A stretch of DNA of 64,000 nt, taken from positions 117,118,001-117,182,000 of the forward strand of contig NC_043000.1 in the NCBI RefSeq assembly GCF_006345805.1, in the 5' to 3' direction. The stretch is from Octopus sinensis (lineage: Eukaryota). Shown piece after piece: positions 1-64,000 of the stretch. How positions within the stretch are numbered: position 1 is the stretch's first letter; each line of letters opens with the position of its first letter. A program made the translations under genes and the position numbers. Below the pieces are notes generated by a model. That model saw only the letters and a list, made by a program, of their open reading frames with translations. It made no database searches and was not told the origin of the DNA.

Positions 1-489
1 TTATTGAGTGAGAGAGCAGTTCATGCCATCAAAGTGACACTGGGGTAAAATATACAAAGCCCAATATACCCATCATGACTACCCGTCTGATAAGGGTACA
101 CCAGGCACATGCATCACAACCATATGTGCGCGACATGGTGATCTCATATCAAGATAAACAGCACATGACCTTGCAGGTGGGGCCCAGTTAGAATTTTCTT
201 CAGGTTGAGTAGCCCATCCCGCTCAAACGGTCCCTGAATAAGGGTTGTTAAGGATGTTGAAAGAACCCCATGTTTCAGAGGTGAACTATTCAAACCCCAA
301 AGAATCCCTCTCAACACATGGCTATGATGCTCCCCCACTACTTCTGATCGTGATCAGAGATGCACATATCGTCAGCCACTAAGGGACATGCTCAACTGGT
401 TAAGGTCAAACAACTGACAAGCAAATCTGTGGTATTGAGCAGAATATTTGCTGTAGCCCATCTTTTATACCAAGACAAAACAATGTACA

Positions 490-490
<1 letters not shown>
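1..490. mobile_element. Interspersed repeat fragment abutting an (ATT)n tract (possibly the 3' region of a TAA-targeting non-LTR element)
   Basis: Complex, moderately GC-rich block that starts with TTATT and ends directly in (ATT)n. No protein motif recognised. Confidence 0.35.
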
Positions 491-549
<59 letters not shown>

Positions 550-570
550 ATTTTATTATTATTATTATTA
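489..570. repeat. (ATT)n microsatellite
   Basis: Read directly from the sequence. Confidence 0.95.
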
Positions 571-1456
571 AGCAAGTATTTACATGCTATTATTTATAGC
601 TTTAAGATTTATAGCTTCGAGATTTATTATCCCCACCCACCAAAAAAAATTATTATTTCACGTTCTCAAAGTTTCTGAATTTTTGTGACGTCAACAACTA
701 AACTGACCGTGATTAATTGACATAGTTAATGATGACTTCAACTCGTTATCCATCATGCTGAAAATCTGCAGCGATGACCTAAAATGATTTTGCATAAATA
801 CGTGTACAGAGTTAAATGAAAGAAACGATGTTATATACGGACATAAGCAGCATCAGGTTTAAAAAGTTATAATTTAATACTCTTGGGATTCATCTATCTT
901 AAAACAGCAGACAAAAAGCGTAATTTCCACTCCATCTTAATTTTCCAACTCATCATTGACTGACAATTTAGAATAAAATACCGTTTAAATGGAAATTGAC
1001 GTTTACTTCATAAAATTAAAAATTTGAAATTCTATGGGTTCTTCTCGAGTTCTCCTATTTCATCATTGTCTCTAACTTGTTATAAATTATTTTGACAATG
1101 TAACTATAGTTTTAAAAATTCAATTAATCAACTTGATTAACTAAATTTTTGAAAACTATATTTTCTTAAAATTCTTCTCACACTCTTCTTGAGTAAGGCT
1201 TATTTGATCGATTTTATATTAGATTTTAGCTAAAAAAATTTTTTCCGTTTGTAGGAGTGATGATTTCCACAAAGCTTTCAACTTTTCTCACTTTATTGGG
1301 ACTGATTCAGTCGATGCTCTACCGAGTGAATCAATCTGAATCAACAGAACAACAACCACAAGAACAATATAGATATAGTCATAAACGAGTATCTCACCCG
1401 AATGCATCTAAATTTCCCTAACGTCGAGTAGCATGTTAGCCCTACTCTCTCTGTCT

Positions 1457-1870
1457 ATTTTACTCTTTTACTTGTTTGGGTCATTTGACTGCGTTCATGC
1501 TAGAGCACCACCTTTAGTCGAGCAAATCGACCCCAGGACTTATTCTTTGTAAGCCTAGTACTTATTCTATTGGTCTCTTTTGCCGAACCGCTAAGTGACG
1601 GAGACGTAAACACACCAGCATCGGTTGTCAAGGGATGTTTGAGGGACAAACACAGACATACAAACATATACAGACATATACATATATATATATATACATA
1701 TATATACGACGGGCTTCTTTCAGTTTCCGTCTACCAAATCCACTCACAAGGCTTTGGTCGGCCCGAGACTATAGTAGAAGACACTTACCCAAGGTGCCAC
1801 GTAGTGGGACTGAACCCAGAACCATGTAGTTGGTAAGCAAGCTACTTACCACATAACCACTCCTACGCCT
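1457..1870 (-). mobile_element. tRNA-derived SINE family B with internal (TA)/(CA) microsatellite
   Basis: Reverse complement of the copy at 44081-44528: A-box-like head, B-box GGTTCAGTCCC, CCTTGGGTAAGTGTC core. Confidence 0.85.
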
Positions 1871-2835
1871 ACCAACATGAAATTTTACATTTTGTCAACA
1901 AAAAAGTAATTAATAAATAATAAATAAATTCAACGAAGCCGTTCACTTCATTATAATCCTTATTAGTTCTTGATGCCATGGTATATACAGAATATCAAAT
2001 TCGGGCTCAAGTCAAGAAGATACTACTTTGATGTTGTCTTGTATTTCGTGAAAATCATTGAACTTTTCCTACTTGTGTCATCTTGATTTCCTAAGCACTC
2101 TGTGAACTGAAGTTCAGAAGAAAAGAATACCAGAGAACGTTGAAATGACAATAAGTAGCCGTAATGTATTATTGACTTATAGTTTTTAACATGGAGATGA
2201 AACTGTAAAAGTATTTTGTGAAGGTAGCGAAATATTTTAGAAATAGTTTAAATATTATTAAACCTTAAACTATTGAATCAAAAGAAGGAAAACTTCACTT
2301 CATTCAATAGTTTCACAAGACTTTAAAAAGACGTCCTTAGTAACTCGAGTTTCATGCTACTGTGATCTTTGGGCGAATTCTGCCTGAAGATCGCAGTGTT
2401 GTGAAACTCTAATCGCGAGACAAACTTTCAGCTTCATTTTCAAGAAAATATATATCCGTTACACGAAATGAGAAATCCATTCTCATTCACTCTACGTAAA
2501 GGAACACACACATACACAAACACACACACACACACACACGCACATTTTCGCATGCTCACTCAGGCACACACACACATAGGTGTGTATGTTCGTGAATGAG
2601 CAAACGAACGGAAGTAGTACTCAACACATAGTAATTGTGGTATTTATTGAGGAACAGTTTGACTTAGCTCCCTATATTACTTAAAGCTACGTGGATGGGA
2701 AAATGTGAGCATCTCTTATATACATACATACTTATATATATATATGTGTGTGTGTGTGTATTGCGATGGACTGTCGTCCCGTCCAGCTGGGGTGAACACA
2801 TACGCCGTGAGCTGGCTAGGCTTGAAAAGAGCGAC

Positions 2836-2902
<67 letters not shown>

Positions 2903-2937
2903 CATCTGTGTTTGTATATATGTTTGTATGTATATTT

Positions 2938-3237
2938 TTATATAAAAACTAAAGTTGTGTGTGTGTGTGTCTGTCTACTCCGATTTAGATTCCTAGCTAC
3001 TCCCACATTTTGCGGTGCAGTTTAACCAAAACCGGGTATCTTATAGTCGTGATTCATATCGAGCCCTTCTGGGTATTAGCGCGCGTCTACGAAGAGTCTA
3101 CGATTTTTAAAAAGTTTACCATCATTTTTCCGCATTTTTAATGATTTTTGCTCGGATTATATAAGGGAAGTAACTCTCTAAAAATGCTTATCTAGTTATT
3201 TCCCTTACAAACCGAGCAACGCCGGGCGATACTGCTA

Positions 3238-3238
<1 letters not shown>
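2938..3238 (+). mobile_element. Non-autonomous Helitron-like element
   Basis: Homologous to 61947-62453; ends in the GC-rich subterminal motif CGAGCAACGCCGGGCGATACTG followed by CTAG|T. Confidence 0.75.
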
Positions 3239-3298
<60 letters not shown>

Positions 3299-4029
3299 TG
3301 TGTGTTTGCATATTTATATAAATTTGTTTGTGTGTACGTGTGTATTAGAGAAAGGAGGAAGGAGAGAGAGGAAGAGAAAAAGCAGCTACCTCTACATAAT
3401 TTAGTCATCCTTCTGTATATGATCTATAATGAATATAATAGTCATGTTCAGACTGAAAGATAAAGATTATGCGTGGTTACTGATTCTGGTAGAAACATCA
3501 GTAGAGCCTTGTTCAAATCATATGCTGAATCGTCTTTTTGCGAAAGACGTCACATTGGACGGTCAACATATCCTTAACCATACAACAGCACGAGATAATT
3601 GTTTAAAATCTCTTTCCACTTACGTCTGCTCGATCAGACATGACTTATAGCTAAGCATCAACAACGAATTCAAGTCGATCTGTTTATAATGCTGTGTCCC
3701 TGCTAGCAAGGAAAGCCGATGCTGACAATTTCAGATTTCGAATAATATATTAAAGCTATTGGTAGGTAATATTGTGGTTGACAGCCCAGCTTAGTGTGAT
3801 ATAAAACGGAAAAACTGACAATGGAATGAATGCTGCGCATTTTCCCTCAGAGCGTTCCTTTGTTTCACACACTTGAACCTAGGCTAAACAACAAAAATAG
3901 CAAGAAGGATACGTGACAATAATTTCAATATACAGCGAACTTCAGAATATTTTATTAACGTTCTCTGTAAAATGATACTTTCTGGTGTCATTGAAATATA
4001 TTAATATTAAAACCCTGAGCTAGAGAAAA

Positions 4030-4420
4030 GGCGCGCGCGTGAGAAAGTGAGAGAGGAAGAGAGAAAGTGAGAGAGGAAGGGAGAAAGTGAGAGAGAAAGG
4101 GAAAAAGTGAGAGGGGAAGAGAGAAAGTGAGAAAGTGAGAGAGGAAGAGAGAAAGTGAGAGAGGAAGAGAGAAAGCGAGAGAAGAAGAGAGAAAGCGAGA
4201 GAGGAAGAGAGAGAGGAAGAGAGAAAGTGAGAGAAGAAGATAGAGAGAGAGAGAGAGGAAGAGAGAAAGTGAGAGAGGAAGAGAGAAAGTGAGAGTGGAA
4301 GAGAGAAAGTGAGAGAGGAAGAGAGAAAGTGAGAGAGGAAGATAGAGAGAGAGGTAGAGAGAAAGTGAGAGTGGAAGAGAGAAAGTGAGAGAGGAAGGGA
4401 GAAAGAGAGAGAGAGAGAGA
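4030..4420 (+). repeat. Purine-rich minisatellite, ~20-nt unit GAGAAAGTGAGAGAGGAAGA
   Basis: About 18 degenerate units, read directly. Confidence 0.9.
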
Positions 4421-4736
4421 ATTAGAAAGAGGGCACTAATTTGCAATCAAATCTATCAACACTAATAAGTCTTTATGCTTTGGATGCGGAATGGTTAATC
4501 TCCATTAAACCTTTTCACTTAACCTCAGTTATATTATGACGTAAAAAGATTACGACAATTCTATCTTCGCTAGCAACTGGCTAACGAAAAAATACCTACT
4601 TAAAACTATAGGTTGAAGGAAACTGCTTTTATGGAATTATGTTGTTTTTGGAAATATTATTTGACATGGTCAAGAAACGAATTGACAGAGTCGTTAGAGA
4701 ATCGGACAAAACGCCGCATTGTAATATGTTCCGATT

Positions 4737-4970
4737 AGGCGGTGAGCTGGCAGACACGTTAGCATGCTGGGCGAAATGCGTAGCCGTATTTAGTCTGCTG
4801 CTACGTTCTGAGTTCAAATCCTGCCGAGGTCGACTTTGCCTTTCATCCTTTCGGGGTCGATTAAATAAGTACCAGTTACGCACTGGAGTCGATATAATCG
4901 ACTTAATCCGTTTGTCTGTCCTTGTTTGCCCCCTCTGTGTTTAGCCCCTTGTGGATAGTAAAGAAATAGG
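4737..4970 (+). mobile_element. tRNA-derived SINE family A with 16-bp TSD
   Basis: GGCGGTGAGCTGGCAG head, B-box GAGTTCAAATCC, core GTCGACTTTGCCTTTCATCCTTTCGGGGTCGA. TSD GTAATATGTTCCGATT at 4721-4736 and 4970-4985. Confidence 0.9.
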
Positions 4971-5519
4971 TAATATGTTCCGATTTACTTCTGAGTTCAA
5001 ATCCCACTGAGATCATCTTTGTCCTTCATCCTTTCGAGGTTGGTAAAACAAAATACCAGTCAAGTACAATACCCTCTCGACTTTCCTCTCCCTCAAAAGT
5101 GTTGGCCTAATACCAGAATTAGAAATAATTATAAACATCGTATATCTATAAAGAAAAACTAAGTTTGTGCCTATATACGTTTCTCAAAGTTGTTAGGACG
5201 ATTGTAAGTGTATTTGATATAAAGTTGGAAAAGGAAGCGGCTTGAAGATTTGGCTTACCTTCTCTATAATATCCATCAAACTTCTAACACGAATATTACG
5301 AGGTCTTTATTTAAAACTCCAAAGCAAATTCTATATTATATGCTTGGGAGAAGACATCTGATGTAAAACCTTAAGCGGTGTATCACGTGCATTAAAAATG
5401 CCGGAAACCTTTCTAAATATAACTATATAATTTCGGGTAAATATCTTCAATCATTTTAAGAAGTTTTGTAAGACATCAGATACTGCTCATACAGGTAATA
5501 AAATAATTTTAAGAATTAT

Positions 5520-5906
5520 CTTCCCTTGTTCTACTAACTCTCCTACACTCATTAACTCTCTTCCTCCTTCCATTACATCCACCTCACATCCGATTGGGAT
5601 CCATTCTCTTGTGTATTGTCTGCTGCACCGACGTTTTTCTGACGATGTCCTTTAGCTCTTCCTTTCTCCAATCAATAAATACTGTGCTATGCTTAAATAG
5701 TAATCTTACGCTCAAATTGATTCTTTCCATCTTGTTTCCCAGCATTCGCTTTGCTTTTCAGAGTTGTCTATATCCAATAAAAATATACTTAGTTTCCTTC
5801 CTTGCTGTACTTTTGATTTTTGCCGCTTTCCAGTATTGCCAGAAATTTATATATTTCTTATACGTAAATCTGTTCCAGTACATTCATAGGTTTTATCAAT
5901 ATATAT

Positions 5907-5953
<47 letters not shown>

Positions 5954-6222
5954 ATCACGTGACCGACCAGACCATCAGATGTTGCTACACATCGCTGGTC
6001 ACAATGCAATATATATATATATATTCTTTTACGTGTTTCATTCATTGACTGCGATCATGCTGGAGCACCGGCTTTAGTTGAACAAATCGACACTAGGACT
6101 TATTTTTTGTAAGCCTAGTACTAATTTTATCGGTTTCTTTTGCCGAACCGCTAATGACGGGGACGTAAACACACCAGCATCGGTTGTGAAGCGATGGTGT
6201 GGGGACAAACACAGACACACAA

Positions 6223-6268
<46 letters not shown>

Positions 6269-6515
6269 TATACGACAGGCTTCTCTCAGTTTCCGTCTAC
6301 CAAATCCACTCACAAGTCTTTAGTCGGCCCGAGACTATAGTAAAAGACAATCATGTGGTTGGTAAGCAAGCTACTTACCACAAAGCCACTCCTGCGCCTA
6401 TATGTATATATATATATATATATTTGTTTGTGTGTGTGTATATTATATATATATATATATATATGTATATATTATATATATATTATATATATATATAATA
6501 TATATATATAATATA

Positions 6516-6558
<43 letters not shown>

Positions 6559-6960
6559 TATTTACAAACTTCATTCCAATGACGTTGTTAAATAACTGTA
6601 TAAGTTGGACGAAAGAATCTGACTGATTCTCGTCTTTACCACGAAACTTTAAATTATACGTTCTTTCCCAATGTATACCTTTCCATGGATTTGTTTAGCA
6701 TAAAGGAATTACTGAAATTACAAAGATAGTTGAGAGCCTGGAAAGATCCTTCGAATGATCTATTTATTTGTTAATCTTTCCACTCTGATGTCTAACTCTA
6801 TTCCCAAAGAATAGAGGTAACAGCTAGGTGATGCATACATTTTGATATCCTCTTTCTGAAATTTCTCAAACATTTCTTGTCAGTCATTCATCAGGGTGTG
6901 AGTGCTTCTTATATAAGTCTTGGTTTCTGCAGATATTTCTGTTGCGAGTTTCCACATAAT
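5520..6960 (-). pseudogene. Old, fragmented R4/Dong-like non-LTR reverse transcriptase, interrupted by SINE and microsatellites
   Basis: Manual translation gives RIFPGSQLS (~GIFQGDSLS), YNLKFRGKDENQSDSFVQLIQLFNNVIGMKF (~DDLKLYGKNE..DSLVQ...FS.DIGM.F) and FIDWRKEELKDIVRKT...IHKRMDP. Confidence 0.6.
6024..6399 (-). mobile_element. SINE family B copy (internal deletion)
   Basis: Homologous to 1457-1870. Confidence 0.85.
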
Positions 6961-6979
6961 TTTTAGACACACGACACAC

Positions 6980-7015
<36 letters not shown>

Positions 7016-7016
<1 letters not shown>

Positions 7017-7178
7017 GATGGACTCCTTTCATTTTTCGTCTACAAAATCCTCTCACAAGGATTTGGTCAGTCCGAGGCTATATTAGAAGACACTTGCTCA
7101 AAGTGCCATGCAGTGGGACTGAACCCTGTACCATGTGGTTAGGAAGCAAGCTTCTTACACACACAGCCACGTCTGCGC
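7016..7178 (-). mobile_element. SINE family B, 5' half
   Basis: Homologous to 1710-1870. Confidence 0.75.
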
Positions 7179-7595
7179 AATTTCATCGTATTGCTCGCAT
7201 TTGTCTTTATCTTTGCGTTATCATACTTCGTCCATTGTCTCCATTCTACTCACCTTTTTTTTACTTACCTGATATATTTCATCTCCTCTACCTTTCTTTA
7301 ATTTTCTCAGCTACCATCGGTCCGATTTATATATATATATATATATATATATATCTTCCAAAAGTCTCTCATCATCATCTGTACCCACATTCTCTACCAG
7401 AGTATCTGCAGGTTCTTCTTCTCTCTTTTTTTTTTCCTTTCTCCAACATTTCCGAAATTACATTAACACCTGCCAATAACAAGGTGTTGCTATCTTTAAT
7501 GCATTCCCAGGTATTCTTATCAGTAACACTGTTTATTTCTGAGGAACTGTTTTTTTTTTTTTGCTTGAAACTTGTTTCGATCCACTGTCCTCAGA

Positions 7596-7609
7596 TTACT
7601 ACTACTACA

Positions 7610-7670
<61 letters not shown>

Positions 7671-7756
7671 ATACTAATACTACTACTATTGTTATTACTA
7701 TTGTATTGTAGCTCTTGCTGGCTATAAAGCAGTTGTCGGTCTTATTATTATTATTA

Positions 7757-7804
<48 letters not shown>

Positions 7805-7835
7805 TATTATTATTATTATTATTATTATTGTTATT
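7596..7835. repeat. (ACT)n and (ATT)n microsatellites
   Basis: Read directly from the sequence. Confidence 0.95.
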
Positions 7836-8423
7836 GAATTGTCCATCAAAAGACATCTCACTTGGTGGGATTCTGGCCTCCAGCAGCTTTTTCGTACAAA
7901 TATCTCTACAGCTAATTCCTTTCTTTCAACTATTTCCGTAAAACACGAGATATTCAATAAATCCGCTTTTGTTTATTCAGTCATCGTCTGTTTCCCTGCG
8001 TTTCTTCTCCTATTTCTCTCCTATTCTTATTTCACCCTTCTTTATTTCCAATTCTTATTTCTGTTCTATTATTTGTTTATCTGCAAAAATTAAATAATTG
8101 ATTCATTCGAATATCTGCAAAACGTAGAACAAAAGCAACAACATATATAAAGTCTACCCGACAAAAACAATTATGTTCACGGGTGGGAGTGATAAAGATG
8201 GTGATAATGAAAACTATAATGATGATGATGATGGAATTTAGGAGAAGCTGGTAAATGTATGATGATGGGGATGATAATATTGATGAGGGAAGTTCAATAG
8301 TAGTAATACCAGCATTATCAAGTACTTGAACAAATTATCAGAAGTGTGTGAGAGTGTGCCTATCTATCTATCTATCTGTCTGTCTATCTATCTATCTATC
8401 TATCTATCTTTTTTCTTTTTCTT

Positions 8424-8538
8424 TCCAAGATCCCTTTTGATCGAAATTCTAACCCCCTTTTTTTCTTCTCCTCCCCCAAAGCTCTACTTTGTATTTTGTC
8501 CCCTCTGTGTTCAGCCCTGTGTGACTAATAAAGAAACA
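8424..8538 (+). mobile_element. 5'-truncated LINE 3' UTR inserted in a (TCTA)n tract
   Basis: Homologous to the reverse complement of 36124-36240; flanked on both sides by TCTA/TCTG repeats. Confidence 0.7.
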
Positions 8539-8669
8539 TCTATCTGTCTGTCTGTTTGTCTGTCTATATTTATCTATCTATCCATCTATATAAAATTATA
8601 TAGGGTGGTTAATATTTTTAGAAATTTCACCATTAGTGGCCTAGCATGTATACAAATTCAATAGGCAAC

Positions 8670-8808
8670 AATTTTTACACGCTAGAAGCAGCTGTCAAAA
8701 ACGACCAAAACCACATTTAAGAGTAATTTTCGAAGGGAATGAAAAATAAAAACTTTTACCTTGTTATTATTTCCGTCTTTTGACTGCTTCTTCTAGCGTG
8801 TAAAAATT
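8670..8808. repeat. Short foldback inverted repeat (~34-bp arms)
   Basis: AATTTTTACACGCTAGAAGCAGCTGTCAAAA pairs with TTTTGACTGCTTCTTCTAGCGTGTAAAAATT. Confidence 0.75.
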
Positions 8809-8907
8809 ACCTGTTAAAGGTAGTTTTCTCTTGTGTTTAAATGTGCACTATTTTATGTTGAGAATTTGTTGTCTATCCATCTACACACACACAACACACA
8901 CACACAC

Positions 8908-8947
<40 letters not shown>

Positions 8948-8991
8948 TATAATATATATATACATATATATAATATAATATATATATATAT

Positions 8992-9625
8992 GTATGTGGT
9001 AAGGCAATTCGTTGCTAAACCCTTTATTGCTTAGTATTAGTTAAATTTTCCTCGAATGAGGCTTTTACATGCCGAAGACTACTGGTGTAATTGATAATTA
9101 TTCCAAATTAATTAATTTCACCCTTCATTATTACGGATAACCATATTTTATCTCAGTAGATGACCACAGCATCTTGTTTTGGCTACACGCGGGTGGGAAG
9201 GGGCTGGTGACACAATCTTTCCATTCACACATTGAATTGGTGATACTAGTTGCGGATTCTAGCTCGCTCTGATACTGAGTTGAGTTGGTGCCTTCTAGTA
9301 TCTCAAAATTCAATATTAATCATTTATGATTATAGTATTCTACGCTGAAGAGAAAAGAAGTTTTTGGTAAGATAGAATTATTTAATATTTAATTCTTATG
9401 CTTTCCTAAAAACTTGATTTCGAAACGTACGTCCGTAGATAACTTAAAATTGTATGATAGATTGCCGTCAATTCATTCTCTCTTACCTGTTTGTGTCTGC
9501 CTTCCAATTGCTGTTTTTACTGAGATCTCCCTTTTTAGTAGAAGAAATAGCTATAACTCTTTGACTGATATTTCTAAATTCGGTATGTGGTAAGGCAATT
9601 CGTTGCTAAACCCTTTATTGCTTAG

Positions 9626-9628
<3 letters not shown>
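8992..9628 (+). mobile_element. Retrozyme/pLTR-like unit: 591-nt period, 46-nt terminal direct repeat, central hammerhead
   Basis: Identical 46-mer at 8992-9037 and 9583-9628; (TA)n on both sides; hammerhead at 9339-9439. Confidence 0.7.
9339..9439 (+). ncRNA. Type I hammerhead ribozyme with long helix II
   Basis: tctacg-CTGAAGA-[gaaa..aagtttttgg..agaatta/taattct..ctaaaaactt..tttc]-GAAAC-gtac-GTC-cgtaga. Confidence 0.85.
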
Positions 9629-9661
<33 letters not shown>

Positions 9662-9759
9662 ATATTATATATATATATATATTATATATATATATATTTA
9701 TTTATATATATATATTTATTTATATACTTTATTATAAAGCTGCAAAGACATCACAAAAC

Positions 9760-9797
9760 CTGTTACTCAGAGTTTCTCGTTCCCGTTCGTCGGACAG
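9760..9797 (-). ncRNA. Hammerhead-like motif, U4C variant (left arm of hairpin 9728-9877)
   Basis: ctgt-CCGACGA-acgggaacga-GAAAC-tctga-GTA-acag. Confidence 0.55.
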
Positions 9798-9806
9798 TTT
9801 TGGTTT

Positions 9807-9844
9807 CTGTCCGACGAACAATAACGTGAAGCTCTGAGTAACAG
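9807..9844 (+). ncRNA. Degenerate hammerhead-like motif (right arm of hairpin 9728-9877)
   Basis: ctgt-CCGACGA-acaataacgt-GAAGC-tctga-GTA-acag. Confidence 0.4.
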
Positions 9845-10079
9845 TTTTTGTGATGCCTTTCCTGCTTTATTAATAAAGCATATTTCTCCACCTACTGTAT
9901 TCGAGTACTATTTTTTCACCTTGTTTCGCATTTCTACTTTGGTATACGGACACAAACAAAATCCTGAAGTAAATCCAGCAGCATACACCTCCAAACTTCT
10001 GTTGAAATCAGGTGCCTAAATATGTGAATGAGCTTCAAACAGCATACTGCAAAGTGTATACCTGAATATAAAATTATTA

Positions 10080-10122
<43 letters not shown>

Positions 10123-10164
10123 TATATATATTATATATATATATATAATATATATATACACACA

Positions 10165-10523
10165 TATATATACTTAAGTCAAACCATATAGAAAAAAATT
10201 AAAGATACGATAAAACATTTACCTAGAACTAAATAAAGTACGAAATGATAATTATATAGTATATAATTAGTAGGGATTTATTTATTATTATTTCGTAGTT
10301 TATTTATTTCTCGGTAAATGTTTTATCGTATTTTTAATTTTTTTTTTATATATATAGTACGATTTAAATATATCATTGTTGAATTGCTACATGGTGGTTT
10401 CTTCTCTAATTTATAAACATGTATTATATAATGTGAAATTTGATTTAGTATTTCTAAATTGAATTTTTCCCTGTAAGTTTGGAATCATATTCCCTAATAT
10501 ATATATATAATATATATATATAT

Positions 10524-10564
<41 letters not shown>

Positions 10565-10895
10565 TATACTTAAGTCAAACCATATAGAAAAAAATTAAAG
10601 ATACGATAAAACATTTACCTAGAACTAAATAAAGTACGAAATGATAATTATATAGTATATAATTAGTAGGGATTTATTTATTATTATTTCGTAGTTTATT
10701 TATTTCTCGGTAAATGTTTTATCGTATTTTTAATTTTTTTTTTATATATATAGTACGATTTAAATATATCATTGTTGAATTGCTACATGGTGGTTTCTTC
10801 TCTAATTTATAAACATGTATTATATAATGTGAAATTTGATTTAGTATTTCTAAATTGAATTTTTCCCTGTAAGTTTGGAATCATATTCCCTAATA
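10165..10895. repeat. Tandem duplication (396-nt period) of an AT-rich hairpin unit with a PLE-like terminus
   Basis: CTTAAGTCAAACC at 10173 and 10569; internal ~60-bp inverted arms; terminus TTTTCCCTGTAAGTTTGGA..TATTCCCTAATAT shared with 46655-46688 and (reverse) 29215-29255. Confidence 0.85.
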
Positions 10896-10937
10896 TATAT
10901 ATATAATATATATATATATATATAATATATATATAAT

Positions 10938-10980
<43 letters not shown>

Positions 10981-11770
10981 AAGAACTGGGATAAATACGG
11001 TAAGGTGTTTCGTCGGAAGTTCAAATTACTCTGCCAATTGGCTATTCGTGAGTTATTGTCACAAATGCTTTTTATGTGTGTGTGTGTGTGTGTGTCTGCG
11101 CGTGTGTGTGTGTATGTGTCTGTGTATATGTGTGTGTGCTTGTGCGTGTATGTGTGTGTGTGTGTGTGTGCGTGTGTGTGTGTGTGCGTGTGTGCGTGTG
11201 CGTTCGTTCTATTGATTGGTAGAATTAACGAAAGTTAGGTTCTTCTGTAGTTTTACCAGCAGTGAAAAAGAATCCTTACTGCATCCGGAAAAAACAATTT
11301 GCAGTATTCCTTCCGACGTTTTACGTTCTGATTTCAAATCACGCTGGGATCGACCTTGGCTTTTATCCCTTCAGTGGTCGATAAAGTAAAGCACTAGTCC
11401 AGTACTGAGGTCAACGCAATATACTAACACTCAACCCCTAAAATTGCGGACCTTTCTATTTTAACTTCAATTCGTTTCCGTCATTGGAATGCGACTCTTA
11501 TTTTATCCGTTCTTTTTTTACTGAACCACTACGTCAAAGAACGTCAACAAACCAACACCCGTTGTAAAACGAGGATCGGGACAAACACAGTCACACACAA
11601 GCACATCACATACGCATGTGCTCTCTTATACACACAGGGTCGTTGTTTATGTTGCTTGTCTTGTTTACCATTTGTGTCTTTCGTTGTTCGAAAAAATAGT
11701 TCATATTCCATGTACTCGTACTTCGTATTTTTGTTGTACACGTTTCGTTACCTCCTGTGCCCACATATTC

Positions 11771-11818
<48 letters not shown>

Positions 11819-11834
11819 TATATATTATATATAT

Positions 11835-12262
11835 ATATTTGAGTAATTGAATGAATTATCTTATTAAGGATAATTCGAAAGATAACCGATACCTGGGTAG
11901 CAAATTCACATCAGAAAGAACACGGTTGAAGCTACGTCCCTAGGGCATAGACTACGTGTCTTCGTGCGGAAATTTGTATGTTTATTTTAAAATTATAAGT
12001 AAATGACAGAATGGAGTTGAACGACTAGTTAACAAATATCCTTTATTCTCGATAATCGCCATGGGCTCCTTGAGAGAGGTCAGCTAAAAGTTTTTTGTGC
12101 ATTTTGATGTCGACATACGTTCCCTGATTTTCCTGATGAGAAATCTGCATAATGTACTCCTTATTCCTTCGGAATTAGGAATATGCAGCCTTCGAAACAT
12201 ATGTCGAGAATAAAGGATATTTGTTAACTAGTCGTTCAACTCCATGCTTTCATTTACTTATA
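11835..12262. mobile_element. Hammerhead-bearing hairpin element in (TA)n
   Basis: Inverted arms 11994-12052 / 12204-12262; the left arm extends ~160 nt further; hammerhead at 12128-12210. Confidence 0.75.
12128..12210 (+). ncRNA. Type I hammerhead ribozyme, long helix II capped by C(UUCG)G
   Basis: ttttc-CTGATGA-[gaa..ctgcata..ttcc-TTCG-gaa..tatgcag..ttc]-GAAAC-atat-GTC-gagaa. Confidence 0.85.
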
Positions 12263-12362
12263 TATATATAATTAGTGAATGGAAGAAATGGAGCTGAACG
12301 AAGATTCTACAGAATTCCTTTTGAATAATCCGTAACGAGATAATTCATCTTTCCATTTCAAC

Positions 12363-12410
<48 letters not shown>

Positions 12411-12444
12411 CGTATAGATATAAGTATGTACATATACGTATGTG

Positions 12445-12490
<46 letters not shown>

Positions 12491-12503
12491 TGTATATGCA
12501 TAT

Positions 12504-12534
<31 letters not shown>

Positions 12535-12576
12535 AAATCTATATGTGTATATATGTATGTATTTATATATGTTATA

Positions 12577-13108
12577 CTAGCCTTGAAGCCGCTCTCCGGG
12601 CGGCACTCACTCTAGCTCCTATGTAGGATACCTTTGAGGCAATTGGCACCACTATCGGGCTGCTTTGCAGCCCTCTATCTTTTTGTAATGAAAATTATTT
12701 CTAAAAATGGGCTAAGCTTTGATGTTGATCATAGTTTATTTAATAAACGTAGGAGCGAGGTAAATGCATAGAAAATAGGGAGTGGGGTCAGTGGATCCCC
12801 ATTTAAGCGGCCCTTCAGAAACTGAGCCTCCTTACGATGCTCCCTGGGAGTTCATATTATGAAATTCATTGTCATTGCTCCGACTTGGTCGCCAATGCTA
12901 TGTATTTAGTTTAAAATACAGTAAAAATAGGGGGGTTAGTGGCGCCCCAACTAGGCGGTGCTTAAGAAAATGACCCTCTTAGGACATTTTGTTGGGATTA
13001 AGGGAGTTGCTGATTTGAGTTTCGTTGTTTTTGCACCAACGGTCTAAGAAGAGTTAAGGAACATAGAAACGTGACAGACAAACATCACTCAGATTTATAT
13101 TTAGAAGA
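12577..13108 (-). mobile_element. Non-autonomous Helitron
   Basis: Minus strand reads A|TC...hairpin GCCGC-N7-GCGGC...CTAG|T. Confidence 0.75.
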
Positions 13109-13151
13109 TAAGTAATGCATGTGATTGTGCGGATGTTTGCGAGTGTACAAA

Positions 13152-13309
13152 ATGAGCTTCAACACACTGTCTGTCTATCAAATTAACTCATGAAGCATTG
13201 GTCATCCTGGTACTAAAGTAGAAGACACTCGCCCAGGGTAACACACAATGGTACCGAACCCGAAACCACATGGTTGCCAAACGAGCTGCTTTACCACGCA
13301 GCCATGCCG
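13152..13309 (-). mobile_element. Diverged SINE family B, 5' half
   Basis: GTAGAAGACACTCGCCCAGGG...GAACCCGAAACCACATGGTTG...TTACCACGCAGCCATGCC. Confidence 0.65.
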
Positions 13310-13637
13310 ACAAACAATTTGCTCGATGTTTCCATTGCTTTCAACTGTTTTTCCTGTTACTATTATTGTTTAGATTTTTTCCCCAGAAATTGTCTTATCA
13401 AACCCTACTATATATGATGACATAATAGCAATGGCGGTAACAAGCTAAACTATCACTCTACTAGCTTTTGTTGCCATGGTTTCAAAACTTCTGTCAGTTT
13501 CACTTGGTACGCACAAGAGCGATATATTTTGCACCAATTTTCTCTTTTTTCCGTCATTCTGTCCTTCTCATTCTCTCTTTCTTTCTGTCTTTCGTTCTTT
13601 CTTTCTTCTTCTCCCTCTCCCTTTCTCTATCCTCTCC

Positions 13638-13670
<33 letters not shown>

Positions 13671-14160
13671 ACTTTTCTTTCTCTTCCATTTCTCTGCACT
13701 GAATATCATTATTCCTTGACAAGAATCCGTATTTTATCAGGAATATATGGCTATGGTGTGTTTTAATGTACAAAGTCTAAAACTGATGATTCCCTTGAGT
13801 AGAGGAATCACAAAAAGAGAAAACAGCACAGACAGGTATAAGTTTAGATTCTTAAAAGAGCTGTCAATAAAAAAATCAACAAAACTAAGCACCAAGTCGA
13901 ACAAAACAAAACGATAATTTTCTTTGAAAAGTTAGAACAAGAATGCAGTGTCATTTCATCGTCAGAAGTAACTGCAACAACAACAACAACAGCAGTTGCA
14001 GCAATAACATGAAATTACCAGAGGTGATGCTACGACTGATTATAAACCTATATATCAAACTCTATATGGATGATATTTACAAGGTATATAACCAATCTTA
14101 TGACTAAAAATTTTCCGGGAAGGGCCTACTTTTTATCACCAGTAAGGGATTGGAATTATA

Positions 14161-15660
14161 TCAGATTATCCCAGAAGTAATGTCGTTTTTCAGACCGTAC
14201 TTGTTTAAACATGCTCAAACACGTTTAAACAAGATCTTTTCATAGGTGTATAAATAGTACTGAACAAGAAAAGCTTCAGTTAGACAGATTCGGACACACA
14301 TATAATAAATTGTTGTTTTAATAGCCCCTCGGAGGTCACAGAAGGACACCTTGGAGGCGTCATGCTTTACGAGTATACAAAAGGCAACAATGCAACAAAT
14401 GCTGTAAAAATGTTCAAGAAATGTATAGAATGTTCGCAAGCGCAAACGATGAATCCATAAATGTAGACAAGGCGACTTTAGCTTGGAGGACATCTGCCGC
14501 TCTGGGTCCCCTATCTCTTTTGATAATGATGTGTTAAAAACCGCTACTGGAAAAAAATCCATATGCAACTGTTGAAGAGTTAGCAGAAAATGTTAATTCG
14601 TCGTCATCACCTATCTATCGTCATTTACAAGTACTTGAAATCGTGTCTAAACTTGTCAAATGGTTTCCACGTGAACTGAGTGGTAACAATTGAAAAGAAC
14701 ATGTCAATATCAGCACTGCTTTTTATTCACATAAGAGAAAAAAACCTCCAATTTTTTAGCAGCCTAGTGACAGGTGATGAAAGGTGGATACACTATAAAA
14801 TAGTTAAACCCCTATGGGTTCAACCAGGAGAATAATTAAGACCGCATTCAAAACAAGATCTTTATCCACGGAAAATTTCGTTCGGCGTTTAGTGGGACAT
14901 GTTTGGTGTGATACAATTTGAAACCTTGCACCAAAACCAGACAGACGGAATAAAAAACTAACGGAAAACGATGCTCTCTCAATCAAAATGGTACCAACGT
15001 CCATCATGACAATACCAGACCTCTTAGTTCAAGATTCACAGGTGCCAAGATTGAGGAGCTAGGTTCGAAAAGGCTTCTACATCTGTATCCTCTTGATCTT
15101 GTTTCTTTGGATTATCATTTATTCCGAAGCTTGCAATTTTTTATTGATGGAAGAGAATACACTTCCTTAGAGGCACCTGAAACGGACATTCAAGAGTTTT
15201 TCTCTTCTAAGTCAACTGATTTCTATAGAAACGGCATAAAAAACCGTTTACAAACAACTGCAGCGTGGAAAGTGTTTATAAGCCATTTAAGAAACACACA
15301 AAAACCGTTAGATTCACTTCAACATTTAAATTTAATTTGCCAAAATATTTTCGCCGCTTTGAGACCGCGACCTAGCACGGCGTTTTGTCAATGAACAGGT
15401 CGCGGTCTCAACGAAAATATTTTGGCAAATTGAATTTAAATGTTTAAGTGAATCTAACGGTTTTTGTGTGTTTCTTAAATGGCTTATAAACACCTTCCAC
15501 GCTATGCAAGTACATCTCCGTAAAACCTTTTACAGTTTTGGAAGAATGTTATTGGTTCAGATGGGGAACATAGAGATGATTTAATTCGTACCTTACTTGC
15601 TTTTTTTTATTTCTTCAAACCCTGCTACAAAACAACGACGTTAATTATGGGATAACCTGA
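14161..15660 (+). mobile_element. Mariner (DD34D) transposon, decayed
   Basis: TIRs TCAGATTATCCCAGAAGTAATGTCGTT / AACGACGTTAATTATGGGATAACCTGA flanked by TA. Transposase motifs GDFSLED..RSG, VTGDERWI, HHDNTRP, DYHLFRSLQ, FYRNGIK, WKNVIGSDGE. Confidence 0.9.
15263..15502. repeat. ~110-bp-arm palindrome inserted in the mariner ORF 3' end
   Basis: Arms 15263-15373 / 15397-15502; near-duplication AAAACCGTTTACA / AAAACCTTTTACA on either side. Confidence 0.85.
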
Positions 15661-16097
15661 TATATTAGACGTACAATGATATTATACGGATTAACTCAAA
15701 AGGCGTCGAGACATGCCCAGATAATTCTATTTAAAATACCGCTTGGATTTTCCAAAATATGCTAGTGTGGACATGGTGCAACTACAATGACATATATAGG
15801 TTTTAAGATTTTATATGATATCCACAATTAAAAACGGTCGGCAACACAGGCTTCAAATTTGTGATCAGCGTGGTTGACTTAGATAGGGCTTTCTTATAGA
15901 AGCCCGACTAAACGGTGAATACCACCTTTTTCCCGATGTGCAAAAACAGCAGAAACCGGTTAAGGAATGTTGTCAAACAGTAGTTGGTGGGTGAGTGGGG
16001 ACTAACAACAAGTGTTTTGGGCTGCCTTAAAGAAAGCGATAAGGTCAAAATTCATGGTTATTTGTGAAGTGCTAGTTATAGAGAGAAATATATCAGA

Positions 16098-16293
16098 GGT
16101 GCTTAGCAGTATTTTGTCTCACGCTACGTTCTGAGTTCAAATTCCGTCGAGGTCGACTTTGCCTTTCATCCTTTCGGGGTCGATTAAATAAGTACCAGTT
16201 ACGCACTGGGGTCGATATAATCGACTTAATCTCTTTGTCTGTCCTTGTTTGTCCCCTCTATGTTTAGCCCCTTGTAGGCAATAAAGAAATAAG
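16098..16293 (+). mobile_element. SINE family A, 5'-truncated
   Basis: Core and tail match 4737-4970. Confidence 0.85.
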
Positions 16294-17428
16294 AAATATA
16301 TCAAAGGTGTGAGATAACTAGCAATCTAAACGGTTTGATTAGAGAGGGTATCACAACCGAGGGCTTGGTGATCCTTGACCATTTCTTCGATGCAAAATAT
16401 GAAGTCTGCGTTTCTAGAGTAAGGAATAGACCACTAAAGCAAATGCGAACGAAAAGTATTCGTTCTCTTTTCTGTGCTGGATGTCGGACCATTATTTCGA
16501 AAGTTAGAATTTTTAAACTGCATCGATTTCGGGCTGCAGTTCAGGGGAATTGCATCACCACATGTAGAATGTTATCGTAACTGTGATGAACACTACGGAA
16601 GAAGAGGTGGCCGATGCCATTTCAAAGGAATACCACGAGTGCTCATTAAATGTTTAGCAGTAAGTTAAAATGTTTAGAGTTGTGTTATCAGTTTACTTAA
16701 AAAATAAATAAGGAATTGTTAAATACCAAGGCAACTAGATTTTAATGTAATTTTTGCAAAATTTAAATTAACCCCTACAGACTAAGACTAGTCGCTTCGA
16801 ATACTAATAACGTAGCGATTAAAATGAAGGAAAAAAGTGAATACCACTTTTACAGAATTAATAACTATATCATTAATTTTTTTAATGGGGGAATATCCTG
16901 GTTCTCAGTTCAGATTACGCACTGCAAAAAGTGCAAATAGCTTATTAGCATACTGAGACATGTAAGAAATTGTGATTGATAAAACCATGGTTTCTTATAA
17001 TATGGTGAAGCTTTGAATATAAACTTTCCGTATAATAGAGTGATATGGCAACCAAGATTCAATTCTGGTTAAAAGATTTGCGAACGAAAGCAACGAAACT
17101 AATTGTATTCATACGTGATCGTTACTTTATATACCTTGATTACTCCATAGGCAAGAGACGAGTGATATAATTAAATATATTTACGTTCGATGCATCGAAA
17201 CGTAGGAGGGCAGAAAATAGAATCGTTGCATTTTTGACTAGTAAGTAAACATTCGATGGATCGTATCTTGTTGCCTACATTTGAGGATTCGTGAGCAAAA
17301 TCGAGATCTAGCATTGATCTAAGCTACGAGCAGTGTATAAATTATCTGGGAAAATGGATCTCGAAACACATCACATGCAACTATAATCAAGAGCATGCGA
17401 ATAACGGGTTGAAAAAACCTTTAGATAG

Positions 17429-17849
17429 TACCTATTTCTTTACTACCCACAAGGGGCTAAACACAGAGGGGACAAACAAGGACAGACAAACGGGTTAAGT
17501 CGATTATATCGACCCCAGTGCGTAACTGGTACTTATTTAATCGACTCCGAAAGGATGAAAGGCAAAGTCGACCTCGGCGGAATTTGAACTCAGAACGTAA
17601 CCGTAAACGAAATACCTATTTCTTTACTACCCACAAGGGGCTAAACACAGAGGGGACAAACAAGGACAGACAAACACATTGAGTCGATTATATCGACCCC
17701 AGGGCGTAACTGGTACTTATTTAATCGACATCGAAAGGATGAAAGGCAAAGTCGACCTCGGCGGAATTTGAACACAGAACGTAACGGCAGACGAAAGAGT
17801 GCTAAGTATTTCGCCCGGCGCGCTAACGTTTCTGCCAGCTCGCCGCCTT
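17429..17849 (-). mobile_element. SINE family A, dimeric form
   Basis: Full unit plus a headless second unit; ACCTTTAGATAGTACC duplicated on both flanks. Confidence 0.9.
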
Positions 17850-18094
17850 AATAGCACCTTTAGATAGTACCGTGTGGGTATTTATGTGTGTGTAATTATA
17901 GTGCCTCACTGTAAGTAGCAGTAGCACTGATTGCAGGGAGATTCGAGGCAGGAGTTTCTCATGGCACTAACTTTTAAGTTTACTTAAAGTTTACAGGTAA
18001 ATGACTCTCCCACCATGACCTAATATTTTATGATAGGGAAATTGACTTGGTTGGGAAAAAATCTCTAAAACTACTGCAGTTTCAGCAAGAGTTA

Positions 18095-18330
18095 TTCATA
18101 CGGATAGAGAACTTTTCCCAGTCATATAGATTCACCGGAGCGCTTTCTCCATTTCCGTGACGCATAAATCCCCTCTGGACGGGACGCCAGTCCGTGGCAG
18201 GACCACTCACTTTTTGCCTGCTGAGTGAACTAGAGCAAAGTGATATGAAGTCCGTAGCCCGGTCCAGGAATCGAAACCACAATCTTACGATTATGAGTGC
18301 AACATCCTAACCACTAAGCTACTCGCCTCG
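18095..18330 (-). mobile_element. Diverged SINE family C-like copy
   Basis: tRNA-like head GTGGTTAGGATGTTGCACTC..GGTTTCGATTCC and GACTGGCGTCCCGTCCAG motif. Confidence 0.6.
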
Positions 18331-19541
18331 ACGAGTTAATCATAGCTCGATGATAATTTTCCACGTCATGTTAATAAGGTAATCTCGAGTAAACAATTTG
18401 TCTTAAGTATGACTAGTATCATGCGAGTCGTCTTGATGGAAACAATCCGGGTCCGGGCTTTTAATCTTGGACAAATGTCGCAGAAACGAATGAAATGGCT
18501 CAGCCGAGAATGAAAATTTGGTTGTTAGATTTAGCTTGCTGGGATTGATTTTCACCCCACTTGAACTCTTCGAAAAGTGAACTTGAAAAAACAGAAATCA
18601 ATTTTAAGTTTCTTATTCTATCATTTCTTTCTGAAGTTATGAAAGCACCAGAGTAATAGGTTTATGAAGCAGTAAACTTCCTTCACAAGTAAATAAAGTG
18701 TGGTCTTTTGCTATATAACCAACATTAGGAATACTTTGGATTTAGTCTACTAAATCGTCTCTGTTTTATCTTTGGTATTTACTTTTCAAATATTGATTAA
18801 TTAAAATTCCATGCAGTATTACGTCAGGTGGACTGAAAAATCAGCGACATAAAACAGAGACCAAGAAAATTCAAAGTGTTTAGAACAATCGACTTTCATA
18901 TACGCTAACTCTCCTGGGTTTAGATAGAATAAAGTTCCTGTTTAAAGAAACAGCTAAAAATGGGAAATAATGGCTTTTAATGGCATTTCGAAGCGCATTA
19001 GCCAAGTAAGTGAAACAAAATAGCCAACGAGGTTGCAAAATAGATATCACAAGAGGTTTACATTTGTTGAAATAAAACCAGACAAGCACTTATAGGGGAA
19101 CTTTGGCAGTTATAGTGTAGGAAGAAGAGTAAAAAAAATTCATTTCTGACAGAAATTCAGAAATTATATGACGCTGTGAAAACACCAATGCAGGGGTCGG
19201 CTAAATCACTTCATTGTATTAAAGTAAAGTTACATAAGCATCCTGTTAGATGAAACAATCAGTTACGTTTCAAGATTTATTTTTTCAAAGAATAACCGTA
19301 ATGAATTTATCAATTATTTAATAGATATTTCTCTCTGCTTCAGCCATCCCTAATTCTCTTCTCTGTTGTGTCTTCTTATTTCACTCATTTTCTATTAGTT
19401 TTTACGAAGATTGTGTGTAAGCGAGTAAGAATGATTTGTTTACAAAGAGAGAAAAAAATCATACATGTTCACTTCCATAGGTATATAGGTATATATGGTT
19501 AGAATTACGTTGTCAGTTTATGCGTGTAGGTAGGTACATGA

Positions 19542-19890
19542 AAGGATACACTCAGAACCTCACTGAACATCTCTGAGATCAACCTCGACACTTGGGAAAC
19601 GTAAGTGGAAGAGTGGAAGATCGCTCTGTCTGGCGACACTGCAGCAACAGCGGTGTCACCTCCTACGAAAAGAGCAGGATCGCAAGGGCACAAAGAAAAC
19701 GGAAATTGAACAAATCAAGAGTCCCAGTAGACTACCAGCCTTCAGTCCCAGCAAACTACCAGCCTCTGACCTGCGTCAGAGCCTTCAAAGCACACAACGT
19801 ACTAATCGACCACAGCCGGACACACCATGTTCCCTCTTCTTCGATGTGATGTCGTTAGTCATAATCAACAACGACAGATGAACTAATAAT
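19542..19890 (+). pseudogene. RTE-clade LINE 3' end (ORF C-terminus plus 3' UTR)
   Basis: KDTLRTSLNISEINLDTWE..EDRSVWR..GVTSYEKSRIARAQRKRK..C.RAFKAHNVLIDHSRTH, the RTE/BovB-type C-terminus with decayed zinc finger. Confidence 0.8.
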
Positions 19891-20505
19891 ATTTGTCCAA
19901 ATGATCGTATATTTAGATTAATTTAGGTTGTCTTGTTTAATAGGTTGTATTCTTCCTATGAAGACAAAATTGGTTTCTGATTAAGAGTTGTCTAATTTCA
20001 AATAACAACAATAATACAGAAGTTGCATGCACTTTAAAGAAAGTTTCGTATAGTTTCACTAATCCACTTTCAAATTAAACTTTCATGTTGTCTTTTTCGT
20101 TGCCAGCTATTTCACACAATTGGATAAACATGAGAACAAATCTGAATTAATAATCAATGCAAAGAACTTAATGTAGAGAACCATAACGGCACTTCTTCGA
20201 GAATGTGGAATGAAGTTTGACATTTAACAGTCGATCTTCGAAGTAGTACATATAAATGTCTTCTGTTTCAAACAGATGCAAGAAGCTTATTGCGTTTGAA
20301 TTGGGAGAAATCTTTTGAGGGAAATTTTCCAACGTCTCTTGTGTTGGGTCATGAGAATATGAACAGAGTAAGAAATATATTTTTAATATTTACCTCAGAG
20401 CCGTGATTGGGTAAAATGCCTGCCGGTAAGTTATGATTACACTGGTGCAGGAATATTCATGTATGTGGTTTGTGTGTGCGTATGAGTGTGTGTCTGTGTG
20501 TGTAT

Positions 20506-20548
<43 letters not shown>

Positions 20549-20552
20549 TATG

Positions 20553-20930
20553 TAAGTTCAGCAAAATTTAGATTCAGATGAATATGGCACTTAAGTTAAG
20601 GCACCAGAATTTGGTATGGTATTATCCATATAAGTCAAGTGGGCTGATTATAATCAAAATAAGCAACAAGGATATCCAAGGTAGTGTAGTACAATCGTTT
20701 CATGCTACTTCCTTTTATTAAACGCTGTAAGTATTACATCAGTTTTAAAATGTTGGCAAATGAAATAAGTATAAAAATGTACATTGTCCATTTAATTAAA
20801 AAATATTGTATGTGGCAGAATATTGCTCGACATTTTAAAACTGGTGTAATATAGTGTTTAATAAAATTAAGTAGCATGAAACTATTGTACTACACTACCT
20901 TGGATATCCTTGTTGCTTATTTTGATTATA
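20553..20930. repeat. Hairpin element in (TA)n (~100-bp arms, one arm extended ~95 nt)
   Basis: Arms 20648-20752 / 20831-20930; only a half-hammerhead GAAAC-gatt-GTA is present. Confidence 0.8.
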
Positions 20931-21175
20931 TATATATATATATATAATAGAAATATTAAAATAACTAAGTCTCTCTAAAAGAGAACAGCGGCAGCGTTCC
21001 CGGAAAATAATAGTTATCGCCATACTAATATGGCATTCTTATAAAAATAAGAAAAAAGCTGTCCGCTTATTAGCTCCATGAGGCCATCGCCTTAAGTTAG
21101 CTATTTGATACACAAACTGTACCCATATAACCTTCGAACAAGGGAGGTCAGTCGCTCCACACTACTTGACCGGCA

Positions 21176-21217
21176 GCTACAGACGCGTTTCGGGGTATTG
21201 CCCCTTTTCAATGCAGC
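21176..21217 (-). ncRNA. Minimal type I hammerhead, U3-A8 core variant
   Basis: gctgca-TTGAAAA-GGGG-caata-CCCC-GAAAC-gc-GTC-tgtagc. Confidence 0.8.
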
Positions 21218-21538
21218 GTAGCCAGCCAGTAGGTGTCGCTTCCGACAATCTCTGTTCGATGGTTTTATTTACCTAGTTTCGGTGGAATACATCCACTTGT
21301 TTTCAATAATAGAAATATTAAAATAACTAAGTCTCTCTAAAAGAGAACAGCGGCAGCGTTCCCGGAAAATAATAGTTATCGCCATACTAATATGGCATTC
21401 TTATAAAAATAAGAAAAAAGCTGTCCGCTTATTAGCTCCATGAGGCCATCGCCTTAAGTTAGCTATTTGATACACCAAACTGTATCCATATAACCTTCGA
21501 ACAAGGGAGGTCAGTCGCTCCACACTACTTGACCGGCA

Positions 21539-21580
21539 GCTACAGACGCGTTTCGGGGTATTGCCCCTTTTCAATGCAGC
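21539..21580 (-). ncRNA. Minimal type I hammerhead, U3-A8 core variant (second unit)
   Basis: Identical to 21176-21217. Confidence 0.8.
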
Positions 21581-22026
21581 GTAGCCAGCCAGTAGGTGTC
21601 GCTTCCGACAATCTCTGTTCGATGGTTTTTTTTACCTAGTTTCGGTGGAATACATCCACTTGTTTTCAATAATAGAAATATTAAAATAACTAAGTCTCTC
21701 TAAAAGAGAACAGCGGCAGCGTTCCCGGAAAATAATAGTTATCGCCATACTAATATGGCATTCTTATAAAAATAAGAAAAAAGCTGTCCGCTTATTAGCT
21801 CCATGAGGTCATCGCCTTAAGTTAGCTATTTGATACACAAACTGTATCCATATAACCTTCGAACAAGGGAGGTCAGTCGCTCCACACTACTTGACCGGCA
21901 CTACTTGTGTATCAAATAGCTAACTTAAGGCGATGGCCTCATGGAGCTAATAAGCGGACAGCTTTTTTCTTATTTTTATAAGAATGCCATATTAGTATGG
22001 CGATAACTATTATATATATATATATA

Positions 22027-22082
<56 letters not shown>

Positions 22083-22449
22083 CATGTATGCATGCATGTA
22101 TGTATGCATGTATGTATGCATACACTCACACATATACTAGAGACATATTCAAATGCTGCAAATGCGTAACAGAGCCGTTTACTACATTTCGTCATGGTGA
22201 AGTTTTCTCCTTTTAGTAAAAAAAAACAGATGTAAACACACCATGGTCGGTTCGAAGCGTACTCAATCCCGATCGATTAATGACTGCATTTCCAAGTAGT
22301 TATCTTGTCACCAGCATTGAACACTGGGAAGAAAGGCAACTCCAAACTGACAAAGAGACAAGGTCTCGCTTTTCAGAAACCACTCAGAATGAGGGTTTTC
22401 ACTGTATCCATTTATACGAGAATGTTTATATTTGAGTGCTTAGAATCTT

Positions 22450-22613
22450 GTTTCCCAACCACATAGCTCCGGGTTCAGTCCCACTGCGTGGCACCTTGGT
22501 CAAGTGTCTTCTGTAATAGCCTCACGCAAACCAAAGCCTGGTCATTGCATTTGGTAGACGGAACCTGAAAGCAGCCCATCATATGTATACATATATGTGT
22601 GTGCATGTGTGTG

Positions 22614-22659
<46 letters not shown>

Positions 22660-22702
22660 TATATATATATATATGTTTGTCTCCCACCACCGCATGACAA
22701 CA
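22450..22702 (+). mobile_element. SINE family B, partial
   Basis: GGGTTCAGTCCCACTGCGTGGCACCTTGG core. Confidence 0.75.
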
Positions 22703-23303
22703 ACCTATTTAAATTCTTCCTCCGGGGAAAGAGGTGGTTTCTAACAAAGATACAAAGCTTTGTCGTTAGTTTGTAGATAACACAAACAATGTTACAGTTT
22801 AAACTTGAGAAAATTCTTGCATAACTTTACAGTTCCACTTACAAATTGTATTTGTAATATGAGAGTTAACTGGTTGATTTCTTTTTCTGAAAGCCCAAGT
22901 ATATCCAGATTATCACTTAGGCATTTACTCACACATCCAACTGCACCAATTATTATTGGTATAAATGTGAATTTATATATAATCTGGACATACAAGCTGG
23001 AGGTTTCGATGAAGTTGTATATAGTTATCTCCTTTCTCTTTGATTTTCAAACAATATTTACATCAACAGGACAACTGACCACTATGACAGTACATCCCTT
23101 TTCTTGCGCGTCCCAAATAACAATATCCGGCTTGTTATCTTACACTTGACATATGTTTTGATGGGACTGTTCCACGAGTATTTCTTGTGCTGGTATTTCT
23201 GTACTTTTTCAATTGCTGAGTTCTCCTCTAAATACACATCCAATGGTAGGTGCACTAATACAATATTATACCCATCAAAAGGAAAGTGCTTTACGTAGTA
23301 CAC
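22703..23303 (-). pseudogene. R4/Dong-like non-LTR element 3' end: restriction-like (PD-D/ExK) endonuclease plus 3' UTR
   Basis: Across frameshifts: WNSPIKT..KCK.NKPDIVIWDAQEKGCTVIVVSCPVDVN..KIKEKGDNYIQL.RNLQL..PDY.YKFTFIPIIIGAVG..SGTVKLCKNFLKF*. Confidence 0.8.
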
Positions 23304-23364
23304 TCATATATTTCGAAGGTTCATATTAGCCCTAAAATAATCTCCTCTCACAGATATAGCAGTA

Positions 23365-23602
23365 AGGCGGCGAGCTGGCAGAAACGTTAGCACGCCGGGC
23401 GAAATGCGTGGCCGTATTTCGTCTGCCGTTACGTTCTGAGTTCAAATTCCGCCGAGGTCGACTTTGCCTTTCATCCTTTCGGGGTCGATAAATTAAGTAC
23501 CAGTTACGCACTGGGGTCGATGTAATCGACTTAATCCGTTTGTCTGTCCTTGTTTGTCCTCTCAGTGTTTAGCCCCTTGTGGGTAGTAAAGAAAAGGGTA
23601 TT
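23365..23602 (+). mobile_element. SINE family A, full length
   Basis: Matches 49938-50175. Confidence 0.9.
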
Positions 23603-24380
23603 GTAGTAACTGACAATGATTTATGAAATTTATTTTACCAACTCAAATACTACTTAAGAAACTAAAACCAGAATGCTACTGTATCTTTATCAACACAAAC
23701 TGTTTTTTTAAATTTTCTAACAGCTTTCTCTTTGTATCTTCGAAAATCTTACACACGCTAAAACACACCAATGATATAAAAACATATAAAAACTAAATCG
23801 CATGTAATCCCATTTTCCAACAAACAAAAACTACCGGATAATCAATCTAAATTGATATGTTTCTGAATAAAGAATATAAAACTGTTAATATGCTAGTTGA
23901 AATAGTATACAACACACACAAATGTTACGCCCATTATTATCACTGTTACGTCATTGTCAGCTACGGGGCACGAAATCCTGTATACCTTGGTCTTAATTTG
24001 CTTTTGTACCGTCACGTAAAAAGAAGTTCGATAAATACTTACTCGCATTTTGCGTATTATGTTCTTGATATATTTCTATGAATTTATTGTTCATATCTAT
24101 TCCAACATCATATCCATGTAATGTTAGAAAATTCCTTACTTTCAAGGTGATTGTCAAGAGCTGATACACTTGCAAATTTATTTATATACATCATATCTAT
24201 TGTACTGACATATCCTCTTTAAAAAATAACGTCCTGGTTCATACATTAACTAAAAAGCATTTTTGCCATAAATTACATTTGTCCAATTATATGAACTCGC
24301 CATGTAGAATATACGTATGTAGAATATACGTAAAAATTGTATACAATGTCTTAGCAAAATATTTTATGCAACAGCACAGT

Positions 24381-24720
24381 GGAGGCGCAATGGCCCAGTG
24401 GTTAGGGCAGCGGACTCGCGGCCGGAAAAACGCGGTTTCGATTCCCAGATCGGGCATTGTGAGTGTTTATTGAGCAAAAACACCTAAGCTTCACGAGACC
24501 CCGGCGGGGAGGGGTTGTGAACCCCGTTGTACTCTTTCACCACAACTTTCTCTCACTCTTTCTTCATATTTCTGCCTCAAAGCAGAGGAACCATGGTGTA
24601 ACCCACTATGGTGTGGTGAACTTTCAGACCCTAGTCCAGATTGTGAATCCTCTGTACCATGGCATGGTTCAGCTCTCCACCCGTGAAAAAGACACTGTTT
24701 ACGGAATGAGGATAACAACG
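24381..24720 (+). mobile_element. tRNA-derived SINE family C
   Basis: GGAGGCGCAATGGCCCAGTGGTTAGGGCAGCGGACTCGCGG..GGTTTCGATTCCC (A and B boxes). Confidence 0.8.
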
Positions 24721-26675
24721 TAGATTTCGCGCCCGTGTAACCGCCAGTCTATCGCGTGTGGTGGATGGATCTTCAAGTTGCACGTGTGTGTTTGTGCACG
24801 TGTCTACGTTTGTGTGTATTTGCGTATAGATCTATATGTATATATTTTTGTGTACCATTCATTATGTCTTTTAGCATAATGATTAATATTTAGCTGTAGA
24901 TGCAAACGTAGGTAGTATCTGCCGAAATAAGGCAGATGCGACAGTTATGTCATGAGAATATAAACTTCAGAGAAATCGTCCGAAATGCGTGCAGTGCAAA
25001 ATACTTGACGGGCAACAAATCTAAACGGGACCAAAATGATCCAAACTCGACACTTCAAGGTGAAGTCGAAAGACGTTTCGTGTATTTACGTCATAAGGAT
25101 CTAGAAATTTCGAGAGAAAGTAACATTCGTTTCTAACTGGTGAACTCGATATAAATAAAGCTATAAATAATGTGTAATATTGGGTTAAAAACCCCTTTGG
25201 CTTGAAAATATCGGTAAACATTCTGTACGTTCTACCATTGAACCTTAGCAATCCTGAAAATATGGCAGGGAATTCAGCGTTTGCTTAGAAACGTAGCATT
25301 AACAAGCGGTCCTTTTAACGGCATGGTTCCCTCTATTCACGCCACGAACAACAGCAACGACAGCCGGTCAAGAATTTGGACCTGGAGATCTCCATTTCCA
25401 GCGACTTCGAGGGCCACCTCCCAGTGGTGTCGGGCGTCAACGAAGAGCCCTCGACTACAACAAGACGACCAAAGTTTTTTTTCTTCCAAGGTCTGGGATC
25501 TCCAGCCCCTAAGCCCTAGACCATCACCTAATCATCCTTACCCGTCTTGTTGCTTAACAACAACAACAACAACAGCAACGACAACAATAAAACCTCTCCT
25601 GTAGCTTCTGGTAATATGACGATGCAAAATTAGTTTCCTTTGTCTATAAGATGATATTGCAAAATATATTTTATGAGTTTTGATGATTCCAAGATGGATT
25701 TCAAAGAAATCGACTCTAAAACTTACTGGAAATATTACCATTTTCCTCGTCCTAGTTTTATTGTTACCGTCATTGTTCCTGCTATCGATATTATTGTTGT
25801 TCATATTTCAGCTCGTACTTTTTGTTGTTCATTTTTTTTTCCAAATTTCTTTCCAAATATTAGAAGAAAAGGTAAAATCTTAAATTCTAGTTTTAAACAA
25901 TATGCTAAATTAAATGTAAATCTAAAGTTAAAATATTCTTTATATCCTTATCTCTTCTTAAATAAAATAAAAAAAACAAAATTGCTAACGGGAATTTTCT
26001 TGGATTCCTAGATAAATGAACATAAAGGTTGTTGTTAAAATGTACAAAATCAAAACATTCGAAAAAAAAAATGTAAACCTAAAGAAAATTATTAGTTAGA
26101 CAGCTGGAAGCAAAATTGATGTTAACATCTTCCGTTTGCGAAATATAGAAGATATCTCGTATTAAAGAATACTGTAAAGGCTCCGAGAACAAGCAGCACT
26201 GAATGCTAATGACAATGCTCAATGGACGAATAAACAGAACACTATCGCATGATCGCTCTTATCAATAACGAATGAGACTAACACTGACCATATTATAATA
26301 AATCAGCTAATTTTGTATTAGTTTAAAATTTGCTGTTTCTGAACATGCTTGATAGTTATGAAAGAATACTGAATAATAATAAGGATATAATTTTCAGCAG
26401 GGATAAAGCCAATTACTATTGTTGTAGGGTGATGTGATTAAGCATTAGAGCTATGACCGCACTCATATATTTTCATTCACTAATCACCATTTTAATTTCG
26501 AGAGGTTGTAGCTAGACGATTAGGTGTGCTAATTTTTGTCAACTTTATCGCCAAGTGAGACATGAACGAAACTCAGAAATCGATAGCGGCGAGATTGGAA
26601 CTTGGAAGATCGAGTTAAATAAATCAAGTAATTGTTCTGTTTATTTTGATCTGCGAATCGCATAATAATATTTTC

Positions 26676-26895
26676 TTTTCTACTCTAGGCAAAAGTACGC
26701 AACTGGTACTTAATTTATCGATCCCGAAAGGATGAAAGGCAAAGTCGACCTCGGCGGAACTTGAAATCAGAACATAAAGACAGACGAAATACCTATTTCT
26801 TTATACCCACAAGGGTCTAAGCCTAGAATGGACAAATAAGGACATACAAAGGGATTAAGTCGATTATATAGACCCCAGTGCGCAACTGGTACTTA
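26676..26895 (-). mobile_element. SINE family A fragment (dimer junction)
   Basis: Core homology to family A. Confidence 0.75.
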
Positions 26896-26991
26896 AAGAT
26901 GACCTGTTTAAAACATTTAGCCGCTCGAATGACTTTATGAGGGTTTTTGTGGAAATAAATCTAACTTTAGCAATAGTAGGATGAATCACGT

Positions 26992-27282
26992 GGAGGCGCA
27001 ATGGCCCAGTGGTTAGGGCAGTGGATTCGCGGTCGGAGGATCGCAGTTTCGATTCCCAGACCGGGCGTTGAGTGTGTTTATTGAGCGAAAACACCTAAAA
27101 GCTCCACGAGGCTCCGGCAGGGGGTAGGGGCGACCCCTGTTGTACTCTTTCGCCACCACTTTTTCTTCTTGTTTCTTGAGTAACTCTGTGGCGGACTGGC
27201 GTCTCGTCCAGCTGGAGGGAACACATACGCCACAGAAACCGGGAAACCGGGCCCATGAGCCTGGCTACACTTGAAAAGGGCG
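26992..27282 (+). mobile_element. SINE family C
   Basis: Same head as 24381; the tail GACTGGCGTCTCGTCCAGCTGG..CTTGAAAAGGGCG is also seen at ~2763-2835. Confidence 0.85.
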
Positions 27283-28024
27283 ACAAAATAAAAAATAATA
27301 AAAAGGATAAATCACAGCAGGCGTACCCATTCTTTTTACCGATTATAGTTCTCTCGAAAGAAAAGTGCGACACACAAAATCGTTTATGTTCATTAGAAAT
27401 TCGGAGTTTTCTATATTTATAGTATCTGAAATGCTTAGTGTAGAGATAAGATTTTTCTCTTAATCAACTCCTCTGCGACTAGATTCCATCTAAATTGGTG
27501 TGACTTTCCTTCCACCATCTTTGAGAATGACGTTAACATCTCAATACGCTTGTTCTTCTCCCATTTATATCACTAACTTAGTGCACAGCGAATGTCATCA
27601 GTGTTTTAACATATGTATGTTCGTGGTCTTATACGTTCATTAAAGGTCATACCACTAAGAATATTTTCTTTCCCTAATCCCACAACAAAATTAGATTTGT
27701 CACGTTGTCTAGCATTATTGACAGAAATAACTATATCGAAATCATTTAGAATCTCTAGAGAAAGCAACATAAAATCAATATTTCAAATTTATCTCAACAG
27801 TTCGGAGAAACTATGGATGTTATCTTGTGTGTGCAACGTTAGGTGTTGCCCTCCGTGCTTCAGGCTACGTGGAACGTATTTTGCATGGCTTTATTTGACT
27901 CATTAAGAAGTATTGTTGTTAAGAAAAAGACAATTTTGATACTACATTAACAGTAGCGAGGAAATAAGTTTATCGTAAAAATAAGATATGCAGTGATGCT
28001 GTAATTTATACAGCTGTGACAAGA

Positions 28025-28386
28025 AATATTGGTCTCAAATTTTGGCACAAGGCTAGCAAGTTCGGAGACGATTTAAGACAATTACATAGACCCCGGTCTT
28101 TAACTGGTACTTGTTTTATTGACCCCCGACAAAATGAAAGACCTCGGCGGAATTTGACTTCAGAAAATAAAGACGAACCTAATGCCTATTTCTTTACTAC
28201 CCACAAGAGGAGACAAACAAGGACTGACAGACGGATTAAGTCGATTATATCGACCCCAGTGCGTAACTGGTACTTGTTTTATCGACCCTCGACAAAATGA
28301 AAGACCTCGGCGGAATTTGACTTCAGAACTTAAAGTGCCGCTTATCACTTTGCTCGGGGTGTTAACGATTCAGCCAGATCGCTGCC
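28025..28386 (-). mobile_element. SINE family A variant, dimeric
   Basis: Two copies of TAACTGGTACTTGTTTTAT..GACAAAATGAAAGACCTCGGCGGAATTTGA. Confidence 0.75.
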
Positions 28387-29139
28387 TTTGGAACAAGATG
28401 TACTGCTGCATCAAAAATGAGCTGAGAAAACGCATGTCTCATATTTGAGCAGGAAACAGTAAGGCTATGAACGATAACCTGGTGATTTAATCAGTTGACT
28501 AAAGTAGCTCCAATTTCTGGAAATCATGATTTGGATAACAATATATCAAGTTTAAACAGAATTTTGTGGCTTTTACAGAAAGTTACTCTAACTTATTCAG
28601 CTAACAAACCACATAGTCATCCAACACAGACGAGTATAATACAAATTATTATGCAGCTGAAATCGTCAGGAGGTATCAGAGGGGAATATATTTAATTAGC
28701 TACTTGACATCTTTAGGAGTACGGCCATTCCACAGCCTTCTTCCTGTAATAATAATTTCAGAGTATAATAAATTATGTTTATATGTCTGCATTAATATGC
28801 ATGCGACACATTATTTTTCTACTCTAGGCACAAGGCCAGGAATTTTTTGTGGGGGGCAGTCGATTAGATCAACCCCAGTACGCAACTGGTACTTAATTTA
28901 TGGACCAATTCACCCAGGTAAAGAGAAAAAATAACGAATCCTGCGTGAGTTGGGAGTATTACTGTCTGGGAGATATCCTATGGTAGTGGAATAGTATTTA
29001 ACTGCTATTTCTAAATTTCGGTATGTCGTGAAGCAATTTTGCTGAATCCAAATTATGATTATGCTCATAATTATAAAATTTATATATATTATATATATAT
29101 ATATATAATATATATTATATATATATATATATTATATAT

Positions 29140-29172
<33 letters not shown>

Positions 29173-29387
29173 TATATATATATATATAATATATATATAT
29201 AATATATAATAATAAATATTAGGGAATAAATCCAAATTAACAGGGAAAAATCAGATTTAGGATTAAATCCAATTTTATAGTAAAATATTATATAATATTA
29301 ATTCGAGACAAAACCACTATTTTGCAAATCAAACAAGGAAAGACTTAATCAATACATAAAAAATTTTAATATAAAGTAAATAAACCG

Positions 29388-29431
29388 CCACTACAATTGT
29401 TTCATGTCTTCAAATGACATTCGTCAGGTGG
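29388..29431 (-). ncRNA. Minimal type I hammerhead ribozyme
   Basis: Reverse complement of 29499-29542. Confidence 0.9.
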
Positions 29432-29498
29432 ATTCCCGATTTTTAATCAGTTTTCATTTATGAAGTCATAAATGAAAACTGATTAGAAGATCGGGAAT

Positions 29499-29542
29499 CC
29501 ACCTGACGAATGTCATTTGAAGACATGAAACAATTGTAGTGG
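29499..29542 (+). ncRNA. Minimal type I hammerhead ribozyme
   Basis: ccac-CTGACGA-ATGTC-atttgaa-GACAT-GAAAC-aatt-GTA-gtgg. Confidence 0.9.
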
Positions 29543-29628
29543 CGGTTTATTTACTTTAAATTAAAATTTGTTATGTATTGATTAAGTCTTTCCTTGTTTG
29601 ATTTGCAAAATAGTGGTTTTGTCTCGAA

Positions 29629-30082
<454 letters not shown>

Positions 30083-30610
30083 CTAATAACGACATCCATC
30101 AGCACCGCATACGCAACATAGGTTCTGCAACTTAGCCCCAAAAGAGGAGGAATTAATAGGTTCCTAGCTATGATGATGCTTCCTCTCCCTCTGTACGTTA
30201 TATAACGATTTTTTATACTGGTGGTTGGCAACAGAATATAGCTGTAATATCCTCGACACTGGGTATCATAATAAACATCACACTCTACATGGCAGAATAA
30301 ATATAGTAATATCTTAACCACAGATAAACCCAACAGTGCTCCAAATATAGAACGTACAAATAAAACTAGAAGGCACAGGTTACGTAAGAGAAATATGGTT
30401 CAACCCGCTTTACGGACTACATATGGCTACTGATACAGTGGGTATCTTCTTTAAGACACTAGATAATATAAGATCTTTCATAGACACACGTTAACTCAAC
30501 TGATTGTATTGCACCAAAATTAGCCGAGATTTATAAGAAATTTTACGATAGTAATATCAACAGGAATCCGTTAAATCTAGGAACTAAAAATAATAGCCTC
30601 GATTATATAT

Positions 30611-30934
30611 ATTTCTTTACTACCCACGTAACTGGTAATTAATTTATGATGAAAGGCAAAGTCGACATCGGCGGAATTTGAACTCAGAACTTAACGGCAG
30701 ACGAAATACCTATTTTTTTACTACCCACAAGGGGCTAAACACAGAGAGAACAAAGAAGGACAGACAAACGGATTAAGTCAATTACATCGACCCCAGTGCA
30801 TAACTGGTACTTGTTTTATCGAACCCCGACAAAATGAAAGACCTCGGCGGAATTTGAACTCAGAACATAACGGCAGACGAAATACTGCCAAGCATTTCGC
30901 CCGGCGTGCTAACGATTCTGCTAGCTCGCCACCT
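30611..30934 (-). mobile_element. SINE family A, dimeric, partly deleted
   Basis: Family A homology. Confidence 0.8.
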
Positions 30935-31354
30935 TGTTAATACTAATAAGGAACCCTTTCATTAAATAGGGGCTCCACCACTTCCTTTATCGTGATCATA
31001 TGATCATGTCTACTCATTAAAGAACCAAGGTACACAGAAAACTGTCTCCCTAACTGAAGTGTTATTGACCTTAAAAAAGAGAAAAATCACGCATGAAATT
31101 TCTTGTTCTGTGTGTATAACGACTTTTCGCAACGTGGGTGGATAGTGAGTGGGAGTGAATGCAATCTATGCGCCCTGGAAACACTAGAAATTTTGAGCCA
31201 TGAATATAATCTTGTAAACAAGCATAACGCGTTTCCAATTGGCTGCCCTCACAAATATAAGACTTTGTGTAAGATGTCATTAGCCTAAATTTATACCAAT
31301 TTCTTTTAATCATCAGTTCTCTTTGTAGTGTTATATTGTTATACTCACCATCTT

Positions 31355-31488
31355 GGTCGACTTCGCCTTTCATCCTTTCGGAGTCGATAAATAAAATACC
31401 ACACTGGGGTCGATGTAATCGACTTAATCCCTTTGTCTGTTCTTGTTTGTCCCTTCTGTGTTTAGCCCCTTGTGGGCAGTAAAGAAAT
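31355..31488 (+). mobile_element. SINE family A, 3' part
   Basis: Family A core and tail. Confidence 0.75.
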
Positions 31489-32001
31489 TTATATTCACCA
31501 TCTCTGTCAGTGTCCCCTCGTGTGTCTATTCTTTCTCCTCTGTAAAACTTAAACTCTATAATTTAAGATTTGATATCTTTTCTAGGACTCAGGAATCCGT
31601 AACACTTATTCAGTAATTAATATCGATACAGATCCCTCATTCCAAATGCGCCCAAATCCATGTTGGTTAAACATTTATATTTGCATTTCTTTCTTCCATC
31701 AGATATTCCTCTATTATTATTCCCCATAAACACAAACTTTGAGTCCCACAATTGTGTACAATTTTCTGAATACTATATTGTTGTTGGCATCCTTTTTACC
31801 TCGAGAGACAATGGAGTTGCGCATAGTATAATCTAGTCCGGCTTTTACATTTCATGTCCTAATACATCTCCTGCTGTGGCTGTGTAGTCCTATCCTAGAC
31901 AAACACTCCCTCTGGCAGGTGCCGCAAATGTAGCGAAGACTTTGCCTGGCTGGTTGTAATGCCATACTTTCTTGTTGACGTCTTTTCTTGTCTTTCCATT
32001 T

Positions 32002-32035
<34 letters not shown>

Positions 32036-32107
32036 TTGTGTTCCCTCCTTTACGGTACGTCGTCAATCTCCACGTACCGTAAAAAAGTCAACACAAAGGA
32101 GTAACAA

Positions 32108-32150
<43 letters not shown>

Positions 32151-32325
32151 AGAGAGGAGAAATGGAAAGAGTCCCACAATTGTGTGCAAATCTCTGGATA
32201 CCATGACATTAAGTTTAATATATATTTTGGTACGTTTATATTTTTATATTATTATACTCATATATACTTATGCCTATACCCTATGTTCTACAACGTATAT
32301 ACCATATTGTTATATTTTTAATCTA

Positions 32326-32740
32326 AGGCGGCGAGCTGACGGAAACGTTAGCACGCCGGGCGAAATACTTAGCAGTATTTCGTTTGCCGTTACGTTCTGA
32401 TTTCAAATTCCACCGAGGTCGACTTTGCCTTTCATCCTTTCGGGATCGATTAAATAAGTAGCAGTTACGCACTGGGGTCGATGTAATCGACTTAATCTGT
32501 GTGTCTGTCCTTGTTTGTCCCCTCTATGTGTAGCCCCTTGTGTGTAGTAAAGAAATAGGTATTTCGTCTGTCGTTACGTTCTGAGTTCAAATTCCGTCGA
32601 GGTCGACTTTGCCTTTCATCCTTTCGCGGTCGATAAATTAAGTACCAGTTACGCACTGGGGTCGATATAATCGACTTAATCCGTTTGTCTGTCCTTGTTT
32701 GTCCCCTCTATGTTTAGTTCCTTGTGGGCAGTAAAGAAAT
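32326..32740 (+). mobile_element. SINE family A, dimeric, ~20-bp TSD
   Basis: ATATACCATATTGTTATATT duplicated on both flanks. Confidence 0.9.
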
Positions 32741-33855
32741 ATATACCATATTGTTATATTGTTTGTTTGTTGTTATTTCTCTATAGTATATTAGATTGTT
32801 GTATTTCATTTTATTCCAATGTACTTTATATAATTGCCAACCAGGCTGTTTTCTGTACCAATTTTTATCCTTGCACTATTCAATTCATAACCCTGGCATT
32901 TTCGGATGCCTAAGATAGCTGTAATCTTGACAAACCTTGGAAATTAAATTCTCTAAACATTTTTATAGTGAATCCTTTCCAAAATGGTAATCATAGATTT
33001 TAAATTTCATTCCTATCGAAAAAACTTTAATACTTTAACTTCAAATTACAAGGTATTCTAACTTTTCCTCGCAGCTACATTTTTCCATCGTTGTTCGAGG
33101 TTGCATTCCTAATACTTTTTTCAATTTTGTTTTCTGAAATCTGAATTTTTGCGTCCTCCATATTTTCATCATAAAATTTTTGACCCGTTATTAATATTGA
33201 TTTTTTTTCTTGTTGTACAGGTACAACATAGCTTTTCCTGCTACTTTGGTTCCAAGGTCTTTCATAGTTATTCCGAACCAGGTGTGCACACCTAGGTAAA
33301 CAAATTTTTAACTTATCCAATTAAATGAAATACAGGTAACTCTACATCAGTATAAATGATACAAGTTTATTAATACTATACTGTGCAAACTACTTTGAAG
33401 AAGAGCCGTCCAATATACTAACCAGTCTGGTGGCCACGAAAATCTGAAGTGCCTGCTCGTATACTAATGCGGATTATAGAAGGTTCTGGAAAATGAGTAT
33501 CCGGAAAGTCGATGTTAGCATTCTTTTTCCCTCCTACTTTGTATTATTGGTTAATTTCCATCTCTCAATAACTTTAATTTTAAAGTTTTAATCTCTGCTT
33601 TCTAATATTCCCTTTTTAACCTCTAACTCTATAGTTATTACTTTCTGAGATGCATTCATAACTTAAGCATCTTATTAGTCACATGATTTTCTTTTGTTCC
33701 ATTGTATTGGGTGTAACTTAACCACTAATCCATTACATTTACATTTGTTTTTCATATGCAAAATTTTAATCCCAGGTTCCCTATATTTCCCAGTATTTCC
33801 TTATTTCTCAACCATATGCTCTAAATGTAGCTTTGGTTATATTATTCCCTGAACC

Positions 33856-33896
<41 letters not shown>

Positions 33897-33968
33897 ATTT
33901 TGATTTTTCCAGTTTCAGCTTATGAGCTGTGGCCATGCTGGGGCACCGCCATTTATATATTATATATA

Positions 33969-34006
<38 letters not shown>

Positions 34007-34042
34007 TATATATTATATATATATATATACATATATATATAT

Positions 34043-34225
34043 GGAGAGTTCACGAAAAAACAAAAGACGAAGACAGAAGGAGTACAAAACAAACAGATGT
34101 ATTAGTATAACGCTCAGGAATAGAAAAAGTCTTTTAGGTTTCGAGCCTATGCTCTTCTACAGAAAGGGACATTGAAAAAACAAGGAGAGAAAAAAGCGTG
34201 TAGTGGCTAACGATCTATCATGGCG
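34043..34225 (-). mobile_element. Short PLE-like repeat with variant hammerhead (34131-34166)
   Basis: Family also at 42312-42502, 43710-43830, 48270-48440 and 58658-58840; this copy has a substitution in helix III. Confidence 0.6.
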
Positions 34226-34509
34226 TCTGCTAGATCTTCTATATATATATGTATTCACACAATAGAGCTAGAGGACATAAAGTTTTATAGGCCGTCACAT
34301 GACTCTAGTATTACAACCACATCTTATAATTGTTTCATTTACCCTGGGATTACACCTCTTCTTTGTTTCTCTTCTTTTCGTGTCATCTTGTTCTACTTCA
34401 TCTCGTTCCCTTAACTTATGCCAAATGGAAATGATATCCGCCTTTTTTCTTTCCATCACTAAGTATATTAAACCTCAGTGATCATTCACCTCCATAGACC
34501 TTTAATATC

Positions 34510-34722
34510 CTTTTCTATTCTAGGCACAAGGCCCGAAATTTTTGGGGTGGGGGCCAGTCGATTAGATCAACCTCAGTACGCAAGCGGTACTTAATTTATC
34601 GACCCCCAAAGGATGAAAGGCAAAGTCGACCTCGACGGAATTTGAACTCAGAACGTAACGGCAGACGAAATACCGCTAAGCATTTTGCCCGACGTGCTAA
34701 CGTTTCTGCTAGCTCGCCGCCT
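34510..34722 (-). mobile_element. SINE family A head and core with alternative tail
   Basis: Tail CCCCCACCCCAAAAATTTCGGGCCTTGTGCCTAGAATAGAAAA differs from the usual family A tail. Confidence 0.85.
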
Positions 34723-35079
34723 TTCATAGACCATAGAACTTTAATATCGTTATATCCTTCATTCCTCATACCTCAAATAGTCTTCGGAACACGATTACAA
34801 TGCGTCCGTTGAAACTAATATAACCGATATGCATTTGGTGTCCTGTTATCAAACTCTTCTGCCTCCTATCATCACCCTTCTAATTCTAAATCTCTGCTTT
34901 CCTTTAATTCTACGATTCAAGTAACCAAGTTATGAACTCAACCCCTTAATATATTTGAGTTTTACTGACTAATTAACTAATTAGTTGACTCTTTTCTTAC
35001 TATTTTAGCATGTTACCAACTCACTTGATTAACTCACTCGTTCCGAAGAAGAGTGCATACTTGTCCATTTGGCCCTTTG

Positions 35080-35482
35080 CTTCTTTTACTCTCTTACTTG
35101 ACTGTGGCCATAATGGAGCACTGCCTTTAGTTGAGCAAATCGACCTTGGGTCTTATTCTTTGGACGCCTAGTACTTATTCTATCGGTCTCTTTTGCCGAA
35201 CCGCTAAGTTACGGGGACGTAAGCACCATCATCAGTTGTCAAGCAACGTTGGGGTAACAAATACAAACACATAAGCACACACACATACATACATATATAT
35301 ATATATACACACATATATATATACGACGGGCTTCTTTCAGTTTTCGTCTACCAAATCCACTCACAATGCTTTGGTCGGCCCGAGGCTATAATAGAAGACA
35401 CCTGCCCAAGGTACACACAGTGGGAATGAACCCGGAACCATGTGGTTGGTGAGCAAGCTACTTACCACACAGCCACTCCTGT
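35080..35482 (-). mobile_element. SINE family B
   Basis: Homologous to 44081-44528. Confidence 0.85.
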
Positions 35483-36123
35483 CTGTTCACATTATTTTCA
35501 TAAATTTGTCCTAAATGTCCATACTTGTTTTGTGACCTTTTAGTTAGCCCTTGTTTCTTACGGTCTGGGTAACATAAAGCATTCTTTTCATAAAACTGAA
35601 GTTATTCCGGTAGTTTAAGAAATTGAGGTACGTCGTGTCGCTTATCAAAGGTTTGTTAAATTTGTTTAATGTTGTGAATTTTTGTTAAAACTCTGAATGC
35701 ATTACCGTGTGAAGAGGAGGATTTCCACAATGTGCCTTGAAGGGCATAATTTGGCAGTGTGATTTTATTTGCTCATATTTGCTTTTTGTTTTGTTTTTGT
35801 TTGTTTTTTTTTCTCTTTCTGTTGGAATTGTGAAATTGATAACGCCTAATAACAGTCTCAGTGACGAGGTAGCAGAAATAATAGCTCATAACATTACAAA
35901 CTTTATTAGGGGAACATTACTCTCCGCCACGAAAGTTGTTCAAGGTGGCTATAAGAAGCAGTGTATGCACAAGAAGCAAAAGAATTAGGGGGAGGAGAAA
36001 AGAAGAAGAACAACAACAATAACAACAAAAAACAGCAACAAGAGTAACAACAACAATACCAATAACTTTCCAAACGAAAATATTCCCCGAGAAGAGTCCA
36101 CTAGTACCAGCAATACCAATATA

Positions 36124-36520
36124 TGTTTCTTTATTAGCCACACAGGGCTGCACACAGACGGGACAGATTACAAAGTAGAGATTTTCTTTTTGGGGGAGAA
36201 AAAAAAAGGTGGGTTAGGTTTTCGATCAAAAGGGATCGTAAAAGGGAAAGAAAGAAAAAAGAATGATCAATAGGGATCGTGTATCACAATAATATCATGA
36301 TATAAAGTCTAAAGGGGGAAGCAGATAGGGTTTATCCGTGGAAAGAAAAGCCTACGGAAAAGACCACGGTAAAATCGGTCAATGATGTTACATGTTACCA
36401 CATTTGTTTGCGAGTAGGTAACACTCTGTTTTAAATTTTTCCGGGTTCATAGGATTATGCTTAAGGTGGCTTCGTCATTCATACGTGCCATCCTTGCTAC
36501 ATTCACCCATCTTTTTTTGA
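36124..36520 (-). mobile_element. LINE 3' end (L1/Tx1-like, tentative)
   Basis: ORF end KKRWVNVARMARMNDEATLSIIL*, then a 3' UTR ending in GTGGCTAATAAAGAAAC; second copy at 8424-8538. Confidence 0.55.
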
Positions 36521-37271
36521 AACCAATATAGAAACCAGCTGTTGCAGCAGGACGGACCCAAGAACTAAGAATAACAACAGTAACGATGGCGAAGTAACAA
36601 CAACAAGAGTACCATTAGCAACAACAACAGTAACGTTGTCGCCATAAACATCACCTCTTATTTATAACATATATATCTACATTTCCTTTCTAAGGATTTT
36701 TGCGTTTAAAGGATACTTCATCGTCTATTTATAGCAAGTCGACACTCCACAAAACAGCTCTATGTAGCCCCGCACCATTTCCTTCTTAGGATGCTATTTG
36801 TAGTAGGTGGGAAAAACTATCTAACGTTTCGGAAAGATCACTTCCTCAAATAAGATCTTGGAAGAAAATGCGTTAAAACTTTTATAAAACTCAGTGCAGT
36901 ATAATGAGGGGGGGCGAGGATAGGGACAGAAACCGTAAAGAGAAGGGGGCATAGAAAGTAGGCTAATGAGAAGAAAGAGAAAAAAACATTATAGAACTAG
37001 AATTCTGAAAGAAAACTGAAAGACTTTGTTTTGGAATGCCTAGCAAATAAATGTCGGTAATTAAACTTTTATTTTAACAACTTCTCTTTTGTTTTTCTGT
37101 CTTTATCTAACCATTATTTGCTTCACAGCACGACAAGTGACACTTCACACAACAATCTTTTTTTTTTACCAAAACCGTGTAATTTGTTTTTGTTTTTTTT
37201 TTAAATGCTCTTCCGCAAGCACATAGTCATACACAAAATGCAAACATATGATGATATCGTTTATCGTTTGC

Positions 37272-37738
37272 CTTTTACTTGTTTCATTGATTAGACTGCG
37301 GCGATGCTGGGACATCGACCTGATGAAGAATCTTTAGTCTAATAAACTGATTACTTATGTTTTATAAGCTTGGAACCTATTCAATCGGCCCTCCTTTGCT
37401 GAACCGCTAGGTTACGGAGACGTAAACACACCAACACCGGTTGTCAAACGGTAGTAGGGGACAACCACATATACAAAGACACACACATACATACATACAC
37501 ACTCACACACATATATATATACTATATATATGCGTTCTTATATTCCTTTATTTGTTTCAGTCATTTGACTGTGACCATGCTGGAGCACCGCCTTTAGTCG
37601 AACAAATCGACCACTGAACCTATTATTTGAAAGCCTAGTTCTTATTCTATTGGTCTCTTTTGTCGAACCGCTAAAATACGGGAAAATAAACAAACCAACA
37701 CTGATTTCAAGCGATGGTAGGGGGACAAACACAGACAG

Positions 37739-37752
<14 letters not shown>
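37272..37752 (-). mobile_element. Two adjacent SINE family B 3' halves
   Basis: GAACCGCTA..GTAAACACACCAACACCGG..GGGGACAA occurs twice. Confidence 0.75.
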
Positions 37753-37772
<20 letters not shown>

Positions 37773-39003
37773 GTTTATATATTATTTTTCCAAATGGGGT
37801 TAACAACTTACAGTGCAATCCAGTGTGGACACGAAGTGTAATCCCAGACATATCTCATTGTAACCATGCCTCCATTTTAAAGGTAATATCCTTTGAAACA
37901 CTCGGAACCTGATGTTCGCGAGGGAAAGAAAACGAGATGATGCGGCATTTATATCCTTGAGAAAAGCGTACACGATATGAATACAGTGAAATTGTTTCAA
38001 TCGGGATTTGAAACTATATACTTTATAGAATTTAATAAAAACCTTCTGTACCACAGCTTAAATTCGGTTATCGTTTTGATAAATCTACGAAGCCTCATAC
38101 GATTAGAGAAAAATTCAGTGATATGTAACCTGTTGATTCGAATTAACAGAGATCATTTTGTTGGAGTTTTCTCAAACTCTAGAATCAGTGGAAATGATCT
38201 ATATAAAACAAAAAACCTGACCGATTTTTTTTTCTATTCATCAGACATTTTTTACTAACCTGATAATAAAATTACTGTACATTCGTTAAGTTTTTTTTTA
38301 TGTAAAGAAACAAGTTTATACAAGTTGCAACACTGAATAACACGTCTTAGATTATTTTGTTAATTAGAATTCAGAAGCAATGAAATTGTCGCCAATGTTC
38401 AGAATCATAGACTATCAGCAGTGACATCTCGGGATTTCTTTTATTCTTTTTCTCTTTTTCACATCTTGAAGATGCATTCGACTGTTTTACTGTTTAACTT
38501 TGCTTTTACATGTATAGAACATAGTGAAAATAATATGTGACACATAATATAAACTTATTGATATTAAGAAAGTAATCGTATATAATATGTCAAGCTTCCA
38601 AAATTCAAAATAAGAAAAATATTACATGTGGTGTTTTTTTAATATTCACTAAAAGCAAACATCATCTGACGTCGGATGAAATATAGAAATAAATATTATA
38701 TCTAGAAATGCACGAGCCGTATAAATGCATTAATGCACACATAAAAACGAAGATGTCTAATCTACAAACTTAGCTGTATAACTACAAAAGAAGTAGCTGG
38801 AAGGTGTAACAACTTATAATAATGTTGCCTTAACCCTTTGCCTGTCCAAGGCAGTTTCGTACATTTGTCCTCAAACGTCCACGCTCGTTTCCCGGCTTTT
38901 AGTTAGCCATCGTTTAATACGTTTATCAGTAATATAAAGCTTTCTTTTCGTAAGTCCCTGGTTATTCTGGTGGTTGAAAAAAATAGGGAATATTTATCAT
39001 ATA

Positions 39004-39397
39004 CTAGCAGTATCGCCCGGCGTTGCTCAGGTTTGTTTCGACCCTTTAGAATTGGAATTTTTGAAAAGTAAAAATTTTGCATTATGTAGCTTGTTATTCT
39101 CTTTAAGTGAACGTTTTTTTCTGGTTGAACTACACCGAAAAATGGCGACACAGCAGTAAAAAGATTGTAAAAAATAGGGATTTTCATAGAAAAAAAGCAC
39201 CTTTTTTATGTAAATAATGTTTGGTGTTAACATGGTCTGATTTGAATTTTTTCTTCTACGGAAGGAAGAGCAAGCCTTCTTCTACCATACTTTCAATTTT
39301 GGTCAACTTGCACCGCAGGGTCTCAGAGGAGATAGTGTTAGTTGAAGGCTACCAAACCTGCCATACAGAGACAACTTCAGCTTTACATATATAGAGA
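39004..39397 (-). mobile_element. Non-autonomous Helitron
   Basis: Same 3' end as 2938-3238 and 61947-62453 (GAGCAACGCCGGGCGATACTGCTAG|T) with a different body; 5' TCTCTATATATG. Confidence 0.75.
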
Positions 39398-40395
39398 AGA
39401 AGCATGGACTTTGCATCAGGACATCTAAAAGACAGATTTAATGTCAGCTTACCCCGATACTCAGCGTTCTTTCGATTGTTTCTATGAAGTATACGGAGCC
39501 ATGTTTTATAGAGACGAATTCTGTAGAATTCTTTCTAAACCGCTTAAAGTAAATTTTACTCTGGTGCAGTTTTTCTCTTAATGACGATCAGGATACCAAA
39601 GAAAGACGTATGAGAATAAGAAAGGGAGTGGACAAATTGCTAGGAGAAAGTACGGGTTGGTGTTATTTATAACCATTGAAATAAACATAACGTATCACAA
39701 CACTTCGTTTCTTGTAATCTAAACGTCAGAAAGCATACATCTTACCTTTTTCTCCACACTGCCATGGCAAAAATCGCTGAGGGTATTCTAGAATTTTGTC
39801 ATACATCAATTGGTACGCAAACACGGCTCAGAACGTAGCGACGGGCGAAATACTGCTAAGCATTTCATCTAGCGTGCTAACGACTCTGCTAGCTCGCCCC
39901 CTTGCCCCTATATATGGTTAGGGATTGATAAGAAAGTACAGAGCCAAACAATAGCATGAGAGCAATTTTCGGCAGACACATTGCATTTTTCATTGACAGG
40001 TTTTATCAACAAAGGACATCAGTCATGATTATATGTCACTGTGATGTGAACATAGAAACTCATTCCTCAGGAAAGACAGAAAATATAGTGAGTTGGTTAA
40101 ACTATGTGAAAACAAGGGGTAGATGGTAATATACCTACCTGTAGAGATAGTTGTTAGGGCGTTTGTTTGGCGCCAAGGTTTACTCAATACTCAAGAGTCT
40201 TGTTAGGTATGAAGGAGACGATAGATGTTGTCAGAAAATTGCCTGAAGCTACTGAGAACGTTATCTATTGCATCTAATTCATGAGCGAGGACGAGTGGTG
40301 GGGCAAGAAGACGCATTGGAAATATTAGAAAAATCTGTATTTAGAAATGGAGTACATAAGCACCTTTACTACACAAATATTTATCTTATTTATTT

Positions 40396-40809
40396 TTATT
40401 TACTACCCACAAGGGGCTAAACACAGAGAGGACAAACAAGGACAGTCAAACGGATTAAGTCGATTATATCGACGCCAGTGCAAAACTGGTACTTAATTTA
40501 TCGACTCCGAAAGGATGAAAGGCAAAGTCGACCTCGGCAGAATTTGAACTCAGAACGTAACGGCAGACGGAATACCTATTTCTTTACAACCCACAAGGGG
40601 CTAAACACAGAGGGGAAAAACAAGGACAGACAAAGGAATTAAGTCGATTATATCGACCCCAGTGCGTAACTCGTAATTAATTTATCGACCCCGAAAGGAT
40701 GAAAGGCAAAGTCAACCTCAGCGGAATTTGAACTCAGAACATAACGGCAGACGAAATACGGCTACGCATTTCGCCTGGCGTGCTAACGTTTCTGCCAGCT
40801 CGCCGCCTT
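40396..40809 (-). mobile_element. SINE family A, dimeric
   Basis: Same structure as 17429-17849; AATATTTATC on both flanks. Confidence 0.9.
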
Positions 40810-42274
40810 ACGAATATTTATCCTAAATGTTATCAAGTTTGTGAATTTCATTAAACTAATCCAGTTTGATTATTTTATGAATTATGTAACGTATCATCAG
40901 TTGCTTTAAAACGTTTTGACTTTTTGAAGCGAGATAACTTTCACATGGAAAGATTTTTGAATGTTAGCTGTACTTCGGGAAGAGGTTATTGATTTTCTTT
41001 TTGTCACACAGAAAATATTTAATAGGAGGGATTTGATTTACATTTATCTTATCTCAGTGACTTTTTCAATGAAGTCAGTAACTTTCAACTTGTCCCTCGA
41101 AGGAGAGTATTCAAATGTAGTTGTGCAAGATGGAAAAAATTCATGCATTATTTGAGAAATTGAAAATTGATTCACTGAATTACACATCATTTCCTTCTCT
41201 TCAGACTTTTACAGAAGCCACAGAAGTTGCAAACACTTTCAGAAATAACTTTCTGAATAATCATGAAAGTTTACTATAAATTTCAGTATAAACACTTATC
41301 CGAGATTCTGGAGAAAAAGAACAATTCGCTTGTGAATCTGCTCATTTGTGTTATTGAAAAAGTTGCGACAGGGGCTAGAAGAGAAATTATTCATATGGAA
41401 ACCAATGCTACTCTAAAAACGTTGTTCCATCCTTTTAACTTTCAAAGCTTTTGGAGTGAATTTGTATCTATTCAATAGTTCCTAAACTGTTCAATTGCTT
41501 CCATTTGGCTCAATATATTCGTAGTAAAAGGATTTTATTTTTTTAGCAAGTATGTAAACGAAATAGATAAAAGGTGTATACAAGTAGAAGATAATATGTA
41601 ACTATGAGATCCAAAAGCTATGAGCTTGCCAATAAGGCTTGCCAATATCATACTTAGAACTGAGGCGTTGAACTGGCGGAATCGTTAATATGCCGGGAGA
41701 AATGATTAGCCGCATTTCGGCCGTCTTCATGTTCTGAGTTCAAGTTCCACCAGGTTCGACTTTGCCTTTCACCCTTTCGGGATCGATGTAATTAACTTGC
41801 ACCCTCCCCCGAATCTGCTGGCGTTGTGCCAAAATTTGAAACCAATTATATACTTAGAACTTTGTCTTTACGTTCAAATCCCAACGAAGTCACCTTTGCC
41901 TTTCATCCTTTCGGAAATTACTGGCCCTATGACAACATCTAAAACCAATATTGTAGACAGAACTTTTAAAGTTTGTTTTAAGAACAATTATTATTTACCT
42001 AAGTTTGCAGTGATGTCATTTCTATTCGTCACCGATTGTCCTTTGGCTTCAAACATATTACCGAAGTAGAAACAACTCAATCTTCGATAATAAAAAAAAA
42101 GAAAAAGAAAAGAAAAGAAAACTGCATTGCAATATGCGAAATGGAATAAAAACAAGATCTGCATCATTCGATGCAAGATTAAATAAGAAATGAATACTTT
42201 GAATTTAATGTACAAAATGTACTGAAAATAGATCTTACGAAATATTGCTTGGCTACAAAAGAAAATAATACACA

Positions 42275-42310
<36 letters not shown>

Positions 42311-42406
42311 AACTGGAATTTACAAAGAGCAAACAAAACAAAAGACGAAGACGGTGTGTAAACGACAAACAGATGCATTAGGTTAACACTAGGGAAGTGA
42401 AAAAGT

Positions 42407-42442
42407 CTTTTACGTTTCGAGTCCACGCTCTTCAACAGAAAG
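42407..42442 (-). ncRNA. Variant hammerhead-like motif (CUGUUGAA core)
   Basis: cttt-CTGTTGAA-gagc-gtgg-actc-GAAAC-GTA-aaag. Confidence 0.45.
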
Positions 42443-42502
42443 GAATACAGAAATAAACAGAGAGAAAATAAAGAAAGGTTTAGTGGCTAGCGATCAATCA
42501 TG

Positions 42503-42546
<44 letters not shown>

Positions 42547-42548
<2 letters not shown>

Positions 42549-42890
42549 AGGCGCAATGGCCCAGTGGTTAGTGTAGCGGACTCGCGGTTTCGAGTCCCAG
42601 ACCGGGAGTTGTAAGTGTTTATCGAGCGAAAACACCTTAAGCTCCACGTGGATCCGGCAGAGGGTGGTGGCGAACCCTTCTGTATTCTTTCACCACAACT
42701 TTCACTCTTTTTTCCTGTTGATCTTGTATCTGTATTTCAAAGGGCCAGCCTTCCCACATTCTGTGTCACACTGAATCTCCCCGAGAACTGTGTTAAGGTA
42801 GACGTGTCTGTGGAGTGCTCAGCCACTTGCAGGTTAATTTCACGAGCAAGCTTTTCTGTTGATCGGATAAACAGGATCCCTCGTCCTCGT
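42547..42890 (+). mobile_element. SINE family C
   Basis: Head identical in type to 24381. Confidence 0.8.
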
Positions 42891-42914
42891 AAGCCTTTAG
42901 GATTTGTTTACAAG

Positions 42915-42966
<52 letters not shown>

Positions 42967-43477
42967 TCATGAAAAATGAGAAGTTAAAAAGATCCCAAAA
43001 GCAATGAGCTGGCGGAACCATTTGCATGTCGGACAAAATGCTAGTTCTTTCTGCTTCTTTACATTTTGGGTTCAAATGCCACCGAGAGCAACTTTGTTTT
43101 TTATCCGGGTCGATGAAATAAAGTACCAGTCAAGTATCTTGGTCGATTTAACATTTATTCAAATTTTTAAAAAACTATAAACGTTGTAAAAAGTAGAGTT
43201 ATAAAAACCGATGAACCACTACGATAAAGATATTCTTTGGTTTTAATTAAAATAACAAATATTGGAAAGGATTAAATAAATAAAAAGAAAATAGATAATT
43301 GAGCGAATATATCTCATAAATGAATATCAGATACTTGATATAATCTCTTCAAAAAACCGGCTTTCATCAGGTAGATTTCCCACAGTCTTGAACTACAAGG
43401 TAACAAACCACCTGTCAAATCACCTTTCTCCTACACAGGATACCTTTTGCTATCCTGTAGTATGTATTTAGAATGTA

Positions 43478-43610
43478 GCAGGGTTCGCCACCACCCCCTG
43501 CCGAAGCCACGTGGAGCATTAGGTGTTTTCGCTCAATAAACACAATGCCTGGTTTTGGAATCGAAACCGCGAGTCCGCTGCCCTAAACACTGAGCCATTG
43601 CGCCCGCTCC
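43478..43610 (-). mobile_element. SINE family C, 5' part
   Basis: Reverse complement of the family C head. Confidence 0.7.
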
Positions 43611-43622
43611 CATATATATGTA

Positions 43623-43707
<85 letters not shown>

Positions 43708-43775
43708 TTGATCGCTAGCTACTAAACTTTTTTATATTTTCTCTCTTTTTTTTCTCACTGTTTATATCCGTATTC

Positions 43776-43811
43776 CTTTCTGTTGAAGAGCGTAGGCTCG
43801 AAACGTAAAAG
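43776..43811 (+). ncRNA. Variant hammerhead-like motif (CUGUUGAA core)
   Basis: cttt-CTGTTGAA-GAGC-gtag-GCTC-GAAAC-GTA-aaag. Confidence 0.55.
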
Positions 43812-44080
43812 ACTTTCTCACCTCCCTAGAATTAATTGCTTTTATCTTGAACATGATCATAATACAGTTCCGAAAAGAGAATACAAACTGCTCACATCCA
43901 AGCTACTTGCACGTTGTTCTATTCACTTGGTTGTGCAGGTTCAATTGAGAAAAATAATGATAAAATCCATAAAAAATGAACTTCCTAAAAGCACATAACC
44001 AGATGTTATAAATAAATTGTCTTGTGAAGTTTAACTTTCTGTACGACATGCATACTTTTCAGTTTCATTTTTCTGATATA

Positions 44081-44253
44081 GGCATAGGAGTAGCTGTGTG
44101 GTAAGTAGATTGCTTACGAACCACATCGTTCCGGGTTCACTCTCACTGCGTGGCACCTTGGGCAAGTGTCTTCTACTATAGCCTCGGGCCGACCAAAGCA
44201 TTGTGAGTGGATTTGGTAGACGGAAACTGAAAGAAGCCCGTCGTATATATGTA

Positions 44254-44316
<63 letters not shown>

Positions 44317-44528
44317 TTGTGTGTCTGTGTTTTTCCTCCCCAACAACGCTTGACAACCGATGCTGGTGTGTTTACGTCTCCGTAACTTAGAGTTTCGGCA
44401 AAAGAGACCGATAGAATAAGTACTAGGCTTCCAAAGAATAAGTCTTGGGGTCGATTTGCTCGACTGAAAGCGGTGTACCAGCATGGCCACAGTCAAATGA
44501 CAGAAACAAGTAAAAAGAGTAAAGAGAA
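44081..44528 (+). mobile_element. SINE family B, full length
   Basis: GGCATAGGAGTAGCTGTGTGGTAAG head, B-box, CCTTGGGCAAGTGTC core, internal microsatellite, tail ..GAAACAAGTAAAAAGAGT. Confidence 0.9.
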
Positions 44529-45215
44529 TATATTTTGGTAAATATTTACGAGATGTAAAATTTGTGTTTTGGCAAAGATGTTCTGTGTCACTAATCATCA
44601 GCACCTAAAAAAAGCGCACAAGGGCTATGACTGTCCTTTTCTACACAAATGTGATGAAATTTTATGTTCCTTTCATCTTTTTAAGAGGAATTTTCCGTTA
44701 CATAATAAACAAACGTCTCTTGAAGGTAATACAGTTATTAAACAATATAAGAAATACATTGAGTATGGTTTATGTGCGAGGGGAAAAGGTTTCAAGGTGA
44801 TTATGTCACATCCCTGTATAACAGCCGACGAGCAATAGCCAATAATTTCTAAGTTTGGGCTAAAAGTCTACAATACTTCACCTTGTTTCCAATACTCTAC
44901 CGTAAATAACTAGTTTGGTGCCAGCTCCCTAGCCTATGGCGCTTGATCTCCCATCCGTAATAGGATCGCAGGACAAATTTTGATAATTCTATGAAATACC
45001 GGAATATGCGTTATGTAGGTATTTATGTACACACACACAACCGCATACACACATCACACACACACACAAACACACTCACTCACACAAATAAATATACAAT
45101 ATATATATATATATATATATAAAATATTATTAGAGACAAAACCACTATTTTGCAAAACAAACAAGGAAAGACTTAATCAATACATAAAATTTTAATAAAT
45201 AGTCAAAAAAAACCG

Positions 45216-45258
45216 CCACTACAATTGTTTCTTGTCTTGATCGACAATCTTCAGGTGG
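45216..45258 (-). ncRNA. Minimal type I hammerhead ribozyme
   Basis: Reverse complement of 46473-46515. Confidence 0.9.
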
Positions 45259-46472
45259 ACTTCCAATCTAAAATATCAATATTTTAAAATATAAAAATAA
45301 TAATTTTAAAATAATTAAAGTATGAATGAAAAAATGTAAATATATAATCCATATATAACCTATATATAATCCATATATAATCAATATATAAACAATATAT
45401 AAACTAAAATAAACCTATCAACAATTAAATATAAAATATAAAATATAAAATATGTTATGGGTGTGTGGTTTACGTGTGTGTATTTGTGTGTGAATGTATA
45501 GGTTAAAGGGATTCCTATATAAGTATGTTATAGTGTTTAGTAAAGGGAGGTTTTATCATTTATGTTTTGTGAGTTTTAGCTTATCATGGTAGTTTTATAA
45601 AAGAATCCATTCATAATTTTTGTGTTTATTTGTCTGTGTGGGGTTGAGTGGGTTTTTGGAGTATATGTTGAGGTTTATATGTATGTATAGGTATGTGTAA
45701 GTGGTGTGGGTATTTGTATATGTCGTGGGTGTGTGGTTTACGTGTGTGTATTTGTGTGTGAATGTTTAGGTTAGGGGGATTGCTATATAGGTATGTTATA
45801 GAGTTTAGTAAAGGGAGATTTTATCATTATATGTTTTTATGAGTTTTGGTTTATCATGGTAGGTTGTTAAGGAATTCGTAGTAATTTGTGTCTATTTGCG
45901 ATGTCTGTTGTTTTATTGCATTGTTTCATTCATAATTTTTAAGTAGTGTTAGTTTTACCAAGTGAATATAATTTTTAATTCCATTTATTCCATTTCTCCG
46001 TTCATAATTTTAAGTGATGTCCGTTTTCTAGAGCGTGAATGTGGGTTGTATGTGTGTGTGTGTGGGAGTATGAATAAGTATTGTGTTGAAGTATTTAGCT
46101 ATTTTATTTATTTATAGTTGCCTAGACGTTTTTATGTGTATGTATAGGGATATATATATAGGTGTGTGATTTAGTGTATGTAGTTAGATATGGTTATATA
46201 TAATTAGGTATATGTGTATGGGTGTATATATAGTTTATTATTATATTATTATTATTTTTTTGTTTTGTTTTATATTTTATATTTTATATTTTATATTTTA
46301 TATTAATTGTTGATAGGTTTATTTTAGTTTATATATTGTTTATATATTGATTATATATGGATTATATATAGGTTATATATGGATTATATATTTACATTTT
46401 TTCATTCATACTTTAATTATTTTAAAATTATTATTTTTATATTTTAAAATATTGATATTTTAGATTGGAAGT

Positions 46473-46515
46473 CCACCTGAAGATTGTCGATCAAGACAAG
46501 AAACAATTGTAGTGG
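46473..46515 (+). ncRNA. Minimal type I hammerhead ribozyme
   Basis: ccac-CTGAAGA-TTGTC-gatcaa-GACAA-GAAAC-aatt-GTA-gtgg. Confidence 0.9.
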
Positions 46516-46690
46516 CGGTTTTTTTTGACTATTTATTAAAATTTTATGTATTGATTAAGTCTTTCCTTGTTTGTTTTGCAAAATAGTGGTTTTGTCTCTA
46601 ATAATATTTTATAATATTTTACTATAAAATTGGATTTAATCCTAAATCTGATTTTTTCCCTGTAAATTTGGATTTATTCCCTAATATTTA

Positions 46691-46721
<31 letters not shown>

Positions 46722-48221
46722 CAGTATGTATACATATGTGTGTGCGTGTGTGTGCATGTATATGAATGTATAAATATCATATGTGTGTATGTATGTATGC
46801 ATGTATGTATGTATGTATATATGTATACATATATACATATATATATATATATGTATGTATGTATATATACAGTTACTACTCATTTTTGTCAGCTGAGTGG
46901 ACTGGAGCAACGTGAAATAAAGTGTCTTGCTTAAGGACACAACGCGTCGCCGGGAACGGGACTCACGCCCTTACGATCGTAGCTTAGTTGTTATGGAATA
47001 TATACATATACATATATATATATATATACACACACACATAGATATATATATAATATATGGTATATATATTTGCTAAAAGGTGGCATTCTTGTGGTAACGT
47101 GACCGACTTTTAATTTTCATCGCCCCCGTTTTCTTTTTTGTGTTACGCTGCCAACACACACAGAATACAACAAAACTAAGAATAGGAATAGAAAAAAATA
47201 ATGAAATTTAGAAAAGAAATTAAAAACACGAAATCTGGAAGAGAAGTATAACGAACTCAAAATAAGCAAAATGAATGAATAAATGAATAATTAAATAAAA
47301 TAAATCTTCTGAAGAATTAACAAAAAAAAAATGAACTCATAACTAGACGAACAGAAATATAAGCCAAATTGAATTCAATAAATATGTAATGATTTTAAGC
47401 TATAAAGATGAAAATATACATTGAGTATGATAATAAACTAAGGCTGGGTTGTAAATAATTAAAAACATAAAAATTGCTAGATTTTTCAATAAAGCAGCTA
47501 TACAGCAAACCGATGACATAGCAACAGCAAAAGCTGATGAAGAGTTTTTCCATCAGAGACATACTGGAGACATACATGGGCATCTGTATCACACTATAGT
47601 CACGGATAATCCACCGTAAATTGATTATTCTCAACACATTATATTACACAGGAATTTCTGAACCTAACGCCAAATTAATGAGAGGTACCTCCGCAAAAAC
47701 CGATAGATTCAAAAGTAAACTCGCTCGTTATTAAGAACTTACTGTTTTCTCAAAGGAGCAAGCTGTATTTTGTATTATGTTATCCTAGACACTTACTGAA
47801 TAAAAATACGAAATTGTGAGACGAGATTATCCTTTCCAAGGGACATTTGAATAGATATAATTAGAAATAGTCGACAGCAAAAGCAACTTAGGTGATAGCT
47901 TCTTCATAGACACTTGACCTGCTATAATCAATAGCCACCTATATGCCCGTGCGTACAAGTTTCTCCTCTTTACGCCGCCGACGTTATGCAAGGTAAAGGC
48001 CGTCTCTTCGGCACCGATACAGCTTCGTTGCAACATCATCATAGGTATTTGCGTGAGAAAGCAAAGAGCCTTAACAGATGATACAAGGCATCTGACTGAA
48101 TTTCTTACGGTTCCGCGATCCACCGTACTGGATCACGGTTTTTTTATCGATCTTGAAGGGACGAGAGCTGTGGGTAGGATTTGAATTCAGAGCGCAGAGC
48201 TGGAAGTAATTATATATGTAA

Positions 48222-48253
<32 letters not shown>

Positions 48254-48341
48254 ATATATATATATGATATAAAACTACAGTACAAAGACAGGACAGAAAA
48301 ATTTGTATAGGTACACGCTCAGGGAAAATAGAAGGAAAAGC

Positions 48342-48377
48342 CTTTCACATTTCGAGCAAACGCTCTTCTACAGAAAA
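48342..48377 (-). ncRNA. Degenerate variant hammerhead-like motif (CUGUAGAA core)
   Basis: tttt-CTGTAGAA-GAGC-gttt-GCTC-GAAAT-GTG-aaag. Confidence 0.35.
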
Positions 48378-49937
48378 ATATGCATGACGAGAGAAAAAAT
48401 TAGAAGGGATAAAAAAAATAGACGTGTCTTAATTAGACGGTCACCACATGCTGAAATGACCAGAATTAGGAGGAGGCCGCTAGAGGCGTGAGTCACAAGT
48501 AGAACAAATGTGAGGGTTGACTAGAAGTGTGGATCGCAAGGGGGATAACTTTTAACTTGACATATGAATGTGTGTGTGAGAGAGTACGCGCACAGGTATG
48601 TATGAAGCTAATGTGATGCCTATATTAATATATCTTCCCCAGTCAAAACATATCAAAATATAACCCATACAGCTCTTGTGTGGTCTGTGGCAAGAGAATC
48701 CGTCTGGCAGCAGAAGGGAAGAAGAAAGGTGTATTTGTGTGTGTGTGTGGTGTGTGTGTGTGTGTATGTGTGTGTATGTGTGTGTCTGTGTGCATTGTGT
48801 GTCTGTGTGCATGCGTGTGTGTTTTGTGTGTGTGTTTGTGTGTGTTTGTGCTAGCATGTAATATGTGAAATGCAGTTTTAAATGTATTATTATTAATGAT
48901 ATAACGCTGTATATTAACATAATTTAGCCCCGAGTCTTCCCTTATCGAGTAAGTAGGTATGTGATCCACATCTTTCCAGCCATTAATTTGAATTTACTTT
49001 TGTAAATCATGGACTACATTATCGTATATGTTTTTTCTCTTTTTAGAGTTTCATTTGCAAATATTTGGTCGTTATTTCTCGCATATCAAGCGACTTCGGT
49101 GTTTATAACGCTCCAGATTTTTCTACGCTTTCACTTGCTGGTTTATATTTCAAAACATCAGCATATATCTCGATATATGAATATTTTGACAGTTCCTTTT
49201 GAAGGAGTTTACTCTGTTCGCTCACATGGAACTGCATAGATGGAACATTGCCAAACGATGACAAAGATATTGGTTATGATTACAAATAACGGGATATTCG
49301 ATAGCTGAGTTCCAAAGCTTTTCACCAAGTTTGAATTTACATATATCATTACAGACGTATAAAATTGTTGACAGATTGAAAGATAAGATTAGAAATTAAA
49401 TTATCTATTTATTATACGAATCCATTTTCCTTCTTAGATTCTCTCATACGTTTTTCATTTCCTTCTTTCACTCCTTTTCTTGTATTTATTTTATCCTTCT
49501 TTATCTATTTATGACTTATTCTGCAACACATTACACCCTGGCAAACTTTAACATTTACACTGAATATTATAAACATGTTTGTTTTAAAATTGCTTTGCAC
49601 TTGGTATAATTTTATTTTCGAGAGCCGTTTCAGCGAAAATTGGAATGGAATGAAATGAAATATAACATTCCATTAAACGGTTTAACTAAATATCAATATG
49701 TGTTTTAAACAATTTGGACAATGCAGCGAACCGTAATTAGTAAAACCAACCTACTTGAATGGTGGTTTATCAATTTGGTCGTGTTTGTTCTTTCTGCGAG
49801 GACTTGTGTGCCTTACTTCATAAGTTTTGTTAATTAGTCCTTGGTATTTTAGAGGGTTTTGCTGTTATCCTTTTTGATTTTGTCGTTGATGATATTTACT
49901 TGGTTCTAGAAGTTTTCTCTAAAGATATTCCTAACGT

Positions 49938-50175
49938 AAGGCGGCGAGCTGGCAGAAACGTTAGCACGCCGAGCAAAATGTGTAGCCGTATTTCGTCTGC
50001 CGTTACATTCTGAGTTCAAATTCCGCCGAGGTCGACTTTGCCTTTCATCTTTTCGGGGTCGATAAATTATGTACCAGTTGCGCACTGGGTTTGATATAAT
50101 CGACTTAATCCGTTTGTCTGTCCTTGTTTGTCCCCTCTGTGTTTAGCCCCTTGTGGGTAGTAAAGAAATAGGTAT
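49938..50175 (+). mobile_element. SINE family A, full length
   Basis: TATTCCTAAC duplicated on both flanks. Confidence 0.9.
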
Positions 50176-50636
50176 TCCTAACATATAAATATCAAAACAC
50201 AGTGTGTATGAAAAATCCACCCACCACCAAAAAAAAGCGGTCTTGAGAAAGAGAAAAATCTTACTAAACTCTTGTGTAAATTGAAAGAACGATGGTTATA
50301 AAATATAAGTGTCAATCACACATCTTGATCGAATATCGATGATGACTGAGTGTAGAGAGGTGGTAAGATAAAAAAAGATTTTCTGTTTAGAATTCTGAAT
50401 CAACTATATGCTCCATTATCAGTTTTAAGTGTAATATAACCATTCAATGTATACTAGTACCATGCTAGTATCTGTAAAAATAAAAGATGAACGGGAAGAC
50501 TATGCTAATGCTGTTATGAAATAAATGATAAATAAGGGCTCTTTGCAGGTTATGGTGTGTCGAAAGGAGCAGTAAATAACTTCAAAAAACTATTTTATTT
50601 AATAAGAAATATTGTGACGAATTAGCTTTTGGAATA

Positions 50637-51250
50637 AGGCGGCGAGGTTGTAGAATCGTTAGCACGCCGGGCGAAATGCTTAGCGATATTACGTCTACCG
50701 TTACCTTCGGAATTCAAATTCCGCCGAGGTCGACTTTGCCTTTCATCATTTCGGGGTCGAAAAATTAAGTAGCAGTTACGCACTGGGGTCGATATAATCG
50801 ACTTAATCCCTTTGTCTGTCCTTGTTTGTCCCCTCTGTGTTTAGCCCCTTGTGGGTAGTAAAGAAATAGATATTTCGTCTAGCACTACGTTGTGAGTTAA
50901 AATTCCACCGAGGTCGAATTTGCCTTTCATTCTTTCGGGATCGATTAAAGAAAATACCAGTTATTCACTGGGGTCGATATAATCGACATAATCCGTTTGT
51001 CTGTCCTTGTTTGTCCACTCTGTGTGTAGTCCCTTGTGGGCAGGAAAGAAATAAGAATCGTAAGCACGCCGGACAAAATGCTTAGAAGCATTTCTTCCGG
51101 TTTTACGTTCTGAGTTCAAATCTCGTCGATATCTACTTTTCCTTTCATCCTTCTGGGGTCAGTAAAACAAGTACCAGTGAAGCACTGGTGTTGATTTAGT
51201 CTAGCACCCGCTTCCTCAAAGTTTTAGGCCTTGTGTCTATAGCAGAAATG
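50637..51250 (+). mobile_element. Dimeric SINE A inserted into an older alternative-tail SINE A
   Basis: Three cores in series; AGAATCGTTA repeated at 50652 and 51054. Confidence 0.8.
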
Positions 51251-51861
51251 ATTTACTAACAGGAATGAAAGACTGATAATTTGTGAATGAATCCTCTTTC
51301 GTTTAAAGTATTAGTATTTCAGTTTTGGGATCAATTCAACAACCTTTTCCTAAAATTGTAGCGTAAGTGACTGAGTATTCCACAAACATTTCTACCCTTA
51401 ACACAATGCACAATAGATTTGATGTGAGATAAAGGCAAGTCCTTCAAATTAATGTCACAATCCATGCAACATGTCACCACTCGGTTTCTGTCGCCCCCAG
51501 TTTCATCTGGGTCAAGATACTGGCTCCTGGTGTTGGTTAGTGGCTTGTAATGCTCTTAGTATAATTTTATTTTCGAGATACTTATAAGCGAAACTTATAT
51601 ATATATATATTAGAAGAAGTAAGGCACTCAGAAATCTGGATGGTTTTATATTTACAGATATTTATTAATATGTCACATGTTTTTATAAATTATATATTAG
51701 CGCTTGCGTCCACTCTAGTGGAGTCTTCAGATTGAATTTTTTCAGGAGATTTGTCTCTTTTTATAGTATTATTGAGTGTGTAGGGGTGGAGAGAGATATA
51801 AGATAGTAAAAGAGGGTGGGGAATGGGGAGAACGTGAGAGAGAGTGTGTGCGTGTGCCTTT

Positions 51862-52071
51862 GTATCTGAAAGAAGTGTCAATGGAAAAGAGAAGGAAAGG
51901 AAGAGAGAAAGTAGAAAAAATGTGTTTACTTTTATACAGCTGGTCAGTTCTTTCAATACAAAGTGATTCTTGGCTTTTAGAAATAGCAAAACCAGGTGGC
52001 TACTCCAGGGGTGGGGTTAAATGTTATTTTTCAAAAAATTGTCTGGATTTCTTTTTATTATTGTCTTTTGA

Positions 52072-52102
<31 letters not shown>

Positions 52103-52289
52103 CATGTGCATGTGTGTGTGGATGTCGGTGTATCTGACATGAGTGTCAATGGAAAAGAGAAGGAACGAGAGAAGGAAGAGAAATAGAAGAAAAAAATGTG
52201 TGTTTACATCTTTGCAGTTGGTCAGTTCTTTCAATAGAAAGTGATTCTTGTCCTTTAAAAATGGTAAACCAGCTGGCTACTCCACGGGA
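51862..52289. repeat. ~150-bp imperfect direct repeat
   Basis: GTATCTGA..GTGTCAATGGAAAAGAGAAGG..GGCTACTCCA at 51862-52010 and 52130-52289. Confidence 0.8.
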
Positions 52290-52327
52290 GGTCTCTAGTT
52301 TTCAACACCATGACACAATTCATTCTG

Positions 52328-52620
52328 CCAGTTAGGATGACCACATCTTTTAACTTTTGCATCCTTTATTCTTGATAATAATTTCGCATTTGTGAGGACG
52401 TTCTTTAATGTCTTTGGTTGTTTATTTCTTTTAATAATTTTATGAGTACGTAGAATTTCCTTCCATTTGGCGTTCTTATGGAATATTGGGAGATTTAGGA
52501 CAATGATTTTAAATGCTTCGTTGTTTCTGGAGTTGCATGTGGATACATAATGTAGTGATTTCAGAGTAGGTGTGTGACTGTGTTCGACTTTTTTAATGTT
52601 TCGATGTCAATAGATTTTAA
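52328..52620 (-). pseudogene. Penelope-like element ORF fragment (RT thumb / linker before GIY-YIG)
   Basis: Manual translation: LHYVSTCNSRNNEAFKIIVLNLPIFHKNAKWKEILRTHKIIKRNKQPKTLKNVLTNAKL..VKRCGHPN, matching the PLE pattern P(F/Y)V.TYNP...LP.L......RQP.NL...L.A....C..P.C. Confidence 0.75.
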
Positions 52621-53082
52621 ATCTATGAATTGAACTTCAAAGAGGAATTCAGTTCAGAGAACCCATTCTTGAAGAAAAAAAACAAAAATTGAGCAACAAA
52701 CAAGCCACCCACAACCATGTGAGTATAATAGAGAACAAGACCATAAACCCTTATTATGATCCATACAGCATGAATAGAAATCACCAGCCACGTTCTAATA
52801 CCAAGCATAACCACCCCATAACCCAAAAATACTAGCCTACCCCCAATGCGGGAACAACACGAAATAATACCAGGAATGGAAACATCCCACAAACCAGAAA
52901 CTTCACGCAAAATTACAATACATTCAGGAAATTTAACCAATTCCCAGGAATGACGAAAACACCAGGCACCACACACAATACTAACCAAAGAACCCTTAAA
53001 TCCAGGAACTTTTCAGCACCCACTCCTACACACATACATATATATATATATAATATATATATATTATATATATATATATATA

Positions 53083-56021
53083 TTTCATTTCATTTCATTT
53101 GAGTTTGAGTCCATGCTCAGGCCAAGTCGAAGACTCCACCCTCAGAGTCTGGTGTGGTTGCCAGGTTGTATTCTCTGTTTAATTTTGACATGTGTAGGAG
53201 CGAGTTTGAGTCAGTTTGTGCTCGTTGTGTATATCCTGGGAGATGGGGTTCATCTCTAATGGTGCTTAAGTATCTATCCAGCTGCAATTTGAATCATTCC
53301 ACACTGCATCCTGATAGATTTCTGACATGTACCGGAATGGAGTTGAATAGTTGTGCTCCTCGAACCAACAGACTTGATTCTCGCAGGGTTTTTGCTGCCT
53401 GGCCAGCCTTTTTGTTGATTGGTGGTAGCTGGCAGCGTCTTCCGTGGCGCAGTGAGTGGTAGGTTTTGATACCAAAGTTTGGCACCTTTTGCTCTATCAT
53501 TTTCCAAATGTATATAATTCGGTATCGCTCAAATCTTCTTTCTATTGAGTACATCCTCAAGGTTTTGAGTCTTTGCCAATAGTCCAGGTTCCTCGTTTCT
53601 GAGAAGTATGAGGTAAAATTTCTTTGGAGCGATTCCATCTTAGATAGTTAGCCCTTTGTTGTTGGTGACCACAACTGAGAACAGTACTCAATCCTCGGAA
53701 GTATCATACTGTTCCAGAGGGTTTTCATTGTTGAGGTATCTCTTGATTTGAAGGTGCGCAACATCCACCCGCTGTACTTTCTTGCAGTAAGACAGACTGA
53801 GTCAAGGTGTTCTCTGAATTTTAGGCTGGTTCCCATGTGGATGCCTAAATCTTTCACATACTGTTTTTCCATTATTTGTTGTCCTGATGGGTTTCTGTAG
53901 TTTGTTGTATTTTTCAGATCTTGATCTGTTCCGTAGTGAATTAGTTCAAACTTCTTATCATTGAACAACATGTTGTTTGTTTCCTGCCATTTATATATGG
54001 TGGTCAGGTCCTTTTGTAAGGCCTCTGTATCCACCTCGTCTTTGATTTGTCTCATGACCCTGGTGTCATCAGCAAAGGATGAGACGTTGCTGGTTGTATC
54101 TTCATCTATGTCAGAGATGAGGATGAGAAACAGGATTGGGCCGAGTACTGTACCCTGAGGAACACTGCTGGTCACAGGTGATGGTGTTGAATGGGTTCCA
54201 TTCACAGTGACTGTTTGAGTTCTATTTGTAAGGAACTCATGTATCCATGTATCAACTTTTCCTCCTACTCCTAGCTTTCGAAGTTTGTGACCCAGGATGC
54301 CATGATCTACCTTGTCAAATGCCTTGGCAAAGTCGAGGTAAATAACATCTGTGTTGTAACCATTCTCTAGATTTTCTAGGATTTGGTCATGGTGTGCCAG
54401 TAGTTGGGAAAGACATGATCTACCTAACCTGAATCCATGCTGGTTGCAATTCATCAGATTGTTGGATTCCAGGAACTCAACCAGTTTTCCACGAACTATT
54501 CTTTCGAAGACCTTGATAATGTGTGATGTCAGTGAGATTGGTCGGTAGTTCTTTGGTTTTGATTTGCTGTCCCCTTTATGTATTGGAGTTATGTGTGCTT
54601 CTTTATATGTATTTGGTATTTTGCCATTCTCCATAGATTCCCTCCATATCATGTAAAGGGTTTCAACAATTGTACCTTGCAGTTTTTAAGTATCATGGCA
54701 TTGAAACCGTCAGGCCCCGCAGCTGAGTGCATGGAGAGCTTGTCTATGGCTCTTTCTATGTCTTCTGGGTTGAAATCAATGTCGGATAGGGTAGGTTTAG
54801 TATGGTTGATATCCTTGAAGAATTTTCCTGGGTCATGGATCTTCATGGTTTTAGATGGCTCACTGAAGACACTTTCATACTGTTGACCCAACATTTCTGC
54901 CATTTCAATAGGGTTATTCACTACATCTCCATTTTGTCTCTGGAGAGGTCCTATTGTTGACTTGGTATTCGAGTATTTCTTTGCAAAACTGTAGAAACAT
55001 TTTGGATTTTTCTTGATGTTTTCTGTGGCTCTCTTTTCTGCATTGTTACGTTCTTCATCATAGTGTTGTTTTAGATTGTCTTCTAATCTGTATATTTGGT
55101 CAAGGACTTTCTGTAATTCATGTTTTGATGTCAGCTTAGATGTTTTGTTTCTTAGTCTTGACCTTTTGCGCATCAGGATCTTTCGCTCCCGTGGTACAGG
55201 TTTTTTTGTGGATTTGGTTTTCTTAAGAGGAATATGTTTTGCACATATTTCTTCGATCTTGTTTAAGAATTTCTTGTGTTTATCTGGCCCAGTAAGGTAG
55301 AGATCCCAGTCAATGATTTGTAACTGGTTGTTAATAGTTTCCCAATTTGCCTGGTGATAATCATACCTGCATAGCTTTGGCATGTCCTTTTGTTTAAGAG
55401 TTGTGGCATTGGGCTCATTACCAATGTGTAAATGCATTTCAATAATATTGTGGTCTGAAAGGATTGTTGGGGTTGAGTGAAGGTCAATAGCGTGTCCTCG
55501 TTGTTGGTGAAAACCAAGTCGATCGTATTATTATTTCTTGTTGCTTCTGTCATCATTTGTTTGAGGTATAATTTCTCTGTGACTTCCAACAGTTTGGCTG
55601 TCTGTATTTGTTCAGCTTTTGTCCCCAGTTTTAGTATGTGTCCATGTGGCCAGATGATGTTAGGAAGTTGAAGTCACCAAGGAGGATAATGTCTGGCATT
55701 GGACTCGCCATGTTTCCCAGAATTTGTTGGAGCTTTGTCAGTGGCTCAGTGAAGGATAATGTTGGCTGTTTGGCGGTCTGTACATTATTGTTACAACTGT
55801 ATTAAGTTGGATGATTTTTATGCACAGCAGGTTGCAGTAGGCATTTGATTCATTGACAAGTTCTATGCATGCATAGGTATCATGGATATACATGATAACG
55901 CCCCCATGGGATCTGCCTTGTCTATCACATCTGAAGATGTTGAATCTATTGATTGTGATTTCGCTGTTGCGGATGTTTTCGTTGAGATGACTTTCAGTAA
56001 TTCCAATTATTTTGGAGTTGT
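53083..56021 (-). mobile_element. CR1-type LINE, 5'-truncated, frameshifted ORF2 (APE endonuclease + RT), (AAATG)n tail
   Basis: IIGITESHL, RCDRQGRSHGGV, MYRPP, IDLVFTN, AAGPDG, NYRPISLTS, QHGFR, DFAKAFDKV, VPQGTVLGP, FADD, YCSQLWSP; split over at least 5 ORFs. Confidence 0.93.
53648..54652 (-). pseudogene. Reverse transcriptase domain of the CR1-type LINE
   Basis: 334-aa ORF carrying the RT motifs through FADD. Confidence 0.9.
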
Positions 56022-56100
56022 TTAGAGATAAAACCACTATTAGGCAAATCATACAATGAAAAACTTAAGCAACTTAGCCAATACATTATTAATTATTTAT
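56022..56100 (-). mobile_element. Fragment of the 29.2/45.1-kb pLTR family abutting the LINE 5' end
   Basis: TAGAGATAAAACCACTATTAGGCAAATCATACAATGAAAAACTTAA resembles 45131-45178. Confidence 0.6.
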
Positions 56101-56133
56101 ATATTTTAAATATATCAAAATTATTAAAAAAAG

Positions 56134-56194
<61 letters not shown>

Positions 56195-56420
56195 TTATTT
56201 ATTTATTTATTTATTTATAATATAAGGGAATATCAATTCCGGCGTCACAGGGATGAATATTCAAGTTAAGAATATTAAATTGAATAATTCTCAATAAATA
56301 CATATATATATCAAAGTGTCAATTAGAGACAGAGATCCCCATAAAATTCAACAAATTAGAATATAAATTCAACCATGTCATAGAATATTATATTTATTAC
56401 TAATCGTTTTCAAAGTTTTC

Positions 56421-56515
56421 GGCTACACGTGTTTCATGAGGTTGCATACTATGTTCCTGAGGCACGCAGTCTCTTACAGAACCTCCCCTTACATACAACC
56501 CCAATCTTCAGGTCC
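56421..56515 (-). ncRNA. Type I hammerhead, long helix II, weak helix I
   Basis: ggac-CTGAAGA-[tggggttgtat..atgcaacctca]-GAAAC-acgt-GTA-gcc. Confidence 0.65.
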
Positions 56516-57259
56516 ACCTATTCCCCGTTTATAACTTTATCTATCATTATATATTCCAAATTAAAAGTATATCAAACTAAACAGATGTATAAATAAATCC
56601 CTAGTATGTCAAAACATATGTGATATGTGATTAGCAAGTCGCTATGGATATGTGATTAGCGAGTCGCGGAAAAGAATCGCAAGACAGAATTCCTCAAGCC
56701 AACCAAAGCGCCAGGAGACCTCGAAGTAAACCGAGAATCAGATGCCTAGATAATATACATTACGTAGTTTTTACAGGTTACGCTTTAGAATCCAGGCAGT
56801 AGCTTCTTACCGGTTCCTATGGAAGAGGAGCCTGAGGGTTCTGCTTTCACTGCCTTCCCGAAAATAGGGAGTAGAAAATGGATGGATGGATAGATGGACG
56901 GATGGATGGAGATGGATGGATGAGTTGTATATGAGCGAGCTGAATTTGAATCTCGGTTATTTTTAACTCGGGTGCAAAACTTTTTAGCTTGTGTTTATAA
57001 AGTGACCTTGGCTCTTGATAGGATAAGATATGTTTTTCATTTTAGTTTTAATGTATACGCCTGGAGCTGTTATTTTCTTATTCAGGTAGTCTACAAAACA
57101 TTAAATTTATATAATGTTATGTAGATAAACTGAAATAAAAAAACAACTCGAGGCATATACATTAAAATGATAGTTATACAGGAGAGCGAGGGAGAGGGAA
57201 AGAGAAACAGTGATGTATATAAATTATATATTATATATGTGTAGGAATGAAAGTGTGTG

Positions 57260-57294
<35 letters not shown>

Positions 57295-57299
<5 letters not shown>

Positions 57300-57437
57300 C
57301 ATACATACATACCCACCCGCACATATATTTACATATGTATATATATAATATATACATACACCTATACAAACATATATATACTCTTTTTTAAGAACTAATG
57401 AACTAATACGTACATACATATATAGACATATATATAT

Positions 57438-57484
<47 letters not shown>

Positions 57485-57620
57485 ATATATACATACATAC
57501 ATACATACCCACCACACATATATTTACATATATATATATATATATATATATCATACACCTATACAAACATATATATAATACTCTTTTTTAAGAACTAATA
57601 CGTACATACATATATAGACA
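57295..57620. repeat. Tandem duplication (~195-nt period) within microsatellite
   Basis: CATACACCTATACAAAC..CTCTTTTTTAAGAACTAAT..CGTACATAC occurs twice. Confidence 0.8.
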
Positions 57621-57631
57621 TATATATATAT

Positions 57632-57700
<69 letters not shown>

Positions 57701-58274
57701 ATATATATATACAATGTAAATATTTATATGAATGTATGTATACATGTATATATATATATATATATATTTATATGTGTGTGGCGTGTGCGTGTGTATACAT
57801 GCTTACATACATACATTGTAAAAAAGGGAACAGCTTTTCTTTCTAACAAAGTTTATGTTAAGTTTGTTTTTGTTTTCGATTTTGTTTTCGTACTTCATAT
57901 TCCCTCAGTTTAAATTGGTTTGGAATAATAACATTTATATTCTTAATTCCATTATGCCGACATTTCGTGACTCAACAAAATCCCATTTTCAAAATAAAAC
58001 TGACTATAATGGGCTGTTGTCTGCGCGTTCTGCGTTGGCTGTTAAAGGAACTTGGGAATAAAATTATGACTAATAAAATCGAACTTGTAAATTAGTCAAT
58101 GGTTTTAATATATACTTTTAGTAGTCGTGGATATTCAACGATTAGTTTGAAAACTTTAAGTGGGTTGAAAATATGTAGTGTGTATATATTAGCTTTTCTG
58201 CCTCTCCCTGTATACAGGTACGTGTGGGTGTTTGTGTGTGTGCATATGTATATTTGTACAAACACACACACATG

Positions 58275-58313
<39 letters not shown>

Positions 58314-58321
58314 TAATATAT

Positions 58322-58364
<43 letters not shown>

Positions 58365-58382
58365 ATATATATATATATATAT

Positions 58383-58645
58383 ATCTGTAAAAGTAATGTG
58401 TGACAATTATTCGGTAGCCAGATAAAACAACTCCGAATTTCGGATGGCGAGGTGGAAATCCACGCCACCATCTCTTCAGTTATCCGGCCATCGGTTTTTC
58501 CGATTTCAACCTCGGCATCCGAAACTCGGAGTTTTATCTTGGCTCCCGAATAATTGTCACATATTACTTTTACAGATAAATGCCTCTGTTTACATAATAA
58601 CTAGGTCTCTTTCTTTCTTTCTTTGAATTGTCATTTTTATCAATA
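58383..58645. mobile_element. Hairpin element in (TA)n with a damaged hammerhead (58421-58484, minus strand)
   Basis: Arms 58383-58458 / 58502-58577; gataa-CTGAAGA-[gatggtg..gtgg-attt-ccac..cgccatc]-c-GAAAT-tcgga-GTT-(gtt)-ttatc; the other arm keeps GAAAC-tcgga-GTT-ttatc. Confidence 0.65.
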
Positions 58646-58713
58646 TATATATACATATTGATAGATCGTTAGCCACTACACACATTTTTTCTCTCCTTGT
58701 TTTTTCTGTATCC

Positions 58714-58749
58714 CTTTCTGTAGAAGAGCGTAGGCTCGAAACGTAAAAG
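58714..58749 (+). ncRNA. Variant hammerhead-like motif (CUGUAGAA core)
   Basis: cttt-CTGTAGAA-GAGC-gtag-GCTC-GAAAC-GTA-aaag. Confidence 0.55.
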
Positions 58750-58845
58750 ACTTTTTCTATTCCTCAGCGTTATACTAATACATCTGTTTGTTTTGTACAC
58801 CACCTGTCTTCGTCTTTTGTTTTTTTCGTAAACTCTCCCTATATA

Positions 58846-60468
58846 CTGTTGCGGTCAAAGTGTTCAGAACGGCATTGTTTTCGTCAGAAAAGTAGATATA
58901 AGTTTTTATCAAAGTTGTTTTATATTCTATAATTTTCGCAGACAATAAATACAATATTATTTGTTATTGTCTGAGATTTTGGTGTAATTTGAGAGGATAA
59001 TACAAAAGTTATGGATGATTTAGTGATTTACTGCAAAACCCATGGCGGCCAAAATGATCAGAACGGTTGCTTTTACACTCGTGTGTTTAGTATATTTAAC
59101 CGGCGAACTCTAATGTTTTGAATTTGTTTACGTGACGGTTCGTTTACTAAACATTAGTAAGAATATTTGCAGTGTACGTTGTTAATATAATGCCACTTAC
59201 TCCGTTCCCAATTCGTCAGCAGATTATTAAGCTTCGAAGGAAGGATAATTTAAGTATTGGATCTATTGCAAAGATTTTTTAACAAGTCAAAAAGTGTTGT
59301 ACACGATATTCTTAAGGTCTACGATGATTGTGGTTCGTGTGAAGCAAGAAAGTTTACAGGTAGGCCAAGAAAAACGACCAAGAGTGAAGATCGTGCTATG
59401 GTAAAGTTGGTTAAAAGGACAGATTTAAAACTGCTGCTGCTGTTTCTCAGAAAATGAGCATTGTATTGAAGAAAACTTTATCTTGAAAAACTGTGTCTCC
59501 GTCATTAGTTTGAACATGACCTACAAGCAAGAGCACCTGCAGTGAAGCCACTGATCAGCTCCAAGAATAAAAAGTGTCGTCTTACTTTTGCAATCGCAAT
59601 GTGTTGTTGGTCTCAAGAAAAATGGCAAACGGTGTATTCAGTGATGAATCTAAGTTTATGCTATTTGGCTCAGATGGGAAAAGGTACGTTTGTACAAAAG
59701 TATGTGAAAAATTGTTGCCTAAATGCCTTAAGATTAGTGTTAAATTCGGTGGAGGAAGTGTCATGTTTGGGGAATGATATCTGGAGATGGTGTGGGTCCT
59801 TTGGCGCGAATTACATGGAATTAAATGCAGGAGTTTGTATAACAACTTGTAAAAGATCATGTCTTGCTTGTGCTGAGAATTCAACTAAGTGACCACCCAT
59901 ATTCATGCAGGACAATGCCCCATGTCACAAGGCTAAGGTGGTCATGAACTTCCTCGAGCTGAAAGGTTATTGTTATGGATTGGCCAGCTCAACGCCCAGA
60001 TTTCAATCCTACTGAAAATGTGTGGAATATTCTAGGAGAACGTTCGAAAGCCAGAAATCCTAAACAGCTGAGCATATGGAATGCCCTCAGGAAGAATGGA
60101 ATAAGATCACCCAGCAAGAAATTGAAAATTTAATTTCCTCATGCAGTCGAAGATGTCAGAGTGTGATTGAAGCTAAAGGGCTTCACACTAAATATTAAAT
60201 AATTCCAGTATTCTCTGTCATTTTTGATTATTTTGTTATTTTTTCAACCGTTCTGATCATTTTGGCCGCCATGGGTTTTGCAGTAAATCACTAAATCATC
60301 CATAACTTTTGTATTATCCCCTCAAATTACACCAGAATCTCAGACAATAACAATTAATATTGTATTTATTGTCTGTGAAAATTATAGAATATAAAACAAC
60401 TTTGATAAAAACTTATATCTACTTTTCTGACGAAAACAATGCCGTTCTGAACACTTTGGCCGCAACTG
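58846..60468 (+). mobile_element. Tc1 (DD34E) transposon with ~224-bp IR/DR terminal inverted repeats
   Basis: TIRs 58846-59069 / 60245-60468, TA flanks; outer and inner repeats CGGYCAAARTGWTCAGAACGG. Confidence 0.95.
59190..60198 (+). pseudogene. Tc1 transposase, frameshifted
   Basis: GRPRKTT, VFSDESKF, VKFGGGSVM, FMQDNAPCH, WPAQRPDFNPTENVW, GLHTKY*. Confidence 0.92.
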
Positions 60469-60544
60469 TATATATAATCAAGGTTACAAAATAGTTCCGG
60501 CATTTCTAGAAACCAAAGTCAAAAGCGACTCAGCCACAAAAATC

Positions 60545-61187
60545 CATTAACTTCATAAGTTGACGAAAGAGAAGAAGCGACCAAAAATCCGTACCATAGT
60601 GAGACAAGCTCTCAAGTGAGGTGGCAGATATACACATCCCACGTGATTTCGAACTCTGATGAACTGCACCTGAGTTCTCGTCAATGGATCTTACTTAGCC
60701 TAGGGTTAAGCATAACTCGTCTCGTCAACCCATCAGAAAAACCGTTGAAAGCGTACGCTATTTCCAAACTGTAGAAGTGTATACTATAAATAATGTCGTG
60801 GCCTATTGAATCGTTTTTTGACTTCTGTTTCTAGCAGCGCTGGCCCGTTAGCAATTCAAACCTAAAGGGTATATAAACAAGGGTATAAAATAATACCAGC
60901 ATTGCTAGAAACAACAGTCAAAAGGATTCAATGACCCACCTACATCATTTATAGTATACACTTTTACCGTTTTGAAATAGCGTAAGCTTTCAACGGTTTA
61001 TCATATGAGTTGACGAGGCGAGTGATGCTTAACCCTAGGGAAAGTAAGATGCATTGACGAGAAATGAGATGCAATTTATCAGAGATCTAAATCACGTGGG
61101 ACGGGTATATCTACCACCTCACTTGGGAGTTGTCTCACTGCAGTACGGAGCTTCTCGCTTCCTCTCTTTCGTCAACTTAAGTTAGTG
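60545..61187. repeat. Old foldback element with ~300-bp diverged inverted arms
   Basis: Arms 60545-60844 / 60896-61187, e.g. CCTAGGGTTAAGCAT / ATGCTTAACCCTAGG and TCCCACGTGATTT / AAATCACGTGGGA. Confidence 0.85.
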
Positions 61188-61221
61188 CTTTATATATATA
61201 TATATTATTCTTGTTTATTTT

Positions 61222-61324
61222 TAACCTGATGAGTGGCTATATTTATATCGAAGTGATTTTACTACTACTATTAATTTTTTACTATAATCATTTCTTAAAT
61301 ATAGACACGAAACACGTGTCGTTA
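61222..61324 (+). ncRNA. Type I hammerhead ribozyme with long helix II
   Basis: taac-CTGATGA-[gtg.ctatattta..gaagtgatt../..aatcatttc.taaatatag.cac]-GAAAC-acgt-GTC-gtta. Confidence 0.85.
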
Positions 61325-61585
61325 TTCTACCAAATATATACGTTTTTATTATTATTTTGCAATTAACTTAATCATCGGTATATTATTGTTATTTTAATTT
61401 TAATATTTCTATTATATGTAATTTTCTAGATGGTGTAATTTAATTGTTCATTTTGAATTGATAAAAGTGTTTTTTTCTAATTTATATATATATGTATATA
61501 TGCAGACAACGCTTCATGCAAGCTATACTACTCTAACACACATACACGCACATACGCGCACACACACACACATACACACACACAA

Positions 61586-61634
<49 letters not shown>

Positions 61635-61809
61635 GCTTGCATACACCCATACTGACATACATTGATATAGTATATTTTCACAGAAGCTCTTCTGTATAGG
61701 AACCTATTAGTTATAATTTAGTATACGTCTATACGTCTAGTATGAAGACATATTACTGAGTACCAAAAGTCCTCGCGCAGAGACAGGATGCTCATATAAA
61801 GTTTACAGT

Positions 61810-62717
61810 GAGTGTCCAGTGAATAGTCAATGCAACGCAGAAGCTGTGATCTACGAAGCAGAGGTAGTGTCAGCTAGCAACAATGGCGAGACGCATCTAC
61901 TTATGACGCAGGAATTGATAGCTCCTTTTAAAGCCAGGCTGAATAATCTATATATATAAAACTGTAGTTTGTGTGAGTGTCTGTCTCCTCGATTTAGATT
62001 CCTAACTACTCCCACATTTTGCGGTGCAGTTTAACCAAATTCGGGTATCTTATAGTCGTGATTCATATCGAGCCCGTCTGGGTATTAGCGCGCGTCTACG
62101 ATGATCTACGAGTTTTAAATAATTTAACATAATTTTTTTTTCCATTTTAACGCATATTTTTTCGTGTGTCGATGGCGGCGGAGTTGGCGTCCATGGTCAC
62201 ACCTGCACCTCTGTTGCTTCTCCCCCTTCTTCCCTCCCTCGTGAAGGTGTGGGGAAGGAAGTGTAAGGAAATCAACATCGTAAAGCGTTGTCAAGGAGAC
62301 AGCGTTCTTTAGAGAACGACTTCATGGCTTGAAGACACCAAACAGAAATGGCTAAGAAGCCCGAATTGGCATCTATAATAAGGAAGTAACTCTCTAAAAT
62401 GCTTATATAGTTTTCCCCTTACAAACACGAGCAACGCCGGGCGATACTGCTAGTTATAGATAATCTTAATATTTAAGGGAGGCATAATGTTACAACATTA
62501 GCTAGCTATGTGTGGCAATTAAAAGAGGAAGCAACGTCGTTCGAAATTAACAGAAAATTGCTTGAACGAGCTGGACTATACCTGGATGAAATTTGACGTT
62601 GCGAGCTTTGATTGCCGGAAAGAAGAATTATTCTCAATAATTCACGCGATCCTAAACTCAAAAGGCGAAATAATAGAATGCTGCCCATGTAAGCAAAAAT
62701 TCGCTAATGAAACGTGA
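61810..62717 (+). pseudogene. Penelope-like GIY-YIG endonuclease remnant split by a Helitron
   Basis: ECPVNSQCNAEAVIYEAEV..FKARLNN | TTLASYVWQLKEE...EINRKLLERA..RCEL*LPERRIIL..LNSKGEIIECCPCKQKF, matching the PLE pattern CP..G.C...VIY.A.V..FK.R.NNH..TTLS.YIW.LK..C.LCL.EK..LN.R.E....C.H. Confidence 0.8.
61947..62453 (+). mobile_element. Non-autonomous Helitron
   Basis: A|TCTATATATATAAAAC...GAGCAACGCCGGGCGATACTGCTAG|T with no TSD. Confidence 0.85.
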
Positions 62718-62911
62718 TCATCCCCAGTTCTACAAAAACAAAACAAAAACACACATAAATGTGCAAAACAACTGTCATTGTTAAATATCGACTCACATCA
62801 ACTTATGGAAAGTAACGCTTTTTTTCCTCCCGGAAATACAATTTTTCAGTTTCCTTCAGGTATAATTAAACACAGCGAACCACCAGCCAGGTTCATATTA
62901 TATATATATTA

Positions 62912-62971
<60 letters not shown>

Positions 62972-63118
62972 TACCACAAGAAAAAAAGAGGTTAAGCTCT
63001 TCCCGTCACTATGTCTGAAGACTCGGTATTGCCAAGCGCGTTAGTACGAAACCTTCAATTCCATTCTGACCTGTTACATGCCATACTACTACTCGATATA
63101 TGTAATATATCTATATAT

Positions 63119-63166
<48 letters not shown>

Positions 63167-63167
63167 C

Positions 63168-63229
<62 letters not shown>

Positions 63230-63849
63230 CAGAGACAGACAGACAAATAGACTGATAGGTAGATATATATATGTATAGACACAAACTTATACATATGTAT
63301 ATACTTACACGTATGTGTAAGAGTATGTGTTGATTGTGTGTGTGTATGTGTGTGTGTGTGTGTGTATGTGCGTGTGTGCGTGTGTTTGTGTGTGGCTGCG
63401 TACGTATGTGTAGGTGTTATCCAAGAGAGAATCTTATAGAGATTCATTTAAAATAACTGTATCCTAAAGGTCAGTAATCAAAAATGAAAGACCGATATAT
63501 TTTATGTTTTATTGGCTAAAAGAACACTAAAATAATGAGAAGGTTACTTTAACACCTCTCTGGACATTTCCGAAGACTGCTACGTCGATAAGTATCAAAC
63601 CAGGTCAGCCTAATCTAATTTAATTGCATTGTATCACCGGTATCACCATTGTCTATTCAATGATTAACGTAGCTACGTCTTCGTGTCATTAGACGATGCT
63701 ATAGTCAGTCTCCAGCTTATATGTCTCTATAGATTCCTTTCAAGCACGCACACAAACACACACACCTCATGCTCCTCCCCCGACCACACACCACCGCATA
63801 CATACATACACGCATACATACATCATACTACATATATATATATATATTA

Positions 63850-63901
<52 letters not shown>

Positions 63902-63910
63902 ATTACATAC

Positions 63911-63956
<46 letters not shown>

Positions 63957-64000
63957 ATATATATATAATATATATGTACATACATATTGTACATTGCGTG

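What the first reader, a model, noticed from the sequence alone, without database searches (positions are those of the whole stretch)
20946..22012. 362-nt retrozyme-like array that ends at the ribozyme cleavage site
There are 2.6 near-identical units with one hammerhead per full unit. The third unit stops at TTGACCGGCA-CTAC (21904) versus unit TTGACCGGCAGCTACA|GAC, i.e. about 1 nt from the predicted cut after GUC, then flips into a 108-nt inverted arm. The unit size and lack of an ORF fit animal retrozymes. This is the best in-sequence evidence that self-cleavage defined the template 5' end and that the event is recent.
Basis: partly seen in the sequence, partly recalled or inferred. Interest (0 to 1): 0.85.

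Follow-up and report, generated by a model that had tools for sequence, protein, structure and literature searches.

The report
Penelope-style retrozyme targeted by a LINE
This is one young copy of a 363-base repeat carrying a predicted self-cutting RNA; it sits in the genome in the same two-armed pattern as a protein-coding Penelope-like retroelement that likely moves it, and elsewhere a second retroelement has inserted into it dozens of times at one exact site.

Summary
The array is real: 2.65 units of 362-363 nt, 99% alike, plus a 107-109 nt inverted arm, in (TA)n. What is fixed are the outer ends: 84 of 99 head-to-head junctions pair one arm ending at unit position 176 with one ending at 239, a 63-nt Penelope 'tail'. 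A young coding Penelope-like element in this genome follows the same rule (32 of 33 pairs, 65-nt tail, (TA)n) and is the likely mover, though no shared sequence was found. Unexpected: a 5.3-kb L1/Tx1-like LINE inserts at one site of this repeat (33 of 33 5' ends, 34 of 39 3' ends, 17-nt duplication), ending 62 nt upstream of the ribozyme cut. Cleavage, circles and expression are untested. Verdict: known kind (animal retrozyme), new variant, with an apparently unreported site-specific parasite.

The parts
20944..21904 (-). Long arm: 2.65 tandem units of 362-363 nt; its 3' end (20944) is the family's fixed end at unit position 239
21182..21544 (-). One cut-to-cut monomer, 363 nt, 42% GC, predicted highly self-paired (z -6.7); used for numbering (position 1 = 21544)
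21176..21217 (-). Type I hammerhead 1: stem I GCUGCA/UGUAGC, core UUGAAAA (U3-A8), 4-bp stem II, GAA, 2-bp palindromic stem III; predicted cut between 21182 and 21181
21539..21580 (-). Type I hammerhead 2, identical to the first; predicted cut between 21545 and 21544
20944..21006 (-). [quoted passage not shown]
   Evidence: tail concept PMC11167929
21907..22013 (+). Short inverted arm, unit positions 70-176; its 3' end (22013) is the family's second fixed end
21900..21907 (.). Head-to-head junction of the two arms; reads either as a 1-nt deletion plus 3 nt, or as a re-copy of 21886-21893
21227..21243 (-). Empty target site (unit 302-318) that the site-specific LINE duplicates in other copies
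21590..21606 (-). Second empty LINE target site, in the next unit
20925..20943 (.). Left (TA)n flank, the insertion target
22014..22073 (.). Right (TA)n flank

Best explanation
The array is one young insertion of a non-coding, hammerhead-bearing 363-nt repeat family whose copies sit in (TA)n as two head-to-head arms with two fixed outer ends 63 nt apart, and which is likely copied in by a Penelope-like element's enzyme priming one RNA at two sites. Inferred steps: an array is transcribed on the minus strand; the hammerheads would cut some transcripts to monomers or multimers that may circularise; a dimeric Penelope-like reverse transcriptase/GIY-YIG protein would nick both strands of a (TA)n tract and start cDNA at positions 239 and 176 (both CUAUUAU) of a circular or uncut multimeric RNA; both cDNAs run through the cut site, stop at scattered places and are joined head to head, mostly over 1-7 nt of overlap. 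The stop near the cut site in this window is most likely chance. Shown directly: a 5.3-kb L1/Tx1-like LINE has inserted repeatedly at unit position 302-318 of this family, always in the ribozyme's sense, with a 17-nt duplication and no poly(A) tail.
For: Fixed ends: 217 of 236 segments in 121 loci end at 172-180 (104) or 236-239 (113); in the 33 loci not picked by an end pattern, 53 of 58. 84 of 99 head-to-head junctions are 176+239, 2 same-type, 13 with an odd end. Genome counts: 262 (AT)n+239 ends, 308 (AT)n+176 ends, 0 in controls. Young coding element with a weak GIY-YIG match (E=0.018, below Pfam cut-off) and C-rich linker: dozens of hits with the identical score, 1,250 end matches; in the first 100 rows 33 head-to-head pairs, 32 short+tail, 1 partial tail+tail, counted by eye; tail 65 nt into (TA)n, measured at one locus. 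Two start sites making the tail, both strands extended, dimer predicted, ribozyme cut not needed: PMC11167929. Read-through 193 of 198. 176-arm reaches further inward than the 239-arm in 51 of 82 pairs, so it is not a plain copy of it. Junction overlap of 1-7 nt in 68 of 99. Variants carried by both arms in register also stand in all other laps in 36 of 37 informative cases, 7 of 8 for rare ones. Ribozyme: 1,985 UUGANAA..GAAACGCGUC motifs against 7 in the control; N7 varies between subfamilies; 95.8% of cells paired, 4 pairs with changes on both sides, stems I-III 100% paired in 8 sequences. LINE.
Against: No sequence shared between the repeat and any coding Penelope-like element was found, so the partner rests on matching insertion pattern only; only about 60 of roughly 29,000 first-look candidates were fetched. 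25 of 121 loci show no second arm. Circle versus uncut multimer is not decided: some arrays hold blocks of identical laps or period-2 and period-4 patterns that DNA-level duplication or assembly could make. No cleavage or RNA data. In PMC-held preprint 10.64898/2026.07.22.740005 only 1 of 9 tested retrozyme dimers cleaved. The covariation set is 8 related sequences, and the tool warns that relatedness inflates it.
Confidence: 0.8

Rival explanations
1. One reading: templates are linear RNAs whose 5' end was made by hammerhead cleavage, so reverse transcription ran off at the cut.
For: This copy stops 1-6 nt short of the cut; L010, L031, L082, L102 and L190 also stop at positions 2-7. Ends at 1-14: 11 against 7.0 expected; none at 347-363 against 8.3.
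Against: 0 of 206 ends at position 1; 5 at 1-7 against 3.5 (P=0.27); with the window left out of the end-anchored sample 2 against 2.5; 193 of 198 passes cross the site; the real hot spot is 36-53 (29 against 10.5).
Confidence: 0.08
2. The second arm is made by fold-back: the first cDNA self-primes and is copied back, as proposed for rotifer Penelope elements.
For: Palindromic junctions proposed in PMC3846280 (passages). 9 of 82 junctions have both arms stopping within 10 nt of the same unit position, 4.7 expected (P=0.047).
Against: Only 5 of 82 stop at the same place in the same lap; in 51 of 82 the 176-arm reaches further in than the 239-arm. In the window the short arm matches unit 1, not the adjacent unit 3, at 21809.
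Confidence: 0.12
3. The site-specific LINE, not a Penelope-like element, mobilises the repeat; or LINE and repeat move together as one 5.7-kb unit (hitchhiking).
For: All 10 full-length LINE copies examined lie inside the repeat; L201 and L202 share both a host lineage and a LINE lineage.
Against: The repeat's own ends are in (TA)n without the LINE's 17-nt duplication. Six LINE copies differ by 11-28 substitutions in 5.3 kb (0.2-0.5%) while their two host types differ by 6-8 in about 290 nt (2-3%). 5'-truncated copies of about 130 and 63 nt (L195, L202) sit at the same site, and tandem copies share one duplication.
Confidence: 0.06
4. The arrays are satellite DNA grown by DNA-level duplication, or assembly artefacts.
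For: Blocks of identical laps in L060, L102, L117, L184, L186 and strict period 2 in L183; many 1-nt indels in the assembly.
Against: Hundreds of dispersed short copies with unique flanks, two fixed ends and varied junctions; contigs of four other public runs hold the sequence, some running into (TA)n at the same ends.
Confidence: 0.05

Closest known systems
Non-LTR (animal) retrozymes, Cervera and de la Pena 2020, PMC7229834 (passages read)
   Same: Tandem 363-nt non-coding units (mussel units 350-390 bp), under 45-50% GC, one type I hammerhead per unit with short palindromic stem III, predicted highly self-paired RNA.
   Different: U3-A8 core; copies are mostly short two-armed inverted insertions with fixed ends in (TA)n, which the passages read do not describe; circles and cleavage not shown here.
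Penelope-like element insertion structure: inverted 5'-truncated copy, tail at one end, microsatellite target (PMC8557442 and PMC3846280, passages; PMC11167929, main text parts 1-2 of 4)
   Same: Head-to-head arms, tail on one end only, (TA)n target, ribozyme cut not setting the ends.
   Different: No ORF; tail 63 nt against 30-40 nt in print; the strict one-short-one-tail rule is counted here (84 of 86 typed pairs; 32 of 33 in the coding element).
[quoted passage not shown]
   Same: Same conclusion: retrozymes ride on Penelope-like machinery.
   Different: That work rests on co-occurrence and pLTR homology, mostly vertebrates, and leans to local tandem amplification; here the evidence is junction anatomy, and no pLTR homology was found.
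U3-A8 hammerhead variant of Schistosoma Cercyon elements, PMC4209133 (part 1 of 4 and passages)
   Same: U3-A8 in place of C3-G8; pairs of ribozymes 100-700 bp apart on opposite strands are also noted there.
   Different: There minimal ribozymes, mostly single motifs tied to coding elements; here a 6-bp stem I/4-bp stem II ribozyme in tandem non-coding units.
Target-specific Tx1-clade LINEs (Tx1L in Tx1D, Keno in U2, Tx1-Mar in Mariner-N4), PMC4494074 (passages)
   Same: Two-ORF APE-RT element inserted at a fixed site in a multicopy repeat, tandem copies sharing a duplication, truncated copies at the same site.
   Different: The target is a ribozyme-bearing retrozyme; listed targets in the passages are DNA and LTR transposons, snRNA, 5S, satellites and microsatellites. 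Clade membership not tested by a tree.

Membership tests
Type I hammerhead ribozyme | Three stems round the core with stem I open | tested here: met
   Stems I, II, III 100% paired in 8 sequences from three subfamilies; slid controls 24-49%
Type I hammerhead ribozyme | Core C3 U G A N G8 A ... GAA ... NUH | tested here: met
   Met as the published U3-A8 swap, not as C3-G8; no Rfam match
Type I hammerhead ribozyme | Self-cleavage after GUC | not testable with these tools
   Needs in vitro transcription
Non-LTR retrozyme | Tandem units of about 170-400 nt, one type I hammerhead each, low GC, no ORF | tested here: met
   363 nt, 42% GC, longest stop-free stretch 76 codons
Non-LTR retrozyme | Dispersed, recently mobile copies | tested here: met
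   895 exact ribozyme copies, 97-100% identity among the 40 candidates scored
Non-LTR retrozyme | Expressed as linear and circular monomer RNA | tested here: inconclusive
   No run on record as RNA; contigs cannot show ends or circles
Penelope-type insertion (non-autonomous) | Inverted 5'-truncated arm and tail at one end | tested here: met
   84 of 99 junctions
Penelope-type insertion (non-autonomous) | Microsatellite (TA)n target | tested here: met
Penelope-type insertion (non-autonomous) | Sequence shared with the pLTR of an autonomous element | tested here: inconclusive
   None in 90 loci from ribozyme and protein searches or in L263; the sample is a small part of the candidates
Tx1 clade LINE (the parasite) | ORF1 with CCHC knuckle; ORF2 with APE endonuclease, RT and C-terminal zinc motif | tested here: met
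   Pfam zf-CCHC, Exo_endo_phos, RVT_1, zf-RVT; nearest solved structures are human L1 ORF2, weak, E 3e-4
Tx1 clade LINE (the parasite) | Sequence-specific target with target-site duplication | tested here: met
   33 of 33 5' ends, 34 of 39 3' ends, 17-nt duplication in 10 of 10 full-length copies examined
Tx1 clade LINE (the parasite) | RT phylogeny within the Tx1 clade | not tested
   No named reference among the 120 homologues listed or 10 clusters looked up; the label Tx1-like rests on architecture and behaviour

The most novel reading that the evidence does not exclude
A three-tier parasite chain: a Penelope-like element spreads a ribozyme circle, and a LINE has evolved to home on that circle's DNA copies just upstream of the hammerhead, borrowing the host ribozyme to cut its own RNA 62 nt past its end. 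That would replace a poly(A) tail and leave target sequence on the RNA to guide the next insertion, as R2 does with rDNA (R2 comparison partly recalled). It fits the missing poly(A), the single orientation and the base-exact junctions; against it, a downstream ribozyme follows automatically from the site's position, and none of 10 copies has an upstream ribozyme in the same arm.
Probability: 0.3. Interest if true: 0.8.

Novelty: new variant of a known kind. Interest (0 to 1): 0.6.

Why it matters
How animal retrozymes get back into genomes has been open since 2020; the 2026 preprint argues for Penelope-like helpers from homology alone. Here the ends of 121 insertions carry the Penelope signature, and a young coding element with the same target, geometry and tail length is named, so the published in vitro assay can test cross-mobilisation directly, with exact predicted start sites. 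The strict one-short-one-tail rule also constrains how Penelope enzymes integrate. The LINE adds an apparently new target class for site-specific retrotransposons (no paper with Tx1+retrozyme; none relevant by title among 9 with Tx1+hammerhead; none with Tx1+Penelope+'specifically inserted'+satellite; Repbase and subscription journals were not searchable). Its endonuclease appears to have a long fixed target, of interest for site-specific insertion tools. About 2,000 ribozyme motifs here are invisible to Rfam and to C3-G8 descriptors.

Tried and rejected
My first reading of the core as CUGCAUUGA with stem I GCUAC/GUAGC was dropped once subfamily sequences showed GCUGCA/UG(U/C)AGC pairing and a variable N7. 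Rfam: no match. Partner search: the RT family of L161 is old (72-83% identity, many stops); 30 loci with canonical CUGANGA ribozymes and 60 loci from two protein searches share nothing beyond chance-level words with the unit, apart from L260, which holds a copy of the repeat itself. Expression: no RNA holder listed. Run X9 gave a single 392-nt contig (362+30, the shape of a closed loop, depth 6.9, no loose ends shown), but a tandem array collapses the same way and the run's RNA status is a guess. The idea that the period-2 array L183 comes from a dimer circle with one dead ribozyme is not clean: both alternating ribozymes carry a stem mismatch. No error peak at the predicted ligation site (0-1 differences in 193 at positions 363 and 1). 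Atlas and homologue searches gave no clade name for the LINE. Earlier-findings look-ups were empty. Left out of the end count: L032, L061, L062, L063, L080 (LINE-interrupted), segments at locus edges or with odd 3' ends, one of two duplicate copies in L126 and L135; L141-L263 were fetched later and not counted.

Full report
Observation. The window (G000:C4:117118001-117182000, a 2.72-Gb assembly) holds a tandem array at 20944-21904, period 363, 99% matches, followed by an inverted arm at 21905/21907-22013, with (TA)n on both sides. No frame is open for more than 76 codons. I number the unit on the minus strand from the first base after GUC (position 1 = 21544). The monomer folds far better than shuffles (z -6.7).

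The ribozyme. There is no CUGANGA and no Rfam match. Subfamilies at about 94% and 83% identity show the fold: stem I GCUGCA/UG(U/C)AGC, core UUGA-N-AA with N = A, C or U, stem II GGGG/CCCC or AGGG/CCCU, GAA, and a 2-bp palindromic stem III before C17. On 8 aligned sequences 95.8% of cells pair, stems I-III fully, with 4 pairs changed on both sides; slid controls give 24-49% (related sequences, so indicative). This is the U3-A8 variant reported in Schistosoma Penelope-like elements (PMC4209133). The motif occurs 1,985 times against 7 in the control. Cleavage itself is untested.

Does the cut define the end? I fetched 121 loci: 67 picked by the 239 end, 21 by the 176 end, 33 by similarity or ribozyme pattern. 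They are the first listed or best scored of several hundred. For 206 arms with a regular 3' end I counted inner ends against bases at risk. Position 1: 0 ends. Positions 1-7: 5 against 3.5 (P=0.27). 193 of 198 passes read through the cut. The hot spot is 36-53 (29 against 10.5). The window's own end is ambiguous: exact match to position 7, then 8 nt that repeat 21886-21893, or a 1-nt deletion and an end at position 2. Against my reading: 11 ends at 1-14 against 7.0, and none at 347-363 against 8.3, an unexplained step at the cut that could mean a small cleaved fraction.

What is fixed. 217 of 236 segments end at 172-180 or 236-239, both at CUAUUAU running into (TA)n; 53 of 58 in loci not picked by an end pattern, though some of these were picked with a query starting at the 239 end. 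Of 99 head-to-head junctions, 84 join one end of each type, 2 join like ends and 13 have an odd end; 25 loci have one arm only. Inverted truncated copy, one-sided tail and microsatellite target are the known Penelope-like pattern (PMC8557442, PMC3846280, passages), and PMC11167929 shows that the tail lies between two reverse-transcription start sites, that both strands are extended and that ribozyme cleavage is not needed.

A candidate mover. A protein search found a young family, dozens of hits with one score. One locus, L263, shows two inverted arms in (TA)n, a C-terminal GIY-YIG-like domain (weak) after a cysteine linker, and a 65-nt tail on one arm. Its end pattern has 1,250 matches; in the first 100 rows I counted by eye 33 head-to-head pairs, 32 short+tail and 1 partial tail+tail, plus 32 singles and one tail-to-tail pair. 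Target, geometry and tail length match the retrozyme; sequence does not. The link is inferred.

Template. Inherited variants are usually shared by all units of an insertion (180 all, 20 some, 176 single, of 376). Where both arms carry a variant in register, all other laps carry it in 36 of 37 cases, including rare ones such as L088 and L103. The 176-arm reaches further in than the 239-arm in 51 of 82 pairs, which plain fold-back cannot give. This fits one RNA, circular or an uncut homogeneous multimer, primed twice. Blocks of identical laps and period-2 or period-4 arrays show that later duplication, multimeric templates or assembly also play a part. Singleton differences are 0.2%: the family is young.

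The parasite. Ten fetched loci hold a full-length 5.3-kb element inside the unit, with ORF1 (CCHC) and ORF2 (APE, RT, zf-RVT), frameshifted in this assembly. All are in the ribozyme's sense with positions 302-318 duplicated and no poly(A). Genome-wide, 33 of 33 exact 5' ends (about 26 loci) follow the target and 34 of 39 exact 3' ends precede it; of the other 5, one abuts a U1-like start (U1 sequence recalled). Independent insertion is supported by truncated copies at the same site, tandem copies sharing one duplication, insertion into a diverged subfamily, and LINE copies 0.2-0.5% apart in hosts 2-3% apart. This behaves like Tx1-clade elements that target other repeats (PMC4494074, passages); the clade was not tested. 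The window's two target sites are empty, and the window has no LINE match.

Other samples. Twenty public runs under seven organism codes hold most of the sequence; none is on record as RNA. Contigs of four runs were laid; they show presence only.

Literature seen: PMC11167929 parts 1-2 of 4; PMC4209133 part 1 of 4 and passages; bioRxiv 10.64898/2026.07.22.740005 parts 1 and 3 of 5, supplements not seen (they list species and families and may bear on novelty); passages of PMC8557442, PMC7229834, PMC4494074, PMC3846280. Searches for a LINE that targets a retrozyme found nothing relevant; Repbase was not available.

Verdict. A real, young animal retrozyme with a variant core. The value lies in the Penelope signature of its insertions with a testable partner, and in a site-specific LINE that homes on it. 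Interest 0.6.

Noticed in passing
window 20553-20930: Directly left of the array, sharing its (TA)n flank: another element with two inverted arms (20649-20930, 78% alike) and about 96 extra bases on one side; both end types recur in other loci. Likely an older two-armed, tailed insertion of another family.
   Followed up: partly
window 45118-46613: 1.5-kb element with 311-nt perfect terminal inverted repeats; looks like a young DNA transposon or fold-back element.
   Followed up: no
window 17429-17796, 32375-32741, 40395-40759, 50716-51053, also from 23366: Dispersed family in 184-nt dimers, SINE-like.
   Followed up: no
window 10103-10961: 396-nt tandem duplication bounded by (AT)n, 97% alike.
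   Followed up: no
L151:1545-3036: A different LINE-like ORF1 starts next to unit position 320 of the 83% subfamily, on the opposite strand: possibly a second element that targets the same region.
   Followed up: no
L198:6651-8001: Older LINE copy (92%) followed by a U1 snRNA-like start and then a related LINE at 82%: perhaps a U1-headed relative, as described for crocodilian Tx1.
   Followed up: no
L075 and L041, unit position 302: Arms begin exactly at the LINE site but with unrelated sequence upstream: possibly other RNAs inserted there by the LINE's enzyme.
   Followed up: no
L153-L182: Several older families with canonical CUGANGA hammerheads (68 hits against 6 in the control), many ending in (TA)n about 170 nt after the cut.
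   Followed up: partly
L183:1355-3836: Seven-unit array with strict period 2; alternate ribozymes carry a stem II or a stem I mismatch.
   Followed up: partly
unit positions 347-363 across 206 arms: No arm ends in the 17 nt just upstream of the cut (8.3 expected), unexplained.
   Followed up: partly
L263:2068-2115: The young coding element has a hammerhead-like motif with CCGAAGA in place of CUGANGA near its 3' end; fold not tested.
   Followed up: no

What the first reader, a model, noticed from the sequence alone, without database searches (positions are those of the whole stretch)
21176..21217. Compensatory U3-A8 swap in the hammerhead catalytic core
The core reads UUGAAAA rather than CUGANGA. 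Established: C3 and G8 form a Watson-Crick pair in the active fold, so the double change preserves pairing, which argues for selection on catalysis. Helix I also extends (uggcuggc/gccgguca) beyond an internal loop that could dock loop II. Standard CUGANGA searches would miss it.
Basis: partly seen in the sequence, partly recalled or inferred. Interest (0 to 1): 0.7.

Follow-up and report, generated by a model that had tools for sequence, protein, structure and literature searches.

The report
Hammerhead retrozyme with known U3-A8 core
This is a hammerhead-ribozyme motif with an already published U3-A8 core variant, carried twice in a 363-base tandem repeat that is likely a non-autonomous Penelope-type jumping element whose RNA is predicted to cut itself as a pair.

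Summary
The minus strand carries a complete type I hammerhead motif (U3 21211, A8 21206, predicted cut 21182/21181) and an identical copy 363 nt away. Helix I has a distal extension beyond a 3x1 loop, and helix III is the palindrome ACGCGU. The host is a 2.6-unit tandem of a 363-bp repeat with an inverted arm, inserted in (TA)n: the layout of a non-LTR retrozyme or non-autonomous Penelope-like element. The swap is not new. U3-A8 was reported in nature in 2011, and in about 1,300 Schistosoma Penelope hammerheads in 2014, one with the same UUGAAAA letters. Across the family, C3 stays under 1% of contig depth in 3 of 3 runs laid that are not RNA guesses (two guessed DNA, one of unknown kind), so the consensus is U3. 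No C3-G8 relative was found, so covariation inside this family is not shown. One published mutational scan rescued only G3-C8, so the swap may cost activity. Extra observation: the direct arm begins 1-6 nt from the predicted cut, a hint that cleaved RNA was the template. Cleavage, transcription and circles are untested. Verdict: new family of a known kind, modest interest.

The parts
21176..21217 (-). Type I hammerhead motif, copy 1: helix I (6 bp), core UUGAAAA with U3 21211 and A8 21206, helix II, GAAA, palindromic helix III segment, C17 21182
21167..21228 (-). Copy 1 with distal helix I (21228-21221 paired to 21174-21167) and 3x1 internal loop; U 21175 follows position 1.6, loop II ends in A 21196
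   Evidence: signature from PMC2553840
21183..21188 (-). Self-complementary ACGCGU (A15.1 to U16.1); predicted to pair with the same segment of the other copy as a 6-bp helix III
21539..21580 (-). Type I hammerhead motif, copy 2, identical (U3 21574, A8 21569, C17 21545)
21182..21544 (-). Predicted cut-to-cut monomer RNA, 363 nt, 42% GC, strongly self-paired
   Evidence: z -6.7, 0 of 100 shuffles; circular z -6.05; plus strand z -4.91
20944..21904 (-). Direct arm: 2.6 head-to-tail units of 362-363 bp, about 99% identical; its 5' end lies 1-6 nt from the predicted cut site of the truncated third unit
21905..22013 (+). Inverted, 5'-truncated arm of 109 bp (100% match to 21007-21115), without the ribozyme
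20926..20943 (.). (TA)n flank at the 3' end of the direct arm; the arm ends at CTATTAT
22011..22081 (.). (TA)n flank at the 3' end of the inverted arm; this arm also ends at CTATTAT

Best explanation
The motif is a type I hammerhead with a U3-A8 core inside a 363-bp tandem repeat that is likely a non-autonomous Penelope-derived retroelement (non-LTR retrozyme), whose multimeric RNA is predicted to self-cleave when two copies pair through their ACGCGU palindromes. Shown by sequence: core, helices, two copies, tandem and inverted arms, (TA)n flanks, U3 as family consensus. Inferred from known hammerheads: U3-A8 replaces C3-G8 as the pair that positions the ribose of residue 8 (whose 2'-OH is the proposed general acid), and the last A of loop II docks on the U after position 1.6. 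Predicted: a single copy cannot form helix III, so cleavage after C17 needs the double-hammerhead fold; it would release a 363-nt monomer with paired ends that can circularise. Inferred: a Penelope reverse transcriptase/endonuclease acting in trans copied the RNA into (TA)n, priming at UA-rich sites. The U3-A8 core is probably active but may be slower than C3-G8.
For: Anatomy. Tandem, inversion and (TA)n; partial tandems with an adjacent inverted 5'-truncated copy and microsatellite bias are described for Penelope-like elements (PMC8557442). Unit size, GC below 50% and a self-paired monomer fit non-LTR retrozymes (PMC7229834; fold). The unconstrained fold of the 461-nt two-ribozyme stretch is the double hammerhead (helix III inner pairs 0.99-1.0, core unpaired). 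Family data: 20 of 24 listed runs hold 77-97% of the unit's words, under 8 organism labels and 12 studies. No U3-to-C change reaches 1% of depth in X3, X2 or X6 (all A>G places accounted for: 1 of 1, 2 of 2, 3 of 3). The 4 stem changes reaching 5% in X2 all keep a pair. The direct arm begins 1-6 nt from the predicted cut, and a second element in the window has an arm beginning 2 nt from its cut. Natural U3-A8 cores are reported, and covarying 3-8 pairs had been shown active in vitro (PMC3088659).
Against: No cleavage, transcript end or circle was observed; only contigs could be laid. With longer flanks (751 and 961 nt) the double-hammerhead fold drops to probability 0.0 and each copy folds locally without helix III. 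A deep mutational scan of a type III hammerhead found low activity for all core double mutants except G3-C8 (PMC9901934). For a lizard Penelope element, hammerhead cleavage was not needed for insertion in vitro, and no RNA ends were found at the cut site (PMC11167929). Pair-keeping by 4 of 4 common changes is weak: 21 of 36 possible stem transitions keep a pair anyway, and 7 of the 12 listed stem changes break a pair (rare ones, or ones inflated by a depth gap in X3). No Penelope ORF was recognised in the window: the only reverse transcriptase ORF examined matches LINE-type enzymes.
Confidence: 0.75

Rival explanations
1. The core is a weak or dead ribozyme fixed by founder effect: the family expanded because its RNA is a good template for Penelope proteins, and U3-A8 is carried along rather than selected for catalysis.
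For: Units are about 99% identical, so fixation can reflect one young master copy. U3-A8 was not rescued in one scan. Hammerhead cleavage was dispensable for insertion in vitro. The dimer fold depends on the flanks.
Against: Two separate transitions, neither in a CpG, land on a Watson-Crick pair while all other core letters are canonical. The same pair recurs in unrelated families. No G-to-A, G-to-U or A-to-C change at any core position reaches 1% in three runs (all C>T, C>A and T>G places accounted for). The direct arm starts next to the cut.
Confidence: 0.15
2. The repeat is the amplified end (pLTR) of an autonomous Penelope-like element, inserted as a 5'-truncated tandem, not an independent circular-RNA retrozyme.
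For: The tandem plus inverted layout is the Penelope hallmark; retrozymes and pLTRs are reported to be related (bioRxiv 10.64898/2026.07.22.740005). A 2,377-nt contig in run X10 ends in a diverged relative of this ribozyme with a 2-nt shorter helix III.
Against: The units join head-to-tail at 362 nt in 4 of 4 runs laid with no ORF between. The ribozyme has the canonical 6-bp helix I, 4-bp helix II and loop signature, not the minimal Penelope form. The two readings overlap: both make it Penelope-dependent.
Confidence: 0.08
3. The motif is a chance match inside an ordinary satellite repeat.
For: Rfam finds no hammerhead here even at E up to 10. A relaxed scan gave one poor U3-A8 hit elsewhere in the window (38076).
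Against: All core letters, three helices, the palindrome and the loop signature coincide; the generic descriptor expects 0.1 such hits per window; fold z -3.5.
Confidence: 0.02

Closest known systems
U3-A8 minimal hammerheads of Schistosoma mansoni Penelope-like (Cercyon) elements (Cervera and De la Pena 2014, PMC4209133)
   Same: Same U3-A8 covariation (about 1,300 hits reported); one listed example has the core letters UUGAAAA (supplement passage); type I; palindromic, monomer-incompetent helix III.
   Different: Those are minimal motifs, with an extra nucleotide after A9, a short helix I and poorly defined loop 1, mostly single and heterogeneous. This one has canonical helix sizes, no extra nucleotide, a distal helix and a homogeneous tandem family.
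Non-LTR retrozymes of animals (Cervera and De la Pena 2020, PMC7229834), e.g. mussel 350-390 bp and axolotl 330/350 bp repeats
   Same: Tandem unit in the 150-450 bp range, GC below 50%, one type I hammerhead per unit, self-paired monomer, weak palindromic helix III predicted to need dimers.
   Different: The passages read describe no U3-A8 core (0 occurrences of 'U3-A8' in the main text; its supplement could not be read). Circular RNA is shown there and untested here.
Natural C3-G8 to U3-A8 covariants of Perreault et al. 2011 (PMC3088659)
   Same: Same pair exchange, reported in several natural hammerheads.
   Different: The passages read do not say in which elements; this case is a fixed core of a high-copy animal repeat family.
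Schistosoma Sm-alpha type I hammerhead (as described in Chi et al. 2008, PMC2553840)
   Same: Last A of loop II and a U adjacent to residue 1.6, the conserved Hoogsteen pair of the stem I-II contact.
   Different: C3-G8 core there. The internal loop here is 3x1, and the other contacts of that structure were not tested.

Membership tests
Type I hammerhead ribozyme | Core C3UGANG8A / GAAA / UH, or a Watson-Crick exchange at 3-8 | tested here: met
   UUGAAAA, GAAA, UC; U3-A8 is an accepted natural covariant
Type I hammerhead ribozyme | Helix I open-ended, helix II closed with G10.1-C11.1 | tested here: met
   6-bp helix I, 4-bp helix II, pair probabilities 0.94-1.00
Type I hammerhead ribozyme | Helix III (stable, or palindromic for dimer use) | tested here: inconclusive
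   No monomeric helix III (probability 0.0). The palindrome pairs between copies in the 461-nt fold but not in the 751- or 961-nt folds
Type I hammerhead ribozyme | Loop I-loop II contact: last A of loop II with U after 1.6 | tested here: met
   A 21196 and U 21175 present by sequence; docking itself not tested
Type I hammerhead ribozyme | Site-specific self-cleavage after H17 | not testable with these tools
   Needs an in vitro assay; only contigs were available
Type I hammerhead ribozyme | Match to an Rfam hammerhead model | tested here: not met
   0 hits at gathering score in the window, none at E up to 10 in 20900-22020. Six C3-G8 motifs in the window are missed too, so this is a library limit and not a defining feature
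Non-LTR retrozyme | Tandem repeats of 150-450 bp, GC below 50%, type I hammerhead in at least two consecutive units | tested here: met
   362-363 bp, GC 0.42, two complete motifs (criteria)
Non-LTR retrozyme | No protein-coding capacity | tested here: met
   No ORF of 120 aa or more overlaps 20944-22013
Non-LTR retrozyme | Highly self-paired monomer | tested here: met
   z -6.7 linear, -6.05 circular; prediction only, and the opposite strand also scores -4.91
Non-LTR retrozyme | Expressed as linear and circular monomer RNA | not testable with these tools
   No listed holder is on record as RNA; contigs cannot tell a circle from a tandem
Penelope-like element (non-autonomous) | Partial tandem with adjacent inverted 5'-truncated copy; microsatellite target | tested here: met
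   described in PMC8557442
Penelope-like element (non-autonomous) | Homology to the pLTR or 3' end of an autonomous RT/GIY-YIG element | not testable with these tools
   No whole genome held; none recognised in the window

The most novel reading that the evidence does not exclude
A full-architecture U3-A8 hammerhead is the fixed, working core of a young, multi-species retrozyme family, and the 5' end of this insertion records its cleavage in vivo. The family would then be a natural test of whether ribozyme cleavage defines the template end in Penelope-driven retrotransposition, and of whether U3-A8 is a tuned-down, dimer-gated core.
Probability: 0.3. Interest if true: 0.5.

Novelty: new member of a known kind. 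Interest (0 to 1): 0.27.

Why it matters
The core swap itself is known, so it matters little. The family is a useful specimen. It puts U3-A8 in a canonical, loop-docking type I scaffold at high copy number, where the four-way 3-8 test is easy. It shows that retrozyme surveys using only C3-G8 descriptors can lose whole families. If insertion 5' ends pile up at the cut site genome-wide, it would give in vivo evidence on an open point: what hammerheads do for Penelope-type elements.

Tried and rejected
Rfam: no hammerhead at gathering score or at E up to 10; the WsnRNA46 hit (45 bits, below its 65-bit cut-off) only reflects the inversion hairpin. Whole genome not held, so no copy count. JGI metagenomes: the family pattern allowing C3/U3 and G8/A8 gave 0 loci; a looser U3-A8 pattern gave 3 loci, none of the 3 with a proper helix I in the fold, treated as chance. 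Expression: no RNA holder listed. Run X10 (RNA is a guess) covers all 28 bins and the unit junction, but may be DNA, so it is not used as evidence. No pile-up of ends was listed, and contigs cannot show one. X3 rows at 21217-21232 rest on depth near 1,700 against more than 100,000 nearby, so their percentages were not trusted. A8: an A-to-G change is excluded at 1% only in X6 (2 of 2 T>C places seen); X3 (6 of 7) and X2 (3 of 4) each have one unseen T>C place. 15 of 55 variant rows were not shown. The diverged 2,377-nt X10 contig has 2 of 14 differences I could not place, so C3-G8 is not excluded there. No tRNA gene in the window, so no tRNA-derived head was shown. CpG decay does not explain either change. 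Earlier scan notes: three look-ups, nothing. Literature searches for this family: octopus + hammerhead ribozyme and cephalopod + ribozyme + Penelope listed no description of it; the organism guess is recalled from other repeats in the window and comes from no call. The paper on 3-8 exchange tolerance (doi 10.1261/rna.631207) is not held; only its title was seen.

Full report
Observation. The finding's coordinates hold a type I hammerhead motif on the minus strand. Helix I (21217-21212 with 21181-21176) has 6 pairs, one of them G-U. The core is UUGAAAA with U3 at 21211 and A8 at 21206. Helix II has four G-C pairs and the loop CAAUA. Then follow GAAA, CGCG, U16.1 and C17 (21182). Helix I and II pairs have probabilities of 0.94-1.00 in the isolated motif, and the 101-nt stretch folds better than 200 of 200 shuffles. 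A generic descriptor expects about 0.1 U3-A8 hits per shuffled window (30 shuffles). An identical copy lies 363 nt away.

Surroundings. The two motifs belong to a 2.6-unit head-to-tail array of a 362-363 bp unit (20944-21904, units about 99% identical), followed by a 109-bp inverted arm (21905-22013), with (TA)n on both sides. Both arms end outward at the same seven letters, CTATTAT, which occur at two internal places of the unit; this suggests priming at UA-rich sites on a (TA)n target (inference). No ORF of 120 aa or more overlaps the element, and the window has no tRNA gene. The one reverse transcriptase ORF I examined, 32 kb away, matches LINE-type enzymes. Partial tandems, an adjacent inverted 5'-truncated copy and microsatellite bias are described for Penelope-like elements (PMC8557442, passages). 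Tandem units of 150-450 bp with GC below 50%, a type I hammerhead and a self-paired monomer define non-LTR retrozymes (PMC7229834, passages and parts 2-3 of 6), which a 2026 preprint derives from Penelope pLTRs (10.64898/2026.07.22.740005, part 1 of 5 and passages). The cut-to-cut monomer (363 nt, GC 0.42) folds at z -6.7 with its ends paired; as a circle z is -6.05, and the opposite strand gives -4.91.

How it likely works. A single copy cannot close helix III (A15.1-U16.1 probability 0.0), but ACGCGU is self-complementary. The unconstrained fold of the 461-nt stretch with both motifs is the double hammerhead: helix III between copies (inner pairs 0.99-1.0), swapped helix I strands (0.8), cores unpaired. 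Against this, the 751-nt and 961-nt stretches fold each copy locally, with the dimer form at 0.0. The dimer is thus accessible but not shown to dominate; 1 of 3 stretches tried favours it. Dimer-dependent cleavage is reported for amphibian retrozymes and Penelope hammerheads. Loop II ends in A (21196) and a U (21175) follows position 1.6, which is the conserved Hoogsteen pair of the stem I-II contact (PMC2553840, passages); docking is inferred. The proposed general acid at position 8 is the ribose 2'-OH (PMC6155905, passages), which explains why the base can change if the 3-8 pair is kept (inference).

Is U3-A8 fixed? The unit is held at 77-97% of its words by 20 of 24 listed runs, under 8 coded organism labels and 12 studies; four holders have only 5-6 million letters of contigs, which suggests high copy number (inference). 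I laid 4 of these 20 runs at 80% likeness: X3 and X2 (guessed DNA), X6 (kind not given) and X10 (guessed RNA). Neither 21211 nor 21206 appears among the 40 of 55 variant rows shown. The per-run counts by kind close part of the gap. All A>G places are accounted for in X3 (1 of 1), X2 (2 of 2) and X6 (3 of 3), so C3 is below 1% of depth in each. G8 is excluded likewise in X6 only; X3 and X2 each have one unseen T>C place. All C>T, C>A and T>G places are accounted for in the three runs, so no core G-to-A, G-to-U or A-to-C change reaches 1%. The four stem changes that reach 5% in X2 (21169, 21173, 21194, 21214) all keep a pair, one turning G-U into A-U and one into G-C. This is weak, since 21 of 36 possible transitions would, and 7 of the 12 listed stem changes break a pair (rare, or in a depth gap of X3). 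A diverged 2,377-nt contig in X10 has 2 of 14 differences that I could not place.

A hint of cleavage in vivo. The truncated third unit matches in register through the equivalent of 21175, six bases after the predicted cut; with one deletion the match reaches to one base from it. A random stop within 6 nt has odds near 6 in 363, but this was noticed after the fact, and a polymerase stall at the stem is a rival. A second element in the window (C3-G8, cut at 12205) has an inverted arm starting 2 nt from its cut. The other arms do not start at a cut: the 109-bp arm here stops 66 nt short, the direct arm of the second element runs through its ribozyme, and so do the four arms of two further elements. 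That is 2 of 8 arms. For a lizard Penelope element, cleavage was not needed for insertion in vitro and no RNA ends mapped to the cut (PMC11167929, passages).

What is known. U3-A8 is in print. Perreault et al. 2011 report that C3-G8 covaries to U3-A8 in several natural hammerheads and that covarying pairs had been shown active in vitro (PMC3088659, passages; four U3-A8 core spellings had 0 hits in its 11 text supplements). Cervera and De la Pena 2014 found it in Schistosoma Penelope elements, about 1,300 hits with a dedicated descriptor (PMC4209133, parts 1-2 of 4), and list an example with the letters UUGAAAA (supplement passage; one of its files was not searched). The 3-8 pair is established (PMC3884650, passages). 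Against full equivalence, a pairwise mutational scan of a type III hammerhead rescued only G3-C8 (PMC9901934, passages). PMC7151607 (one passage) only restates the consensus. Searches for 'U3-A8' (1 paper), 'U3A8', 'C3U' with 'G8A' (not relevant), 'C3-G8' and spaced forms found no report of U3-A8 in a canonical tandem retrozyme, and searches listed no description of this family. The library lacks most subscription papers, and the supplement of PMC7229834 could not be read, so absence from print is not established.

Search blindness. It also misses six C3-G8 hammerhead-like motifs with palindromic helix III in the same window (9345, 12133, 29427, 29503, 45254, 46477), so the miss is not specific to the swap.

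Verdict. A real, well-formed hammerhead motif with a known core variant, in a repeat family of a known kind that I did not find described. It works like a dimer-dependent retrozyme hammerhead (confidence 0.75); cleavage, expression and the autonomous partner are untested. Interest 0.27.

Noticed in passing
window 11994-12262: Another Penelope-like insertion in (TA)n: C3-G8 hammerhead-like motif on + (core 12133, 6-bp helix I, long stem II, palindromic helix III, cut at 12205) with a 59-bp inverted arm that starts 2 nt from the predicted cut.
   Followed up: partly
window 29207-29631 and 45110-46690: Two related inverted-repeat elements next to (TA)n, each with a C3-G8 hammerhead-like motif in both arms (29427/29503; 45254/46477), A at position 17 and palindromic helix III.
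   Followed up: partly
window 9000-9627: Element between (TA)n tracts with a 36-bp terminal direct repeat and a C3-G8 hammerhead-like motif at 9345 (6-bp helix I, 70-nt stem II region, palindromic helix III).
   Followed up: partly
window 20649-20930: Unrelated 81-bp inverted repeat element directly next to the retrozyme, separated by a short (TA)n; no hammerhead found in it by my scans.
   Followed up: no
run X10, record 7 (laid on window 21129-21225): A 2,377-nt contig ends in a diverged relative of this ribozyme with a 2-nt shorter helix III; it could be an autonomous partner element. Its core pair could not be read.
   Followed up: no
window 38076: Poor U3-A8 hammerhead-like match on + (wobble-rich helix I, non-palindromic helix III); probably chance.
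   Followed up: partly
window 53648-55673: Frameshifted LINE-type reverse transcriptase remnant on the minus strand.
   Followed up: partly
window 17429-17796, 32375-32741, 40395-40759, 50716-51053: Four dimeric copies of a 184-bp repeat family, in both orientations.
   Followed up: no
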